Source: Chiloscyllium plagiosum
Taxonomy: Eukaryota
Direction of reading: 5' to 3'
Assembly (NCBI RefSeq): GCF_004010195.1
Contig: NC_057733.1
Span: forward strand, 46,377,816-46,441,815
Length of the DNA stretch: 64,000 nucleotides
A model generated the notes under the pieces. That model saw only the letters and a list, made by a program, of their open reading frames with translations, made no database searches and was not told the origin of the DNA. The first letter of the stretch is position 1. Every line of letters starts with the position of its first letter. The translations under genes and the position numbers were made by a program. This document shows, piece after piece, positions 1-64,000 of the stretch.

Positions 1-1286
1 AGATTCTGCCTGAACTGCTGTGCTTTTCCACCACCACTCTAATCTAGAATCTGGTTTCCAGCATCTGCAGTCCTTGTTTTTCCCGAGGATACTGGCACAT
101 TCAGACATCCTGTTTCTCAGATATACCAGCTGCTCTCACCTTTGACGATGTGGCAAGTGACCAGTGTCACCTCCTTTGGATCAACCAGACCAGCAGTAGG
201 CCTTCCAAAGGATCAGTTTTCCAGGAATAGGTCACCTGTCTACAAAGAGCTGCCAGCATATCATGTTCAGTGGCACCACCGGAGAGACCCATGATCATTG
301 CGTGATGGCAAGGGGTGTTTTGCAGGATTGGTGGTTGTGATGAAAAGGGGCAAGGGATTCAGCATTAAAGGCAGGAAGGTGGCTCTCAATGGACACACAT
401 CCTGTCACAATGCCATGTCCCTCAATCAGCACTAAGCAAATTATGTTTGACTAACTTGGTTTAGATTTTATGAGATAACAGAGAGGGCTGATGAGGATAA
501 TGCTGTTGATGTCATGTACATGGAGTGTATAAGTTTGACAAAAGGTGCCACAATACAGGCTCATCAGCAAAATTAAAGCCTATTAATTATAAACATGAAG
601 AAACAGACTGGTAACACTATGCCTATTTTCCTCAGAGAAGAAAGAGATTTGATATATGAAGGATCATGAACGATCTGGACAGAGAAGAACAGGAGAAATT
701 GATCATATTGATGGAAGGATCAAAAACCAGGGGACACTGATTGAATTTGAATGGCAAAAGAAGCAATGGAGACACTTTTTTTTTCTCTCAGCATAGCGTA
801 TCAAGGAACACATATTCTATGAGATCCACCTGGCTGACCTTATTTCAATCACTACACAGCTTTGACCTATCAGCCCAAGAATATCTCTGCACATTTGGTG
901 ACTCTGGATGTTGGTTTGCTCACTGAGCTGGAAGGGTGAAAATGAACCTGCCAGCTCAGCGAGCAAACCTACATCCAGAACCTCAACCTGAGCTACAAAT
1001 CTTCTCAAAACTCACCAACACCCATTGGTGACTCTGCTATGAACAGCATTGGGGAAAATGTAACGAAAAGGTATTGTGCAAATGCTTCTTTCAGACACAC
1101 ATGGAAAACAGAGAAATTACATTGAGGCAATAATGCTGATTGAACAATCAAAATGTTGCTCATTGTTTTGACAAAGTTATTGGTGAATTGATTTGCAAGA
1201 TTTCTTTCATATTTACAGAGGGGATTAAATACAGCCTAAACCAAGAATATGTTACACTTTCCAGTGGTGTGAACTAACAACATTAC

Positions 1287-1396
1287 CTTACTGATGCACT
1301 GGCTTGCTGGCTGACTTGTGTTGCACTGTTTGACCTTTGTAAATTGTTGATGGTACGAGAACTGTTGCCATTGACATTTCCATGCCCACCATTAAC
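1287..1396 (-). CDS. CEP131: CEP131 (AZI1) coding exon (second coding exon, 110 nt); gene continues beyond left edge
   Basis: Minus strand ctctctag|GTTAAT...CAGTAAG|gtaatg. Translates VNGGHGNVNGNSSRTINNLQRSNSATQVSQQASASV, matching the CEP131 motif INNLRRSNSTTQVSQ; in frame with the preceding exon. Confidence 0.9.
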
Positions 1397-2793
1397 CTAG
1401 AGAGAGGCAAACACATATCTTTTGCGGTTATAAATTTTCAATACTATGTTTATCATTCTCTTGGTTTCCCTTGCACTTATATTTTCACACACATCCAACA
1501 ATTTTTCCTACAAATTTTTATCCATTTCTGTAAACAATTCTAAGTACTGCAGCACATTTGTGATATTTTCAAATTTTGCATTTTGCGTTGTCCAATTTGA
1601 GTTGTAGTGCTGATTTTAGGTGGCAGAGAAGAAATGCACAGCAATACTAACAACAGGCAAAATCAATCATGGGCAATAGCACTAACTGTACCCATTTCTT
1701 CCTCACTAACTGGTTTATGGAACCTACCAGGCATGAGAAGATGCAGGTTGATGAATAGGCAGTAATAGTCACTTGTGATACTTCTATGCACCAGTAAACC
1801 AAGGGACGGCTGCTTATGTATAACATCTGGAACATGGAATTAAAAAGCACAGAAATATCCCAGACACAATCCCTGGTGTCACATATTAGCTAATCACAGC
1901 TTTGGCCAACACTGAGGAACTGGGGCAGGCAAGCAGTTGTGAAAGCAAGAACTAAAATTTGACACAGTATTCCTTGTGCAGTGATATAGAATGAAAAGTG
2001 TCCAGAATCTATGCTTCTAATCGCTCTCCAAAAGCTCACTGGAAAATACTTTTACAAGTGTCAAGTGAGAGTAATAAGGGAATTAGCAGTGATTAAGCTA
2101 AGGTTAAACTGGCCATAAGAGGAAGCATCCTTACCTCAAGGGCACATGGTCTGGATTCAAGTCCCACCTGTACCAGAGTGTGTCATAACATGTCGAATGT
2201 CCAACAAAACAACTAAATTGCCCACAAAATGACAACTTGGGTCTCATACCAGAAGTCTGCTGGCACATTAGATTTACTCACCATGGATTATCACATTCAT
2301 GAAAAATAACCATTTTCTCAAGAATCTAGTTGGTTTTGAAAATAAGACCTTAAGACATAGCAGAAGAGGTAGGCCATTTGGCCAATCAATGGGATCTTGG
2401 CTGATCTGATAATCCTTAACGTTACTTTACTACCTTTTCCCCATAACCCTGGGTTCCCTTATTGTTAAAAAAAAATTTGAATTGGCTCAATGACCCAGCC
2501 TCTGTGGTTCTCTGTAGTAAAGAATTCCACAGATTGTTTACCCTTTGAGAGAAGCAATTCCACTTTATCATTAATCTAACTAGGCAACCCTTTCTCTGAG
2601 ATTATGCCCTCTGGACCTAGACTCATCCAAATCCTTTGTGCAATTACCTTATCAACTGCTGTCCACCAAACATCTTATGCTTCAATTAAGGTCTCGCCTT
2701 AGTCTTCGAAACATCTTTGAGTTTGTAAACCTAAGTTTCTAAACTCCTAAAGTTCTATAAAGTTACATCACAGATTCCATCGGTATTATTTAC

Positions 2794-2961
2794 CAAAGTG
2801 TTCCTTTTGGCCTTGGTCTCAGAGATGACAGAGGTGGAGCGTGTTAGCTGTTTGGCAGGTGATGCACTGCTGGGGCGTTTAGTCATGGGTAACTGAGAGC
2901 CAGTCAAGCTAAGATCAAATCCATCACTGAGGAATGAAGAACTGCTTCGTGATGTATTCAT
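2794..2961 (-). CDS. CEP131: CEP131 first coding exon (exon spans 2794-2985, ATG at 2961)
   Basis: Acceptor ttcatttcag|G at 2985, donor TTG|gtaaat at 2794. MNTSRSSSSFLSDGFDLSLTGSQLPMTKRPSSASPAKQLTRSTSVISETKAKRNTL resembles the human CEP131 N-terminus (GVDLSLTG..RRPGSA..RSVSV..KRKVL). Confidence 0.9.
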
Positions 2962-5284
2962 TGTGAATGCACATTAAAAAGAAACCTGAAATGAAATTGG
3001 AAAATGATATGTTAATATTTGCCTTTTGAATCCCAGTCGTTTAATACTTCAAAATAATTAGGATTTCTTTGCAGCTTTCAGAATAATCACTTGCGTCTGA
3101 GGCCTGTTCTAGTTTTAAATTTAAGGAATACTTTGTTTGTTGAAACAGTCAAAGTATTTGCTAAAGTCCGAAATGAAGATTTCATTATACTTTCTACCAG
3201 CATGCACAGCAAACAGGTTTAATAACACCAGCTGAATTCAGTTGGCAACAGTCTAAGCACTATATCCAGGACCCTCTTGTGACACAATGGTAATGTCCTT
3301 ATCCTTGGAACAAAAGGCATGAGTTCAAGTCCCACCTAATCCATCGCTGAACAGGTTGAAGGAGAAAAATAAATTCAGAAATAAAAAATTCCTGAAGACA
3401 GTAAACATCCTGTTCCTATCTATCCCTCATTTTTTGTGTTATTGCATAGCCTTTAACAGTTCGACTGGTGTTCCTGTTCATCTGTGTGTATGGATACGAA
3501 TGATAGTTGGTCATGTCTTTTGGTGGCTAGTTGGTGCTCATGTAACCTGGTGGCTAGTTTCCTGCTCATCTGTCCAATGTAATGTTTGTTGCAGTCCTTG
3601 CAGGGATTTTTGTATATGAAGTTCGTTCTGCTGGTTATTGGTACGGGGTCCTTTAACTTTGTCAGGAGCTGTTTCAGTGTGGTGGTAGGTTTGTGGGCTA
3701 TAATGATGCCTAGGGGGCCGATGTAGTCTGGTTGTCATCTCCGAGATGCCTTTAACATGTGGCAGGGTGGCTCAAGTCTCTGGGCGTGTTGGGTCTTCTT
3801 CTTTAGGTCTGTTATGTAGGAAACGGCAGACTGTGCATATTGGGTACTCGTTGTTCCTGAATACATTGTACAGGTGTTTTTCCTTGGCTTATCTTAGTTC
3901 CTGGGTGCTGCAGTGTGTTGGGGCTCATTTAAATAATGTCCTGATGCAGCTCCATTTGTGGGTGTTGGGATGATTGCTCCTGCAGTTGATTATCTGGTCA
4001 GTGTGTGTGGCTTTCCTGTAAATGCTGGTCTGTAGCTCTCCATTGGCTTTGCGTCTTACCATGACATCTATGAAGGGGAGTCTGTTGTTGTTCTCTTGCT
4101 CTTTGGTGAACTTTATACTTGCAAGGATGTTGTTTTGTGTTTGTGGGTTTCTTCTAATTTGTTGCATTTTATGATGACAAAACATGCCATCCACATAGTG
4201 GACCTAAAGCTTGGGCTGGATCATGGGATGGGCTTTTCGTTCTAACCCCTTCATAACCGCTTCTGCTAAGAGTTCTGATACTGGTGATCCCATAGGTGTC
4301 TCATTGATTTGTTTGTAGGTCTTAGCGTTGAAGGTGAAGTGGGTTGTGAGGCACAAGTCTATTAGTTTGAGGATGTTGTCCTTGCTGGTGGAGTTAGTGC
4401 CGTCAGGTTTGTCTCGCCGTAAGGCCAGTGTTTCTTTGGCTAGGGTGACATTTATTGATGTGAATAGGGCCATCACATAGAAAGAAACCATGACCTCATT
4501 GTCCTCTATCTTCGTGCCTTTGATGATGTTAAGGAATTCCTGGGTGGAGTGGATGGAGTTGCTTGACTCTACTACTAGGTATTTCAGTTTGCGTTGCAGT
4601 TCCTTTGCTAGTTTGTATGTTGGTGCACTGGGAAGAGAGAGTATGGGTCTGAGGGAAGGGCCTTGTTGATGTACTTTTCGTAATCTGTAGAAACGGAGTG
4701 TGTTTGATCCTTCAGGTTTCATTCTTTGGAAGTCTGTCTTGTTAATTTCATCTGTCTTGTGAAGTTTCCCCAGGAATGCTGTAATAGGGTTTTCTGGAGT
4801 CAGGTCCATCACCATCTGCTGTTAGGTATCGGTATCTGTGTGGACTGTGTTTGCTGTTTCAATGTATTGTGCTCTGTTCAGGATTACAGTTATGCTCCCT
4901 TTGTCTGCTGGTAGGGTTACAATATTTCTGACTTTTCTGACTCCTTCCACAGCTTTCCTTTCCAGTGTGTTGAGGGTGTTCCATTCTTTCTTTCTGCTTA
5001 ATGTTGGTGCTACTGTCTGCCTGAAGGGCCTGCTCGATTTCTTCCATAAGTCCATTGTCTTTCAGGGTGGATTCCAGTGCTGCCAGGAAGTCCTTTTTGA
5101 CCTCATCCCTGAAGTTCATCCCTCGTACTATGACGGCTTTTTCCCATGTCTGTGAGTGGTCGGTTCAATAGGTGCTTTATCCAAGTCTCTGAATTGTCCG
5201 TGTTATTGCTGTGTGTAAGTTTAGCTACTTTTTCTTGTAGGGCTAGTATTTTTTTTGTCTTGGTCTGCTGGTGTTTAGTGTTGA

Positions 5285-5381
5285 GAGTGTAATGCTGGAA
5301 AAGCACAGCAGGTCAGGCAACATCGGAGGAGCAGGAGAATCAACCTTTCACACATGAACCCTTCATCAGGAATGAGGGAAC
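5285..5381 (-). mobile_element. Short PLE terminal-repeat element nested in the PLE ORF
   Basis: gctggaaaagcacagcaggtcagg family; 13-bp TSD tgtttagt(g/c)ttga at 5272-5284 and 5382-5394. Confidence 0.7.
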
Positions 5382-5612
5382 TGTTTAGTCTTGATTGCTC
5401 CTTCTAGCGTACTTGTCTATTCATGGTCAGTCACATTAATATACATAGTTTTTGGGCCCAAAATTTCTCATTCGTATTTGTGGAGTGGGTTGGGAGCATC
5501 ATTTGTCATTTACCAACCTCTCAGAAAAAGAGCCAGAAGTGATATCACCCACCACAACAGACCAAGACACATAAATAGCCATCGGGACAGAACACCAGCG
5601 CTTCACCAGAGG

Positions 5613-5654
5613 CTCACTGATGATGTTACCTAGCATGGTGACGAAACATCTGAG
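5613..5654 (+). ncRNA. Minimal type I hammerhead ribozyme in PLE pLTR
   Basis: ctca-CTGATGA-t-GTTACC-tagcat-GGTGAC-GAAA-ca-TC-tgag: conserved core, paired stems I and II. Confidence 0.75.
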
Positions 5655-7584
5655 AACAAATCTACTAGCTCAGCAAGCAAACTTACAACTTACATTACGT
5701 TTATCTAACCTTTTAGAGTTGCTTGAAGTAGTAATATCAACTGTGAATGACCAGTGGACATACTCCACTTAAAACTTTCAGAAGGCATTAGATGAAATAT
5801 CTCATCAGAAAATTAAATATCAGGTCATAAATTATATCACTGGCAAGGATAGAAAATTGCTTAGCTAATTTGTTCTGTATTGCCAACCCAAAAACTATTT
5901 ATGCCTATACTGCTTTTCGTTAGCTAAGCAATTTTCTTTCCTTGCCAGTGATATAATTTGCAATTTACGTAAATAATTTAGATGAAGAGGCTAAATGTAC
6001 AGTTGTCAAACCTGCAAATGAAACAAATGTAAGGAGTAAAGGAAGTTGTGAAGAGGAATCAAGGGGACTATAGAAAAATTACGGATACATGAGCTGAGTA
6101 GACAAAGGTTAGCAAATTGATTATAATGTGGGAAATTATGAAATTGTCCATTTTGGAAATAATAATTTAAAAAGCACAGTAAGAGATTGTAGATCTCTGA
6201 GATACCCAGGGATGTAGATGTCCCAGTGCATAAATCACAAAAGGAAAGTTTGTAGCTGCATCAAATAAGTAGAAAAGCTAATAGAATATCAGTTTAATGT
6301 GATGATTTTTAATATGTCATCACCAATCATTGGTGGTACTTTTTATTCATTTTCCACCAGCAATAAGTCATCTGTGGTTTCAATTAACCAATTTACATGC
6401 AAAGCTAGCAAGGGCGATGCAGTGTACCACCAAATGTGAGGGAAAGGAAGGAACAGAGGGAGCGGATTAAAGCAAAATGGAGTTGGAGAGGAGGTGATAA
6501 AGCACTGCAGCCCCTGCAGTGCCTATGTTTCTCTAAAAGTGTCAAGAATATTGGACATCACATGCTCCCTCACCAAGAATACAGAAAAACATATTTCTTC
6601 CTTTTCTTATATCCAGAAGTCCTATCACACACAACTGAATAGCTTTTCCCACCACCAAATCCCTTGTAGACATGTTCATTTATTAACCCCCACCATTAAA
6701 CCATCCTTGTTTCCAACTATTGAATTTACATGTAGAGTTCATTAAGGACAACACACTAACATCAAAGTGAGGGAGAGGTAGGGGAGGGGCTAAATCAAAA
6801 CGGAGTTGGAAGGAGAGATAAGGCACTCTTCCCCTTGAGGAGCTCCACCAACTTGTTGGCACCATCCACACCGGATAGATTTTTGGTAAGTAGTGGGGTG
6901 AAAGGCTATCAGGGGTTGGCATAAATGTGGAGATGAGGTTAAAAAGGCCAGCTACAAATCAAATGGTGGACCAGGCTTGAAGGGCCGAATGGTCTACTCC
7001 TGCTCTTAATTTGTATCTTCGTATGTTTGTAATACTATGTACTCTCATTGTATTTCATCTGCTACTGAAGTTGTCAGATACACCTTTATCACCTCCAAAC
7101 TTGACCAGTTGACTCCTCTCCATGCCAGTCTCCCAAACTCCAGCATCTATAAACTTCAGTTTATCTGAACCTCTGCTTTGTGTATTTTAACTAATCAGGC
7201 CCTTTCACTCACTATCCCTCTTCTTCCATTTAAAATACTCATTCTCATGTTTAAACCCCTTTATTGTAATGACCCTCATTATTTTATCTTCCTGAAGACA
7301 TTCACCCCTACCCTGCTTGTCCAACAGGAAGTTACTGTTTCTTACATTTGCCCTTTGATATGCACTTGCCCCATTGTTCGCCCCATCATTAGAAGCCATG
7401 CTTGCAGCAGTTTACCCCCTGTGATATACATTTCTGAAACCTTTTTCCACCTCCCTCGACCTCTCTCTTGATCAAATAAAAGTCATACAGCATGGAAAAC
7501 AGAATCTTCAATCCAACTCATCCACAGCAACCAAACATCCCAATCTGAGGTTGTAAGCTTGCTTGCTGAGCTGGAAGGTTTGTT

Positions 7585-7626
7585 CTCAGACATTTCATCA
7601 CCATGCTAGGTAACATCATCAGTGAG
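7585..7626 (-). ncRNA. Minimal type I hammerhead ribozyme in PLE pLTR (sense to CEP131 intron 1)
   Basis: Reverse complement ctca-CTGATGA-tGTTACC-tagcat-GGTGAT-GAAA-tg-TC-tgag. Confidence 0.7.
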
Positions 7627-8051
7627 CCTCTGATGATGTGCTGGTGTTACGTCTTGTTTTCTGTTGATGTGCCTTGGCCTGTTACGGTGGGTGATATCAT
7701 TTCCGGTTATTTTTCTCAGAGGTTGGTAAGTGGGGTCCAAATCAACGTGTTTATTGATGGAGTACCAGTTTTAATGCCAGGCCTCTATGAATTCCCGGGC
7801 ATGTCTCTGTCTAGCCTGTCTGAGGATGGATGCGTTGTCTCAATCAAAGTGGTGTCCTTCTTCATCTGTACATAAGGTTGCTAGTGATAATGGATCATGT
7901 CTTTTGGTGGCTAGATGATGTTCATGTATCCTGCTGGCTAGTTTTCTGCCTGTCTGTCTGATGTAGTATTTGTTACAGTCTTCACAGAGTATTTAGGAAA
8001 TTACACTTGTTTTGCTGGTTGTTGGCATAGGGTCCTTTAGGTTCATAAGTA

Positions 8052-8224
8052 CAGAGGAACCTCAATTATTGGCATTCTATTATCCAAATTTTGGATTATC
8101 TGACAAGATCACAAGGTCCCGATGCTTGGCTAAACTATGCCATCCGGCATTCAATTATCCAGCATTTGATTAACTGAACGAAATACTCTCCACCCATGTC
8201 CTTCGGATAATCAAGGTTCCTCTG
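8052..8224. mobile_element. Tc1/mariner (Tigger/pogo-like) MITE
   Basis: TA|CAGAGGAACCTCAATTAT...ATAATCAAGGTTCCTCTG|TA terminal inverted repeats with TA TSD, interrupting the PLE. Confidence 0.85.
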
Positions 8225-9106
8225 TAGCTGTTTCAGTGTGTTGGTAGGTTTGTGGGCTACCATGATGCCAGGGGGTCGGAGTAGTCTGGTAGTCCAAGAT
8301 GTCTTTGATGTATGACAGGATGGCTAAAGTTTCTGGGTGTGTTGTGTCTACTTGTTTGGGCTTGTTATTTAAGATGCAACCCAAACTTTGGGTCCACTAT
8401 ATGGATGACATCTTTGTCATCACAAAATGGAACAAATTAGAGGAAACCTACAATATCATTAACAACATCTTTACTGGCATAAATTTCACCGAAGAGGAAG
8501 AGAACAACAGCAGACTCCCCTTCCTAGATGTCACAGTGGAACAAATAGTTAACAGAGAACTGCAGACCAGCGTCTACAGGAAAGCAACACACACACAGAT
8601 CAGATACTTAACTACAGAAGCAATCATCCCAACACCTATAAACGGAGCTGCATCAGGGTATTATTTAAACAGGCCACAACGCACTGCAGCACACAGGAAA
8701 TACAAGCAGCAAATGAAAAATACCTACACAGTGACTTCATGGAGAATTGGTACCCAATTTCACAGTCCACCTATTTCTCAACAACAAACCCAAACAAGCA
8801 AACAATGCGCCCAGAAATTCTAGCCACATTACAATACATCAAAGACGTCTCTGAAATGACTACCAGACTACTCTGACCCCTTGGCATCATGGTAGCCCAC
8901 AAACCAACCAACACACTTAAACATCAGCTGATGAACCTAATTCATAAGAGGCCTGGCATTCAAACTGGACCTCCGTCAATAAACACATCAACTTGGACCC
9001 CATTTACCAACCTCTGAGAAAAAAACCCAGAAATGTCATCACCACCCTAAGGAAACCTAAACACATAACTAGAATGCAGAGAGAACACCAGCGCTTCACT
9101 GGAGTC

Positions 9107-9146
9107 TCACTGATGATGTTACCCAAGATGGTGACGAAACGTCTGA
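9107..9146 (+). ncRNA. Minimal type I hammerhead ribozyme, canonical GAAACGUC
   Basis: tca-CTGATGA-tGTTACC-caagat-GGTGAC-GAAA-cg-TC-tga. Confidence 0.8.
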
Positions 9147-9224
9147 AAACAAACCTGGCAGCTCAATGAGCAAACTTACAACTTGAACCTCAACCGAAGC
9201 TACAAATCTTCTCAAAAACGTAAA

Positions 9225-10760
9225 TCACAATCTTATTCAGTTCCGTTTGCCAGCATTTGGCCACATCCCTCTAAACCCTTCCTATTCATGTACCCAATCA
9301 GATGCCTTTTAAAATGATGTAATTGTATCAGCCTCCACCACTTCCCTTTGGCAGTTTGTTCCATACACACACTACCCTTTGCATGAAAAGGTTGCCCCTT
9401 AGGTCAATTTTATATCTGTCCCTTCTCACCTTAAACTATACCCTCAAATTTTAGACACCCCTAGTCCAGGAAAGCGATCTTGGCTGTTCAAGCCACAGCC
9501 TATTCAGCAATTCCTTATAATTCAAACCGTCCATTTCTGGCAACATTCTCGTCAAACTTTTCTGAACCCTCTCAAGTTTAACAACATCCTTCCTATAGAA
9601 GGACAACCAGAACTGATTACAGTATTCTAAAAGTGGCCTCACCAATGTCTTATACAGCCACAACATGATAGCTCAATTCCTATATTCAATGTTCTGACCA
9701 ATGAAGGTAAGCATGCTAAATGCCTTCTTCACCACCCTGTCTACCTGCGACTCCATTTTCAAGGAACTACACACCTGCACCACTAGGTCTCTCTGTTTAG
9801 CCACACACCCAAGGGTCCTACTGAGAATGTGTATAGGTTATAAGCAGGCAGAGAAAGAGTCAAGTTCTGAGTTTTGTGAAACAAGAGGTTCAGCTGAGCA
9901 GAACGCAGATCAGATAAGAACTTGCAGTTAACAATGGGGTGCTGGAGGCAAGGGTAATGGGTTAACAAGGTGGAAAAGCATTCATTATGTACAGCCATTT
10001 AACAAGATAAGGTAGCATTCAATATGTGAGGCCAGTTCAACAAGGTGAAAAGTATTCATTAAGTGAAGCCAGCCCCAACAAGGGCCATTGTGTAACAGCA
10101 GATGGCTTAATCTTTACTATTGACACTTGCTGATTGCAACGGTCACCAAATCAATATATATCTTGCCTAATCTGGATGCTCCCCCCTGTAAAATAACTAT
10201 ATAATTCATCGAGAAACTGCTATTCCAAAGAAGACCATGAACTCATGTTTCTGTGCTCTCATGGGCGATCATTCTCTCTCCCTCCAACGCCCGGAATAAA
10301 GATGAAGGAGGTAAAACTATTCTGTGTCTCTGAACATTTTGCTTCGACTGAGGGGGGAAAACAGGACAACACTACCATTAACAAATCCTGCTCTGGTTTG
10401 CCTTACCAAAATGCTACACCTCACACTTATCTAAATTAAATTCCATTTGCCACTCACCAGCCCACTGGCCATCTGATCAAGGGCCCAATGTATTCTGAGA
10501 TACACTGTCCTTCCTCACTGTCCACTACACCATCTTTCTTGGTGTCATCTGTAAACTTACTAACCATATCTCCTACATTCACATCATAATAATTTATATA
10601 AAAACGAAAAGCAGTGGAACCAGACTAATCCTTTTAGCACACCCATGGTCACAAGCCTCTAGTCCGAAAAGTAACCCACTACTCTATCTCCTACTTTCAA
10701 TCCAATTTTGTATCCAATTTGCTAGCTCCCCCAGATTTCATGTGATGTAATCTTACTAAA
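9225..10760 (-). mobile_element. CR1 LINE fragment (tail at 7480-7545) interrupted by a PLE and a solo LTR
   Basis: LYKTLVRPLLEYC..KLERVQK motif. Confidence 0.85.
9822..10371 (+). mobile_element. Solo LTR (ERV- or Gypsy-type), 550 bp, nested in CR1
   Basis: TG...CA termini; 4-bp TSD CTAC (9818-9821 / 10372-10375); TATATAA at 10198; AATAAA at 10295; CR1 resumes on both sides. Confidence 0.8.
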
Positions 10761-11549
10761 AATCTTTGGTCATCCATGCTAACACATTGCTCTTCATTTT
10801 AAAAATCTATGTGTGTGTCGGATCATGTTTCTGTGACTTCCCTTTACTACATTAAAATACACTGCAAGTGGTTATTCTTTGCTAACTTCATTAAGAAATA
10901 CTTATTCATAGATTTGCTTCATGGATTTCTTTGACAAATACATACAACTTAAATCTCATACTCCGCAGTACCAAAGTTAAACATTTTTAAAACATGCTCA
11001 AAACGACTAAAGCAAAAACAGTTCTGTAATTGTAAAATTTAATTCAAAAGGTAAAACAATCATAAAGGACAATGAAAATATAAAAGTCAGCAAACGGTTA
11101 AAAGCATCAGATTTATGGTAATGTCTAAGGATCAGCCAAGTTCATGAAAACATAAATCTTTAATCACAAGTGCCCTGGATCAGATGGCCAAAAAGCATCA
11201 GATAGCATTAAGCTATCACTACTGAAAATGTACCTTGCTAAAGCTTATTCTGAAAATGCCAATTCTGAGCAAATGTAAAAATAAAATCACTGTTCAGTTT
11301 ATCTACCCTGGAAAATTGTTTTGGCAATTCTCTTCAGCAAGAACACAAGGTTATTTTCACGGCATATGTGAATTTTGGTGATCAGCAGTTAGTACTGTTT
11401 GTCGATCTGGACAGTTTAGAAGTTACCTTGAAGTTCCTGTATCTGGAAAGGGAAAGCCTCCCACATAGCACCAACCATTACTCATTAAAGATTACATCTA
11501 GCTCCTTATTCTGTGAACTACTTTTATACTGGTTCTGAATGTGTGAAAA

Positions 11550-11935
11550 CACTGAAAAGGACCTCTTCATCATTGTATTTTGGTGCACTTGCACTTCAAC
11601 CTAACTGTAGTGATTGGAACCAGGTTGGTCTTGTTGATGAGGTCATTGATTGGCCCATGTTAATAGCTGGTGAAGGGCTTTTGCCTGAAACGTCGATTTT
11701 TCTGCTCCTCGGATGCTGCCTGAACTGTTGTGCTTTTCCAGCACCACTCTAATCTAGAATCTAGTTTCCAGCATCTGCAGTCCTTTGTTTTACCAGGTTA
11801 ATAACTCCAATCAGAAAATCCCTGGCTGACTAATATAACCAGAAGACTCCGCCATTAGGCGGTGGTACGGGAAAAAAGGCTTTTAAAAAATCAAGTGATT
11901 CTGAACTGGCTGGCCAGCCTCTGAGCAGTTATTCC
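11550..11935 (+). mobile_element. Second copy of the same LTR-like host element
   Basis: gttaataactccaatcagaaaatccctggctgactaatataaccagaag aligns with the reverse complement of 46755-46805; the 3' end gccagcctctgagcagttatt aligns with the reverse complement of 44556-44577. Confidence 0.55.
11669..11792 (+). mobile_element. Short PLE terminal-repeat element
   Basis: Same family; 14-bp TSD ccatgttaatagct / ccaggttaataact at 11655-11668 and 11793-11806. Confidence 0.7.
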
Positions 11936-13533
11936 ATCAACCCACTGAACCCTGCCAGTCCTCAGCTGGTCAGCCTACTCCAGATATAAAGGAACTTTAT
12001 CATTAAACAATGACTGAGCACTCCCATCTGATGATAACAGAGTGTGAAAAAAAAATCTCTGTATGGGCACATAAGAAAAAAACTGAAAAGCTTGTACAAA
12101 CGAAATAATGCTAACGTATTGATGAAAAGTCATCACCATCTACATTAACAATCATTTGATATCACTCAAGTTCCATTTTAGCTATGTTATCCATTCTAAC
12201 AAATGCATAAAATGAATTTGTTGCCTATACTGTTTACTTGTAGGCAATGGCCAACTCAGCAGCTTAGCATACTGTTATTTCTGACAAAGCACTGCACCAA
12301 AGTCACAACAAAGCAACTTGTCTCAAATCCAAATTAATAAATGTTCTATTTTAATGGTTTAACTACCAAATGAATGTTAACTTGCTTTGCTCCACGGGGA
12401 TGAATTGAGAACTGAACATCAATTTCAAGTATATTAATTGGAGAAATATGCTTTTAATTTGGAAAACAGAATAATTCATTAAAAATTCACTAAATTCAAA
12501 TTCTGATTCATGCACTCATTACCTGACAACAAAAACTAATGACAAAATTTCTTCTCATGTCCAATTACTTTCAGCTCAATTACTTGAAATCTTTTTGTTT
12601 TACCTGTAAATTGATTCTTTCAACCCAGTCCTTATGTCAAAAATATTGCTACAGACTTCTCTCAAATAACTTATGTTTGGCTTTTGAATTATTATTACTT
12701 TGTAAAATAAAATCAATTGATTTTATCATTTTTTCTAATCTAACAAACATTTTCTAATCTAACAAATGAGCCAGTTAAAAACCTTATTTTCTAATGCATT
12801 TTGATTTAACACAGAATACTTCAGAAATATTTGAGGAATTGCACTTATCCTATCGCAGCTATGTTGGCTCTTTAGTAGAGCCCTGATTTTCCCCCATGGC
12901 CCTATTAACGCTTTCTCTCAAATATTCTCCTTTCTTTTGGTACCATTCTAGTAAAGCTCCTCCATAACTGTCCCAAAGGGTTGACAGAATCCCAAAGTGT
13001 CATGCCCAGAATAGAACACAGCACTTCAGCTGAAATCTAATCAGTGTTTTTATAAAATATACAGCTTGACCTCTTTGCTTTTGTACTCCACTTGCCTATT
13101 AATAAAGCTGATATGTCTTTTTTTAAGAAATAGCCCTCAACTTGTCCAGCTACCTTCAAACATTTATGTATATAAACCACCAGGGTTTCCCCATTCCTTT
13201 ATTCTCTTTAAATAGCACACTGTATTGCTGCCCTCATTCTTTATACTAATCCATATTAATTTCATCTACTGGACATCTGTCAATTTCATCAATTTCTCTG
13301 TTCTCTCTTTAAATCTATGACAATCTTTCTCATTCATTATTCCATTTCTGAGTTTCACTTATCTGCAAAATTTTAAATTATGCCCTGCATACAAAATTCT
13401 AGTTCCTGAATAAATAATCAGAAATAGCACAGGTCCTAAAATCAACAGAGGAGGTTGGCAACATAGTATACATCCAACCAGTCTGAAAAAGAACCATTCA
13501 CAATAATCAGCCTCTTGGCCAATTGTTATTTTA

Positions 13534-13879
13534 AGAATCCCTATAGTGCAGAAATAAGCCATTACATCCAAGTCCACACTGACCCTCTGAAGAGTCACCT
13601 ATCCAGACACATTCCCCTATCCTACTATTCTATATTTATCCCTGACTAATGCATCTAACCTCCAGATCATTGAACACTATGGGCAATTTAGCATGGCCAA
13701 TTCAGCTAACCTGCACATCTTTAGACTGTGGGAGGAAACCAGAGTACCCGAAGAGAAACCCACACAGACACTGGGAGAATGTGCAAACTCCACCCAGACT
13801 GTCGCCTGAGGCTGGAATTGAATCAGTGTCACTGGTGCTGTGAGGTAGCAGTACTAACTACTAAGCCAATGTGCCACCC
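13534..13879 (-). mobile_element. HE1-type V-SINE
   Basis: tRNA-like head, V-domain GGAGTTTGCACATTCTCCC, CR1-like tail. Confidence 0.85.
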
Positions 13880-13988
13880 ACCCTTGTCGCCATTGTTAAT
13901 TTAATCCCATGTCTTCTACGCTTGCTATCATCTATAAATGTTAAAGTACTCATTTAGTACCTTATCCATACTTTCTGTATTCACAAGG

Positions 13989-14126
13989 TCAAAAATCACA
14001 CAACACCTGATGAAGGAGCAGTGCGCCGAAAGCTTGTGATTCCAAATAAACCTGTTGGACTATAACCTGGTGTTGTGTGATTTTTAACTTTGTACACCCC
14101 AGTCCAACAACGGCACCTCCAAATCA
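13989..14126 (+). mobile_element. Short fold-back PLE-derived element (aaaatcacacaacacc family)
   Basis: Inverted termini, hammerhead, flanking duplication tgt(a/c)ttcacaag(g/a)tc. Confidence 0.7.
14004..14038 (+). ncRNA. Minimal hammerhead ribozyme of a second PLE-derived family
   Basis: cac-CTGATGA-aGGAGC-agt-GCGCC-GAAA-gc-TT-gtg. Confidence 0.65.
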
Positions 14127-14629
14127 TGTCTTCACAAGATCTACCTTTTGGTCCCAAATTGGCCTCTCTTTTCTTTTAATGACCCTATTTTTATTTATGC
14201 CTTTACAAAATACTTTTGGTTTCCTTTTGATGTTAACTGCCAATCTGTTCACATATTTACTCTTTGCCCTACTTTAATTTTTTAATGATACCTTTTTTCA
14301 CCTAATTCTTTGTTCCACATGAACTTGACGATTAGCATCAGTTTCCTTATCATTTTTATCTCAACATCTTTAGTATAAATTGCTTTGGAGTTTAATAAAT
14401 CAATTTTTGAAGATTTAACATTTTGCTTTTTCAATTTGAATATGATTTGATGAGAATGCCAAAAGATGCACAAATTTACATGCAAATTCTGGAAGAAAAA
14501 TAACCCATAACTAGGTATTCAAACACAGTAGCTTAAAATAAGCTGTATATTTCAAACAATTCTCTTCAAAAGGATGCAAGGATTTTAAATTGACAGATGG
14601 GACAATAACATATAGATAATCAATACATT

Positions 14630-15900
14630 ATATTAAAAGGCAGAGGAAGAGGCTCCTCAAATAGCCCAGATTATCAGTGCAGATGACAAGGCATTTTCAT
14701 CCCCTTCAATCAGAAGTGCCAAGTAAATGATAAATTTCAACCTCATCTTGAGATCCTCAGCATTGCAGATGCCAGCCTTCAGCCAATTCAATTCACTTCA
14801 CATGATACCAAGAAACAGCTAAACACAATAGATACTGCAAAAACTATGAACCCTGACAAGATTCTCGTAACAGTCTACTCTTGCTGATAAGAAAATTATC
14901 ACTGTCATTGACAGTGCGATGATGTTGCACGAGCTCAGTAAAATTTGCTTGAAGAGAGCAAGTTCCCGCGACATCAAGGGAGCATTAGTAATCCTCAGCA
15001 TTATGGCCTTAGCCCAGCCATTTTTAGCTGCTTCATCAATGACCTTCCATCCTTCACAAGATCAGAAGTGGGGACACTTGCTAACATCTCTAAAATGTTC
15101 AGCATCATTCATGACTCCACTGATACTGAAGCAGCAACAAGACATGAACAACATCCAAGCTTGGTTTGTAAAGTGGCAAGTACCCTTTGCACTATATAAT
15201 TACCAAGCAATGACTATCACAAGCAAGAGAGAATCTAACCATCACCCCTTAACATTTAATGGCATTACCATCACTGAATTTCCCACAAACAACATCCTGG
15301 CGATTAACATTATTCTGATAATGAACTAGACAGGCCATAGAATACTGTGACTACAATAGACCTGGAATTCTGCGACGACTAGCTTAATTCCTGCCCATCA
15401 TCTACAAGGCACATTAGGAGTGTGATGCAACAATCTCCATTTGCCTGGATGGGTGTAGCTCCAACATCACAAGACACTATCCAGATAAAGGCAATCCAAT
15501 CAATTGGTATCCTAAGCACCAACTTCAACATTCACTTCCTTCCCCAAAGCACAGTGACAGTAGTGTACCCCATCTACAAGATGCACAAGATTCTTCAACA
15601 GCACCATTCAAATCAATGACCTCTATCACCTAGAAGGTCAAGGACAGCAGATGTATGGGAGCATCACCTGCAAGTGCCCCTTCACTCCCTTCCCATCTTG
15701 TCTTCAAACTACATAGATATTCTTTCACCATCACTGGGTCAAAATACTAACTCCCTTCGTAATAGCATTTTGGATGTTTCAACACACCAGGACTGCAGCA
15801 TTTCAAAAGGTGGCTCCTTGCCACCTTCTCAAGAACAGTTTGGAGTCAGCCATAAGCGCTGATTAAAGCCTATGATGCTCACAAACCGCAAACAAATAAA
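14630..15900 (+). mobile_element. Decayed CR1/L2-clade LINE of a second family
   Basis: Remnants DIKGA and PAIFSCFINDLPS; 3' tail related to 24790-25345 and to the Deu-type SINE tail. Confidence 0.7.
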
Positions 15901-16139
15901 ACAAATTTCAATCTGTTCTAAAAGGACTATTAACTCCTCTAAATTTAATTGATTAATGGCTTTCTTAAAACACCAGACCAAGCTTCATTTTTAAATCATT
16001 CAAACTGAAGTATCCAAATACATCATGTAAAGCTTCGTCAAAGTTAATGCTTCAAAATAAGCAACAACTGCAGGAAAGTTCCACTGAAAGTTGTAGTAAG
16101 TAATGATAAACCAACAAGAATTCATTGCACGAACCCATT

Positions 16140-16980
16140 ACCTACATTTAAGAAAATAGCAGTGACACGGACGGCTTTGGGTTTGACTTGGCTGAGGCAG
16201 AATCGTTTCCACCTCAACTGAGTCAAACGTTACCATAGGCAACGCTAGTAACAGTCGCAGGCATGCACCACCTTTAATCCCTCGACATGATAACGATGCA
16301 TTTGCTTCCAAGTAGGGTGGGATTCACGGGAGTGAGATCAAGGGGAGAGGCGTCCCGCCTGCGCCAATTCACTCTCACTTTTGTTTGTAAACGTGGTGCA
16401 TTTTGGCCAACTCACCGTGGGGAGGCCTCGATTTCCCACAGCACGGTGCAGGTGGGTGCAACCGGCGGTGTCTTCGGGCAACAGTGTAACTGGAAAGCTC
16501 AGAGGAACCACTCCGGGCCTGTGGATGGCAACTTGTATCAGACTGAGGGGGCTGCTGCTGGCAGAGCCTTGGCCTAAGGTTACATTATAATTGCTGTGAT
16601 TCTCCTTCACATCAGGAGAGATACATTGCAACAAATTTTTTTTTTAAAAAATAGATAAACAAGCGTCGCTACTTTTCCCCTGCTCCCGTTACGGTCGATG
16701 TTCGTGCATTTCTTTTTACGCGGCTGAAGGAACCTCCTCCTGAGTCATCTCAGGGCAGACACAGTCTCTCTCACACACAGAGAGGGAATCCACTTAGCAA
16801 CCGCGCAACCAAACACCATCTCAACGGAGGTCCCGCCCCCCTCACCCGTCTATTGGCGCTTACCCAGGGGCGGGGTAACTTCTCTGGCTGTGGATTGGAC
16901 AGAGCCCACGTCGATCATCTCCGCCCCCCCAGGGTCTGCCATCAAGCTAGAGTGACCAGGCATTCCAGCACACACAGCCA
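16140..16980 (-). promoter_or_regulatory. CpG-rich promoter region of CEP131 with GC boxes, CCAAT boxes and an RFX X-box
   Basis: Local CpG enrichment; GC boxes near 16832, 16867 and 16921; ATTGG at 16852 and 16894; X-box GTTACCATAGGCAAC at 16229-16243. Confidence 0.65.
16416..16800 (-). other. CEP131: Probable non-coding first exon of CEP131 (TSS approximate)
   Basis: Strong donor CACG|gtgagt at 16416 in a CpG-rich island just downstream of GC and CCAAT boxes; the next clear acceptor-bearing exon is 2985. Confidence 0.6.
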
Positions 16981-16984
16981 CAGG

Positions 16985-17350
16985 GTTAAAAATCACGCAA
17001 CACCAGGTTATAGTCCAACAGGTTTAATTGGAAGCACTAGCTTTCGGACCATCGCTCCAAAAGCTAGTGGGCTTCCAATTAAACCTGTTGCACTATAACC
17101 TGGTGTTGTGTGATTTTTAACTTTGTACACCCCAGTCCAACACCGGCATCTCCAAATCATGCCACAGAGTTGGTAGGCATGATATGGAGGAGCCAGTGTT
17201 GGACTGGGGTGGACAAACTTAAAAATCACACAACACCAGGTGTAATTGGAAGCAGTAGCTTAAAGACCTGATGAAGCAGAGGCGCCTCGAATGCAAGTGG
17301 TTCCAAACAAACCTGTTGGACTATAACCTGGTGTTGTGTGATTTCTAACA
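16985..17350. mobile_element. Two fold-back PLE-derived elements (aaaatcacacaacacc family) just upstream of the CEP131 promoter
   Basis: Palindrome at ~16985-17122 plus an oppositely oriented copy at 17178-17350. Confidence 0.7.
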
Positions 17351-17354
17351 CAGT

Positions 17355-17500
17355 GGGAACTCAGCCCCCACTCCCACCCACAGAGGGTGGGCTCAATATC
17401 AGCCCCCACCCCTAGAGAATGGGCTGGGTACCAGCACACTCACCCCCAGAGAGTGGATTGGATATCAACTCCACCCCCCACCCCCAACTCCAGAGAGACA
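17355..17500. repeat. Degenerate ~30-35 bp C-rich minisatellite
   Basis: Repeating cccaccc(c)..agag..tggg(c)t..(g)atatca units. Confidence 0.5.
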
Positions 17501-18487
17501 GCCCTGCCCTGATTTGCCTTTTCAAAATGTGGCACCTCACATTTATCTAAATTGTTTCTATCTACTCAATCTACTAACCCTTGGTCCATTGGCACATCTG
17601 ATCAATAGACTAGAGTGGTGCTGGAAAAGCACAGCAGGTCAGGCAGCATCCGAGAAACAGGAAAATCGAGGTTTCAGGCAAAAACCCTTCATCATCTTCC
17701 TGATGAAGGACTTTTGCCCAAAACGTCGATTTTCCTGCTCCTCAGATGCTGCCTGACCTGCTGTGTTTTTCCAGTACCATTCTAATCATGACTCCAATGT
17801 CAAGCATCTGCAATACCCACCTCTGCCCATCTGACAATATCCTGTTGTACTCTGAGGTAACCTTCTTTGCTATGCATTACACCACCAATTTTGGTGTTGG
17901 AGGATTTGAACTATAAGGAGAGATTGAATAAGCTGGGGCTGTTTTCCATGGAGCATTGGAGGCTGAGGGGTGGCCTTAAAGAGGTTTATAAAATCATGAG
18001 GGGCATGGTGAGAATACATAGACAATGTCTCTTCTGTGGGGTGGGGGTAGTCCAGAACGAGAGGGCATAGGTTTAGGGTGAGAGGGAAAAGATATAAAAA
18101 GAGACCTAAAGGGCAACATTTTTTTTACACAGAGGGTGGTAATACGCTGCCAGAGGAAGTGGTGGGTTTAGTACAATTGCAACATCTAAAATACATCTGG
18201 ATGGGTATATGAATAGAAAGGGTTTGGAGGGATATGGGCCGGGTGCTGGCAGGTTGGACTAAGATTGGGTAGGGATATCTGGTCGGTATGGACAAGTTGG
18301 ACTGAAGGGTTTGTTCCGTGCTGTACATCTCTATGACTCTATCTGCAAACTTACTAACTACACCACCTATGTTCACATCCAAATTATTTACATCGATAAC
18401 AAAAAGCTGTGGACCCGGCCCCAATCCTTGTGGCAAACCCACTGGTCACAGGCCTCCAATCTGAAAAGCAACCCTCCACACACACAG

Positions 18488-18522
<35 letters not shown>

Positions 18523-18790
18523 ATCTTCTACCTTCAAACCATTTCTGTATCCAAGTGGCTAGTTCTCCCTGTATTCCATGTGATTTAACTTTGCTAAGCA
18601 GTCTACCAAAAGGAACTTTGTCAAACATCTTACTGAAGTCCATATAGATCATGTCCACCATTCTGCCCTCATCAATTCTCTTTGTTACTTCTTCAAAAAG
18701 AAACAATCACTTTTATGAGACACAATTTCCCATACACAAAACCATGTTGACTATCCCTAATCAATCATTGCCTTTCCAAATACATTAAAA
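17500..18790. mobile_element. Nested CR1 fragments (minus, with a plus-strand copy at ~17896-18342)
   Basis: GLPQGLGPGP..KFAD and YMDFSKMFDKVP remnants. Confidence 0.85.
17608..17824. mobile_element. Fold-back PLE terminal-repeat element nested in CR1
   Basis: Head-to-head copies of the gctggaaaagcacagcagg repeat; degenerate TSD gc(a/c)catctga(t)caata. Confidence 0.7.
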
Positions 18791-19170
18791 ATCAAGATCC
18801 TGAGGGGATTGAAAGAGATGGATGTCAAAAGGATGTTTCCTCTTGTGGAAGAATCTAGAGGTAGGGGGTCTGTGGTAACCCCTACAAGTCCCACAGGGAA
18901 ATCACTAATCTCCTGTTGGAACTCATTGAGTTGAAATTCCCTTGGTAACAAGCAATGGCCTGCCCAGCCGGAACTTGGACCTGAGCACTTTACAATGCAG
19001 ATTCTGCTCTTCAGTGGTTATCTTCATTCAGAATGCCCTTCGAGAGGGAGCATGCAGCGTCCATCGCTGCTCGTGATGCCATTAGAGAGAGGTAGGGATT
19101 ACAAGAGATATGGTGCTTCATTTCCCCATCCAACATCATTTTGATTTAGTCTCTCCCCGCATCTTTGATC

Positions 19171-19511
19171 ATAGAATCCCTACAGTGCAGAAACAGGCCA
19201 TTTGGCACAACATGTCCATGCCAACTCTCTGAACAGCATCCCACAGAGACTCACACCCTATAACTCTACATTTCCCATGGCTAATCCATCTAACCTACAC
19301 ATCTCTGGACACTATGGGCAACGTGGCATGGCTAATCCACCCAACCTGCACATTTTTTGGACTGTGGGAGGAAACCGGACTACCCAAATGAAACCCATGC
19401 AAACACGAGGAGAATGTGCAAACTCCATACAGACAGTTGCCCAAGACTGGAATCACACCTGGGCCCTTGAAGCTGTGAGGCAGCAATGTTAACCACTGAG
19501 CCACCGTGCCA
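19171..19511 (-). mobile_element. HE1-type V-SINE
   Basis: tRNA-like head, V-domain and CR1-like tail. Confidence 0.85.
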
Positions 19512-19854
19512 CTCTTTTGATGGTTTAAATTGCCCACGATGAGTTTTGTTTGTAAACATTCAATTGGCTACACAGGTGTTTTTATTGGTTCTGATGAAGG
19601 GTCACTCCACCTGAAACATTGACTCTGATTTCTCTCCACAGATGCTGCCAGACCTGCTGAGACTTTCCAGCAACTTCTATTTTTGTTTCTGATTTACATC
19701 ATCTGCAGTTCTTTTGATTTTTGTTTTAATTGGTGGTGGTTAGTATTACAAAAAGAAAACAAAAAGAGTCAAAATTATTTTGGACTTGGGAAAGTCACTC
19801 AGTTGTACATGATAGTTCTTCTGGGTTCAAGAATAAATAATAAAGCAGACCCTG

Positions 19855-20125
19855 AAGGGCTATTGTGGTACTCTGGTAGCATCCCTGCCCCTGAGTCAGG
19901 AAGCCTTGGTTCAAGTCCCACCTGCACCTGGTGTGTGTACAATGATATCTCTGACCAGGTCAATTAGAAAATAAAGCAGCCCCTGGGTAAGAGAAGCATG
20001 TAAAGCAGACCTGAGAGTGCAGCGGTAGTGTCTGTATGTCTAGTCTATAGAGGCCCATGTTCAAGTCCCACCTGCTCCAGAGGTGTGTAATAACATCTCT
20101 GAACAAACTGATTTAAAAATATAAA
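19855..20125 (+). mobile_element. Two copies of a ~110-nt tRNA-derived short SINE (other copies at ~2110, 3268, 57660, 63375)
   Basis: B-box GGTTCAAGTCCC followed by acctgctccagaggtgtgtaataacatctctgaaca; first copy has a ~16-bp TSD aataaagcag(a/c)ccctg. Confidence 0.7.
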
Positions 20126-20729
20126 ACAGAGCCTGAATAACTCCAAGCAGCAGAATGTAGATGGGGTCATTTCTGCTGACTGTCTGCCCCACTTCAGGGG
20201 TTATATCTGTGCCTGTGTCTCCTTGGAAAGGGAGTACATGGTGTCTCTCAATGCCTTGAGAGAGAGGTGGGTACCGGGGGGAATGTTGTGTTTTAATTCT
20301 CACTCCTATTCCATTCTGATTCAGTCACTTCCCTCTCTCCCAATCAATTCCCTTCACTTTTAATGATTTGCATCGCTCATAATGGGCTTTGCATGTAAAT
20401 ATTTAACTGGCTGCACAGGTGATTACAGGTGGTAATTAGTAGTTAAACAGAAACAAAAACAAGTCACAGTGAATTTGTGGCGGGTTGTGAATTAGTGCAA
20501 TTCTGCAGAATGTCTGTCCTGCTCTGGGACCAGTTTGTATATGCCACAACTAGTGGCTCTGTTTTGGTGTTCAGCAATAAGCAATGTTCCTTTCCAGGCA
20601 AGTTTCCGGAGTTATTACACAGTCATAGTTTTAAATTAAGAGGTTGCCCATTTAAGACAAAGGCGAGGAAACATTTTTTTCTTCTGACAATCAAAACTTT
20701 TTGGAATTGCCTTTCTCAAAAAACAGTGT

Positions 20730-21340
20730 CAGAGTCATAGACATGTAGAGAACAGAAACAAACCCTTTGGTCCAATTCGTCCATGCTGACCAGACAGCCT
20801 AAGTTCATCTAGTCCCACTTGCCAGCATTTGGCCCATATCCCTCTAAACCCTTCCTATTCATATACCCATCCAAATGCCTTTTAAATGTTGTAATTGTAA
20901 CAGTCTCCACTACTCCCTCTGGCAACTCATTCCACACATGCACCACCCCCTGTGTAAAAAAGTTGGCCCTTTGGTTCCTTTTAAAATTTTCCCCTCTCAC
21001 CTTAAACATATGCCCCTAGTTCTGGAGTCCCCCACCTCAGGGAAAAGACCTTTAGCTATTTACCCTATCCATGCCCCTCATGATTTTATAAACCTGTACA
21101 AGGTCATCCCTCACCCTCTGACACTCTAGGGAAAACAGCTCCACCCTATTCAGCCTCTCCCTATAGCTCAAACTCTTCTACTCTGGCAACATCCTTGTTA
21201 ATCTTTTCTGAACCCTTTCAAGTTTCACAACATCCTTCCTGTATCAGAAAGACCAGAATTGCATGCAATATTCCAAAAGGGACCCAACCATTGTCCTGTA
21301 CAGCCACAACATGACCTCCCAACTCCAATACTCAATGCAC
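20730..21340 (-). mobile_element. CR1 3' fragment
   Basis: FFTQGVVHVWNELP..FKRHLDGYM plus the family tail. Confidence 0.85.
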
Positions 21341-22227
21341 TGGGGATGCATTCTGAAGGCTGAGATACATTCTTGATGACCAAGGGGATGAAAGATTATC
21401 AGGGCATACAAGAATGTAAAGGTGAAGTTAAAAGTCACATCAGCCACAATCTTATTGAATGGCAGAACAGGCTCGAAGGGCCAAGAGGCCTACTCTTGTT
21501 CCTATAAGCTTGTACCAGATTGCATTAATTAAGTGGTTGTAGTTCATAAAATGTTGGCATTTACAATTTCATATGTAGGGATTCAAAATCAGATAATGCT
21601 TGCGAGCAGTCAACTGGGTCAAACTTACAAATAAATAGCTGTAGTCACCGAAGCAAGTGGAATACAGAGTTAGGAAAAAGCATTTTAGGATTAATCACAA
21701 GCCAACGCACTGAAGGAGACAAAGACCCTCAGAAACGTATAGCAGGCATGTTTCATGAGGATCTGCTGTGCTGTCAGCTTATGCAAATTAAAATGATTCC
21801 CATCCAGAATATTGCCTTGTGATCTTAGACATGAAAGCAATTTCTGCTGAGGTTAATACAATGTGAACTGCTGTGAAATTGCTGCAAATATACAATGGCA
21901 ATCATTATGTCAGCTCATTCAACATGCCACAGCAGTGACACAGGCTGAATAGCAGAGTTCAGAAACAAGGCATGAATATCACGACCTGGGAACATTTGCA
22001 AATGACTGGAATATTGTCAATGAAATGTTAACCCCTTTGTCTGATCATGCAAATAGCACTCAATTCTTGATGTAATTGTGTTTTTTTTTAAAACAATGCT
22101 TTGTGGCTGTCAGACTGAAGCACCTGTTTGCATTATTAGAAGTTGCAATTGCACGTCACAATGTTTGTTCTAATTGAGACAGAGAATGCCAACTATTTCA
22201 AAGTTTAAACACTTACTTCAAGCACTT

Positions 22228-22505
22228 AGAATCATAGCGATGTACAGCACAGAAACAGACCCTTTGGGCCAACTGGTCTATGCCAACCAGATATCCTAAA
22301 TTAATCTAGTCCCACCTGCCAGCACCCTGCCCATATCCCTCTAAACCCTTTCTATTCATATACCCATCCAGATGCCTTTTAAATGCTGTAATTGTACCAG
22401 CCTCCACCACTTCCTCTGTAGCTCATTTCGTACACACACCATCCTCTGTGTGAAAAAGTTCCTCCTTAGATCCCTCTTAAATCTTTCCCCTCTCACCTTA
22501 AATCT
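22228..22505 (-). mobile_element. CR1 3' fragment
   Basis: Family 3' tail. Confidence 0.8.
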
Positions 22506-23319
22506 GGAAAAACCAGTCAGATTAATCTGATCAAGGCTGAAGAAATATTATTTGTTTCACATATGCTATCTAACTGAGCAAGTCTTCACTCCATTCTGTA
22601 CTTATGGCTGCAGGTTTTTGTGAAGAATGAAACTAATACTTGGGTTGAAGAAAAACATTTAGAACATCTGACTTAGGTGCAAATTGCATATTTAATTATT
22701 TCATGGAATGTGTGTATCTTTGATAAGTTTATTTATTGCCCATCTCTAATTATCTAGAACAATGTAGCTTGCTGGTCTTTTTCAGAGGACAATTAAGAGT
22801 ACTACACAAGACTAACATTGCTGTGGTTCTGGAGTCACACGTAGACTAGATTGGATATGGACCTTCCCTAAAAAAGGACACTAGTGAACCAGTGGGTTTT
22901 TACAACAACTGATGATAGTTTCATGGTCACCAGCATCAAGAGAAACAGTCAATTAATCAATTCAAAAATGCTGGAAATGCATAGGTCAGGCAGCATCTGT
23001 GATGAAAGGAGCACAGAGTTGCTGTTTCAAATCAGTTAAGTTTTTGTTAGAACTAGCTAAGTATACTGTAGGTATCAAAAATAATTAGATGTACTTAACA
23101 CTGAACTATTTCCTGTGTACTGACTCAAAATATTTTAAAAAGACTTAAAGTTGATATGAAATTCTGGTCCCTGGTGTATTCCTAATGCTTACATTAGGGT
23201 GCAGGTAGCTGAAGGCATAATCACTAACCTCTGGTATTCCCTCTCTTATGCTGTCTAAGGGGAAACTGTAGATCAGAATAAATAAATTTATTGACTGAAT
23301 GATACCTAAAATAAGTTTG

Positions 23320-23900
23320 AGTCAGAGTCATACAGCACAGAAACAGACCATTCAGTCCAACCAGTCAATGCCAACCACATTCCCAAACTAAACAAGTCCC
23401 ATCTGCCTGCATTGGCCCATATCCCTCCAAATCTTTCCTATTCACGTACTTAACCAAATGTCTTTTCAATGCTATAACTGTACCTGCATCCACCACTTCG
23501 TGGAATTTCATTCCAAACACAAAACACTAAAAAAAAGTAGTCCACATCTTTTTAATGTTTTTCTCCAATCACCTTAAAAATACGCCCCTAGTTTTGAACG
23601 CACCCCTCACGAGGGAAAAAGACCTTTGTCATTCACTTTATCTCCACCCCTCATAATTTTATAAACTTCAACCTCCTACGGGCCAGTGAAAAAAGTTTCA
23701 GTCTTTCCAGTCTATTTTTCTATCTCAAACCCTCCATTCCCTACAACATCCTGGTGAATCTTTTCTGAACCCTTTCCAGCTTGAAAATACCTTTCCTTTA
23801 ACAGGGTGACCAGAACTGTATATAATTCTCAGGAATAGGCCTCACCAACTTCCTGTACAACCTCAACATGATGTCCCAACTCCTATATTCAAAGGTATAA
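23320..23900 (-). mobile_element. CR1 3' fragment
   Basis: Family 3' tail and C-terminal remnants. Confidence 0.8.
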
Positions 23901-24789
23901 GGAATGATGTTCCACATTTATGGACTTCACATTAAAACAGTCAGAACTGACAAATTCCATAAGAATTAACAAGCAATGATACTTCAATAAAATGACAAAT
24001 TTCACTTTAAGCAATCCACGTAATAAAAATGCAACCATTAGCATTTGCTTCATTCCCTACACTCTTAGCTATGAAGTTCTACAATTTTATTCATGCAGAA
24101 TAGATAAAGAGTCCTACGTGATAGCAACTTTCATCATCTTGTTTCATAAGTCAATCATCCTCAAAGCATAGTTTTACAAACTCTGGAAAGGTGCATGAAA
24201 GAGCTGTAATGACCTGAGGGATACAGTGATCCTTTTCAACCAACCAATAACATTCTGGTTTACAGTTAGGTCCCTTTGGAGACAACATCCAGTTCTTTTG
24301 CACGTCCAAGCTACACCGATTGTTGACCAGGGTTGAGAACTTCTCAGCCACCTTGGAAAATGCCTCCAATGGCTTCGGTCTCTTTTTTATAATTTAAAAA
24401 TTCTTGAGGAGTCAAAACACTACTTACGATCATATTAAAGGATAGCACTTTCTAACGCAAGTCTTAGCATATGTTTTTAAAAAGGTTTTTAAAAAGGTGC
24501 TATACAAATGCAGTTTATGTAATTGAACCATTCAAACCATTTCATGCAAAATGCAGACTTTTGAAGTAGTCATTGTTGTAAAAGTCTGAAACAGGCTGCA
24601 AACTCACACAGGACATTAATTATTATTGTGCTACTCTTTGTAGTAGTCAGTCTTAGTGATGTTACTGGAGGAATAAATATTAGCCAGATGCTTCATACCC
24701 ACTTGAGAAAGTGAACAGGACCTTTCATCCCAAATGTGGCACATCTAAACAGGGCAGCATTACCTCTGTGCTCACTAGGAGTCGTTGTA

Positions 24790-25345
24790 GTTTTTTTTCA
24801 ATTCACTTCTGTGACATGGGCATCACTGCCTAGTCTGGCATTTATTGCCCATCCCTTGTTGCACTAGAGAAGGTGCCAGTGAGCTGCCTCCTTAAACAGC
24901 TTCAGTCCATGTGCTGTACATAAACCCTCAATGCTGTTAGGGAGGTATTCCTAGGATTTTAACCCAGCGACGCTGAAGTAACAGCGATATTTTTCCAAAT
25001 CTAGATGACTTAGAGGGGAACTTACAGGTATTGGGTGTTCCCATGTCCTTCCAGATGAAATTGGTTGTGGTTTGGAAGGTGATCTCTAAAGATCTTTGGT
25101 GAATTTGTGCAGTGCGTCTTGTAGATAGTAGATGTTGATGCTACTGTGAGTCAATGGAGGAAGGAGTAGATATGACGACAAATCAAGTGGGCTGTTGTGT
25201 CCTGAATGGTGTTAAGCTTCTTGAGTGTTGTTGGAGCTGCACCCATCCAGGTAAGTGGGGAGTATTCCATCACACTCCTGACTTGTGCCTTGTAGATGGT
25301 GGACCAGCTTTTTGGAGTCAGGAAGTGAGTTACTCTGTGCACTTA
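24790..25345 (-). mobile_element. CR1/L2-clade LINE 3' fragment (second family)
   Basis: IYKAQVRSVMEYSPLTW remnant. Confidence 0.75.
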
Positions 25346-25544
25346 CTGAGCTAGAATCAAGTCTAAGCCAGACTCACCATGTCCTCAACAGAAGATACGA
25401 TTGTAAAACCAGAATAAATATTCCACAATTGGATAGTGATACTCCAGCTTCATTATGGGCTGATGGAAATGCAAATACTCAAAACTTCAGTATGGTGTGA
25501 CTTGAATGTCATGAATTCTTTGCTTCAAAAGAACATACACTTCA

Positions 25545-28213
25545 GAGTCTTAGAAGGTCATCTTTTATTATAAATTACATGTTGAATTCACATGTATACA
25601 AGTTTCATGATACAACTGTACATTATTATTCAAAATCAAAGCATTTAAATTCGCAAAGATGCTGCCAGCCCTGTGATTTCCATTTTAAGTTCACTGATTT
25701 GTATCAACTTTCATTGTACCCTAGTCCTGCCACTGTGAAAGCGCACATATACATGCTTGCACATGTAACAGGGAGGAGAATTCCACCCCTACAATGCACC
25801 TGATCAAGGCATTGTCCAAGGCATCAGCTCACGACTCACCAATTGTTCACAGACCTGAATTCAGATCCAGGTTTAGTTGGTCCAATCTCTTAAGCATATG
25901 CCCCTTTGCAGCCATTTTGCAAAACATGAAAAAAGACAACAGGAAAAAACTGACAAGGGTTAAGAAGCAAAAATATTTAAGTAAAAAGTGATTGTTCAAT
26001 CATAATGTTAGTAGCCACTTGACCTGCATAATTACACAAAGGCAGGCTCTTCTTTTCCACTTCTATTTGCGGTTTAGAAAAGCATACAGGGCCTGTTAAA
26101 ATATCGTTGGCATTTCATTTGTAAATCACACGTAATAGTACAATATTGCAAAACAAGGACTGACTCCAAAAAAAATCAGCCAAATCATAGGATTATTCAT
26201 TTTTTTGGCATATGGAAATCACAACCATTGACTTAATCTACAAGTTCAGATAAGTATAAAACTAATACAATCAGAAACAGTTAGATAGAAGACAGACAGC
26301 CAAAAAAAATCAGCCAAATCATAGGATTATTCATTTTTTTGGCATATGGAAATCACAACCATTGACTTAATCTACAAGTTCAGATAATTATAAAACTAAC
26401 ACAATCAGAAACAGTTAGATAGAAGACAGACAGACAGATTGGTAAACTTTTTAAAGTATCAAGTCAATTGCTTGCACAATTGCACCATGATTCACTGGTG
26501 ATCTCAATCTGGCCAGATAAAAAAAAAAGTTTTAGTTTGTCTTCTTTAAATCAGTAAATACCTCTAACCATAAGCAGGGCAGCAATTGCCCATTACTAGA
26601 TAAGCAGCAACCTCTGTAGCAGTAAAAATCTGAAGTTTTTTGTTTTATTTTTACAAAGTAGTAGAGTATATAAAGGGTCCATCCTGACATCTCATTCTGA
26701 AAAGAAATAATTTTCCAAGCAACTGTTAATCTATGCTTTTGCTCAATAAATCTTCTACTTTAGAATAGAGTATTAACCTGGAACATATTGACAGTACTTT
26801 GCATTAAACATTAGGACAAGTGGACGGAAATCTCTACTTTAGGTCAAACATTACAAGTACACAAACACTCCCAGGAATTTACAGCATTCACTAGATCAAA
26901 GTCTCTCAGTCTTTTGCTCTGAGCTTTAAGATGTGAATGTAGCTCGGTGTATAAAATTCACATACAAATAAGGCCTTAGCATCACTAGTATTGAGTGTTA
27001 ATAAAACACAATTGACCTGACGTTTCTTCTCTATAGCTACAAAAACGTATACAAGATACCAGAACAAATAACAGTCCTGTTACCAGGGATATGTAAGATT
27101 ATCCAATTATTGAACACGAAAAAGCTCACATTTCTTATTTCATACTGAAACATGTTCAATGCTATAGCTGAACATTCAGAAAGTGGCAAGTCTATTGAAA
27201 CTGAAACATTTCGAAGTTGGAAATCTGACCACAAGCCTAAATTAAAAACTTATATTTCTAATCATAAATATGAGATGGGTAGGTTTGAAGACTCCAACTA
27301 GTAATCTTTGCTTCAGTCTAAATGACAGTTGTGCACTTAAAGCCAGAAGACAGAGAAGTAATCTTACCATAAATCACAACTACATAATATGGTCCATAAG
27401 CCTGTACTGTACATCTCCAAGAAGGTCTTTGAAATTAAAGGTCAGGGCACTCCCAGCCAACGGTGCACAGGAAATCTAAATCTCAGGCTGAGGCCACATT
27501 TCATATTAAAATAAGTACAGGTTTCATGAAACATTATGCTGAATTATTCAGCTGCACAAAATGTCACAGTCACGTTTTGAGAAATCTCTAATGCGGTTAT
27601 GCTTGAGCTTAGTCACATGAAAATGATTTTCAGGACACAGCTTTCATTTGAAGTGAAGTGATAGTCACAGAACAATCCAACAAACTTGATTCAATTCTTC
27701 AATAACAGATAACCAAAGAAGGTAATGCAGTTGATCTTGTGTATAGGGGAACCTTTTAAATAAAGGACATTTTTAAGACACACAGTCAGGGAAAAGACTC
27801 GTTAGCAGCACTGAAGTCCATGGAATTATAGGACTAGTGCCAGCATGAGAAAAAATTGATTTAAGCAGAGAGCAATGCTAACGTGTTGCCTGTCAGGAAA
27901 ATTCATAAAGAGGAATCAATGTTGGTTTTCTGCATTAGGGAACAATTCAGAAGGAAAGCAAAAGGGAGCATTAGACTGCTGTAAAATTACTACCAATATT
28001 ATTTTCCACATTGATAGCACCGTCAACTGCAGGTCTCACCAACCTTAATGTGCATGCTTACCTTCATATTATAAAATATCAATATCAGTACACAGTGGTT
28101 ACAAAAGCAAAGCCACTGATCTGCATTGAATATACATATCAAACTGTACTTTGGTAATACTTAAGTTTCACTGTTGCTTGCCCAGTCAGTCAATATTAAT
28201 AACCATTCAGTAT
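25545..28213 (-). other. PYCR1: Probable ~2.7 kb 3' UTR of PYCR1 with AATAAA at 25564-25569
   Basis: AT-rich, largely transposon-poor stretch after the stop, ending at a minus-strand AATAAA just before repeat-rich DNA resumes. Confidence 0.5.
26166..26433. repeat. Tandem duplication, 2 x 134 bp with 2 mismatches, in the putative PYCR1 3' UTR
   Basis: 26166-26299 is repeated at 26300-26433. Confidence 0.9.
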
Positions 28214-28355
28214 TTAGTGTTTTTTGCTTCCTGGGTACTTATTGTTGAAGAGGCTGATGCCAGCTTTCGAGGCAGTCTGTTTCACCTTGTTCAGGGTGGT
28301 CTTTTTGATGGCAGCAGGGGAAACAGTCTCTTGGTCAGCCATACACTGCAGCTCT
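28214..28355 (-). CDS. PYCR1: PYCR1 last coding exon (142 nt including stop); total CDS 939 nt / 312 aa
   Basis: tgttcag|AGAGCTG; ELQCMADQETVSPAAIKKTTLNKVKQTASKAGISLFNNKYPGSKKH*. Cumulative junctions 67/138/318/540/633/797 keep the frame open. Adjacency to MYADML2 supports PYCR1 over PYCR2. Confidence 0.95.
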
Positions 28356-28972
28356 CTGAACAAAGGAGGAAAAAAAGAAGAAAAAAAAAGGAGAAAACAC
28401 ATGAATAAGTGCAAGAGCAAATTGCGAAATGCAGAATAAAATCTTACAGTAAGGTGTGAAACAACTTGTAAAATAAAAAAGTCCTACAAACTCTTTATTT
28501 GTACGTTCATCTCAAAAATACACCTTTTCAAAACAAAGTAATCTGCAGGCGGTGTTTTCTTTCCACAATGAATACCAATACCAAATCTTGACTAGTTAAT
28601 TCAATAGCGAAGCACATTAGGTGAGGGAGATAAAGAGGAGAAAGGGCGTTGATAACATTGGCTAAACAAACCTCTCCCAAACTTAGTCCAGTAAAAGAAG
28701 TGAAGAGGCCATAAAGGGTCAGTTTTCATCCTGTACGACTTACATGATGCAAGTGTAAGTCTGGGCTAACATTTATTACCCATTTCTCAGCCCTGTTAAA
28801 ATGGTCACCTACATTGCTGTGGGTCAGGAGCAATGTTCCTTTTAAGCTATGTAGACATGCAGCCACTCAAAGACAAAAAAAAGGTCCATACAAAATCAGA
28901 ATGTCAACGTTGTCCCCAGCATTGACTTCCAGTTTCAGAAGTCTGAGGTCTGCACAGAAGAGAAAAGAATTA

Positions 28973-29326
<354 letters not shown>

Positions 29327-30099
29327 TCAAAGTTGCAGAAGCTACTGCAAAGGCTTGCATTTGAACAAATCAGTAGCTTGTTATAAACGCTTCATTTCAA
29401 ATGGAGGAGCCTGAAGCTTTCAATTCAAACAAACAATGTGCTGAACTGGGAGATTGATGTACAAAATCAATGGAGTGGTTTTGTTAGGGTTTTTTCCCCC
29501 TGAGGTTTCACACCAACTTCTGCAAACAGTTAAAGTTTATTAAAGCCTGTACAAGCTAGGTAACCCCTTTGACCCTTTTCGCAGGCATGCGAAGTAGAGT
29601 CAAAAGAGGCCCCACATCCTCTTTATACAGGTCAGTTGGTAATGCTCATAGATACTCCGGCCACTCCCCCCTCATAACCACATGTTACCCCAGGTACAAT
29701 GGTAGGATGAGGTCAGACTCGGTGATAATGTAAATGCCCTAATCTTGAGGAATCTTTATGCAAACGATTTCCAGACTCAGTGATTCCCCAAGACAATGTA
29801 GTTGTGATATGCTTCAGTATTGGAGGATGATCACATAAATAAATTTGATTGTCTGGGGATGGCTATGAAAGCATTTCTGAATGGAAGGGACTGAATGAGA
29901 GTTTAATTTGATAATAGCTGTGGAAAAAAGTAGTAAATGACTGCCCAGATGAAGTGTAAATTATAATGGCTAGTCATCCACGTTCTTGCATGCTGTCTAA
30001 GAGACAGAATGTCATCCCCACCCACTTCCAGAATGTTCAGCTTCTTGGAGAAAGACAGTATAGCTTAACCTTTTCACATTTAACAGAGTGTACAATTTA

Positions 30100-30372
<273 letters not shown>

Positions 30373-31510
30373 TTATTTGCAAATCCACTTCTTTCATTCT
30401 TCTCACCAACATCCAAATTCTATGAGGTGATCTGCAGCTGTCTCAGGTGGACAGCCTCACTCCAGAAGCCTATGAGTCACTCAATTAAGATCCATGCACA
30501 TTGGTAACTTTGGATTATAAAGCACCTTTGGAACTTTTACTAAACTAAAGGCTTAGGAAAACAAGAGGACAGCTCAGAAATGAGATGTAAGAATCAAGTA
30601 AATACAAGTTAAGATCTGAAGATACTTGGCTAAGAGGTCTAAAATTGTGGTGAGAAGATACATGAATGAATTTGAATGGTAATGAGAAAAATCACTTGGT
30701 ATTTCTTCTGCCCAAAATATTTTACAAAAGCAAAGATGGATGGATGTAAAACAAAGGCTTGCACAAGAAAGAAAAACCAGAGATTCTCGACTAAAATATT
30801 TTTAAAATGTAGGTTTACATTTAGGAATTAAGTCGTAACAAGCTAGGTCAATAGGAATGTACATTCTCCACACAAGCCTCCTCCCAGGCTTCCTGAAACT
30901 CCACCCCCTCTTTGTAACCACCTTGCAATTCATCCCCATCCGTCCTCAGAATCATATCAGTGCAGGTGATGGCCATTTGGCCCATTATGCATGTACTGGC
31001 TATCTGAATTAGCAATGCACCTAGTATCATTTCCCCATCTTATTCCCCCTCATGAACCTGCATAATCCTTCCCTTCAGATAACAATCCAATTTGCCCTTG
31101 AATGTCTCAACTGAACCTCCAACCACAACTCAGGCAGCACATTCAGACACGAAGCACTTGCTGCATTGGAAGAGTTATTCCTCACCTCTTGATTGTTCCC
31201 TTTGCCAGTATGACCTTAAAAATAGTATCTTCATTTTCAATCCTACCTTGACGTACTCTGTCCTTATTGAAATTGAATATTCATCAGAGCATCTCTCAAC
31301 CTTCTCTACACCAAGATAATCAATCCCACCTTCACCAATCTATGTGAATGTCGCAGATATTATTATTAATTGAGGAGTCACTGACTAAATTTGGGATCTC
31401 AGATGTGCTAGGTAGATCTTTAATCTGGTTACTTTTGAGTTGTGTACTCATACCCCCTCCAGGAGGCTAATGGGCTATAGTGCCATGTGTTGGGAATGCT
31501 CTGTGTTGAG

Positions 31511-31824
31511 TTTTCTTTAATTCATTCACAGGACGAGAGCATTACTGGCTATGCCCTAATTTATTGCCCATTCCCAAATGCCCACAGAGCAGTTTAGAGT
31601 CAACCACATTGCTGTGGGTCTGGAGTCACATGTAAACTAGACCAGGAAAGGATGGCAGTTTCCCTCCTTAAAGGGCATTAGTGAACCAGATGGATTTTTC
31701 CTGACAATTGACAGTGGATTTGCATTTTTTTTTTAAACTGAATTAAGATTCCACCAAGGCAGGATTCAAACCCGGGTCTCCTGGATTAACAGTCCAGTGA
31801 TAATAGCACTAGGATTGCCTCCCC
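31511..31824 (-). mobile_element. tRNA-derived SINE, probably Deu-SINE type (related copies at ~22690-22930 and split 44395-44551 / 46842-47030)
   Basis: A/B-box head, conserved core acattgctgtgggtctggagtcacatgta, tail shared with the second LINE family. Confidence 0.65.
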
Positions 31825-32130
31825 TTATGTTCTTATGCATTAATGACTGCATTTAAAATATTGTACATGGCTTGCCGTCCTGACTGTATCTTGTCCATCT
31901 GGACTACCATTGTCCCTGGTGATCCTGTTCCTGCCTTCACAATTCCTATACTGTTCTGTGACTTTCTTGGAAAGGAAAAGAAAAACTTTACAAGTGATGT
32001 TCCTCATCCCACATTATCAGATTATTAGAACAAAATAAAATGGTGTTTCGTTCCCCCTCTAGTTTCTAAAATCTGAGCACTTGTCGATGACTGTATTTTG
32101 TGACTGAAAAGGGACAAGCCTGGTACGTAC

Positions 32131-32352
32131 ATAGGCAGGGCCACTGCCACTGAGCCCAGTGACTGCATCGATGAGATCCTCTTCAACCTCCACACAGTAG
32201 CCAACACTGGCCATCAGCTGCTCCAATAGGTTCCCGTCTTCCACCTCTGCATGTGTTCCTGTGGCATACACTGTAGCCCCCTCTCGTACAATCACAGGGG
32301 TGTTGGTCATCAAGCGGATCACTTTCGGAAATTGGTGCACAGAGGACAGTTT
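32131..32352 (-). CDS. PYCR1: PYCR1 coding exon 4 (222 nt)
   Basis: cttgcag|AAA...TAT|gtacgt; [19 protein letters not shown]...[13 protein letters not shown]. Confidence 0.97.
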
Positions 32353-33822
32353 CTGCAAGATCAAGCAGCTACATTAAAAAGTGCCATTGCAGAAATGTAA
32401 AATCAATTTACACAAAGGAACAGGCCATTCAACACAACTGGTCAATTCCAAGTCTTCCCACCCTTCTTCCTCTAGTCATATTACTACATTCTTCTATGCC
32501 TTTCCACTTCATATTTGTCTACTATACCCTTGAATGAATCGCTGCTTTGGAGTTTATCAAATACTTATTTAAAAACGTAGGTAGTGTCCTTCAACATAAA
32601 CTGACTGCATTCTGAAATGTTAACCAGATCAGTAGGAATTTATTCGCTTCGGCATAACTACTGCACACAGCTTTCAGAGGATAGATGGAGGAGGATTCTC
32701 TCTTCAAAAAGACACAGAGCAGAATTAAGTGGATCAGTCCCACAAGCCTGCACTACTAGTCAATCAGATCACTGTGTAGTGTGAAATCACTCATGACATT
32801 ATTAGAAAGCAAACTGTAAATATACTGCAGTTATTTGAAATAGTCAGGGGAGGTCAATGTACTCAGTAAGTCTATGGCACCCCATTATTGCTGTAACTCT
32901 GTCACTTCATTTTCAACATTGTATTTTTAACTTCTAAAAACATGGAAATCAGCAATGTAGCTATAAGCTATCAGTCTGCAACCAATTGATGGGAAGATAT
33001 TTGGAGTGTGACAGTCTACAATGCTGAGTGATGTTGCTTAGCAGCTGAATTTAAAGAAACACAAACAGTGAGTTTACTCACTAAATCAACCATTGCTATT
33101 GTCAAGGTCATAACAATTTAGCATTTACGTCTTCCTATACTTTACTCTCAACCTAAAACCCTGCAGTAGTCACCAGCTTTTACATACATTAATATTCCAT
33201 TTGGAGAAGCAATGTGGCAGGGTTTTGGGCAGAGCTGTTATGCTGCTATTTGATATGCTGCTCGTGCACTGAGATGTTCAGCCTAGGAACTGGGAGTAAC
33301 AGTGCACCCACTGGAAATCAGAATCCTCACAGACATGTCAGAATGAGCTGAAAATTGAATCATAATAGTGTTTGAAGCGTGGACTATAAAATTGAAAGCA
33401 AAGACATAATTTGCCACTGTCTTGAACAAATTTCTTCCATTAGCCACCAAACAAACAGGTGAGCTTAGTTGCTCCTTGTGGAATGCTGTATCCAGAATAA
33501 TGCCTGTGTGGCCTCAAAAGGTCATCCTCCACGTGAAGTGATGTGGGCCAGTTGGCATTTGTGGAATGTGACAACATAGGAGGTATTCATCACAGAAGAT
33601 CTGCACTCTTTCTCCGGAAGTACTTTAGACTTATTTATATTTTAGTTTTCTTTGTCAAATATGCCATACAAATTATTTATTTTAATTTGCAGAAATTCCC
33701 ACCACAAATATCATAAATCAAAACCTCACACCTTCCTAAATTCTCAACTGCAGTGAAATTTTAGTGACTGTACTGGTGTCTGAACAAAATTCAAGCAAAA
33801 GATCATTAGACTCAAAAGTTAC

Positions 33823-34002
33823 CTTCTCTATGGAGCTAATGGTGACTCCAGCAGCACAAGACACAATCAAGTGGCGGTCCTGGATATCAGGAGCAATTTC
33901 ATCCAGCACAAAGGGGATGATGGGTGGCTTGACAGCAAGAAATAGTACATCGCTCTTTTGAACAGTCTCCTTGTTGCTCAAGGAGAAATTGACACCAAGT
34001 TT
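33823..34002 (-). CDS. PYCR1: PYCR1 coding exon 3 (180 nt)
   Basis: tttgtag|AAA...AAG|gtaact; [60 protein letters not shown]. Confidence 0.97.
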
Positions 34003-34699
34003 CTACAAATTTAAAGAAAAAGAACAGAAAAGATTATGAATGAGCGTCACACACAATTTATTTCTTCTAACTCACTTCCCCAACATTAAAATATAACAAT
34101 GCAAGCTACTTGAAGTAATTCAATAGACATTCTGTGATTAAAACGTCCTAAAAGTAATTAGAGTGATCAGAACGACTGATCTCAGACTGGATCCAGTCCC
34201 GGTCACTCCCATCCTTTTCGGGAATGGCTTCAACAAAAGAAGTCACTGAAAAATAACTAGGACATCCAGACCCCAGAGCATGTTTCATTTTTCAATTAAC
34301 TCTATTTTTCTGCCTTCATTCAGAGACTCTTAAAGCCCTGACTAACAAAGATTTACCAATGTCAATTCTGAAATTGTCAACTGAACTCCGCCATCTGCCA
34401 TCAACCCCCAACTTGGAGAAGGAAGAAAATTCCAGGTGCCTTTCTTTGTTCCTTCTCCTCAAACTTGTGGCTATTGTTCCTGCAAGTTGGATGCAAATCA
34501 GAATTTGCAACCATCTCCTACACTCTGCACGAACAATCAAATGTGGTTACTTTTAATTTTGGAAATATAACATCCCTTTTTAAAATTATTTGCTAATCAT
34601 CTCTACTTGAAATTCGACCAAGTATATCGCTAATTAAATGCAGCAGATTTGTAAACAGGGAGCCATGTGTTTCGAGTGCATGACAAATTGCTTGCTTTG

Positions 34700-35070
34700 T
34701 TCACAGGCAGGAGGCTGGAAGAACACAGCAAGCCAGTCAGCGCCAGGAGGTGGTGAAGTCGACATTTCGGGATGACCCTTCAGGACTGGGGGTGGGTGTA
34801 GGGAGAGTTACAGATAAAGGGGATGGTGGGGACAGGGTAATGAGGTAGGAACAGGTGAAGACAGGGAGAGGGTACAACCTGGTTGATCAATGGGAGGAAT
34901 GAATCTGGTTAGTGGAAGGGAGGGGCAGGGGCTTGGAAGGGAGTCAGGGGATGGGAAGGGAGGTTATTTGAAATTGGAGAACTCAATGTTGAGTCCTCTG
35001 GGCTGTAGGCTGCCCAGGCAGAAGATGAGGTGTTGTCCCTCCAACTCGCAGTGTGGTTCATTGCGGCAAT
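34700..35070 (-). mobile_element. PLE 3' fragment in a PYCR1 intron
   Basis: Terminal repeat with a degenerate hammerhead plus the endonuclease C-terminus, similar to 52900-53000. Confidence 0.6.
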
Positions 35071-35571
35071 GGGCTGTCACTGCTGGTTTCTTTCAGGGAA
35101 AAAAAAACTTAACTCAATAAAGAAAAAAGTAGAAATTTAGCAAAGTGCTCTCAAGGCAATAATTTCATTTGAGGCAATGCAGAACAGAATGATTGGATGG
35201 GAAAACTACAGTACATCAAAACAGAGAAGTCAGCTTGTAGGTCCAGCAGATATGACTGAAGCGTTTTAGGCATGAACTCTCCAATATAGCCTTAACCTCA
35301 GAAATGTCACACAGTTAGAAGAATAGCTATGCTAAAATTTATACTGCAGCATAGCTAGAAGCTAGCACGATGCGTGAACACAGGTGGGATGTTTGTTTAC
35401 ACGCACACACAACACAACACACACACGGTTGTTTTCACAAGGTTCAATAGCCTGACTCCACGTACAGCTGGTGCTGGGAAAGCTACCTGGAATAGTCATT
35501 TACATAATTATACAGAAAGAAAAAGGGTCACTGCTACAGTGGATTGGTAAAACAAACACATTGCCTCATAC

Positions 35572-35642
35572 CCTCAGACCTCCGACGGTGGGCAAATCCT
35601 GGTCTGGCGAACTTGCTGTGATCTTGTGAGCAGCTAAGATAC
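35572..35642 (-). CDS. PYCR1: PYCR1 coding exon 2 (71 nt)
   Basis: ctcctcag|GTATC...AGG|gtatga; (G)[23 protein letters not shown]. Confidence 0.96.
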
Positions 35643-37245
35643 CTGAGGAGAAAAAACTGGTTCAGGAAAACAAGTTCAATTAAAATGGGAAGCAAAGCAC
35701 CATCCAGTTCTTGGCTGTGACCCTCTGGGTTATGCCACTTCCATGCACATCCAAGTGATTTTCCAAACACACTGGGGAACCTTGCCTTCATCACACTTTC
35801 AGTACCAGACATCCATCACCATCTGATTTTAATCTTTTCACAAAGTGCTTTAAGTCTATGCCTCAGATTAACCCATTTCCTACTGCAGAGTGATCAGAGT
35901 TAGAGATCTATAAACACAGAAAAATAGGCCCTTCAGCCCATTGAGTCTGCACCAGCCGAAAACAACCTCCCAATTATTTTAATCCCATTTTCCAGCACTT
36001 TGCCCATAGCCTCGTAAGGCTTAGCATCAGAAGTGCAGATCTATATGATTGTCAAACATGAAGGTTTCTGCTTCTTATATCACCCTTAGAAGGTGTGGCA
36101 GTAATCTGGAAGCAGAGAGTTCCAGATTCCCATCACTCCTACAGGTGTCAGACTCTCTGCCTCGAAGTCATTCTACTGATATCCATCATAACATATACAG
36201 TGCAATTAAATTGCCCCTTAGCCTCTGTTTCAAAGAAAACAACCCCAAGTTTTCACCATAATGAGGAATCTTCCAACAGAGTAATCATGCCAGAATTTAA
36301 ACTCAGAATCTGAGTTGCCATCAATATTCTGTGCTATAAGCGCTTGGACAATGTGCTAACGCACCCCCCTCCCAAATAAAAAGGAGGCTCTGATGGAAAT
36401 TCATGTATTTCAGGTTAGTCATCATCCTCATCCACAACACTGCTTAGAAACTGGCAAAACATTGAGAGGCACTCACATCTCAGGTCAACACAACTACATC
36501 AATTCAGTTTTATATTGCTCCCATGAATGAGCAGCAGTTATCAGCTAAATTACCATCTCTGCAAAACAATAGCAAAATTTAATCACAGCAACCTCACCCC
36601 AAAACAATTATCTGTTACAAAATCTATTGGGACTCCCAACAATCTGCTGGCAGTGGATACCCTGCCACTGTGGCTGCTGATTTCACCAGGGTAATTTAGT
36701 TGTCCCATGGCTATACCAAAAACGGATATTCCACTCCCAAGAATCACCTCCTTGCACTACCAACAGCACTATTGAGAGCAGTGGCCATTCACGGAACAAA
36801 TTTCAGAAAGAAATGGATAGATTTGAGAAGCTAAAGGAATCAAGGGGTATGTGGAGAGATCAGGAGTTTGTGCTGAAATATGGGATTAGCCATGATTCTG
36901 CTGAATGGGTGGGAATGGCTCAAAAAGCCTCCTCTTTCTATGTTTCTGCCACTATTGCATTATAAAAATGAACCAGAATACAATGTGCAGGGAATAATTC
37001 CAAAGTTTGCTGAGAAGCAAAAACCTGGAAGCATTGTAATGCAGTGAGGATGATAGTTTAAAACTTCAATTATAGTATTTTGAAGGGTGTGCAGGAGCAG
37101 ACAGAAAACTGAAGCATATGTACCGAAACATTTGAATGTGGCCAGGCAGCTGTTAATAAAACATAGCACTCTAGGCTTCATTTATAAGGACAGAGTACAA
37201 GAGCAGGAAGGTTATGATGAACGCCTGAAAAAAAAACTGGAGTAT

Positions 37246-37540
37246 TAGATTAGATTAGATTCCCTACAGTGTGAAAACAGGCCCTTCGGCCCAACAAGTC
37301 CACACCAACCCTCCGAAGAGCAACCCACCCCCCTACATTTACCCGTGACTGATGCACCTATCGCTTCGGGCACTTTAGCATAGCCAATTCACCTAACTTG
37401 CACATCTTTGGACTGTGGGAGGAAACCCACGCAGACACAATGAGAATGTGCAAACTCCACACAGACAGTCGCCCGAGACAGGAATTGAACCAGGGTCCCT
37501 GACGCAGTGAGGCAGCAGTGCTAACCACTGAGCCACCGTG
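37246..37540 (-). mobile_element. HE1-type V-SINE with (AATCT)n tail
   Basis: tRNA-like head, V-domain and tandem AATCT tail. Confidence 0.85.
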
Positions 37541-37769
37541 TAAGTATAAAGTTCTGGATGCTATACTACAGAAAGGATAAGAATGCACTGGGGAAGAATA
37601 TGGAAGAGCTTTACAAAAGTGGTTCAAGGATAAGGGACCTCAGTTATGAAGACAGACCGGCGAATGCTTTCCTTCAAGAGAAGGTGAAGAGGAGATTTAA
37701 CAGACATTTTCAAAATCTATGGGGTCTGGACAGAATGGATAAGGAGAAACTGTGCCTGCTTAAGATCAA

Positions 37770-38535
37770 GATCCAGAAGCAACAGATGCATTTTGGAAAG
37801 GCAAATCAGGACAAGACTTATACACTTCATGGTAAGGTCCTAGGGAGCGTTGCTGAACAAAGAAACCTTGCAGTGCAGGTTCATAGTTCCTTGAAAGTAG
37901 AGTCACAGGTAGAGAGGATAGTTCTCCTTTATTGGTCAGAGCATTGAGTACAGGAGTTGGGAGGTTGCAGCTGTACAGGACATTGATTAGACCACTTTTG
38001 GAATACTGCATGCAATTCTGGACTTCCTCCTATCAGGAGGATATTGTGAAACCTAAAGGGTTCAGAAAAGATTTACCAGAATGTGCTGTGGTTGGAGGGC
38101 TTACACTATGGGGAGAGACTGAATAGACTGGGGTTGTTTTCCCTGGAGCATTGGTGGCTGAGAGATGACCTCAGGTTTATAAAATCATGAGGGGCATAGA
38201 TAACGTAAATAGTCAAGGTCTTTTCCCTGGAATGGGCAAGTCCAGAACTAGAGGGCATAGTTTAGGGTGAAAGGGGAAAAAATTTAAAAGGGACCTAAGG
38301 GGCAACATTTTCACGCTGAGGGTATTGCGTGTATGAAATGAGCTGCCATAGGAAGCGGTGGAGGCTGGTACAATTGCAGCATTTAAAAAGCACCTGAATG
38401 GGTATATGAATAGGAAGGGTTTAAAGTAATATGGGTCAAATGCTGGCAAATGGCACTAGATTAGTTTAGGATATCTGGTCGGCATGGACGAGTTAGGCCA
38501 AAGGGTCTGTTTCCACGCTGTACATCGCTGACTAT
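37770..38535 (+). mobile_element. CR1 3' fragment in a PYCR1 intron
   Basis: LYRTLIRPLLEYCMQFW and family tail. Confidence 0.85.
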
Positions 38536-39599
38536 TTACAGCGCTCTGCAAAAAAAGTGCACGGTGAGGAAAATCTTCATGGCTCAGATTTGGAATGCTG
38601 CCACCACCCCTCCAAATTGTAACAGTTCATTTGAAACATTCAAAAGGGCATTGGATGACTGTTTCAATTTTAATAATGCGCAAGTTATGAGCAACAGGCA
38701 ATTTGGCATTAAGCAATATGATCCAAGCCAGTGTGGACTTGATAGGCCAAATGGCCTCTTTTTACATTAACAATGTTATGATTGGATTTTGTGAATCTGG
38801 AATGGAGGTCCCAGGGGTGTAAGACACCAACTAAAGTGGAGTTGGGGCCAGTGGGGCTATTGACAGCAAATTAGTGATGGACAACAAATGCTGGCCCCGG
38901 CAGTAACATCATGAGTGAACTTTAAGAAAGTCCTCCCACTTTAGGAGAGAGGTGAGCAAATGGCAGAGTTTCCATCCTCCTGCCTTAATACAAAAAGGTC
39001 CTCTCCACCCCACACCAAACCCTGAAACTCACTAGAAGTTATCCCAATCTTATCTCACATGCTAACAAATCTCCTATCGAGTTGCCCAATAACTCAGATT
39101 ACACAATTAGTTTAAAACAAATGGCAGCATGGGATTTCAAAGGTCACATCTAACAACTCTCCAAAAGCTCACTGTGACTCATTTTCTGCAACTCCATTAT
39201 TGATCATTGTTGCTCAAATTGTGAAGGATTTTATTCTCAAATTTGCTAATTGCAGATATTGCTACCCGAGAGGGGGAAAAAAATGACATGACTACCTAAT
39301 GGTACAGATGATGCAGACTGGCTTCTTGTCTATCTCCTGCCTGTCACAGCACCAAATTTAAAACTGATCCCCTCATCTTCATGTTCCTCCATAGCTTCAT
39401 CTCCCCATCCATCTATAATTTCCTCTAGCATTAGAACATCCAAGAAAACCTCAATTTAGAAATTGTGGAGGCAGCAATCTTTCAAAACTCAAATCCTCCA
39501 AACAATATCAAATATAAAAGCACTACTGTAAAAGTATTTAGCATGGATTTGTTAAGGGAAGATTGTCCTTGACTAATTTCAATTGAAATTAAGGAAATT

Positions 39600-39812
39600 C
39601 AGGTCATTCTGCTATAATGCCCCATCAGCATGAATTGGCTGTAACATGATTGTTTGGATATCATGAACTTTCTACTGAATGGATTTCATGATTTTGTATA
39701 GGCAACCTTCTGCAGCCTATACAAAATTTTCTACAGCAGTTTTCCATAGTGTGATTTTCTATAGCGCGGGTTGCAGAGGAACACAGCTGTCGCGTTATAG
39801 CATAATGACCTG
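39600..39812. mobile_element. Tigger-like MITE nested in an old CR1
   Basis: TIRs CAGGTCATTCTGCTATAATGC...GCGTTATAGCATAATGACCTG followed by TA. Confidence 0.8.
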
Positions 39813-40431
39813 TAACAAGGAGGATTGAGGAGAACAGTACAGTTTATATGATCATCATGGATTTTGGGAAATGCTTTTTGACAAGCTCTCTGGTGGCAGA
39901 CTGGTTAAAAAGAATAAATCATTGGAACTCAGGTGAGTGTAACAACTTCATATAAAACTGGCTCCATGGCAGGAAACATAGGATAATTGCTGACAGGTTT
40001 TTTTTCCAGCACCTTGAATGTGGTTTCCAGTGGGGATCTGCAGGGCCCAGTGGTGGGTCTTCTGTTTTTTGTGGTGTAATCTGGAGAATTGTACAGAGAT
40101 ATGGGGGGGGGGGCATGTTCAAGACACTCAGAGACAACACAAAAATAGGTAGTGTGGTTGATAGTTAGGAGGATAACAGTAAAGAGCAGAAAGGCATCAA
40201 TGGACTGATTAGAAGGGCAGAAAAGTGGCAAATGGAATTCAACTTGAAGTGAGAGGTGGTGTACTTGGAGAGGTCAAACAAGGAAGAGAAAAACACAATT
40301 AATGTTTGGTTCCTGAGAAATGTAAGATAAGTACAGGATCTCAGAGTAAATATTTACAGATTCCTGAAGGTAGGACAGGTCAATGAGGCAATTACAAAAG
40401 CATACAGAATCCTTTCCTTGTATTTTTATAT

Positions 40432-40695
40432 ATAGAATGCCTACAGTGTGGACCCACCCCCTCCCCTATCCCTCCATTTCTCATGGCTAATCCACCTAGT
40501 CTGCACATCCCTGGACACTCTGGGGCAATTTAGCATGCCCTATTCATCTAACCTGCACATCTTTGGACCATGTGAGAAAACCCCCACAGACACAGGGAGA
40601 ATGTGCAAACTCCACAGACACCAGAAGGTGGAATCGAACCCTTGACCCTGGCACCACGAGGCAGTAGTGTTAATCGCTGAGTCACAGTACCACCC
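40432..40695 (-). mobile_element. HE1-type V-SINE
   Basis: tRNA-like head and V-domain. Confidence 0.8.
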
Positions 40696-41416
40696 AGATA
40701 CAGAACACAGAAGAGTGGGGAAATTATGCTGGAATCATGTAAATTATTTGCCAGGCCATTACTTGAGCACTGTGTGTAGCTCATTGCAGAAAAGATCTAG
40801 AAAGGTTACAGAGGAGATTTACCAGGATGGTACCAGAACTAACAAAATTAGGAAATATTGGATAGTCTTAATTTGTTGTCCTTGGAAGAGAGAAGGCTGA
40901 GCTGTGGATTTGATGAAGGCAAGAGGGGCCTTGACAGAATGAATGGGAAGAAGCTACTGACCTCAGCAGAGGGGTCAGAATCGGGGACAGAATCAACTCT
41001 CCAATGAGAGAACAGTCCCATGGATTACAGCGACTTTACTTTAGATTTTAAAAACGGTGATTGGCAGAAACATTATAAGAGAGAGGTTGGTAGGGGTCTG
41101 GAACATATTGCCTGAAAAAGGGGAGACAGAAACCCTCAACTCATTTAAAGAGGAGTCTGGTTATACGTCTGAAGTGGCGTAACTTGTAGGGCAATTGAGT
41201 AAATGTTGGAAAGTGGAGAAGGTTGGCTGGCTCATTTTCCAGCTGGTATTGACCAGGTGAGCTCAGGCCTCTTTGTTCTTTCTGTGATTACTTGCTGTCA
41301 TGTTTCTTCAGTGCCCTCACTCTGGTCTCGAGAGTCATTCCAACTCCAGTCTGTCGCTCTGGCAGAAGCAGAGCCTCAAACATCTCAACATCTTATTTTC
41401 TACAGCCTTATCATTA

Positions 41417-41525
41417 GGGCGGCACGGTGGCTCAGTGATTAGCACTGCTGCCTCAGCGGAGAGTCAGTGTGGACTAGTTGGGCCAAAGGGCCTGTTTCCA
41501 CTCTGTAGGGAATCTAATCTAATCT
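41417..41525 (+). mobile_element. Internally deleted HE1 SINE (head fused to tail)
   Basis: gggcggcacggtggctcagt head joined directly to the gggcctgtttccactctgtagggaatctaatct tail. Confidence 0.75.
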
Positions 41526-42526
41526 CTAAAACCACAGAAAATATTTTTCAGTGCACAAAATTACTCAGCAAGAAAATTACTTGAATTTCAGTCATTGGTG
41601 TCACACTGATTTCCCAACAGCTACACCCCACTGAACAATAACTGCGGATTAACCTGTGGCAACAATGTTTGGTCTTTTAAAAAAAAGATTGTGTGACAAG
41701 CCTTATTCTCAAACAAGCTTTCAGCCACCACTCTAAACAATCACACATCATAGCTCCTGAACGACATCATCTTACATGAGAATAACATCTATAATGCAGG
41801 AAAACCCATCAAAAGCACTGCCCAAGTCATGGCAGAAATAATATCAAACCAGAGAGGGGAGAGGCTAAGAGAGATTATTAAACTTTCAGTCAGGGGATGG
41901 GTCTGGAGGATATGTTTGAAAATATCAGAAGGAAGTTGTGAACAGCAGGACGGAGACTGTCATTGCTGGTGGTTATCTGGCTGGAGAAGGCACATGATGT
42001 TAGGCTACTGGAGAGCTCCAAGGACACATCCCCGGGATGAGATCACAGACACAATATGGAAAGGAGGTATTTATGGACCAGAATCAATTCCTCGGTAAAT
42101 CGCAGGTCTGAGGATGTCAGCAAGGACAACAGTTGATGGGTGGGGGAATGAATCACTTGAAGTAGAGTTTGGGGCAAGCTCAAGCTTACAGAAGGGAGAG
42201 AGATTGGCAGCAGCAGTTCACACACTGACTTAGCCATGTCTGAAATGAACTGAGTGAATCAATACTCAGCTTTTGAGTGAAAGAGCACAGCCAGAGACAG
42301 AACCTGCTGCAGAGGTGAAATATAAGAACCAAAGTCTCTATCACCTAATAAGGTCAGGATTGGTCATGAGCGGGAGTGGGGGTGGGGAGTGGGGGTGGGG
42401 AGTGATATTAACAAAAGTGCACTTTTACACTGGGAATTGGAAAGGGAGGTTGAGGAGTTAAAGCTCAGAGCTGGGCACGATATTAAAGTCACAGATGATT
42501 TAGTAGGCAGGGCAGACAAAGAAAAG

Positions 42527-42730
42527 CTGAAAATGTGTTGCTGGAAAAGCACTGCAGGTCAGGCAGCATCCAGGGAACAGGAGAATTGACGTTTCGGGCA
42601 TAAGCCCTTCTTCAGGGCTTATGCCCGAAACGTCGATTCTCCTGTTCCCTGGATGCTGCCTGACCTGCTGCGCTTTTCCAGCAACACATTTTCAGCTCTG
42701 ATCTCCAGCATCTGCAGTCCTCACTTTCTC
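42527..42730. mobile_element. Young fold-back PLE terminal-repeat element in a PYCR1 intron
   Basis: 84-bp inverted arms (42525-42608 / 42614-42697); perfect 14-bp TSD cagacaaagaaaag at 42513-42526 and 42731-42744. Confidence 0.85.
42588..42615 (-). ncRNA. Hammerhead core in a PYCR1 intron, sense orientation
   Basis: Reverse complement CTGAAGA-aGGGC-ttat-GCCC-GAAA-cg-TC. Confidence 0.65.
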
Positions 42731-43249
42731 CAGACAAAGAAAAGGTCAAAGAGAGAGAAGAAAGCTAAGCGAAGGGGAGACAATAGGCTAGAGTTGGGGT
42801 TGACTATAATACCAGCACCCAATTTCCTCCAATTCAGAGGAAAGGTCCCTGGACCTGAAATGTTAACTCTGATTCCTCTTCATAGATGTTACCAGACTCG
42901 CTAAGCTTTTCGAGTAACTTATGTTTTGGGAACAATTTACTCAGGTTGGACTGATAGAAGCGGTGGCTAGCCCCAAGATATGTGAGGCACAGCACACAGA
43001 CTATGATCAGTCAGGGAAACCAGCGACGACAGTGAAAGGTCAGGAAAGTAGACGTGAGGAAATGTCAGGTCCACCATGATCCACGAGGGGCCGAACGGGC
43101 TACTCCTGTTCCAATTTCTTATAATTTTATACAGGGCCAAAAGAGGAAGAGATAGAGAGCAAGATGTGTGCCCCCAAGAGAATAAACTGGCCAGTCATTG
43201 GGACACTAGTCTATAAACACACCAGCAATGTTCCCATGAAGAACCACCT

Positions 43250-43850
43250 TACAGCAGAGCGACCTGTCCCCCGGGAGAGTCTCACCTGCAGCCGTGAATC
43301 CTCGGGCTAAAGCAAAGGCCAACTGACCGGCCCCAATGAACCCAACACTCATCTCTTTATCCCTCTTTGTGATGGCAGTCCGGAAGCCGATGGATGTCCC
43401 CCAACGTTACCTGGAACGCAAAACAAACCCGCAATCAGTCACCGTTCCCGGAGAGGGTTTAAGTCAATTACCTGGATGATATAGCACCTTCAGCAAGCTA
43501 ACGCCCAGCGATATATCCGTCCGTCCTGATCCTGAGGAAGCTCACTCCGGCAACGTGGCTCGGAAATGTATCAAACCAACCAAGCCTGTGTATCCCTCCA
43601 GAGTGACAGCCGTATCCACCAATCCGTTTGAGTGTTATAGCCAGGACCCGCCCCCTCTGCCGGTCAGAAACCAACAGGGAGAGAGAAGGGCGGGCTCCTG
43701 AAATAAAGTTAGATTGAATACTCGCAACGTGAGCACACCATTGCATCATTTCATAAGCGCTTTACTCCGTCTCTCTGTCTGTGGTAAGGTGTCTTTCGTA
43801 ATGGCGTGAAAAGGCCCCAAAAGCGCTACTCTTCCAACAAGGCAATAGCT
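43250..43850 (-). promoter_or_regulatory. PYCR1 CpG-rich promoter and 5' UTR with GC boxes, CCAAT and a C/EBP-ATF (ATF4) element
   Basis: CpG enrichment; GC boxes near 43647 and 43688; CCAAT near 43619; ATTGCATCA at 43740-43748; candidate donor CCAG|gtaatt at 43472. Confidence 0.65.
43286..43352 (-). CDS. PYCR1: PYCR1 coding exon 1 (67 nt, start codon)
   Basis: ATGAGTGTTGGGTTCATTGGGGCCGGTCAG = MSVGFIGAGQLAFALARGFTAA(G), Rossmann GxGxxA motif; donor CAG|gtgaga. Confidence 0.97.
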
Positions 43851-43899
43851 GGGAATGGCTTGTCTTTTACTATCGAGAGATTTGAGCCTAAAATCCAGG

Positions 43900-44330
43900 C
43901 AGTCATAGGGGTGTACAGCACGGAAACAGACCCTTCAGTCCAACCCGTCCACGCCGACCAGATATCCGAAACTAATCTAGTCCCACTTGCCACTACCAGG
44001 CCCATATACCTCCAAACCCTTCCTATTCACATACCCAACCAAATGCCTTTTAAATGTTGTAATTGTATCAGCCTCCACCACTTACTCTGGGAGCTCATTC
44101 CACACAGGCACCACTCTTTGCATGAAAAATTTGCCCCTTATTTCCCTTTTAAATTTTTCCCCTCTCACCTTAAACCTATGCCCTCTAGTTCTGGACTCCC
44201 TGACCCCAGGGAAAAGATTTTGTCTATTTATCCTATCCATGCCCTTCATGATTGTGTGAACTTCTATATGGTCACCCCTCGGCCTCCGACGCTCCAAGGA
44301 AAGTAGCCCCAGACTAATCAGCCTCATCCC
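43900..44330 (-). mobile_element. CR1 3' fragment upstream of the PYCR1 promoter
   Basis: TRGHRFKVRGEKFK..FFMQRVVPVWNELP. Confidence 0.85.
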
Positions 44331-44638
44331 TATATTCAGTACTCAGAGGGCGCTGCACTGTCGGAGGCATTGCCTTTCAGATGAGATGCTTGTTATTTTT
44401 ATTCATTGACAAGAATGAGGATGTCACTGGCTAGGCCAGTATTTGTTACCCATCTGCTCCAGAGGGTAGTTAAGGGTCAAACACATTGCTGTGGGTCTGG
44501 AGTCACATGTAGTCCAGACCAGGTAAAGATGGCAGTTTCCTTTCCTGAGGAACTAAAATGACTTGACAGAGGCTGGCATCACCAAGTCATCTTTTATTTA
44601 CATGTGGAGAGTCCTCAACACTGATCCATCTCTGTGTG

Positions 44639-46764
44639 GACACTTCTGTTTTTTTTTGGTCAATCAAGTCTATTCTTTATTAATGCATTTCAAGTACTTC
44701 AAATAAAAACTTACATTATCTTTGCACAATACTTCTTGCAACTTTTAGTAAAATGTTCCCAGTGAACAAAATTTACTGTATAAGACAGTGGGCATTAAAA
44801 TATGACAGTAGTATTGTTTTGTCTTCTTTTGGAAAAGGATATGGAAGATATACACTGTAGGGAAATAGATGGTGACATCTTGCAAAATGTCCAGATTACA
44901 GAGGAGGAAGTGCTGGATGTCTTGAAATGGTTAAAAGTGGATAAATCCCTAGGATCTGATCAGGTGTACCCAAGAACTCTGTGAGAAGCTAGAGAAGTGA
45001 TAGCTGGGCCTTTTGCTGAGATATTTGTATCATCGCTAGTCACAGTTGAGTTGCCGGAAGACTGGAGGTTGGCTAACGTGGTGCCACTGTTTAAGAAGGG
45101 CAGTAAAGACAAGCCAGGGAACTATAGACTGATGAGCTTGACCTCGGTGGTGGGCAAGTTGTTGGAGGGAATCCTGAGTGACAGGATGTACATGCATTTG
45201 GAAAGGCAAGGACTGATTCGGGATAGTCAACATGGCTTTATGCATGGGAAATCATGTCTCACAAACTTGATTGAGTTTTTTGAAGAAGTAACAAAGAAGA
45301 TTGATGAGGGCAGAGCAGTAGATGTGATCTATATGGACTTCAGTAAGGCGTTCGATAAGGTTCCCCATGGGAGCCTGATTAGCAAGGTTAGATTTCATGG
45401 AATACAGGGAAAACTAGCCATTTGGATACAGAGCTGGCTCAAAGGTAGAAGACAGAGGGTGGTGGTGGAGGGTTGTNNNNNNNNNNNNNNNNNNNNNNNN
45501 NNNNNNNNNNNNNNNNNNNNNNNNNNNNNNNNNNNNNNNNNNNNNNNNNNNNNNNNNNNNNNNNNNNNNNNNNNNNNNNNNNNNNNNNNNNNNNNNNNNN
45601 NNNNNNNNNNNNNNNNNNNNNNNNNNNNNNNNNNNNNNNNNNNNNNNNNNNNNNNNNNNNNNNNNNNNNNNNNNNNNNNNNNNNNNNNNNNNNNNNNNNN
45701 NNNNNNNNNNNNNNNNNNNNNNNNNNNNNNNNNNNNNNNNNNNNNNNNNNNNNNNNNNNNNNNNNNNNNNNNNNNNNNNNNNNNNNNNNNNNNNNNNNNN
45801 NNNNNNNNNNNNNNNNNNNNNNNNNNNNNNNNNNNNNNNNNNNNNNNNNNNNNNNNNNNNNNNNNNNNNNNNNNNNNNNNNNNNNNNNNNNNNNNNNNNN
45901 NNNNNNNNNNNNNNNNNNTATAGAGGTTTATAAAATTATGAGGGGCATGGATAGGATAAATAGACAAAGTCTTTTCCCTGGGGTGTGGGAGTCCAGAACT
46001 AGAGGGCATAGGTTTAGGGTGAGAGGGGAAATATATAAAAGAGACCTAAGCGGCAACTTTTTCACGCAGAGGGTGGTATGTGTATGGAATGAGCTGCCAG
46101 AGGATGTGGTGGAGGCTGATACAATTGCAACATTTAAGAGGCATTTGGATGGGTATATGCATAGGAAGAGTTTGGAGGGATATGGGCCGGGTGCTGGCAG
46201 GTGGGACTAGATTGGGTTGGGATATCTGGTCGGCATGGATGGGTTGGACCGAAGGATCAGTTTCCGTGCTGTACATCCCTATGACTCTAGAGGATTTTTC
46301 ATATCTATCAGAACTAATCTTGAAATGTATGGTTCAGCGCATATCTACTGAAGGAGGATTAATGACTGAAATAAAAAGAACTCGGCAGTCGAGTCCTGCC
46401 CATGTCCTGCCACAGGATAATACAAGCAAAATGTTACCATATGAAATGTTTAATACTATAGATTGTTCTTAAATGCACTTTATCAAAAGTACCGTCATTG
46501 TTTGATACAGACACTCCTGTTTATTTATTTATTTATTTTCAGGATGCCTGACACTCCTTTTTTTTTTGTTTACCCCCACACTACTGCCTAACTGCGGTAG
46601 TGCTTATTTTGACACTCCTATTTATTTATTTTTTTTTAAGCAGTGCACTTCACAAAAGGGCAGTGCTGTGTGATCAACTCCTGTTTATTTTTTTCGGTTT
46701 TTTTCTTATTTAATCCCCACACTACTGCCTAACTGCGGTAGTACTTATTTTGACACTCCTGTTT
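44639..46764. repeat. Array of six GACACTCCTGTTT target duplications separated by five oligo(A)-tailed retro-inserts
   Basis: Copies start at 44639, 46510, 46550, 46611, 46677 (partial) and 46752; the first five are followed by a T-rich tract and an insert. Confidence 0.8.
44830..46289 (+). mobile_element. Young CR1/HER1 LINE 3' portion (RT), containing assembly gap 45477-45918
   Basis: ORF 44997: PEDWRLANVVPLFKKG..PGNYR..SLTSVVGKLLE..QHGF..SCLTNL..YMDFSKAFDKVPH; 3' tail ctatgactcta. Confidence 0.92.
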
Positions 46765-47267
46765 ATATCTGTCAGCCAGTGCTCCCTGATTGGATCAGAT
46801 TAACAGCCTCAGTCAGGGAACTCATATTCCACAATAATTACAGGACATCAGTGAACCGGGTGGGTTTTTCCCAACAATCAACAGTGGATTTGTAGTCATT
46901 GTTAGCTTCTTAACTTCAGATTTTTGTCAAATTCAAATTCCACCAGTTGCCAACCTGATTTACTGGTATATTACCTGGGTCTCTGGAGTAGTAACAATCC
47001 AGTACTAATACCACTAGGCCATCAACTCCCCATGCATTGAAAGGTGGGCTCAAAATATCCCAAAGCAGCAACTCCATTGTCAGATCAACCTCTTGAAAAA
47101 TTAGAAACTTTGGCATAAAAGTCATAGAGTCATAGAGATGTACAGCACAGACACAGACTCTTTGGTCCAACTATCCCAACTTAATCTAGTCCCATTTGCC
47201 AGCACTTGGCCCATATCCCTCTAAACCCTTCCTATTCATATACCATTCCAGATGCCTTTTAAATGTT

Positions 47268-47642
47268 GTAGTAGAAATTGAGGACTGCAGATGCTGGAGA
47301 TCAGAGTCGAGAGTGTGGTGCTGGAAAAGGACAGCCAGTCAGGCAGCATCTGAGGAGCAGGAGAATTGATGTTTCGGGCATAAGCCCTTCATCAGGAATG
47401 AGGCTTGTGGGCCAGAAGGCTGACAGATAAATGGAAGGGGGTGGGGTTGGCGGGGTAAAGCCTTTTCCAAGGAAGCCTACCTTGATGAAGTTCTCCTCCT
47501 CTGTCAGCTACGTTCCCCCTCCTATTTATCTCTCAACCCACAAGTCTCATTCCTGATGAAGGTCTTATGCTCAAAACGTCGATTCTCCTGCTCTTCGGAT
47601 GCTGCCTGACCTGCTGTGCTTTTCCAGCACCACATTCTCAAC
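47268..47642. mobile_element. Fold-back PLE terminal-repeat element nested in a CR1 3' UTR
   Basis: Inverted termini; TSD gccttttaaatgtt at 47254-47267 and 47643-47656; hammerhead core on minus at 47368-47395. Confidence 0.8.
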
Positions 47643-49846
47643 GCCTTTTAAATGTTATTATTGTACCAGCCTCCACCACTTCCTCTGGCAGCTCATTCCA
47701 TACACGTACCACCCTCTGCGTGAAAATGTTGCCCCTCAGGTCTCTTTTGTATCTTACCCCTCTCACCCTAAACTTATGCCCACTAGTTCTGGACTCCCTC
47801 ACCCCAGGGAAAAGACTTTGCCCCTCATGATTTATAAACCTCTAGGAGGTCCCCTCCAGCCTTCGATGCTCCAGGGAAAACAGCTCCAGCCTATTCAGCC
47901 TCCCCCTATCGCTCAAATCATCCAACCCTGGCAGCATCCTTGTAAATCTTTTCTGAACCCTTTCAAGTTTCACAACATCTTTCCGATAGAAAGGAGACCA
48001 GAATTGCATGCAATATTCCAACATGGCCTAACCAACATCCTGTACAGCTGCAACATGACCTCCCAACTCAATACTCAATACTCTGAACATTAAAGGAAAG
48101 CATACCAAACACCTTCTTCACTATTTTACCTAACTGCGACTCTAATTTTAAGGAGCTTTGAACCTGCAATCCAATGTCTCTTTGTTCAGCAACACTCTCT
48201 AGGACCTTACCATTAAGTGTATAAGTCCTGCTCTGATTTGCTTTCCAGGACTTATACACTTAATGGTAAGGTCCTATGGAGTGTTGCTGAACAAAGAGAC
48301 CTTGGTGTGCAGTTCATAGCTCCTTGAAAGTGGAGTCGCCACTCCTCAGCCCATTGGCCCATCTGATCCAGATCCCGTTATGTTCTGAGGTAACCTTCTT
48401 CACTGTCCACGACACTTTCAATTTTGGCATCTTTGCAAACTTACTCACTATACCTCCTATGTTCATAACCAAATCATTTATATAAATGACAAAAAGTAGT
48501 GGACCCATCACTGATCCTTGTGGTACTCCACTGGTCACAGGCCTCCAGTCTGAAGAACAAACCTCCACCACCACCCTCTGTCTTTTCTACCTTCGAGCCA
48601 GTTCTGTATCCAAATGGCTAGTTATACAGTCATAGAGTCATAGAGATGTACAGCATGGAAACAGACCCTTCAGTCCAACCATGCTGACTAGATATCCCAA
48701 CCCATTCCAGTCCCATTTGCCAGCACCTGACCCATATCCCTACAAACCCTTCCTACTCATATACCCATCCAAATGCCTCTAAAATGTTGCAATTGTACCA
48801 GCCTCCACCACATCCTCTGGCAGCTCATTCCATACACATACCACCCTCTGCATGAAAACGTTGCCTCTTAGGTCTCTTTTATATCTTTCCCCTCTTGCCC
48901 TAAACCTATGCCCTCTAGTTCTGGACTCCCACACCCCATGGAAAAGACTTTGTCTATTTACCCTATCCATGCCCCTCATAATTTTATAAACCTCTATAAG
49001 GTCACCCCTCAGCCTCCGACGCTCCAGGGCAAACAGCCCTAACCTCTCCCTTAGCTCAAATCCTCCAACCCTGGCAACATCCTTGTAAATCTTTTCTGAA
49101 CCCTTTCAAGTTTCACAATATCCTTCTGATAGGAAGGAGACCAGAATTGCATGCAATATTGCAAAAATGGCTTAACCAATGTCCTGTACAGTCACAACGT
49201 GACCTCCCAACTCCTGTACTCAATAAAGGAAAGCATACCAAACCCCTTCTTCACTATCCTATCCACCGGCGACTCCACTTTCAAGGAGCTATGAACTGCA
49301 CACCAAGGTCTCTTTGTTCAGCAACACTCCATAGGACCTTACCATTAAGTGTATAAGTCCTGCTAAGATTTGCTTTCCCAAAATGCAGCACCTCGCATTT
49401 ATCTGAATTAAACTCCATCTGCCAATTCTCAGCCCATTGGCCCATCTGATCAAGATCCTGTTGTAATCTGAGGTAACCTTCTTCGCTGTTTACTGCACCT
49501 CCAATTTTGGTGTCATCTGCAAACTTATTAATGATACCTCTTATGCTTGCATCCAAATCATTTATATAAATGACAAAAAGTAGAGGACCCAGCACCAATG
49601 CTTGTGGCACTCCACTGGTCACAGGCCTCCAGTCTGAAAAACAACCCTCCACCACCACCCTCTGTCCGCTACCTTTGAGCCAGTTCTGTATCCAAATGGT
49701 TAGTTCTCCCTGTATTCCGTGAGATCTCTTTGGAGGGTCGGTGTGGTCTTGGACTGAAGGGTCTGTTTCCACACTGTAGGGAATCTAATCTAATCTAATC
49801 TAACCTAACCTTGCTAACCAGTCTCATTTGGGGAACCTTATTGAGT

Positions 49847-50131
49847 TGAAAATGTGTTACTGGAAAAGCGCAGCAGGTCAGGCAGCATCCAGGGAACAGG
49901 AGAATCGATGTTTCGGGCATAAGCCCTTCTTCAGGAATGAGGAAAGTGTGTCCAGCAGGCTAAGATAAAAGGTAGGGAGGAGGGACTTGGGGAAGGGGCG
50001 TCGGACATGCGATAGGTGGAAAGAGGTCAAGGTGAGGGTGATAGGTCAGAATGGGGTGGGGGCGGAGATGTCAGGAAGAAGATTGCAGGTTAGGAAGGCG
50101 GTGCTGAGTTCGATGGATTTGACTGAGACAA
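49847..50131 (-). mobile_element. PLE 3' fragment nested in CR1
   Basis: Perfect 14-bp TSD gaaccttattgagt at 49833-49846 and 50132-50145; hammerhead core on minus at 49907-49934. Confidence 0.8.
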
Positions 50132-51812
50132 GAACCTTATTGAGTGCCTTACTGAAGTCCATATAGATCACATCTAATGCTCTGCCCTCATCAATCCTCT
50201 TTGTTACTTCTTCAAGAAACTCAATCAAGTTTGTGAGACATGATTTCCCACGCACAAAGCCATGTTTACTATCCCTAATCAATCCTTGCCTTTCCAAATA
50301 CATGTACATCCTGTCCCTCAGGATTCCCTCCAACAACTTGCCCACCACCGACGTCAGGCTCGCTGGTGTACACTTCCCTGGCTTGTCCTTCCCACCCTTC
50401 TTAAACAGTGGCACCACATGTATTCCGTGAGATCTAACTTTGATAACTAGTCTACCTTGAGGAACCTTGTTGAATGCCTTACTGAAGTCCATATAGATCA
50501 CATCCACTGCTCTGCCTTCATCTTTGTTACTTTTTCAAAAAACTCAATCAAGTTCATGAGACATGATTTCCCACGGACAAGTCATGAGTATTTTTGTTTA
50601 AAATCTAATTAATATAGATTGAAAATCACTTATAAACCTCCTTCATATGAACAAGGAGCAGGGGTAGGAAATTTAGCCCCCCTGAGCCAACTCCATTTAA
50701 TCCAAACATAGCTGTTCTCAGAGTGCTGGAGAGACACTCCAGATCTGGCAGCATTCCTGAAGAGAAAAACAGTAAGCACTTTGAGTCAGTTCACTGGATG
50801 GCCAGTGTGAAGCAGACTAACATCCCAGAGGAATAGGAGCTACATCCTTTTGGTGGACAAATTTCTATAAGATAATAAGACCAAAACAGACCATTCAGCC
50901 AGTGAGTCTGCTCTGCCTTCGATGAGATCATGCCTGATCTGATAATCCACAATTCCACTTTCCTGCCTTTCTCCGTAATCCTTGATTCCCTTAATTATTA
51001 AAAATCTGTCTCTGTCAGCCTTAAACGTTCTTAATGACTCGGCCTCCACAGCCCTCTACAGTAACGAATTCTACAGATTCATGAGAAGACATTCCTCATC
51101 GCCTTTGTTTGAAGTGTGTGACCCCTTAATCTGAGATAATGTCCTCAACTCGGCTACAAGGGGAAACAACCTTTCCACATCTACACTGTCAAGTCCCCAA
51201 AGAATCTTGTCTGTTTCAATAAGGTTGCACACCAACGCTTCTACTTTCCAGAGGACTAAGGAAATTCGGCATAGCCACTATAGCTCTTATCAATTTTTAT
51301 AGATGCACCATAGAAAGCATACCATCAGGATGCATTATAGCTTTGTATATAAGAGATCCAAAATAGTTCACAATAATCCAGCTGTGGTTTGACTAGTGCT
51401 TTGTAACATTTTAGCAAAACTTCCCTACTTTTATTCTCGATCACTATTGAAATAAAGGCCAATGTTCGATTTGCCTTCCCTACTAACTGCTGAATTTGGA
51501 TGCTAGCTTTTTGTGAGTTATGAGGAATCTTAAATCTTTCTGTTCTGTGGATTTCTGCAGTCTTTCCCTCTTTATATAATGTTCATTTCCTTTATTCTTC
51601 CTATCAAAATGCATAATCCAACATTTTATTCTGGTGATTGTGGTGCTGTAACTTTGAGCAGAGAACTCAAGAAGAAGGATTAACTTTAAACTGTTAAACT
51701 TTTGATTCTGAAGAAGACTTATACCAGACTTGAAACATTAACTCTGCTCCTACCTCCACAGATGCTGCCAGACCTGCTCAGTTTCTCCTGCATTTTGTGT
51801 TTGCTTATTGTT

Positions 51813-52114
51813 TTAGATTAGAGATTAGATTACTTACAGTGTGGAAACAGGCCCCTCGGCCCAACAAGTCCACACCGACCCTCCGAAGAGCAACCCACCC
51901 AGACCCATTCCCCTTTACCTAACACTATGGGCAATTTAGCATGGCCAATTCACCTAAGCTGCTCATTTTTGGATATGGGAGGAAACCAGAGCACACCCAC
52001 GCAGACACGGGGAGAATGTACAAACTCCGCACAGACAGTTGCCTGAGGCAGGAATTGAACCTGGGTCTCCGGCGCTGTGAGACAGTGGTGCTAACCACTG
52101 TGCCACCGTGCCGC
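51813..52114 (-). mobile_element. HE1-type V-SINE
   Basis: tRNA-like head, V-domain and AATCT tail. Confidence 0.85.
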
Positions 52115-52400
52115 CTCATTATGGTATTGCTCACACGTGTAAATTCTTCAAGGATGATATTATTGTTCAATTTTGGAGGAAAATTCTGAATAGAAATTGT
52201 GGTTTAAACTTGTCTATTTAAGTAACGGACTAGCAAAACTGGGATTGTTCTCCTTGGAGCAGAGGAGATTGATATCCAGTTTCCAATCGTGAATTACTAT
52301 GATTAATTAAATAACAAAAAACTGGCAGGTAGAGGAGATAGATTTATGACAAATGGCAAAAACAACCCAGAGAGACAATAAGTTGCTAAAACAAAGAATT

Positions 52401-52519
52401 CCTGATGAAGGGCTTTTGCCCGAAATGTCAATTCTCCCGCTCCTTGGATGCTGCCTGACCTGCTGTGCTTTTCCAGCACTACTCTCTTGACTCTAATCTC
52501 CAGCATCTGCAGTCCTGAC
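52401..52519 (+). mobile_element. Short PLE terminal-repeat element
   Basis: TSD taaaa(c/t)aaagaatt at 52387-52400 and 52520-52533. Confidence 0.75.
52402..52429 (+). ncRNA. Hammerhead core of a short PLE-derived element
   Basis: CTGATGA-aGGGC-tttt-GCCC-GAAA-tg-TC. Confidence 0.65.
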
Positions 52520-52534
52520 TAAAATAAAGAATTA

Positions 52535-53310
52535 CAGAACCTGAAAAGCAGAAGCAAAAACAAAGTGTTGGAGAAACTCAGCAGGTCCAGCAGCATCAGT
52601 GGAGAGAAAATCAGAATTAACATTTTGAGTCGATAACTGTTTGTCAGAACTGAAAACAGCTAGGAAATAGTGGTATTTGTGCTGCTGACGGGGAATGGGT
52701 TTGGGGTAGGTGTGATTTGCATAAGTGGAGCCCAGAAAAGGAGAGAAGGTAAAGAAGCAGACTAAGGGATTGTTGATAGTAAGCTATGAGAGACTTGCAT
52801 GCTGAATTAATGCTAAAGGAAAGTGTGAATAGTTGAACATGGGTTGGTTGTGCTGGGAACAACCCATATAGAACAGGGTCTGGGGGTGGGTAACAAAAAT
52901 GGAGGGAGGTTTTCATACTCTGGAATTGTTAAACTTAGTATTTAATCCTGAAAGTTGTAAGTTACCTAGACAGAAGATGAGGTGTTGTCCCTCCAGCTTG
53001 CATTAAGCTTTGATAGAACACTGCAGCAGACCAGAGGCAGGAATGATGTCTGGGAACATGGCGGTGTGTTGAAGTGGGAATGGCAGGCAACTGGAAACTT
53101 GGGATCATTTTTACAAACAGAGTGTAGGTGCTCTGCAAAGTGATTACTCAGTCTGTGTTTCATCTACCCAGTGTAGAGCAGATGACATTGTGAACAGTGA
53201 ATACAATAGACTAAATTGAGTGAAGTGTAGGTAAACCGTTGCTTCACCTGCAAGGTGTGCCTGGGACCTTGGATAGTGAGGAGGGAGGAAGTAAATGGGC
53301 AAGCTTTGTA
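52535..53310 (-). mobile_element. Decayed PLE 3' part with GIY-YIG endonuclease remnant
   Basis: Minus strand reads NLVYCIHCSQCHLLYTG*MKHRLSNHFAEHLHSV..PVACH..FN, a PLE GIY-YIG pattern, followed by the terminal repeat. Confidence 0.7.
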
Positions 53311-54111
53311 CCTCTTGTGATTTCAGTTTTTTTCTATGTAATGGTTTATTACAATCTGGAATGCCCAGTCAAAAGGATGGCAGAAACAGATTCAATCATA
53401 ACTTTCAAAGAGAAATGGAAATGTGTATATACTTGAAAAGGAGAAATTTACAGAGCTATGTGGAAAGAATGGAGGAATAGAACCAAAATAAATCAAAGCG
53501 CTGTTTGATGCTGGAAATCTGAAATAAAAACAAAGAGTACTGGAGAAACATAGAGAATCTGGCAGCATCTGTGGAGAGAGAAACAGAGTTATCATTTTGA
53601 TAGGTGACTTTTGATATGTTAAAATGGAAGACTATGCGGCTAATTCTTCAAAGATGATGATGATGGACATTGTTTATGATTGGAAGAAAGTGAGGACTGC
53701 AGATGCTGGAGATCACAGTCGAGAGTGGGGTGCTGGAAAAGCACAGCAGGCCAGGCAGCATCCGAGGAGCAGGAGGATTGACATTTCAGGCATAAACCTT
53801 TCATCAGGAATTTAGTCCTTCATTTGTGATTGTATGACATATACTTACTTAATTCTCTTTATCCATGCACTCATGAAGCCAGTCCCAGACTCTGCATGTT
53901 TTTCTTTCTCTAATGTCCTTGATAATCCAATTATCTGGTCCTTCATGGTATACAGGATGGTCTTCTCATTTCTTTTATTCTCCACAGGAGGTCTGTGCCC
54001 CTATCACTCATGGATAATGAGGACTGAGTCTATAGATAAGTATCCTACAGCGAGTTCAATACTTGTCAGTCACAAACTCTGTCTCATAATTAAAACAATC
54101 CCTTACAATAA

Positions 54112-54245
54112 GTTAAAAATCACACAACACCAGATTTTCGTCCAACAGGTTTATTTGGAAGTCCTAGCTTTTGGAGCACTGCTCCTTCATCAGGTGATTG
54201 TGACAACCAGGTGAATCAGGTGATTGTGATTTTTAACTTTGTACA
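54112..54245. mobile_element. Fold-back PLE-derived element (aaaatcacacaacacc family)
   Basis: TSD ccct(t/g)acaataa at 54100-54111 and 54246-54257; hammerhead GAAA mutated to AAAA. Confidence 0.65.
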
Positions 54246-55604
54246 CCCTGACAATAAACAATTGAATTAGCTCGGCCATAGGAAAAGTTAATATTTATGT
54301 TAATATAATATTAACATAATAGTTGAGATTTGGAAACTCATTTGCAAAAGTTCTATTGAATCATGATGTCGGTAAGACAAATATTTAAATTTGCATCTTT
54401 CTTACTTTATAAAATGTTTTGTAGCAAAGATAACATGGCATTTTTCAATGGGGAAAGGAGGAGGTCATGTTGGAGACAGACTGACTGGATAGTAGCATCT
54501 ATAAGGATATTCTTTAATCCATCTATATTGAAATGAATCTGTATCCCAATTTTACATTGCTTCAAAATCTAGACTTTGCTGATAGATTCAGTTTAAAATG
54601 TGCAGGATATAATTTTACATTGTGCTTAATAGTTAAATAGAATTTGCATTTTAAAATACAATGTTGGTGATAAACAGGCAACTGAAGAATCTCAGATCTC
54701 ATTAAATCCTATCTCTCTGAACAAACTTTCAGTCAAGTGACCCAAATCATTACATGGATTAGCGTCACATTTTGTTTGAAAATGCTTCCTTGACATCTTG
54801 GGACATTTTGCAGCATCAAAAGTGCTTTATAAATAAAGTTGTTATTGTGACCATGCCTTCTGAGTGCAAACTATTCTAATCCCATCTAATACATAAAAAG
54901 TCATTGACTGATTTATTGCCCATTACTGAGAGACAACATTACATACATAGACCAAAGATACAGCAGAGACACTTAGAGATATATAGAACACAATGAATTT
55001 ATTAAGTACTTAAACAAATACACACACTTTAACTACAAGAGATATCTCAATCACTGTCTTTCATTACCCAGATTTCTGTAACTAAACCCAAATATTAATA
55101 CCCGGGAGAGTTCACAGCTGACCAGGCTTAAACTCTGCTCAAGATCATCACCATGCCTCCTGATGTAGGGTGCTTGTTGCAACGTTAATTTTTGAAGTTA
55201 TCCTGAACAAAATGATTTTTCAGGCTCTTTATACACAAGTCTCTGTGCCAAGTATGTGCTTTATTCGAAATTTCCTGTGCACGTGATCAATCCCGAAGGT
55301 TTTGGGCAAATGCCAATTTTGCAGTTATCCATGCACATGAGCAATCTCAAATATTTTGTCCAAATGTAAGCCTAATCTGGTACAGCCAGCAGCTACTGTT
55401 TTCCTGCAGTTTTAACTCCTAGCAGACCTTCACATAACAGCCCAATATTAAGCCTTTAATCAGTTCCTGTTATCTTCAGCCTTATATAACAGATTTATAA
55501 CAATATAATAGATAAGACCAAGTAAGTTGTAAGTGTAAAACATACAGTCTACCTTTGGAAATCTCTGATGTTTGACTTGGCTCACTTCCATTATGACATA
55601 CATA

Positions 55605-55810
55605 GTAAAGTTACTATAGTTGTTCTGCACCATCAGGCTGCTTTCTCATTACAGAAAGAGAAAACTGGTCGTGGTTTTAACCTAAGGAGCATGTCTCAGG
55701 TGAGGGGAGAGGTTAAGAAGGAAGTCCTTCATGGTAACCTCAGATAGTGCAAGGATTGAACCCATATAATTGGCATCATTCTGCATCACAAAACAGCCAT
55801 CCAAACAAAT
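55605..55810 (-). mobile_element. tRNA-derived SINE of another family (second copy at ~58345-58545)
   Basis: Shared tttaacct(a/g)agg...tcaggtgagggg core and reverse B-box gaaccc. Confidence 0.55.
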
Positions 55811-56324
55811 CCACTCCTGAGACTGCTACAGATGGGTCTTTGAAAGATTCCTTATGGATTGTGAAAAATAAGCAATGGGGAAATCAGCACCTGAAGGGAG
55901 GATATTGACAATTGGAAGAAACTGAAATGAAAATGGACAGTGCGAATGGAAAATACTGTCCGGGTGGAAGATGTGTTTTGTTGGGGATTACAGTCAGACA
56001 CGGATTTCCTCTGGAGCAGACAGTGTATTGGTCTGCACTGACACGTGCTACTCTTGAGCAGCAGTAATTAAGCTTGATACAAGTCCAGGTTGCCTGAAGT
56101 GTGGTGCATTTGGTCCTTTCTGTAAACTAAAATATATTCATTAAAAAAAGACACCTTATGAAATAAATGACTGTCTGAGTGAAACTGAAAGTATCCTATT
56201 TTAAAAAGTTCCAATAAAAGAATCAATTAGTATAGAAACATAATATAAAAATCCATCTGAATAGGTGGCTTCCTCTGATCAATATATCATTATGCTGTTT
56301 AATACATTTTTTAATTATAATAAG

Positions 56325-57445
56325 GAAGAAGAAGTGACAAAGATTGATGAAGACAGAGCAGTGGACTTTGTCTATATGGACTTAAATAAGGTATTTTACA
56401 AGGTTCTGCATGGTAGACTGGTTAGAAAGATTAGATCACATGGAATACAGGGAGAACTTTAGATACAAAATTGACTTGAAGGTAGGAGACAGAGGGTGGT
56501 GGTGAAGGCCTGTGACCAGTGATGTGCCACAAGGATCGATGCTGGGTCCACCGCTTCTGTTATTTATGTAAATGATTTGGATGTGAATACATGAGGTATA
56601 GTTAGTAAGTTTGCAGATGAGACCAGAATTGGAGGTGTAATGGACAGTGAAGAAGGTTACCTGAGAATACAATAGGTCCTTGATCAGATGAGCCAATGGA
56701 CCAAGGATAAATGTGAGGTGTTGCATTTTGGAAAGGCAAGTCAGGGCAGGAATTATACAGTTAATGGTAAAGTCCTGAAAGTGTTGCCGAATAAACAGAC
56801 CTTGGGGTGCAGGTTCATAGAAGTGGAGTTGCAGGTAGACAGGATGATGAAGAAGGCATTTGGCATGTTTGCCTTCATTGGTCACTGCACTGAGTAAAGG
56901 CGTTAGGGAGTCATGTTGTGGCTGTAGAGGACATTGATTAGACCACTTTTGTAATGCTGCATTCAATTCTGGTCTCTCTGCTTTGGAAGGATGTTGTGAA
57001 ACTTGAAAGGGTGCAGAAAAGATTTACAAGGAGGTTGGCAGGGTTGGAGGGTTTAAGCTATAGAGTGGGCCTGAATAGCCTGGAGTGTCGGAGGCTGAGG
57101 GGTGACTTTATAGAGATTTATTAAATCACGAGGGGCATGGGTAGGGTGAACAGTCAAGGTCTTTTCCCCAGGATAAGGGAGTGCAAAACCAGAGGGCTTA
57201 GGTTTAAAAGGGACCTAAGAGGCAATGTTTTCATGCAGAGGGTGGTGCGTGTATGGAATGAGCTGCCAGATGAAGTGGAGGCTGGTACAATTACAACATT
57301 TAAAAGGCTGGGTGGGTATATGAATAGGAAGAGCTTAGAGGGATATGAACCAAATGCTGACAAGTGGATTAATTTAAAATATCTGATCAGCATGGGCGAC
57401 TTGGACTGAAGGGTTTGTTTCCACGCTGTACAACTCTATGACTGT
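56325..57445 (+). mobile_element. CR1 3' portion
   Basis: YMDLNKVF, KCEVLHFG and VWNELP remnants plus tail. Confidence 0.85.
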
Positions 57446-60400
57446 AAATTCACTATAACAGGAATACAGTTCTATGTCAGCTTGATGCAATTAATTATTT
57501 TGATTTTGAAATACAAAGTTATGGATATAAAATCTATCCAAGACTTGAGTACATAAATCTAGACTTACACATCGGTACAGTACTGAAAGTACTGCATTAT
57601 CAAAGGTGGTGCATGTTTTAGAATACATAATTGAGCAAGGCTGTGTCTACTACAAAGAAAGTTTTGTGATGCAGTTGTCGTATCCAAATCTTTGGGCCAG
57701 AAATTCTAGGTTCAAGTCCCACCTCTAGATGTGATGGCCATGGTAAGTGCATCATGTCAAAAATACCCATGGGGCCATGCTATCAATCTGTAAATCTTCC
57801 CTATGGCAAGCAGCAAAAGTGAGAGAATTTCTTGATCAGTCTGAATCATGTGGCAACTGCAGTGCACAAGTTAAAAGACCCTGCAAAGAGATTCTTACCA
57901 TGAGCAAATGTCAGCCTTATACCAAAAGACTACCCATATACATGTACACGCCTGAATAGTTGGACATTAGAACCTGTGGCATTTACTCAAGGTAGTAGCA
58001 GAGATGTTCCCATGGTGTCCCCTGGGCAAGATTTATCAATGAAAATCAAAATATGAATTCTATTTGTGAAACCTTATTGTGTAAAACAAAAGTGTCATAT
58101 TTGCAGATGTACTTGCAGAGATTCCAGGTCAGAGACCTGTTGGTTGTGATACACCTGAGTCATCCTGAAAATGTGATAAGGCAAGTGATTTCCTTCTTAG
58201 GCAACTGGTTTACCACATTTCAGCAATGTATGACAGAAATAAAAGAAGACCCCACATTTCATCTTGTATTGAACATTTTCTGCTTCTGTTTTTCAAACAT
58301 TTGTTATACCTGTTTTGAATGGAGTTTCTGTTCTGGTGATGCAAAGGCAAAGGTCATAGACCCAGAAGTCAGCTCTCTCCCACTACAGAGTGCGATGATT
58401 GGTCGTGAGTTTAACCTGAAGGTCAGCACATCAGGTGAGGGGCAAAGTCAAGAAGGCAGCCAGTGACCATAGCCAGTGCAGGAACTGAACCCATGCCATT
58501 GTCATCAGTCTGCCTTACAATCCAGCCATCTCAGCTAACCAACCTTCCTTCAACAGTACACACTCAAAATAACAACTCTTCCGTCCTCCCCACATCGTTA
58601 CTGTTGGACCTGTCCTGTTTTACTTTCAATGCAACAGGATAAACCAGGTTTCCTAGTGTCTGATAAAATATCAGATACAAACATGAGGAAATATGTAGCG
58701 TTTATTTTTGTTACAAGGTACAGTATCTAAACATATTACATTTATATTGGAGAATAAATTTATTAATTTCAATTGCAATGTTTATGCTTCCAAATGACAT
58801 TACACAATCTGTACTCTTAATTGTTATTGAGTGAGATTCTGCAACAATATTATGATATCAGCTATACTACTTGTTATTTCATAAAGATACTTTGATTCCA
58901 GTTCAGATTACAAGGCACTAAATCTATCAGTGTTTATACATTTAAATGCAGAAGCCTTATTCTGCCTAAAAAATGACACAGTAGCTTTTAACATTTGGTT
59001 TCCAGTCATACAGAAGAGGATACTACAGCAGATGCTTTATTCAGGCCTGATTGGACATGCATTTCTATCTCATTCTCCCCAGTGCACTGGTTAAATGTGC
59101 TGATTCCACTGAAATAAAACAAAGAATGTCCCTTTATCACATCCCCTTGCTGAAATTCAAGCTGATCAAAAACAAGTGACCTGCATTCTCCACTTTTCCC
59201 AAAGAATATCTACATCATTTAAACATTGGATTTAAATCTTGAGATATACATACAAAACAGCATTGTGAAGCAGAACAGCCAGAGGTTTACTTTTATGAGG
59301 TAAAACAAGCTACTTCTGTACACAATTAGCAGCTGCTAGTGATGTGGCTTTTTGTTTAAAGTGTAGAATTCTGTTAGGTGACAAGTAAGCTCTTGCTTGC
59401 AAGAACGCTGTGTTTTACCTGGCATACAGGTGTATACATGTACTGATCACTGTTACTCCAGTGAATATTCTGCAACATTCTGAATACAAAAAGCAAGTCA
59501 GTCAAAGATAAGTGATATACCTATAACATGTCAGAATAAGAACATCATTACTGCTTCACTTTAAAGAACTGCAAACAAGTGGAGGCCACAACGTGTGAGA
59601 TAGACTTAGAGCAGCCTTGTATAGGGTCAGCACAGGACTGACAGTTCAAATGACCTCCCTCTATCTAAAAGGTGTCACAACCTGAATTAATATTAACGTT
59701 GTTATTTAGGTACACCACAAATGTGCTACCATAATTAAAGGTATCGATACAGTTTAATAAGAGCAAAAAAATGTAAGCAGATGCCTAGGGTTAATTTCCA
59801 AGAGATAACACTGAAAAGCAGGGAAGTAAGGTTGAGCTTGTATCAAACATGGATCAGAGCACAGGTGGAGTACTGCAAACAACTCCAGTCTCCATGATTA
59901 TATAAAAAGACACAGAAGCTTTGAAAGAAAATCTGCAAGAATGATAGTAGAACTGAGAGTTTATACCCATTAGGAAACATTGAATAAGTAAGGCTTTTTT
60001 TTTGTAGAAGGAAAATGGAGGTTGTTCTGGTAGATGTCTTCAAGATTATGAAAGAATCTGGTGGGGTAGTTCTAATGGTCCAGTGAGTGGTTGGGATTTG
60101 GTTAAGACAGTTGGTGTTGGAGGGAGTTAAACTTGAGACAGTCAGTCAGCAATGAACCAATGAAGGGGATTTGGGAGAAAGATCTTTACACCGACATTGA
60201 TGGGAATGTGCAGCCACACCATGTGGTTGACGTGAATGACAGAGGATTTAAATAGAAGCTGAATAAACACAAAGGAGATTCAGACACAAGGACATGGCGA
60301 TGTGAGTTATACGGAAAGAATGGCAAGAAATAATTAGCTGGCCGGTAATTCCTACAGGCCGCACGGGCTAACGCTCACTTGTTTAGCCTTACTTCTGTGA

Positions 60401-60848
60401 TTATACCTGTGTGCAATAATTTTTTTAAAGACCGGAGGAGCATTTGCCTTGTTATCCCGCCGCTCCACAACCAAAAACAAAAGCTGTTATAAATACAAGT
60501 GCTGGAAAAGCTCAGCAGGTCTGGCAGCTTCTGTGGAGAGAGCAATCAGAGTCAACGTTTCAGGACCAGTGACCCTTTTTCACAATGCTGTCACAAGTTT
60601 GGCACTCTCTATAATAAACACGGTATCTACTGTCCAGTAAACATCCTGAGAAGATTTCCAAGTCATCACCGATAAAGCGTTTAATGTTTCAGACATCACC
60701 ACGCGAGGTGCAATTTCTCAATTGAGGTGTAATGTCAAATCCCATTTTTTTTTGATCCGCAAAGACTTTACAGAACAGCTCTCAGTTAAAGCTTTTTTTT
60801 GTTAGTCAAATATTTTTGTTGTTGTTTTGCAGAGAGAGGGGTGTTCCT

Positions 60849-61760
60849 TCAAGGCTCCGGGATGTAGCGGAGTCTCTGCGAGTAAATCAGGTCGACCAGG
60901 TACAGGATGAGGTTGATGAAGGTGAAGATGGTGATGATGAGCTGGCTGTCCCAGGGGCAGTCTCCCAGAGAGCAAGAGGCCGGTCTCTCCACCGAGCCGT
61001 ACTTACTGTCAAAGCAGAAGATGGGCCAGACCACGGCGGCGCTGAGGTACAGCAGGGTGGCCAGGAAGGTGTAGAGGACCACTAGCCTGTCGAAGGGGCA
61101 CCTGAGAGCCCCGGTCTGTCCGGATACATTGAGACCGATGACCAGGGAGGTGAGGGTGAAGCAGATGGAGTAGACGGCCACACACCACTGGGTGGCCGGG
61201 TAGCGGCTGTACTCGCTGCCGTTGGCTAGTGCCCCGAAGATGATGCAAGCCACGTACGCCTGGACCACTTTGAGGAGCCCCGGGGTGGTGGCCATGTAGG
61301 CGCCGATGTGCCCCGGCCTGGCCCGGCTCAGGTGCACCTCGGCCCCGTACGCGATGCAGGTGAGAGCCGAGAAGGCGCTGGCCGAGATCCTGAAGCTGCG
61401 GGACTCGCAGCTCCCCGCCGCCTCTGGCCCGCACTCCAGCTGCACGAAGTAGACCGGGTAGACGCTGGAGGCGGTGAGCTCCATCAGCACGGCCAGCATC
61501 GCGAACGAGATGGTGAAGTTCTCCCAGGACAGCCCCAGGCAGCCCTGCAGCCGGGAAAGCTCCAGGGAGACGACCAGGCCGCTCAGCGCCAGGCACCAGG
61601 CCCAGGCGAACATACAGAAGTAGCCGTACGCCTCTCCGTAACCCCCATCGTGGGCAACTAGGCTCAGGGTGACACAGCCGAACAGGATCTGCAGCGAGCG
61701 GAGTACACCCAGGGGAGACAGCAGGGCCGAGCTGTTCAGGTACGGGCCTTGTGCCTCCAT
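60849..61760 (-). CDS. MYADML2: Myeloid-associated differentiation marker-like 2, two MARVEL domains, single coding exon, 303 aa
   Basis: Intact ORF with an in-frame upstream TAA. Motifs LQILFGCVTLSLVAH, YMATTPGLLKVVQAYVACIIFGAL, CPFDRLVVLYTFLA and CPWDSQL match MYADML2; it lies next to PYCR1 as in human 17q25.3. Confidence 0.95.
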   Translation of the reverse strand: MEAQGPYLNSSALLSPLGVLRSLQILFGCVTLSLVAHDGGYGEAYGYFCMFAWAWCLALSGLVVSLELSRLQGCLGLSWENFTISFAMLAVLMELTASSVYPVYFVQLECGPEAAGSCESRSFRISASAFSALTCIAYGAEVHLSRARPGHIGAYMATTPGLLKVVQAYVACIIFGALANGSEYSRYPATQWCVAVYSICFTLTSLVIGLNVSGQTGALRCPFDRLVVLYTFLATLLYLSAAVVWPIFCFDSKYGSVERPASCSLGDCPWDSQLIITIFTFINLILYLVDLIYSQRLRYIPEP

Positions 61761-62630
61761 CAGCCTTTACCCGCACTGCCTTTAACCCCCACCGCCTTTT
61801 ACCCCCCCCCCCCAACTGCCTTTAACCCCCACCGCCTTTTACCCCCCCCCCAACTGNNNNNNNNNNNNNNNNNNNNNNNNNNNNNNNNNNNNNNNNNNNN
61901 NNNNNNNNNNNNNNNNNNNNNNNNNNNNNNNNNNNNNNNNNNNNNNNNNNNNNNNNNNNNNNNNNNNNNNNNNNNNNNNNNNNNNNNNNNNNNNNNNNNN
62001 NNNNNNNNNNNNNNNNNNNNNNNNNNNNNNNNNNNNNNNNNNNNNNNNNNNNNNNNNNNNNNNNNNNNNNNNNNNNNNNNNNNNNNNNNNNNNNNNNNNN
62101 NNNNNNNNNNNNNNNNNNNNNNNNNNNNNNNNNNNNNNNNNNNNNNNNNNNNNNNNNNNNNNNNNNNNNNNNNNNNNNNNNNNNNNNNNNNNNNNNNNNN
62201 NNNNNNNNNNNNNNNNNNNNNNNNNNNNNNNNNNNNNNNNNNNNNNNNNNNNNNNNNNNNNNNNNNNNNNNNNNNNNNNNNNNNNNNNNNNNNNNNNNNN
62301 NNNNNNNNCGATCCGACTTCCCACTGTCTTCTACCCCTTTTTTACCCCCACCAGCTATTACTGCTCCACTAGTTTTTAACCCCAGCACCTGTTACACCCA
62401 CCACATTTTACTGCCCTAGTCCTTATTGCCCCCCACTGCACTGTCACTGTCTCAGCATCTGTTACCCCCACTGTCCTTTTACTGCCACACTAACTCCTCC
62501 CCGGAACAATTACTGCCACCACCTTTTACCCAGCATGTTTAATTGGCACCAGTTTATACCCAGCACATTTTACCCCACTAGCTTTTACCCTCATCAGCTT
62601 CTACCGCCTGCAGCTTTTTCCTCCCCACCT
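61761..62630. repeat. Degenerate C-rich tandem repeat (TTT(T/A)ACCCCC(n)ACCGCC-like units) directly upstream of the MYADML2 ATG, spanning an assembly gap
   Basis: Repeated tttaaccccc/ttttaccccc...accgcc/aactgcc units on both sides of the N run. Confidence 0.8.
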
Positions 62631-63472
62631 CCAGCTGCAGCTCTCCTCTTGGACAACCAAGTGTCTGAGTGGAATGAAAATGCAGCTAATTTTGGAAGGT
62701 GGTGATATTGCTGCAGCTGCCGCTTGTCCTAGTGCTGGTATTTGACCATATCGCTATTAATAGAGCTGTCAGTTAGTGAGCAAGGGCAGTCCACACACAA
62801 CAGTAACAGACCCTGCAGCCCTTGGTGCATCAGAGCATTCCCCAACCTCACAGTTTTAATTCCATCTGCACCTCCGCTGAAAGTGTGATTGATGCAACTC
62901 ATGTTTTCCATTTCAAAATAAAAAGCAAGAAACTGCATAGTGCTGGAGATCAAAAATAAAAGTCAGAGAGTGCTGGAGAAACTCTGCAGTTCTGGCAGCA
63001 TCTATGGAAAGAGCGTGTGAGAGAGAGAGAGTTAACATTCTAATCCCAATTGATACTTCTTGGAAAGGGTGGGTGCAGGTGGACACAGGATTCCTGTGGG
63101 GAAGTAAAAGTGACTGACATACTTGCCATCTGTTCTCAGATGGTCGAGCTGAAAGGCTGGTACAAAGGTAAGTTTGAGACCATGCAGGAACTTACTTATG
63201 GGGATGAGCTTTTTATGATGGATTGGCAGACCAGCAATTAAGGGGGAAGTCTTCGAAGTGGGGGAGGTTTAAACAAACTAAAAGACTAATGTTAAATAAT
63301 GGTTATTGGTTGATTAATTATATGCGTGTGGCGAGTGTTCATTCAGGATTCACTTTCCTCCCTCCCTTGAGAATGTATGCAGTGGTTGTGTCCCTATCTT
63401 TGAGCCTGGAGGCCCAGACTCAAGTCCCACCTTTTTTAGACCTGTGTAATAACATCTCTGAATATTATTCCA

Positions 63473-63760
63473 TGTGGCTCAGTGGTTAGCACTGCTGCAT
63501 CCTATAGCCGGGGACCAGGGTCTGATTCCAACCTCAGGCGACTGTCTGCGTGGAGTTTGCATATTCTCCCTGTGTCTGTGTGGGTTTCCTCCGGGTGCTC
63601 TGGTTTTGTCTCACAGTCCAAAGGTGTGCAGGTTAGGGTGAATTGGCCATGTAAAAGCTGGGGTTACAGGGCTAGGGTGGGAGCACAGGTCTGGGTAGAA
63701 AGCTCCGTATTTAAGGTACGGACTTGATTTCTGAATGGCCTCTTATATACTCTTTAATCC
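63473..63760 (+). mobile_element. HE1-type V-SINE
   Basis: tRNA-like head and V-domain. Confidence 0.8.
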
Positions 63761-64000
63761 TGTGATTGGTGATAAGAAATAAAAATCTTGTCCCTATGAG
63801 ACAGTAAGGACTGCAGATGCTGGAAGTCAGAGTCAATAGGTGTGAAGTTGGAAGAGCACAGCAGGTCAGATAGCATCCGAGCACCAGGAAAGTCAATGGT
63901 TCAGCCCTTTTCTGCGCCTCAGATGCTGTCTGATCTACTGTGCACTTCCGCATCTATTTATGATGGAAATCTTGCGACCCTCTTCTGCAGGGTATTCACC

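Follow-up and report, generated by a model that had tools for sequence, protein, structure and literature searches.

The window analysed here, 64,000 nucleotides of the Chiloscyllium plagiosum genome (C24:46377816-46441815), contains an array at 44639-46764 in which short copies of one target sequence alternate with tailed inserts. We consider it likely, with good confidence, that such arrays are the work of a LINE of the Tx1 clade that prefers the TATA box of a long terminal repeat (LTR), inserts there in one orientation and stacks newer units on the TATA side. At this locus, it would have acted three times, depositing first the 3' end of an ADAM10 mRNA and, in the two later events, read-through transcripts of its own, each bearing a copy of the target from its donor locus. 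The array is thus likely a coarse, chronologically layered stack of RNA copies, most of them from the LINE, and not a CRISPR-like system.

Targeting of this kind is already known: Tx1 families that target LTRs, and re-insertion in tandem, have been published (Kojima 2015; McGurk and Barbash 2018). What is added here is a test of polarity, the import of target copies, the inheritance of junctions between neighbouring units, and the presence of mRNA cargo. In the following, we describe the array, the LINE and its target, and discuss how the array may have grown.

The array in the window

The observation itself is real. The 13-base target copies of the original prediction were recovered at 44639 (one mismatch), 46510, 46550 (one mismatch), 46611 (one mismatch) and 46752, as were the partial copy that brings their number to six (a 10-mer at 46677-46686), the T-rich tracts behind copies 1-5, the passage of copy 6 into the host, and the five inserts at their positions. 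The number of 13-mers in the window is weak evidence when taken alone (six with at most two mismatches against 2.3 expected, a value reached in 2 of 100 shuffles). What lies beyond chance is their clustering, with four 13-mers and the partial copy in 255 bases, together with the match to empty host copies elsewhere in the 3.56 Gb genome that was searched.

On its left, the array is bordered by the part of the host LTR that lies downstream of the TATA box (R/U5 side; 44556-44638, minus strand); it has an internal deletion and a worn end, and is 81% identical to natural empty LTR copies at 44579-44632. Target copy 1 (44639-44651, plus strand), the left target-site duplicate, has a matching junction in run X17. 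It is followed by a poly(A) tail and the 3'-most 173 nt of an ADAM10 mRNA (44652-44830, minus strand), which are 96% identical to a single-copy source at C36:18333509-18333689 with ADAM10 exons upstream. The upstream 220 nt of the same 3' UTR piece, truncated at the 5' end and 93% identical to the source, lie at 46288-46509 (minus strand). Between the two halves sits a later-inserted 3' fragment of a very high-copy LINE ORF2 (44831-46289, plus strand), which we take to be CR1. It has an RT-like open frame on the plus strand, a 442-base N gap at 45477-45918 and a summed contig depth of about 1e6, and is absent from the source.

Target copy 2 (46510-46522, plus strand), the duplicate from the ADAM10 insertion, has its junction in runs X1 and X6. 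The next block (46523-46562, minus strand) comprises a tail, a 10-nt stub and target copy 3. Matches of a 16-mer in the genome identify stub and copy as flanking sequence from another LTR variant, which likely arrived by 3' transduction. Hairpin 1 (46574-46610, minus strand) consists of the 3'-terminal 37 nt of the Tx1 LINE, with 92% identity to its 3' end, and is followed by target copy 4 (46611-46623, plus strand), a 13-mer match. A tail, a 39-nt internal piece of the Tx1 3' UTR (90-92% identical to positions 150-200) and the 10-nt target copy 5 occupy 46624-46686 (minus strand) and, by comparison with locus L301, likely form one block with hairpin 2 (46715-46751, minus strand). This second hairpin corresponds to the same 37 nt of the LINE; it shares the 5' junction of hairpin 1 and differs from it by one base. 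Both hairpins belong to an older subtype. Target copy 6 (46752-46764, plus strand), again a 13-mer match, is the sole copy with an intact TATA-side flank and, from the polarity test below, the presumed site of the next insertion. Beyond it, the LTR resumes with the TATA box (about 46762-46768) and its truncated upstream (U3) part (46765-46829, minus strand; 85% identical to natural empty copies).

Two details of the original prediction needed correction. A duplicated target with a fixed length of 13 bases does not describe these loci: the duplication measures 9-14 bases in 23 of the 26 loci with two flanks, 13 bases in only five of them, and in the other three it is 44 bases long (one) or undefined (two). 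The hairpins do fold, but modestly (z -2.7 and -1.2; -1.0 for the 39-nt piece). As members of a known RNA family they were rejected, since the five Rfam matches at the array locus all fall far below the gathering scores. Tandem Repeats Finder did not report the array when run on the locus.

A LINE of the Tx1 clade

Extending the hairpin-tailed inserts in the 5' direction leads into a 3' UTR and then into a Tx1-like ORF2, which supports the proposed clade. The ORF in L131 encodes an apurinic-type endonuclease (PF03372, 6e-13) ahead of a reverse transcriptase (PF00078, 5e-30), and ORF2 shares 448 of 892 positions with that of Xenopus Tx1L (UniRef YTX2_XENLA), that is, 50% identity across ~880 aa and 99% of the query. 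Tx1L is the best functionally named homolog of ORF2 in pairwise comparison. An upstream ORF in L071, a candidate ORF1, shows a CX2CX4HX4C motif of the zinc-knuckle type without a Pfam match. The copies of this LINE exhibit poly(A) tails, 5' truncations and target-site duplications, and a degenerate 33-mer of the hairpin has 3,496 exact matches genome-wide (control: 0).

That the LINE is active, as originally proposed, was not borne out, given the older subtype of the hairpins in the window and the lack of a gap-free intact ORF2 in 20 long copies, in which the longest gap-free open stretch is 972 aa. ORFs of 1,200-1,400 aa were rejected as intact ORF2 because their frames pass through N gaps.

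The truncation points of the LINE peak at 30-49, 70-79, 170-179 and 190-199. A hot spot of 5' truncation at about position 172 of the 3' UTR falls within a second stem-loop (L032, L035-L037, L043, L046, L086). Two older, isolated fragments of the Tx1 3' region (77-85%) lie elsewhere in the window, at 6777-6849 (plus strand) and 19113-19158 (minus strand).

Preference for the TATA box of an LTR

The host is a repeat of ~240 bases with TG...CA ends, here on the minus strand, and its empty copies place the target at a TATA-like motif. An LTR end followed by a primer-site-like TGGC(A/G)AC was found at 83 places (control: 0). The internal region of L267 yields matches to protease, reverse transcriptase and RNase H in that order, all of them weak and under the Pfam cut-offs; an integrase was not found there. 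The copies of the element are degraded. Judged by its sequence, the LTR is likely of the Gypsy type. A further fragment of it (79%) lies at 800-847 of the window.

Target preference was assessed on contig C1, which holds all 66 clusters formed by 95 of the first 100 listed hairpin matches; these were chosen by exact match and are therefore biased to young copies. Flanks within 1.5 kb were compared to natural LTR copies from which everything outside the LTR had been trimmed. An LTR flank in the same orientation is present in 40 of the 66 clusters and one in the opposite orientation in a single cluster. The LTR is broken precisely at the target in 38 clusters (opposite orientation: 2), and in the background 1 of 36 tiles matches the LTR. 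The possibility, raised with the original prediction, that the hairpin has no target preference in the genome is thus contradicted in this sample (38 versus 2 of 66).

The idea of a LINE specific for one target survives only in part, as a preference for the TATA site of the LTR, which accounts for only ~60% of the clusters. For the other 26 of 66, the 1.5 kb compared contain no LTR flank; N gaps interrupt some of these clusters, and the remaining ones lie at other T-rich sites, some as stacks. Together with the non-LTR stacks in L073, L086 and L301, this indicates that flank recognition is only part of the story. Stacks with duplicated targets at non-LTR sites were seen in L073, L086, L301, L044 and L238, so that the re-use of a site does not need an LTR.

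On the forward strand, 99 canonical sites are filled and 144 empty, about 40% occupancy among copies with exact flanks; the count of filled sites on the reverse strand (340) is inflated by a variable gap in the search pattern and was left out. Exact patterns detect 282 empty canonical sites on both strands. Of 40 filled loci that were opened, all but one, a false positive, are real, though the flank that matched turned out in several cases to be a stub inside an array. The bases behind TGTTT are ATT in 19 of the 40, TTT in 10 and others in 11 (the search pattern itself demanded Ts), which would suggest priming after both TGTTT and TGTTTAT. Each locus has its own truncation points and duplication lengths, which argues for independent events.

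Polar growth of the arrays

The order of insertion was read from 206 hairpin units in 92 arrays at 106 loci, split into two subtypes by one diagnostic base. Per 33 bases, private mismatches number 0.57 in the young subtype (n 120) and 2.06 in the old subtype (n 84). In 18 of 19 arrays with both subtypes, old units lie mostly to the left of young ones; the reverse was never seen and one array is tied (p 7.6e-6; L075 entered this count as two arrays). Likewise, 13 arrays are old at the start and young at the end, with none in the reverse order, and the direction is the same in both samples (15 and 3 arrays). Five mixed arrays have an out-of-order unit (L031, L073, L077, L090, L226).

This age order of the subtypes implies growth on the TATA side. 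The predicted polarity, with the oldest unit leftmost, therefore stands, although the argument first put forward for it, the divergence of the left copy, has no power: the leftmost copy is the more diverged in 22 arrays and the rightmost in 15, with 11 ties (p 0.32). Growth would probably proceed on the TATA side because only the copy on that side retains the flank that the enzyme reads.

Probable import of target copies, and shared junctions

The 16-mer used for the stub with target copy 3 has 71 matches in the genome. Among the first 30, 21 are native LTR flank, seven are foreign stubs and two are non-LTR; the seven foreign stubs come after a T tract and are followed in turn by a further tract and a hairpin. 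By these matches, the stub with copy 3 is the flank of another, native LTR variant, and it is unlike the locus's own left flank, both in G000 and in run X17. In L272, a foreign LTR stub, target, tail and hairpin all lie inside the locus's own 14-base duplication. Correspondingly, L301, at a non-LTR site, has its own 15-base duplication around a LINE 3' UTR piece, a 10-base target, a tail and a hairpin, and its 10-base target and junction are those of copy 5 in the window. The variant of the 39-nt piece seen in the window occurs in 2 of 106 other sampled loci and also in L301. The copy-5 junction has four matches in the genome; two of them, on C17 (L302, L303), occur with the common LINE variant, so that this junction is able to arise independently. 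Copy 6 is longer than copy 5.

We regard it as very probable that copy 3 was imported and as probable that copy 5 was. The proposal that the target is regenerated at each insertion thus holds for the duplications, but not for copies 3 and 5, which were likely carried in on RNA, as the blocks in L272 and L301 suggest. Consequently, the five inserts of the window likely go back to three events, namely ADAM10, the stub with hairpin 1, and the 39-nt piece with hairpin 2, bounded by target copies 1, 2, 4 and 6. No donor locus of the stub or of the 39-nt piece was found among the genome copies examined.

Among 164 units with a defined 5' end at 71 loci, the 5' junction is common to 87 of 232 pairs within a locus versus 9 of 13,127 pairs between loci. 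Such sharing occurs in 19 of 38 loci with several units, and in five loci it extends across old and young subtypes. The two hairpins of the window have a common junction as well. Junctions common to both subtypes do not fit simple duplication, unless conversion came after. Homology-assisted joining is known from work on L1 and R2, and the shared junctions likely reflect a comparable step in which the new cDNA would anneal to the resident copy upstream and copy DNA to the nick.

ADAM10 and other captured RNAs

The 390-nt insert has a single other copy in the genome, on C36, where its two halves abut (source positions 1678|1678) without LINE, tail or target, which supports the join across the N gap in the window. 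The source lies 1.4-1.8 kb beyond the stop codon of a gene with an exon matching human ADAM10 (E 4e-40), and the piece falls wholly in the last exon. It bears the marks of a processed pseudogene: a single-copy source at the 3' end of a gene, a poly(A) signal (AATAAA, 18 nt ahead of the tail), an untemplated tail and a target duplication. We accordingly identify it from its sequence as the 3' end of an ADAM10 mRNA, of the processed pseudogene type. RNA run X22 had no reads on the ADAM10 3' UTR in the 6% sampled, too little to weigh either way. Downstream of ADAM10, the opposite strand carries lipase-like exons (G000 C36:18338000-18341000, L094), presumably of LIPC, in what we take to be the usual vertebrate gene order.

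The junction of ADAM10, target and tail was seen in runs labelled organism A and organism B, and that of tail, target and LTR in organism C. With junctions under three organism labels, the insertion is shared and likely old. In run X6 (organism label B; L062:1285 and 1430-1681), the tract behind target copy 2 is unlike that of the window, and one contig passes the point of the CR1-type insertion without it; this contig may represent the source gene or an ortholog lacking the later insertions.

The original prediction regarded the inserts as a record of RNA 3' ends. Their origin from RNA was upheld, but only the ADAM10 piece is a captured cellular RNA; three of the five come from the LINE's own 3' UTR and one from LTR sequence. 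The capture of cellular RNA is nevertheless not confined to this locus. L195 (G000 C2:130633135-130633795) carries the 3' end of a sorting-nexin (SNX1/2-like) mRNA at the LTR target, with two GT-AG introns removed relative to its source at C2:69760205-69761710, and L217 (432-540), also at the LTR target, a retrocopy of an entire 5S rRNA, with a T tract and a duplication of 12 bases.

Sorted by eye, the first inserts of the 40 filled loci are the LINE itself in 21 cases, a second family in three, LTR flank in six and other sequence in nine, the last being the false positive. The second repeat family at this target has its own 3' end and GC-rich internal repeats (L204, L218, L230, L014, L021, L299). 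Since tblastn of L204, L218, L230, L014 and L299 found no ORF2-like sequence, this family is probably non-autonomous; L230 carries an inverted copy of its 3' end. Other tailed inserts at the target were seen in L191, L205, L207, L212, L214, L215, L222 and L296. Apart from the 5S match, Rfam searches of seven loci with tailed inserts returned nothing.

Alternative explanations

That the array is an assembly artefact is hardly credible. There is an N gap within the region, and among the matches listed no independent contig crosses 46604-46764; however, contigs of other public runs span 46262-46603 and 46390-46603, both ADAM10 junctions are independently covered, the units are not identical to one another, and the source halves abut. 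Stacks could also have arisen mainly at the DNA level, by tandem duplication through unequal exchange or slippage once one or two insertions were in place, with shared junctions as simple copies. Such duplication would explain why half of the multi-unit loci share junctions, it is known in R1 arrays (PMC5932611), and near-identical higher-order blocks of several units in L031 and L076 are probably due to unequal exchange. As a general explanation, it is nonetheless improbable: the sharing of junctions across hairpin subtypes in five loci, the polar age order, the varying tails and carried pieces, and the unlike neighbours of the two hairpins in the window all speak against it. Finally, the preference might be only apparent if the LTR element, a mobile element in many copies, had amplified one filled LTR. 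The chance of this is close to nil, given that truncation points, tails, cargo and duplication lengths vary by locus and that 282 canonical sites are empty; moreover, amplification needs junctions shared between loci, which the 9 of 13,127 pairs contradict.

The original prediction envisaged five separate insertions in situ, each adding a single target copy and some taking place at copies within the array or on its left, with the stub and the 39-nt piece as separately tailed RNA fragments. In its favour, 11 of the 40 filled loci open with an internal LINE piece after the tail (judged by eye), L202 and L225 have no hairpin behind this piece, so that 3'-shortened inserts do exist, out-of-order units occur, and the copy-5 junction recurs independently on C17. 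We still find it unlikely, because the stub differs from the left flank found at this locus, both in G000 and in run X17, copy 6, being longer than copy 5, was not copied from it, the same blocks lie whole inside the duplications of other loci, and the polarity is 18 to 0. More improbable by far is that the arrays serve as a CRISPR-like memory under selection, or as a means for the host to disable LTR promoters. Polar growth would suit such a role, and at about 40% of canonical sites an insertion comes to lie between the TATA box and the portion of the LTR that is transcribed. Yet most units are the LINE's own 3' end, the cellular RNAs among the cargo are of the ordinary housekeeping kind, the lengths of repeats and units differ greatly, and no Rfam family is found at the locus.

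Proposed mechanism

For the reading we prefer, successive insertions by a Tx1-clade LINE on the TATA side, a mechanism can be proposed from the anatomy of the arrays and from target-primed reverse transcription, which is well established. The endonuclease would nick after TGTTT or TGTTTAT, and the T-ended strand would prime on any poly(A) RNA bound by ORF2. Repair would duplicate 9-14 bases and leave the TATA-side flank only at the right-hand copy, which could then be cut again. With weak termination, transcripts would pass the donor's tail, its target copy and neighbouring sequence, either LTR flank or an older truncated unit, and all of this would arrive as a single block. The new cDNA would likely end by annealing to the adjacent resident copy upstream and so acquire the same 5' junction.

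A bolder and decidedly tentative proposal, which we hold to be possible but on balance do not favour, is that the Tx1 machinery is a natural one-directional writer of RNA into a DNA tape in a vertebrate. It would read the TATA-side flank, rewrite its own landing site, join entries by homology, and leave hundreds to thousands of dispersed, time-ordered logs of germ-line RNA, comprising its own subfamilies, mRNAs and 5S rRNA, in which nested transduced tags give the genealogy of the donors.

Comparison with known systems

Tx1L of Xenopus laevis, the type element of the Tx1 clade, resembles the shark LINE in its ORF2 (endonuclease and reverse transcriptase, 50% identity over 880 aa). The text of Kojima 2015 (PMC4494074) describes its insertion into another transposon, Tx1D. 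By contrast, where Tx1L uses a piggyBac-type element, the shark LINE targets the TATA site within an LTR, and it forms deep stacks of very short 3' ends. The same text reports that the crocodilian families Tx1-8_Crp, Tx1-4_AMi and Tx1-Mar prefer LTR retrotransposons, and explains tandem SINEU-3 insertions around a target-site duplication by sequential insertion (PMC4494074). Like the shark array, these combine trans-mobilised cargo with a common target, and by the measure of specificity given there (more than 20% of flanks; PMC4494074), the shark LINE reaches 61% (40 of 66 clusters, against 1 of 66 in the opposite orientation). In the text consulted, that paper gives no TATA-box target, polarity test, 3'-transduced target copies or mRNA cargo at the target for the crocodilian families (PMC4494074).

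For Drosophila, the text of McGurk and Barbash 2018 (PMC5932611) attributes tandems of R1 and other elements to double insertion. As in the shark stacks, the target is left between head-to-tail, often 5'-truncated copies, with unequal exchange later; R1, however, targets 28S rDNA, whereas the shark LINE has built many small, dispersed arrays of mixed cargo with an age gradient. The 3' transduction and processed pseudogenes of L1, so far as they are described in PMC12016303, are similar in that read-through flank and cellular mRNAs are copied with a tail and a target duplication, but L1 has no such narrow target, and the flank transduced by the shark LINE itself duplicates the target and earlier units. 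A literature search that was thin on subscription journals and Repbase reports retrieved no work on this LINE family, and none on targeting of a TATA box or on Tx1 stacks with polarity.

The arrays were originally likened to a chronological record of the CRISPR type. CRISPR arrays have a repeat-insert-repeat shape and grow at one end, and this much of the analogy holds: the shape is the same, and acquisition is polar in 18 of 19 mixed arrays. All else differs. The shark array is made by retrotransposition, its inserts measure 10 to 390 nt here and up to kilobases elsewhere, its duplication is 9-14 nt long, and its content is mostly LINE self sequence rather than foreign spacers, as the first inserts of the filled loci illustrate (the LINE itself in 21 of 40).

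Implications and further features of the window

The arrays make the order in which LINE subfamilies and cellular RNAs were copied testable by sequence alone, and the transduced tags in them could tell which donor loci were active. They also bear on the question of how a LINE completes its 5' end beside a resident copy. Insertion into the TATA box at about 40% of canonical LTR sites may affect the promoter activity of the LTR. An endonuclease-reverse transcriptase that renews its own site and works in one direction would also be interesting for site-directed integration and for the ordered recording of information in DNA.

Apart from the array, the window contains a 134-base tandem duplication with 98% identity (26166-26433) and a second N gap of 452 bases (61857-62308), which lies next to C-rich short tandem repeats.
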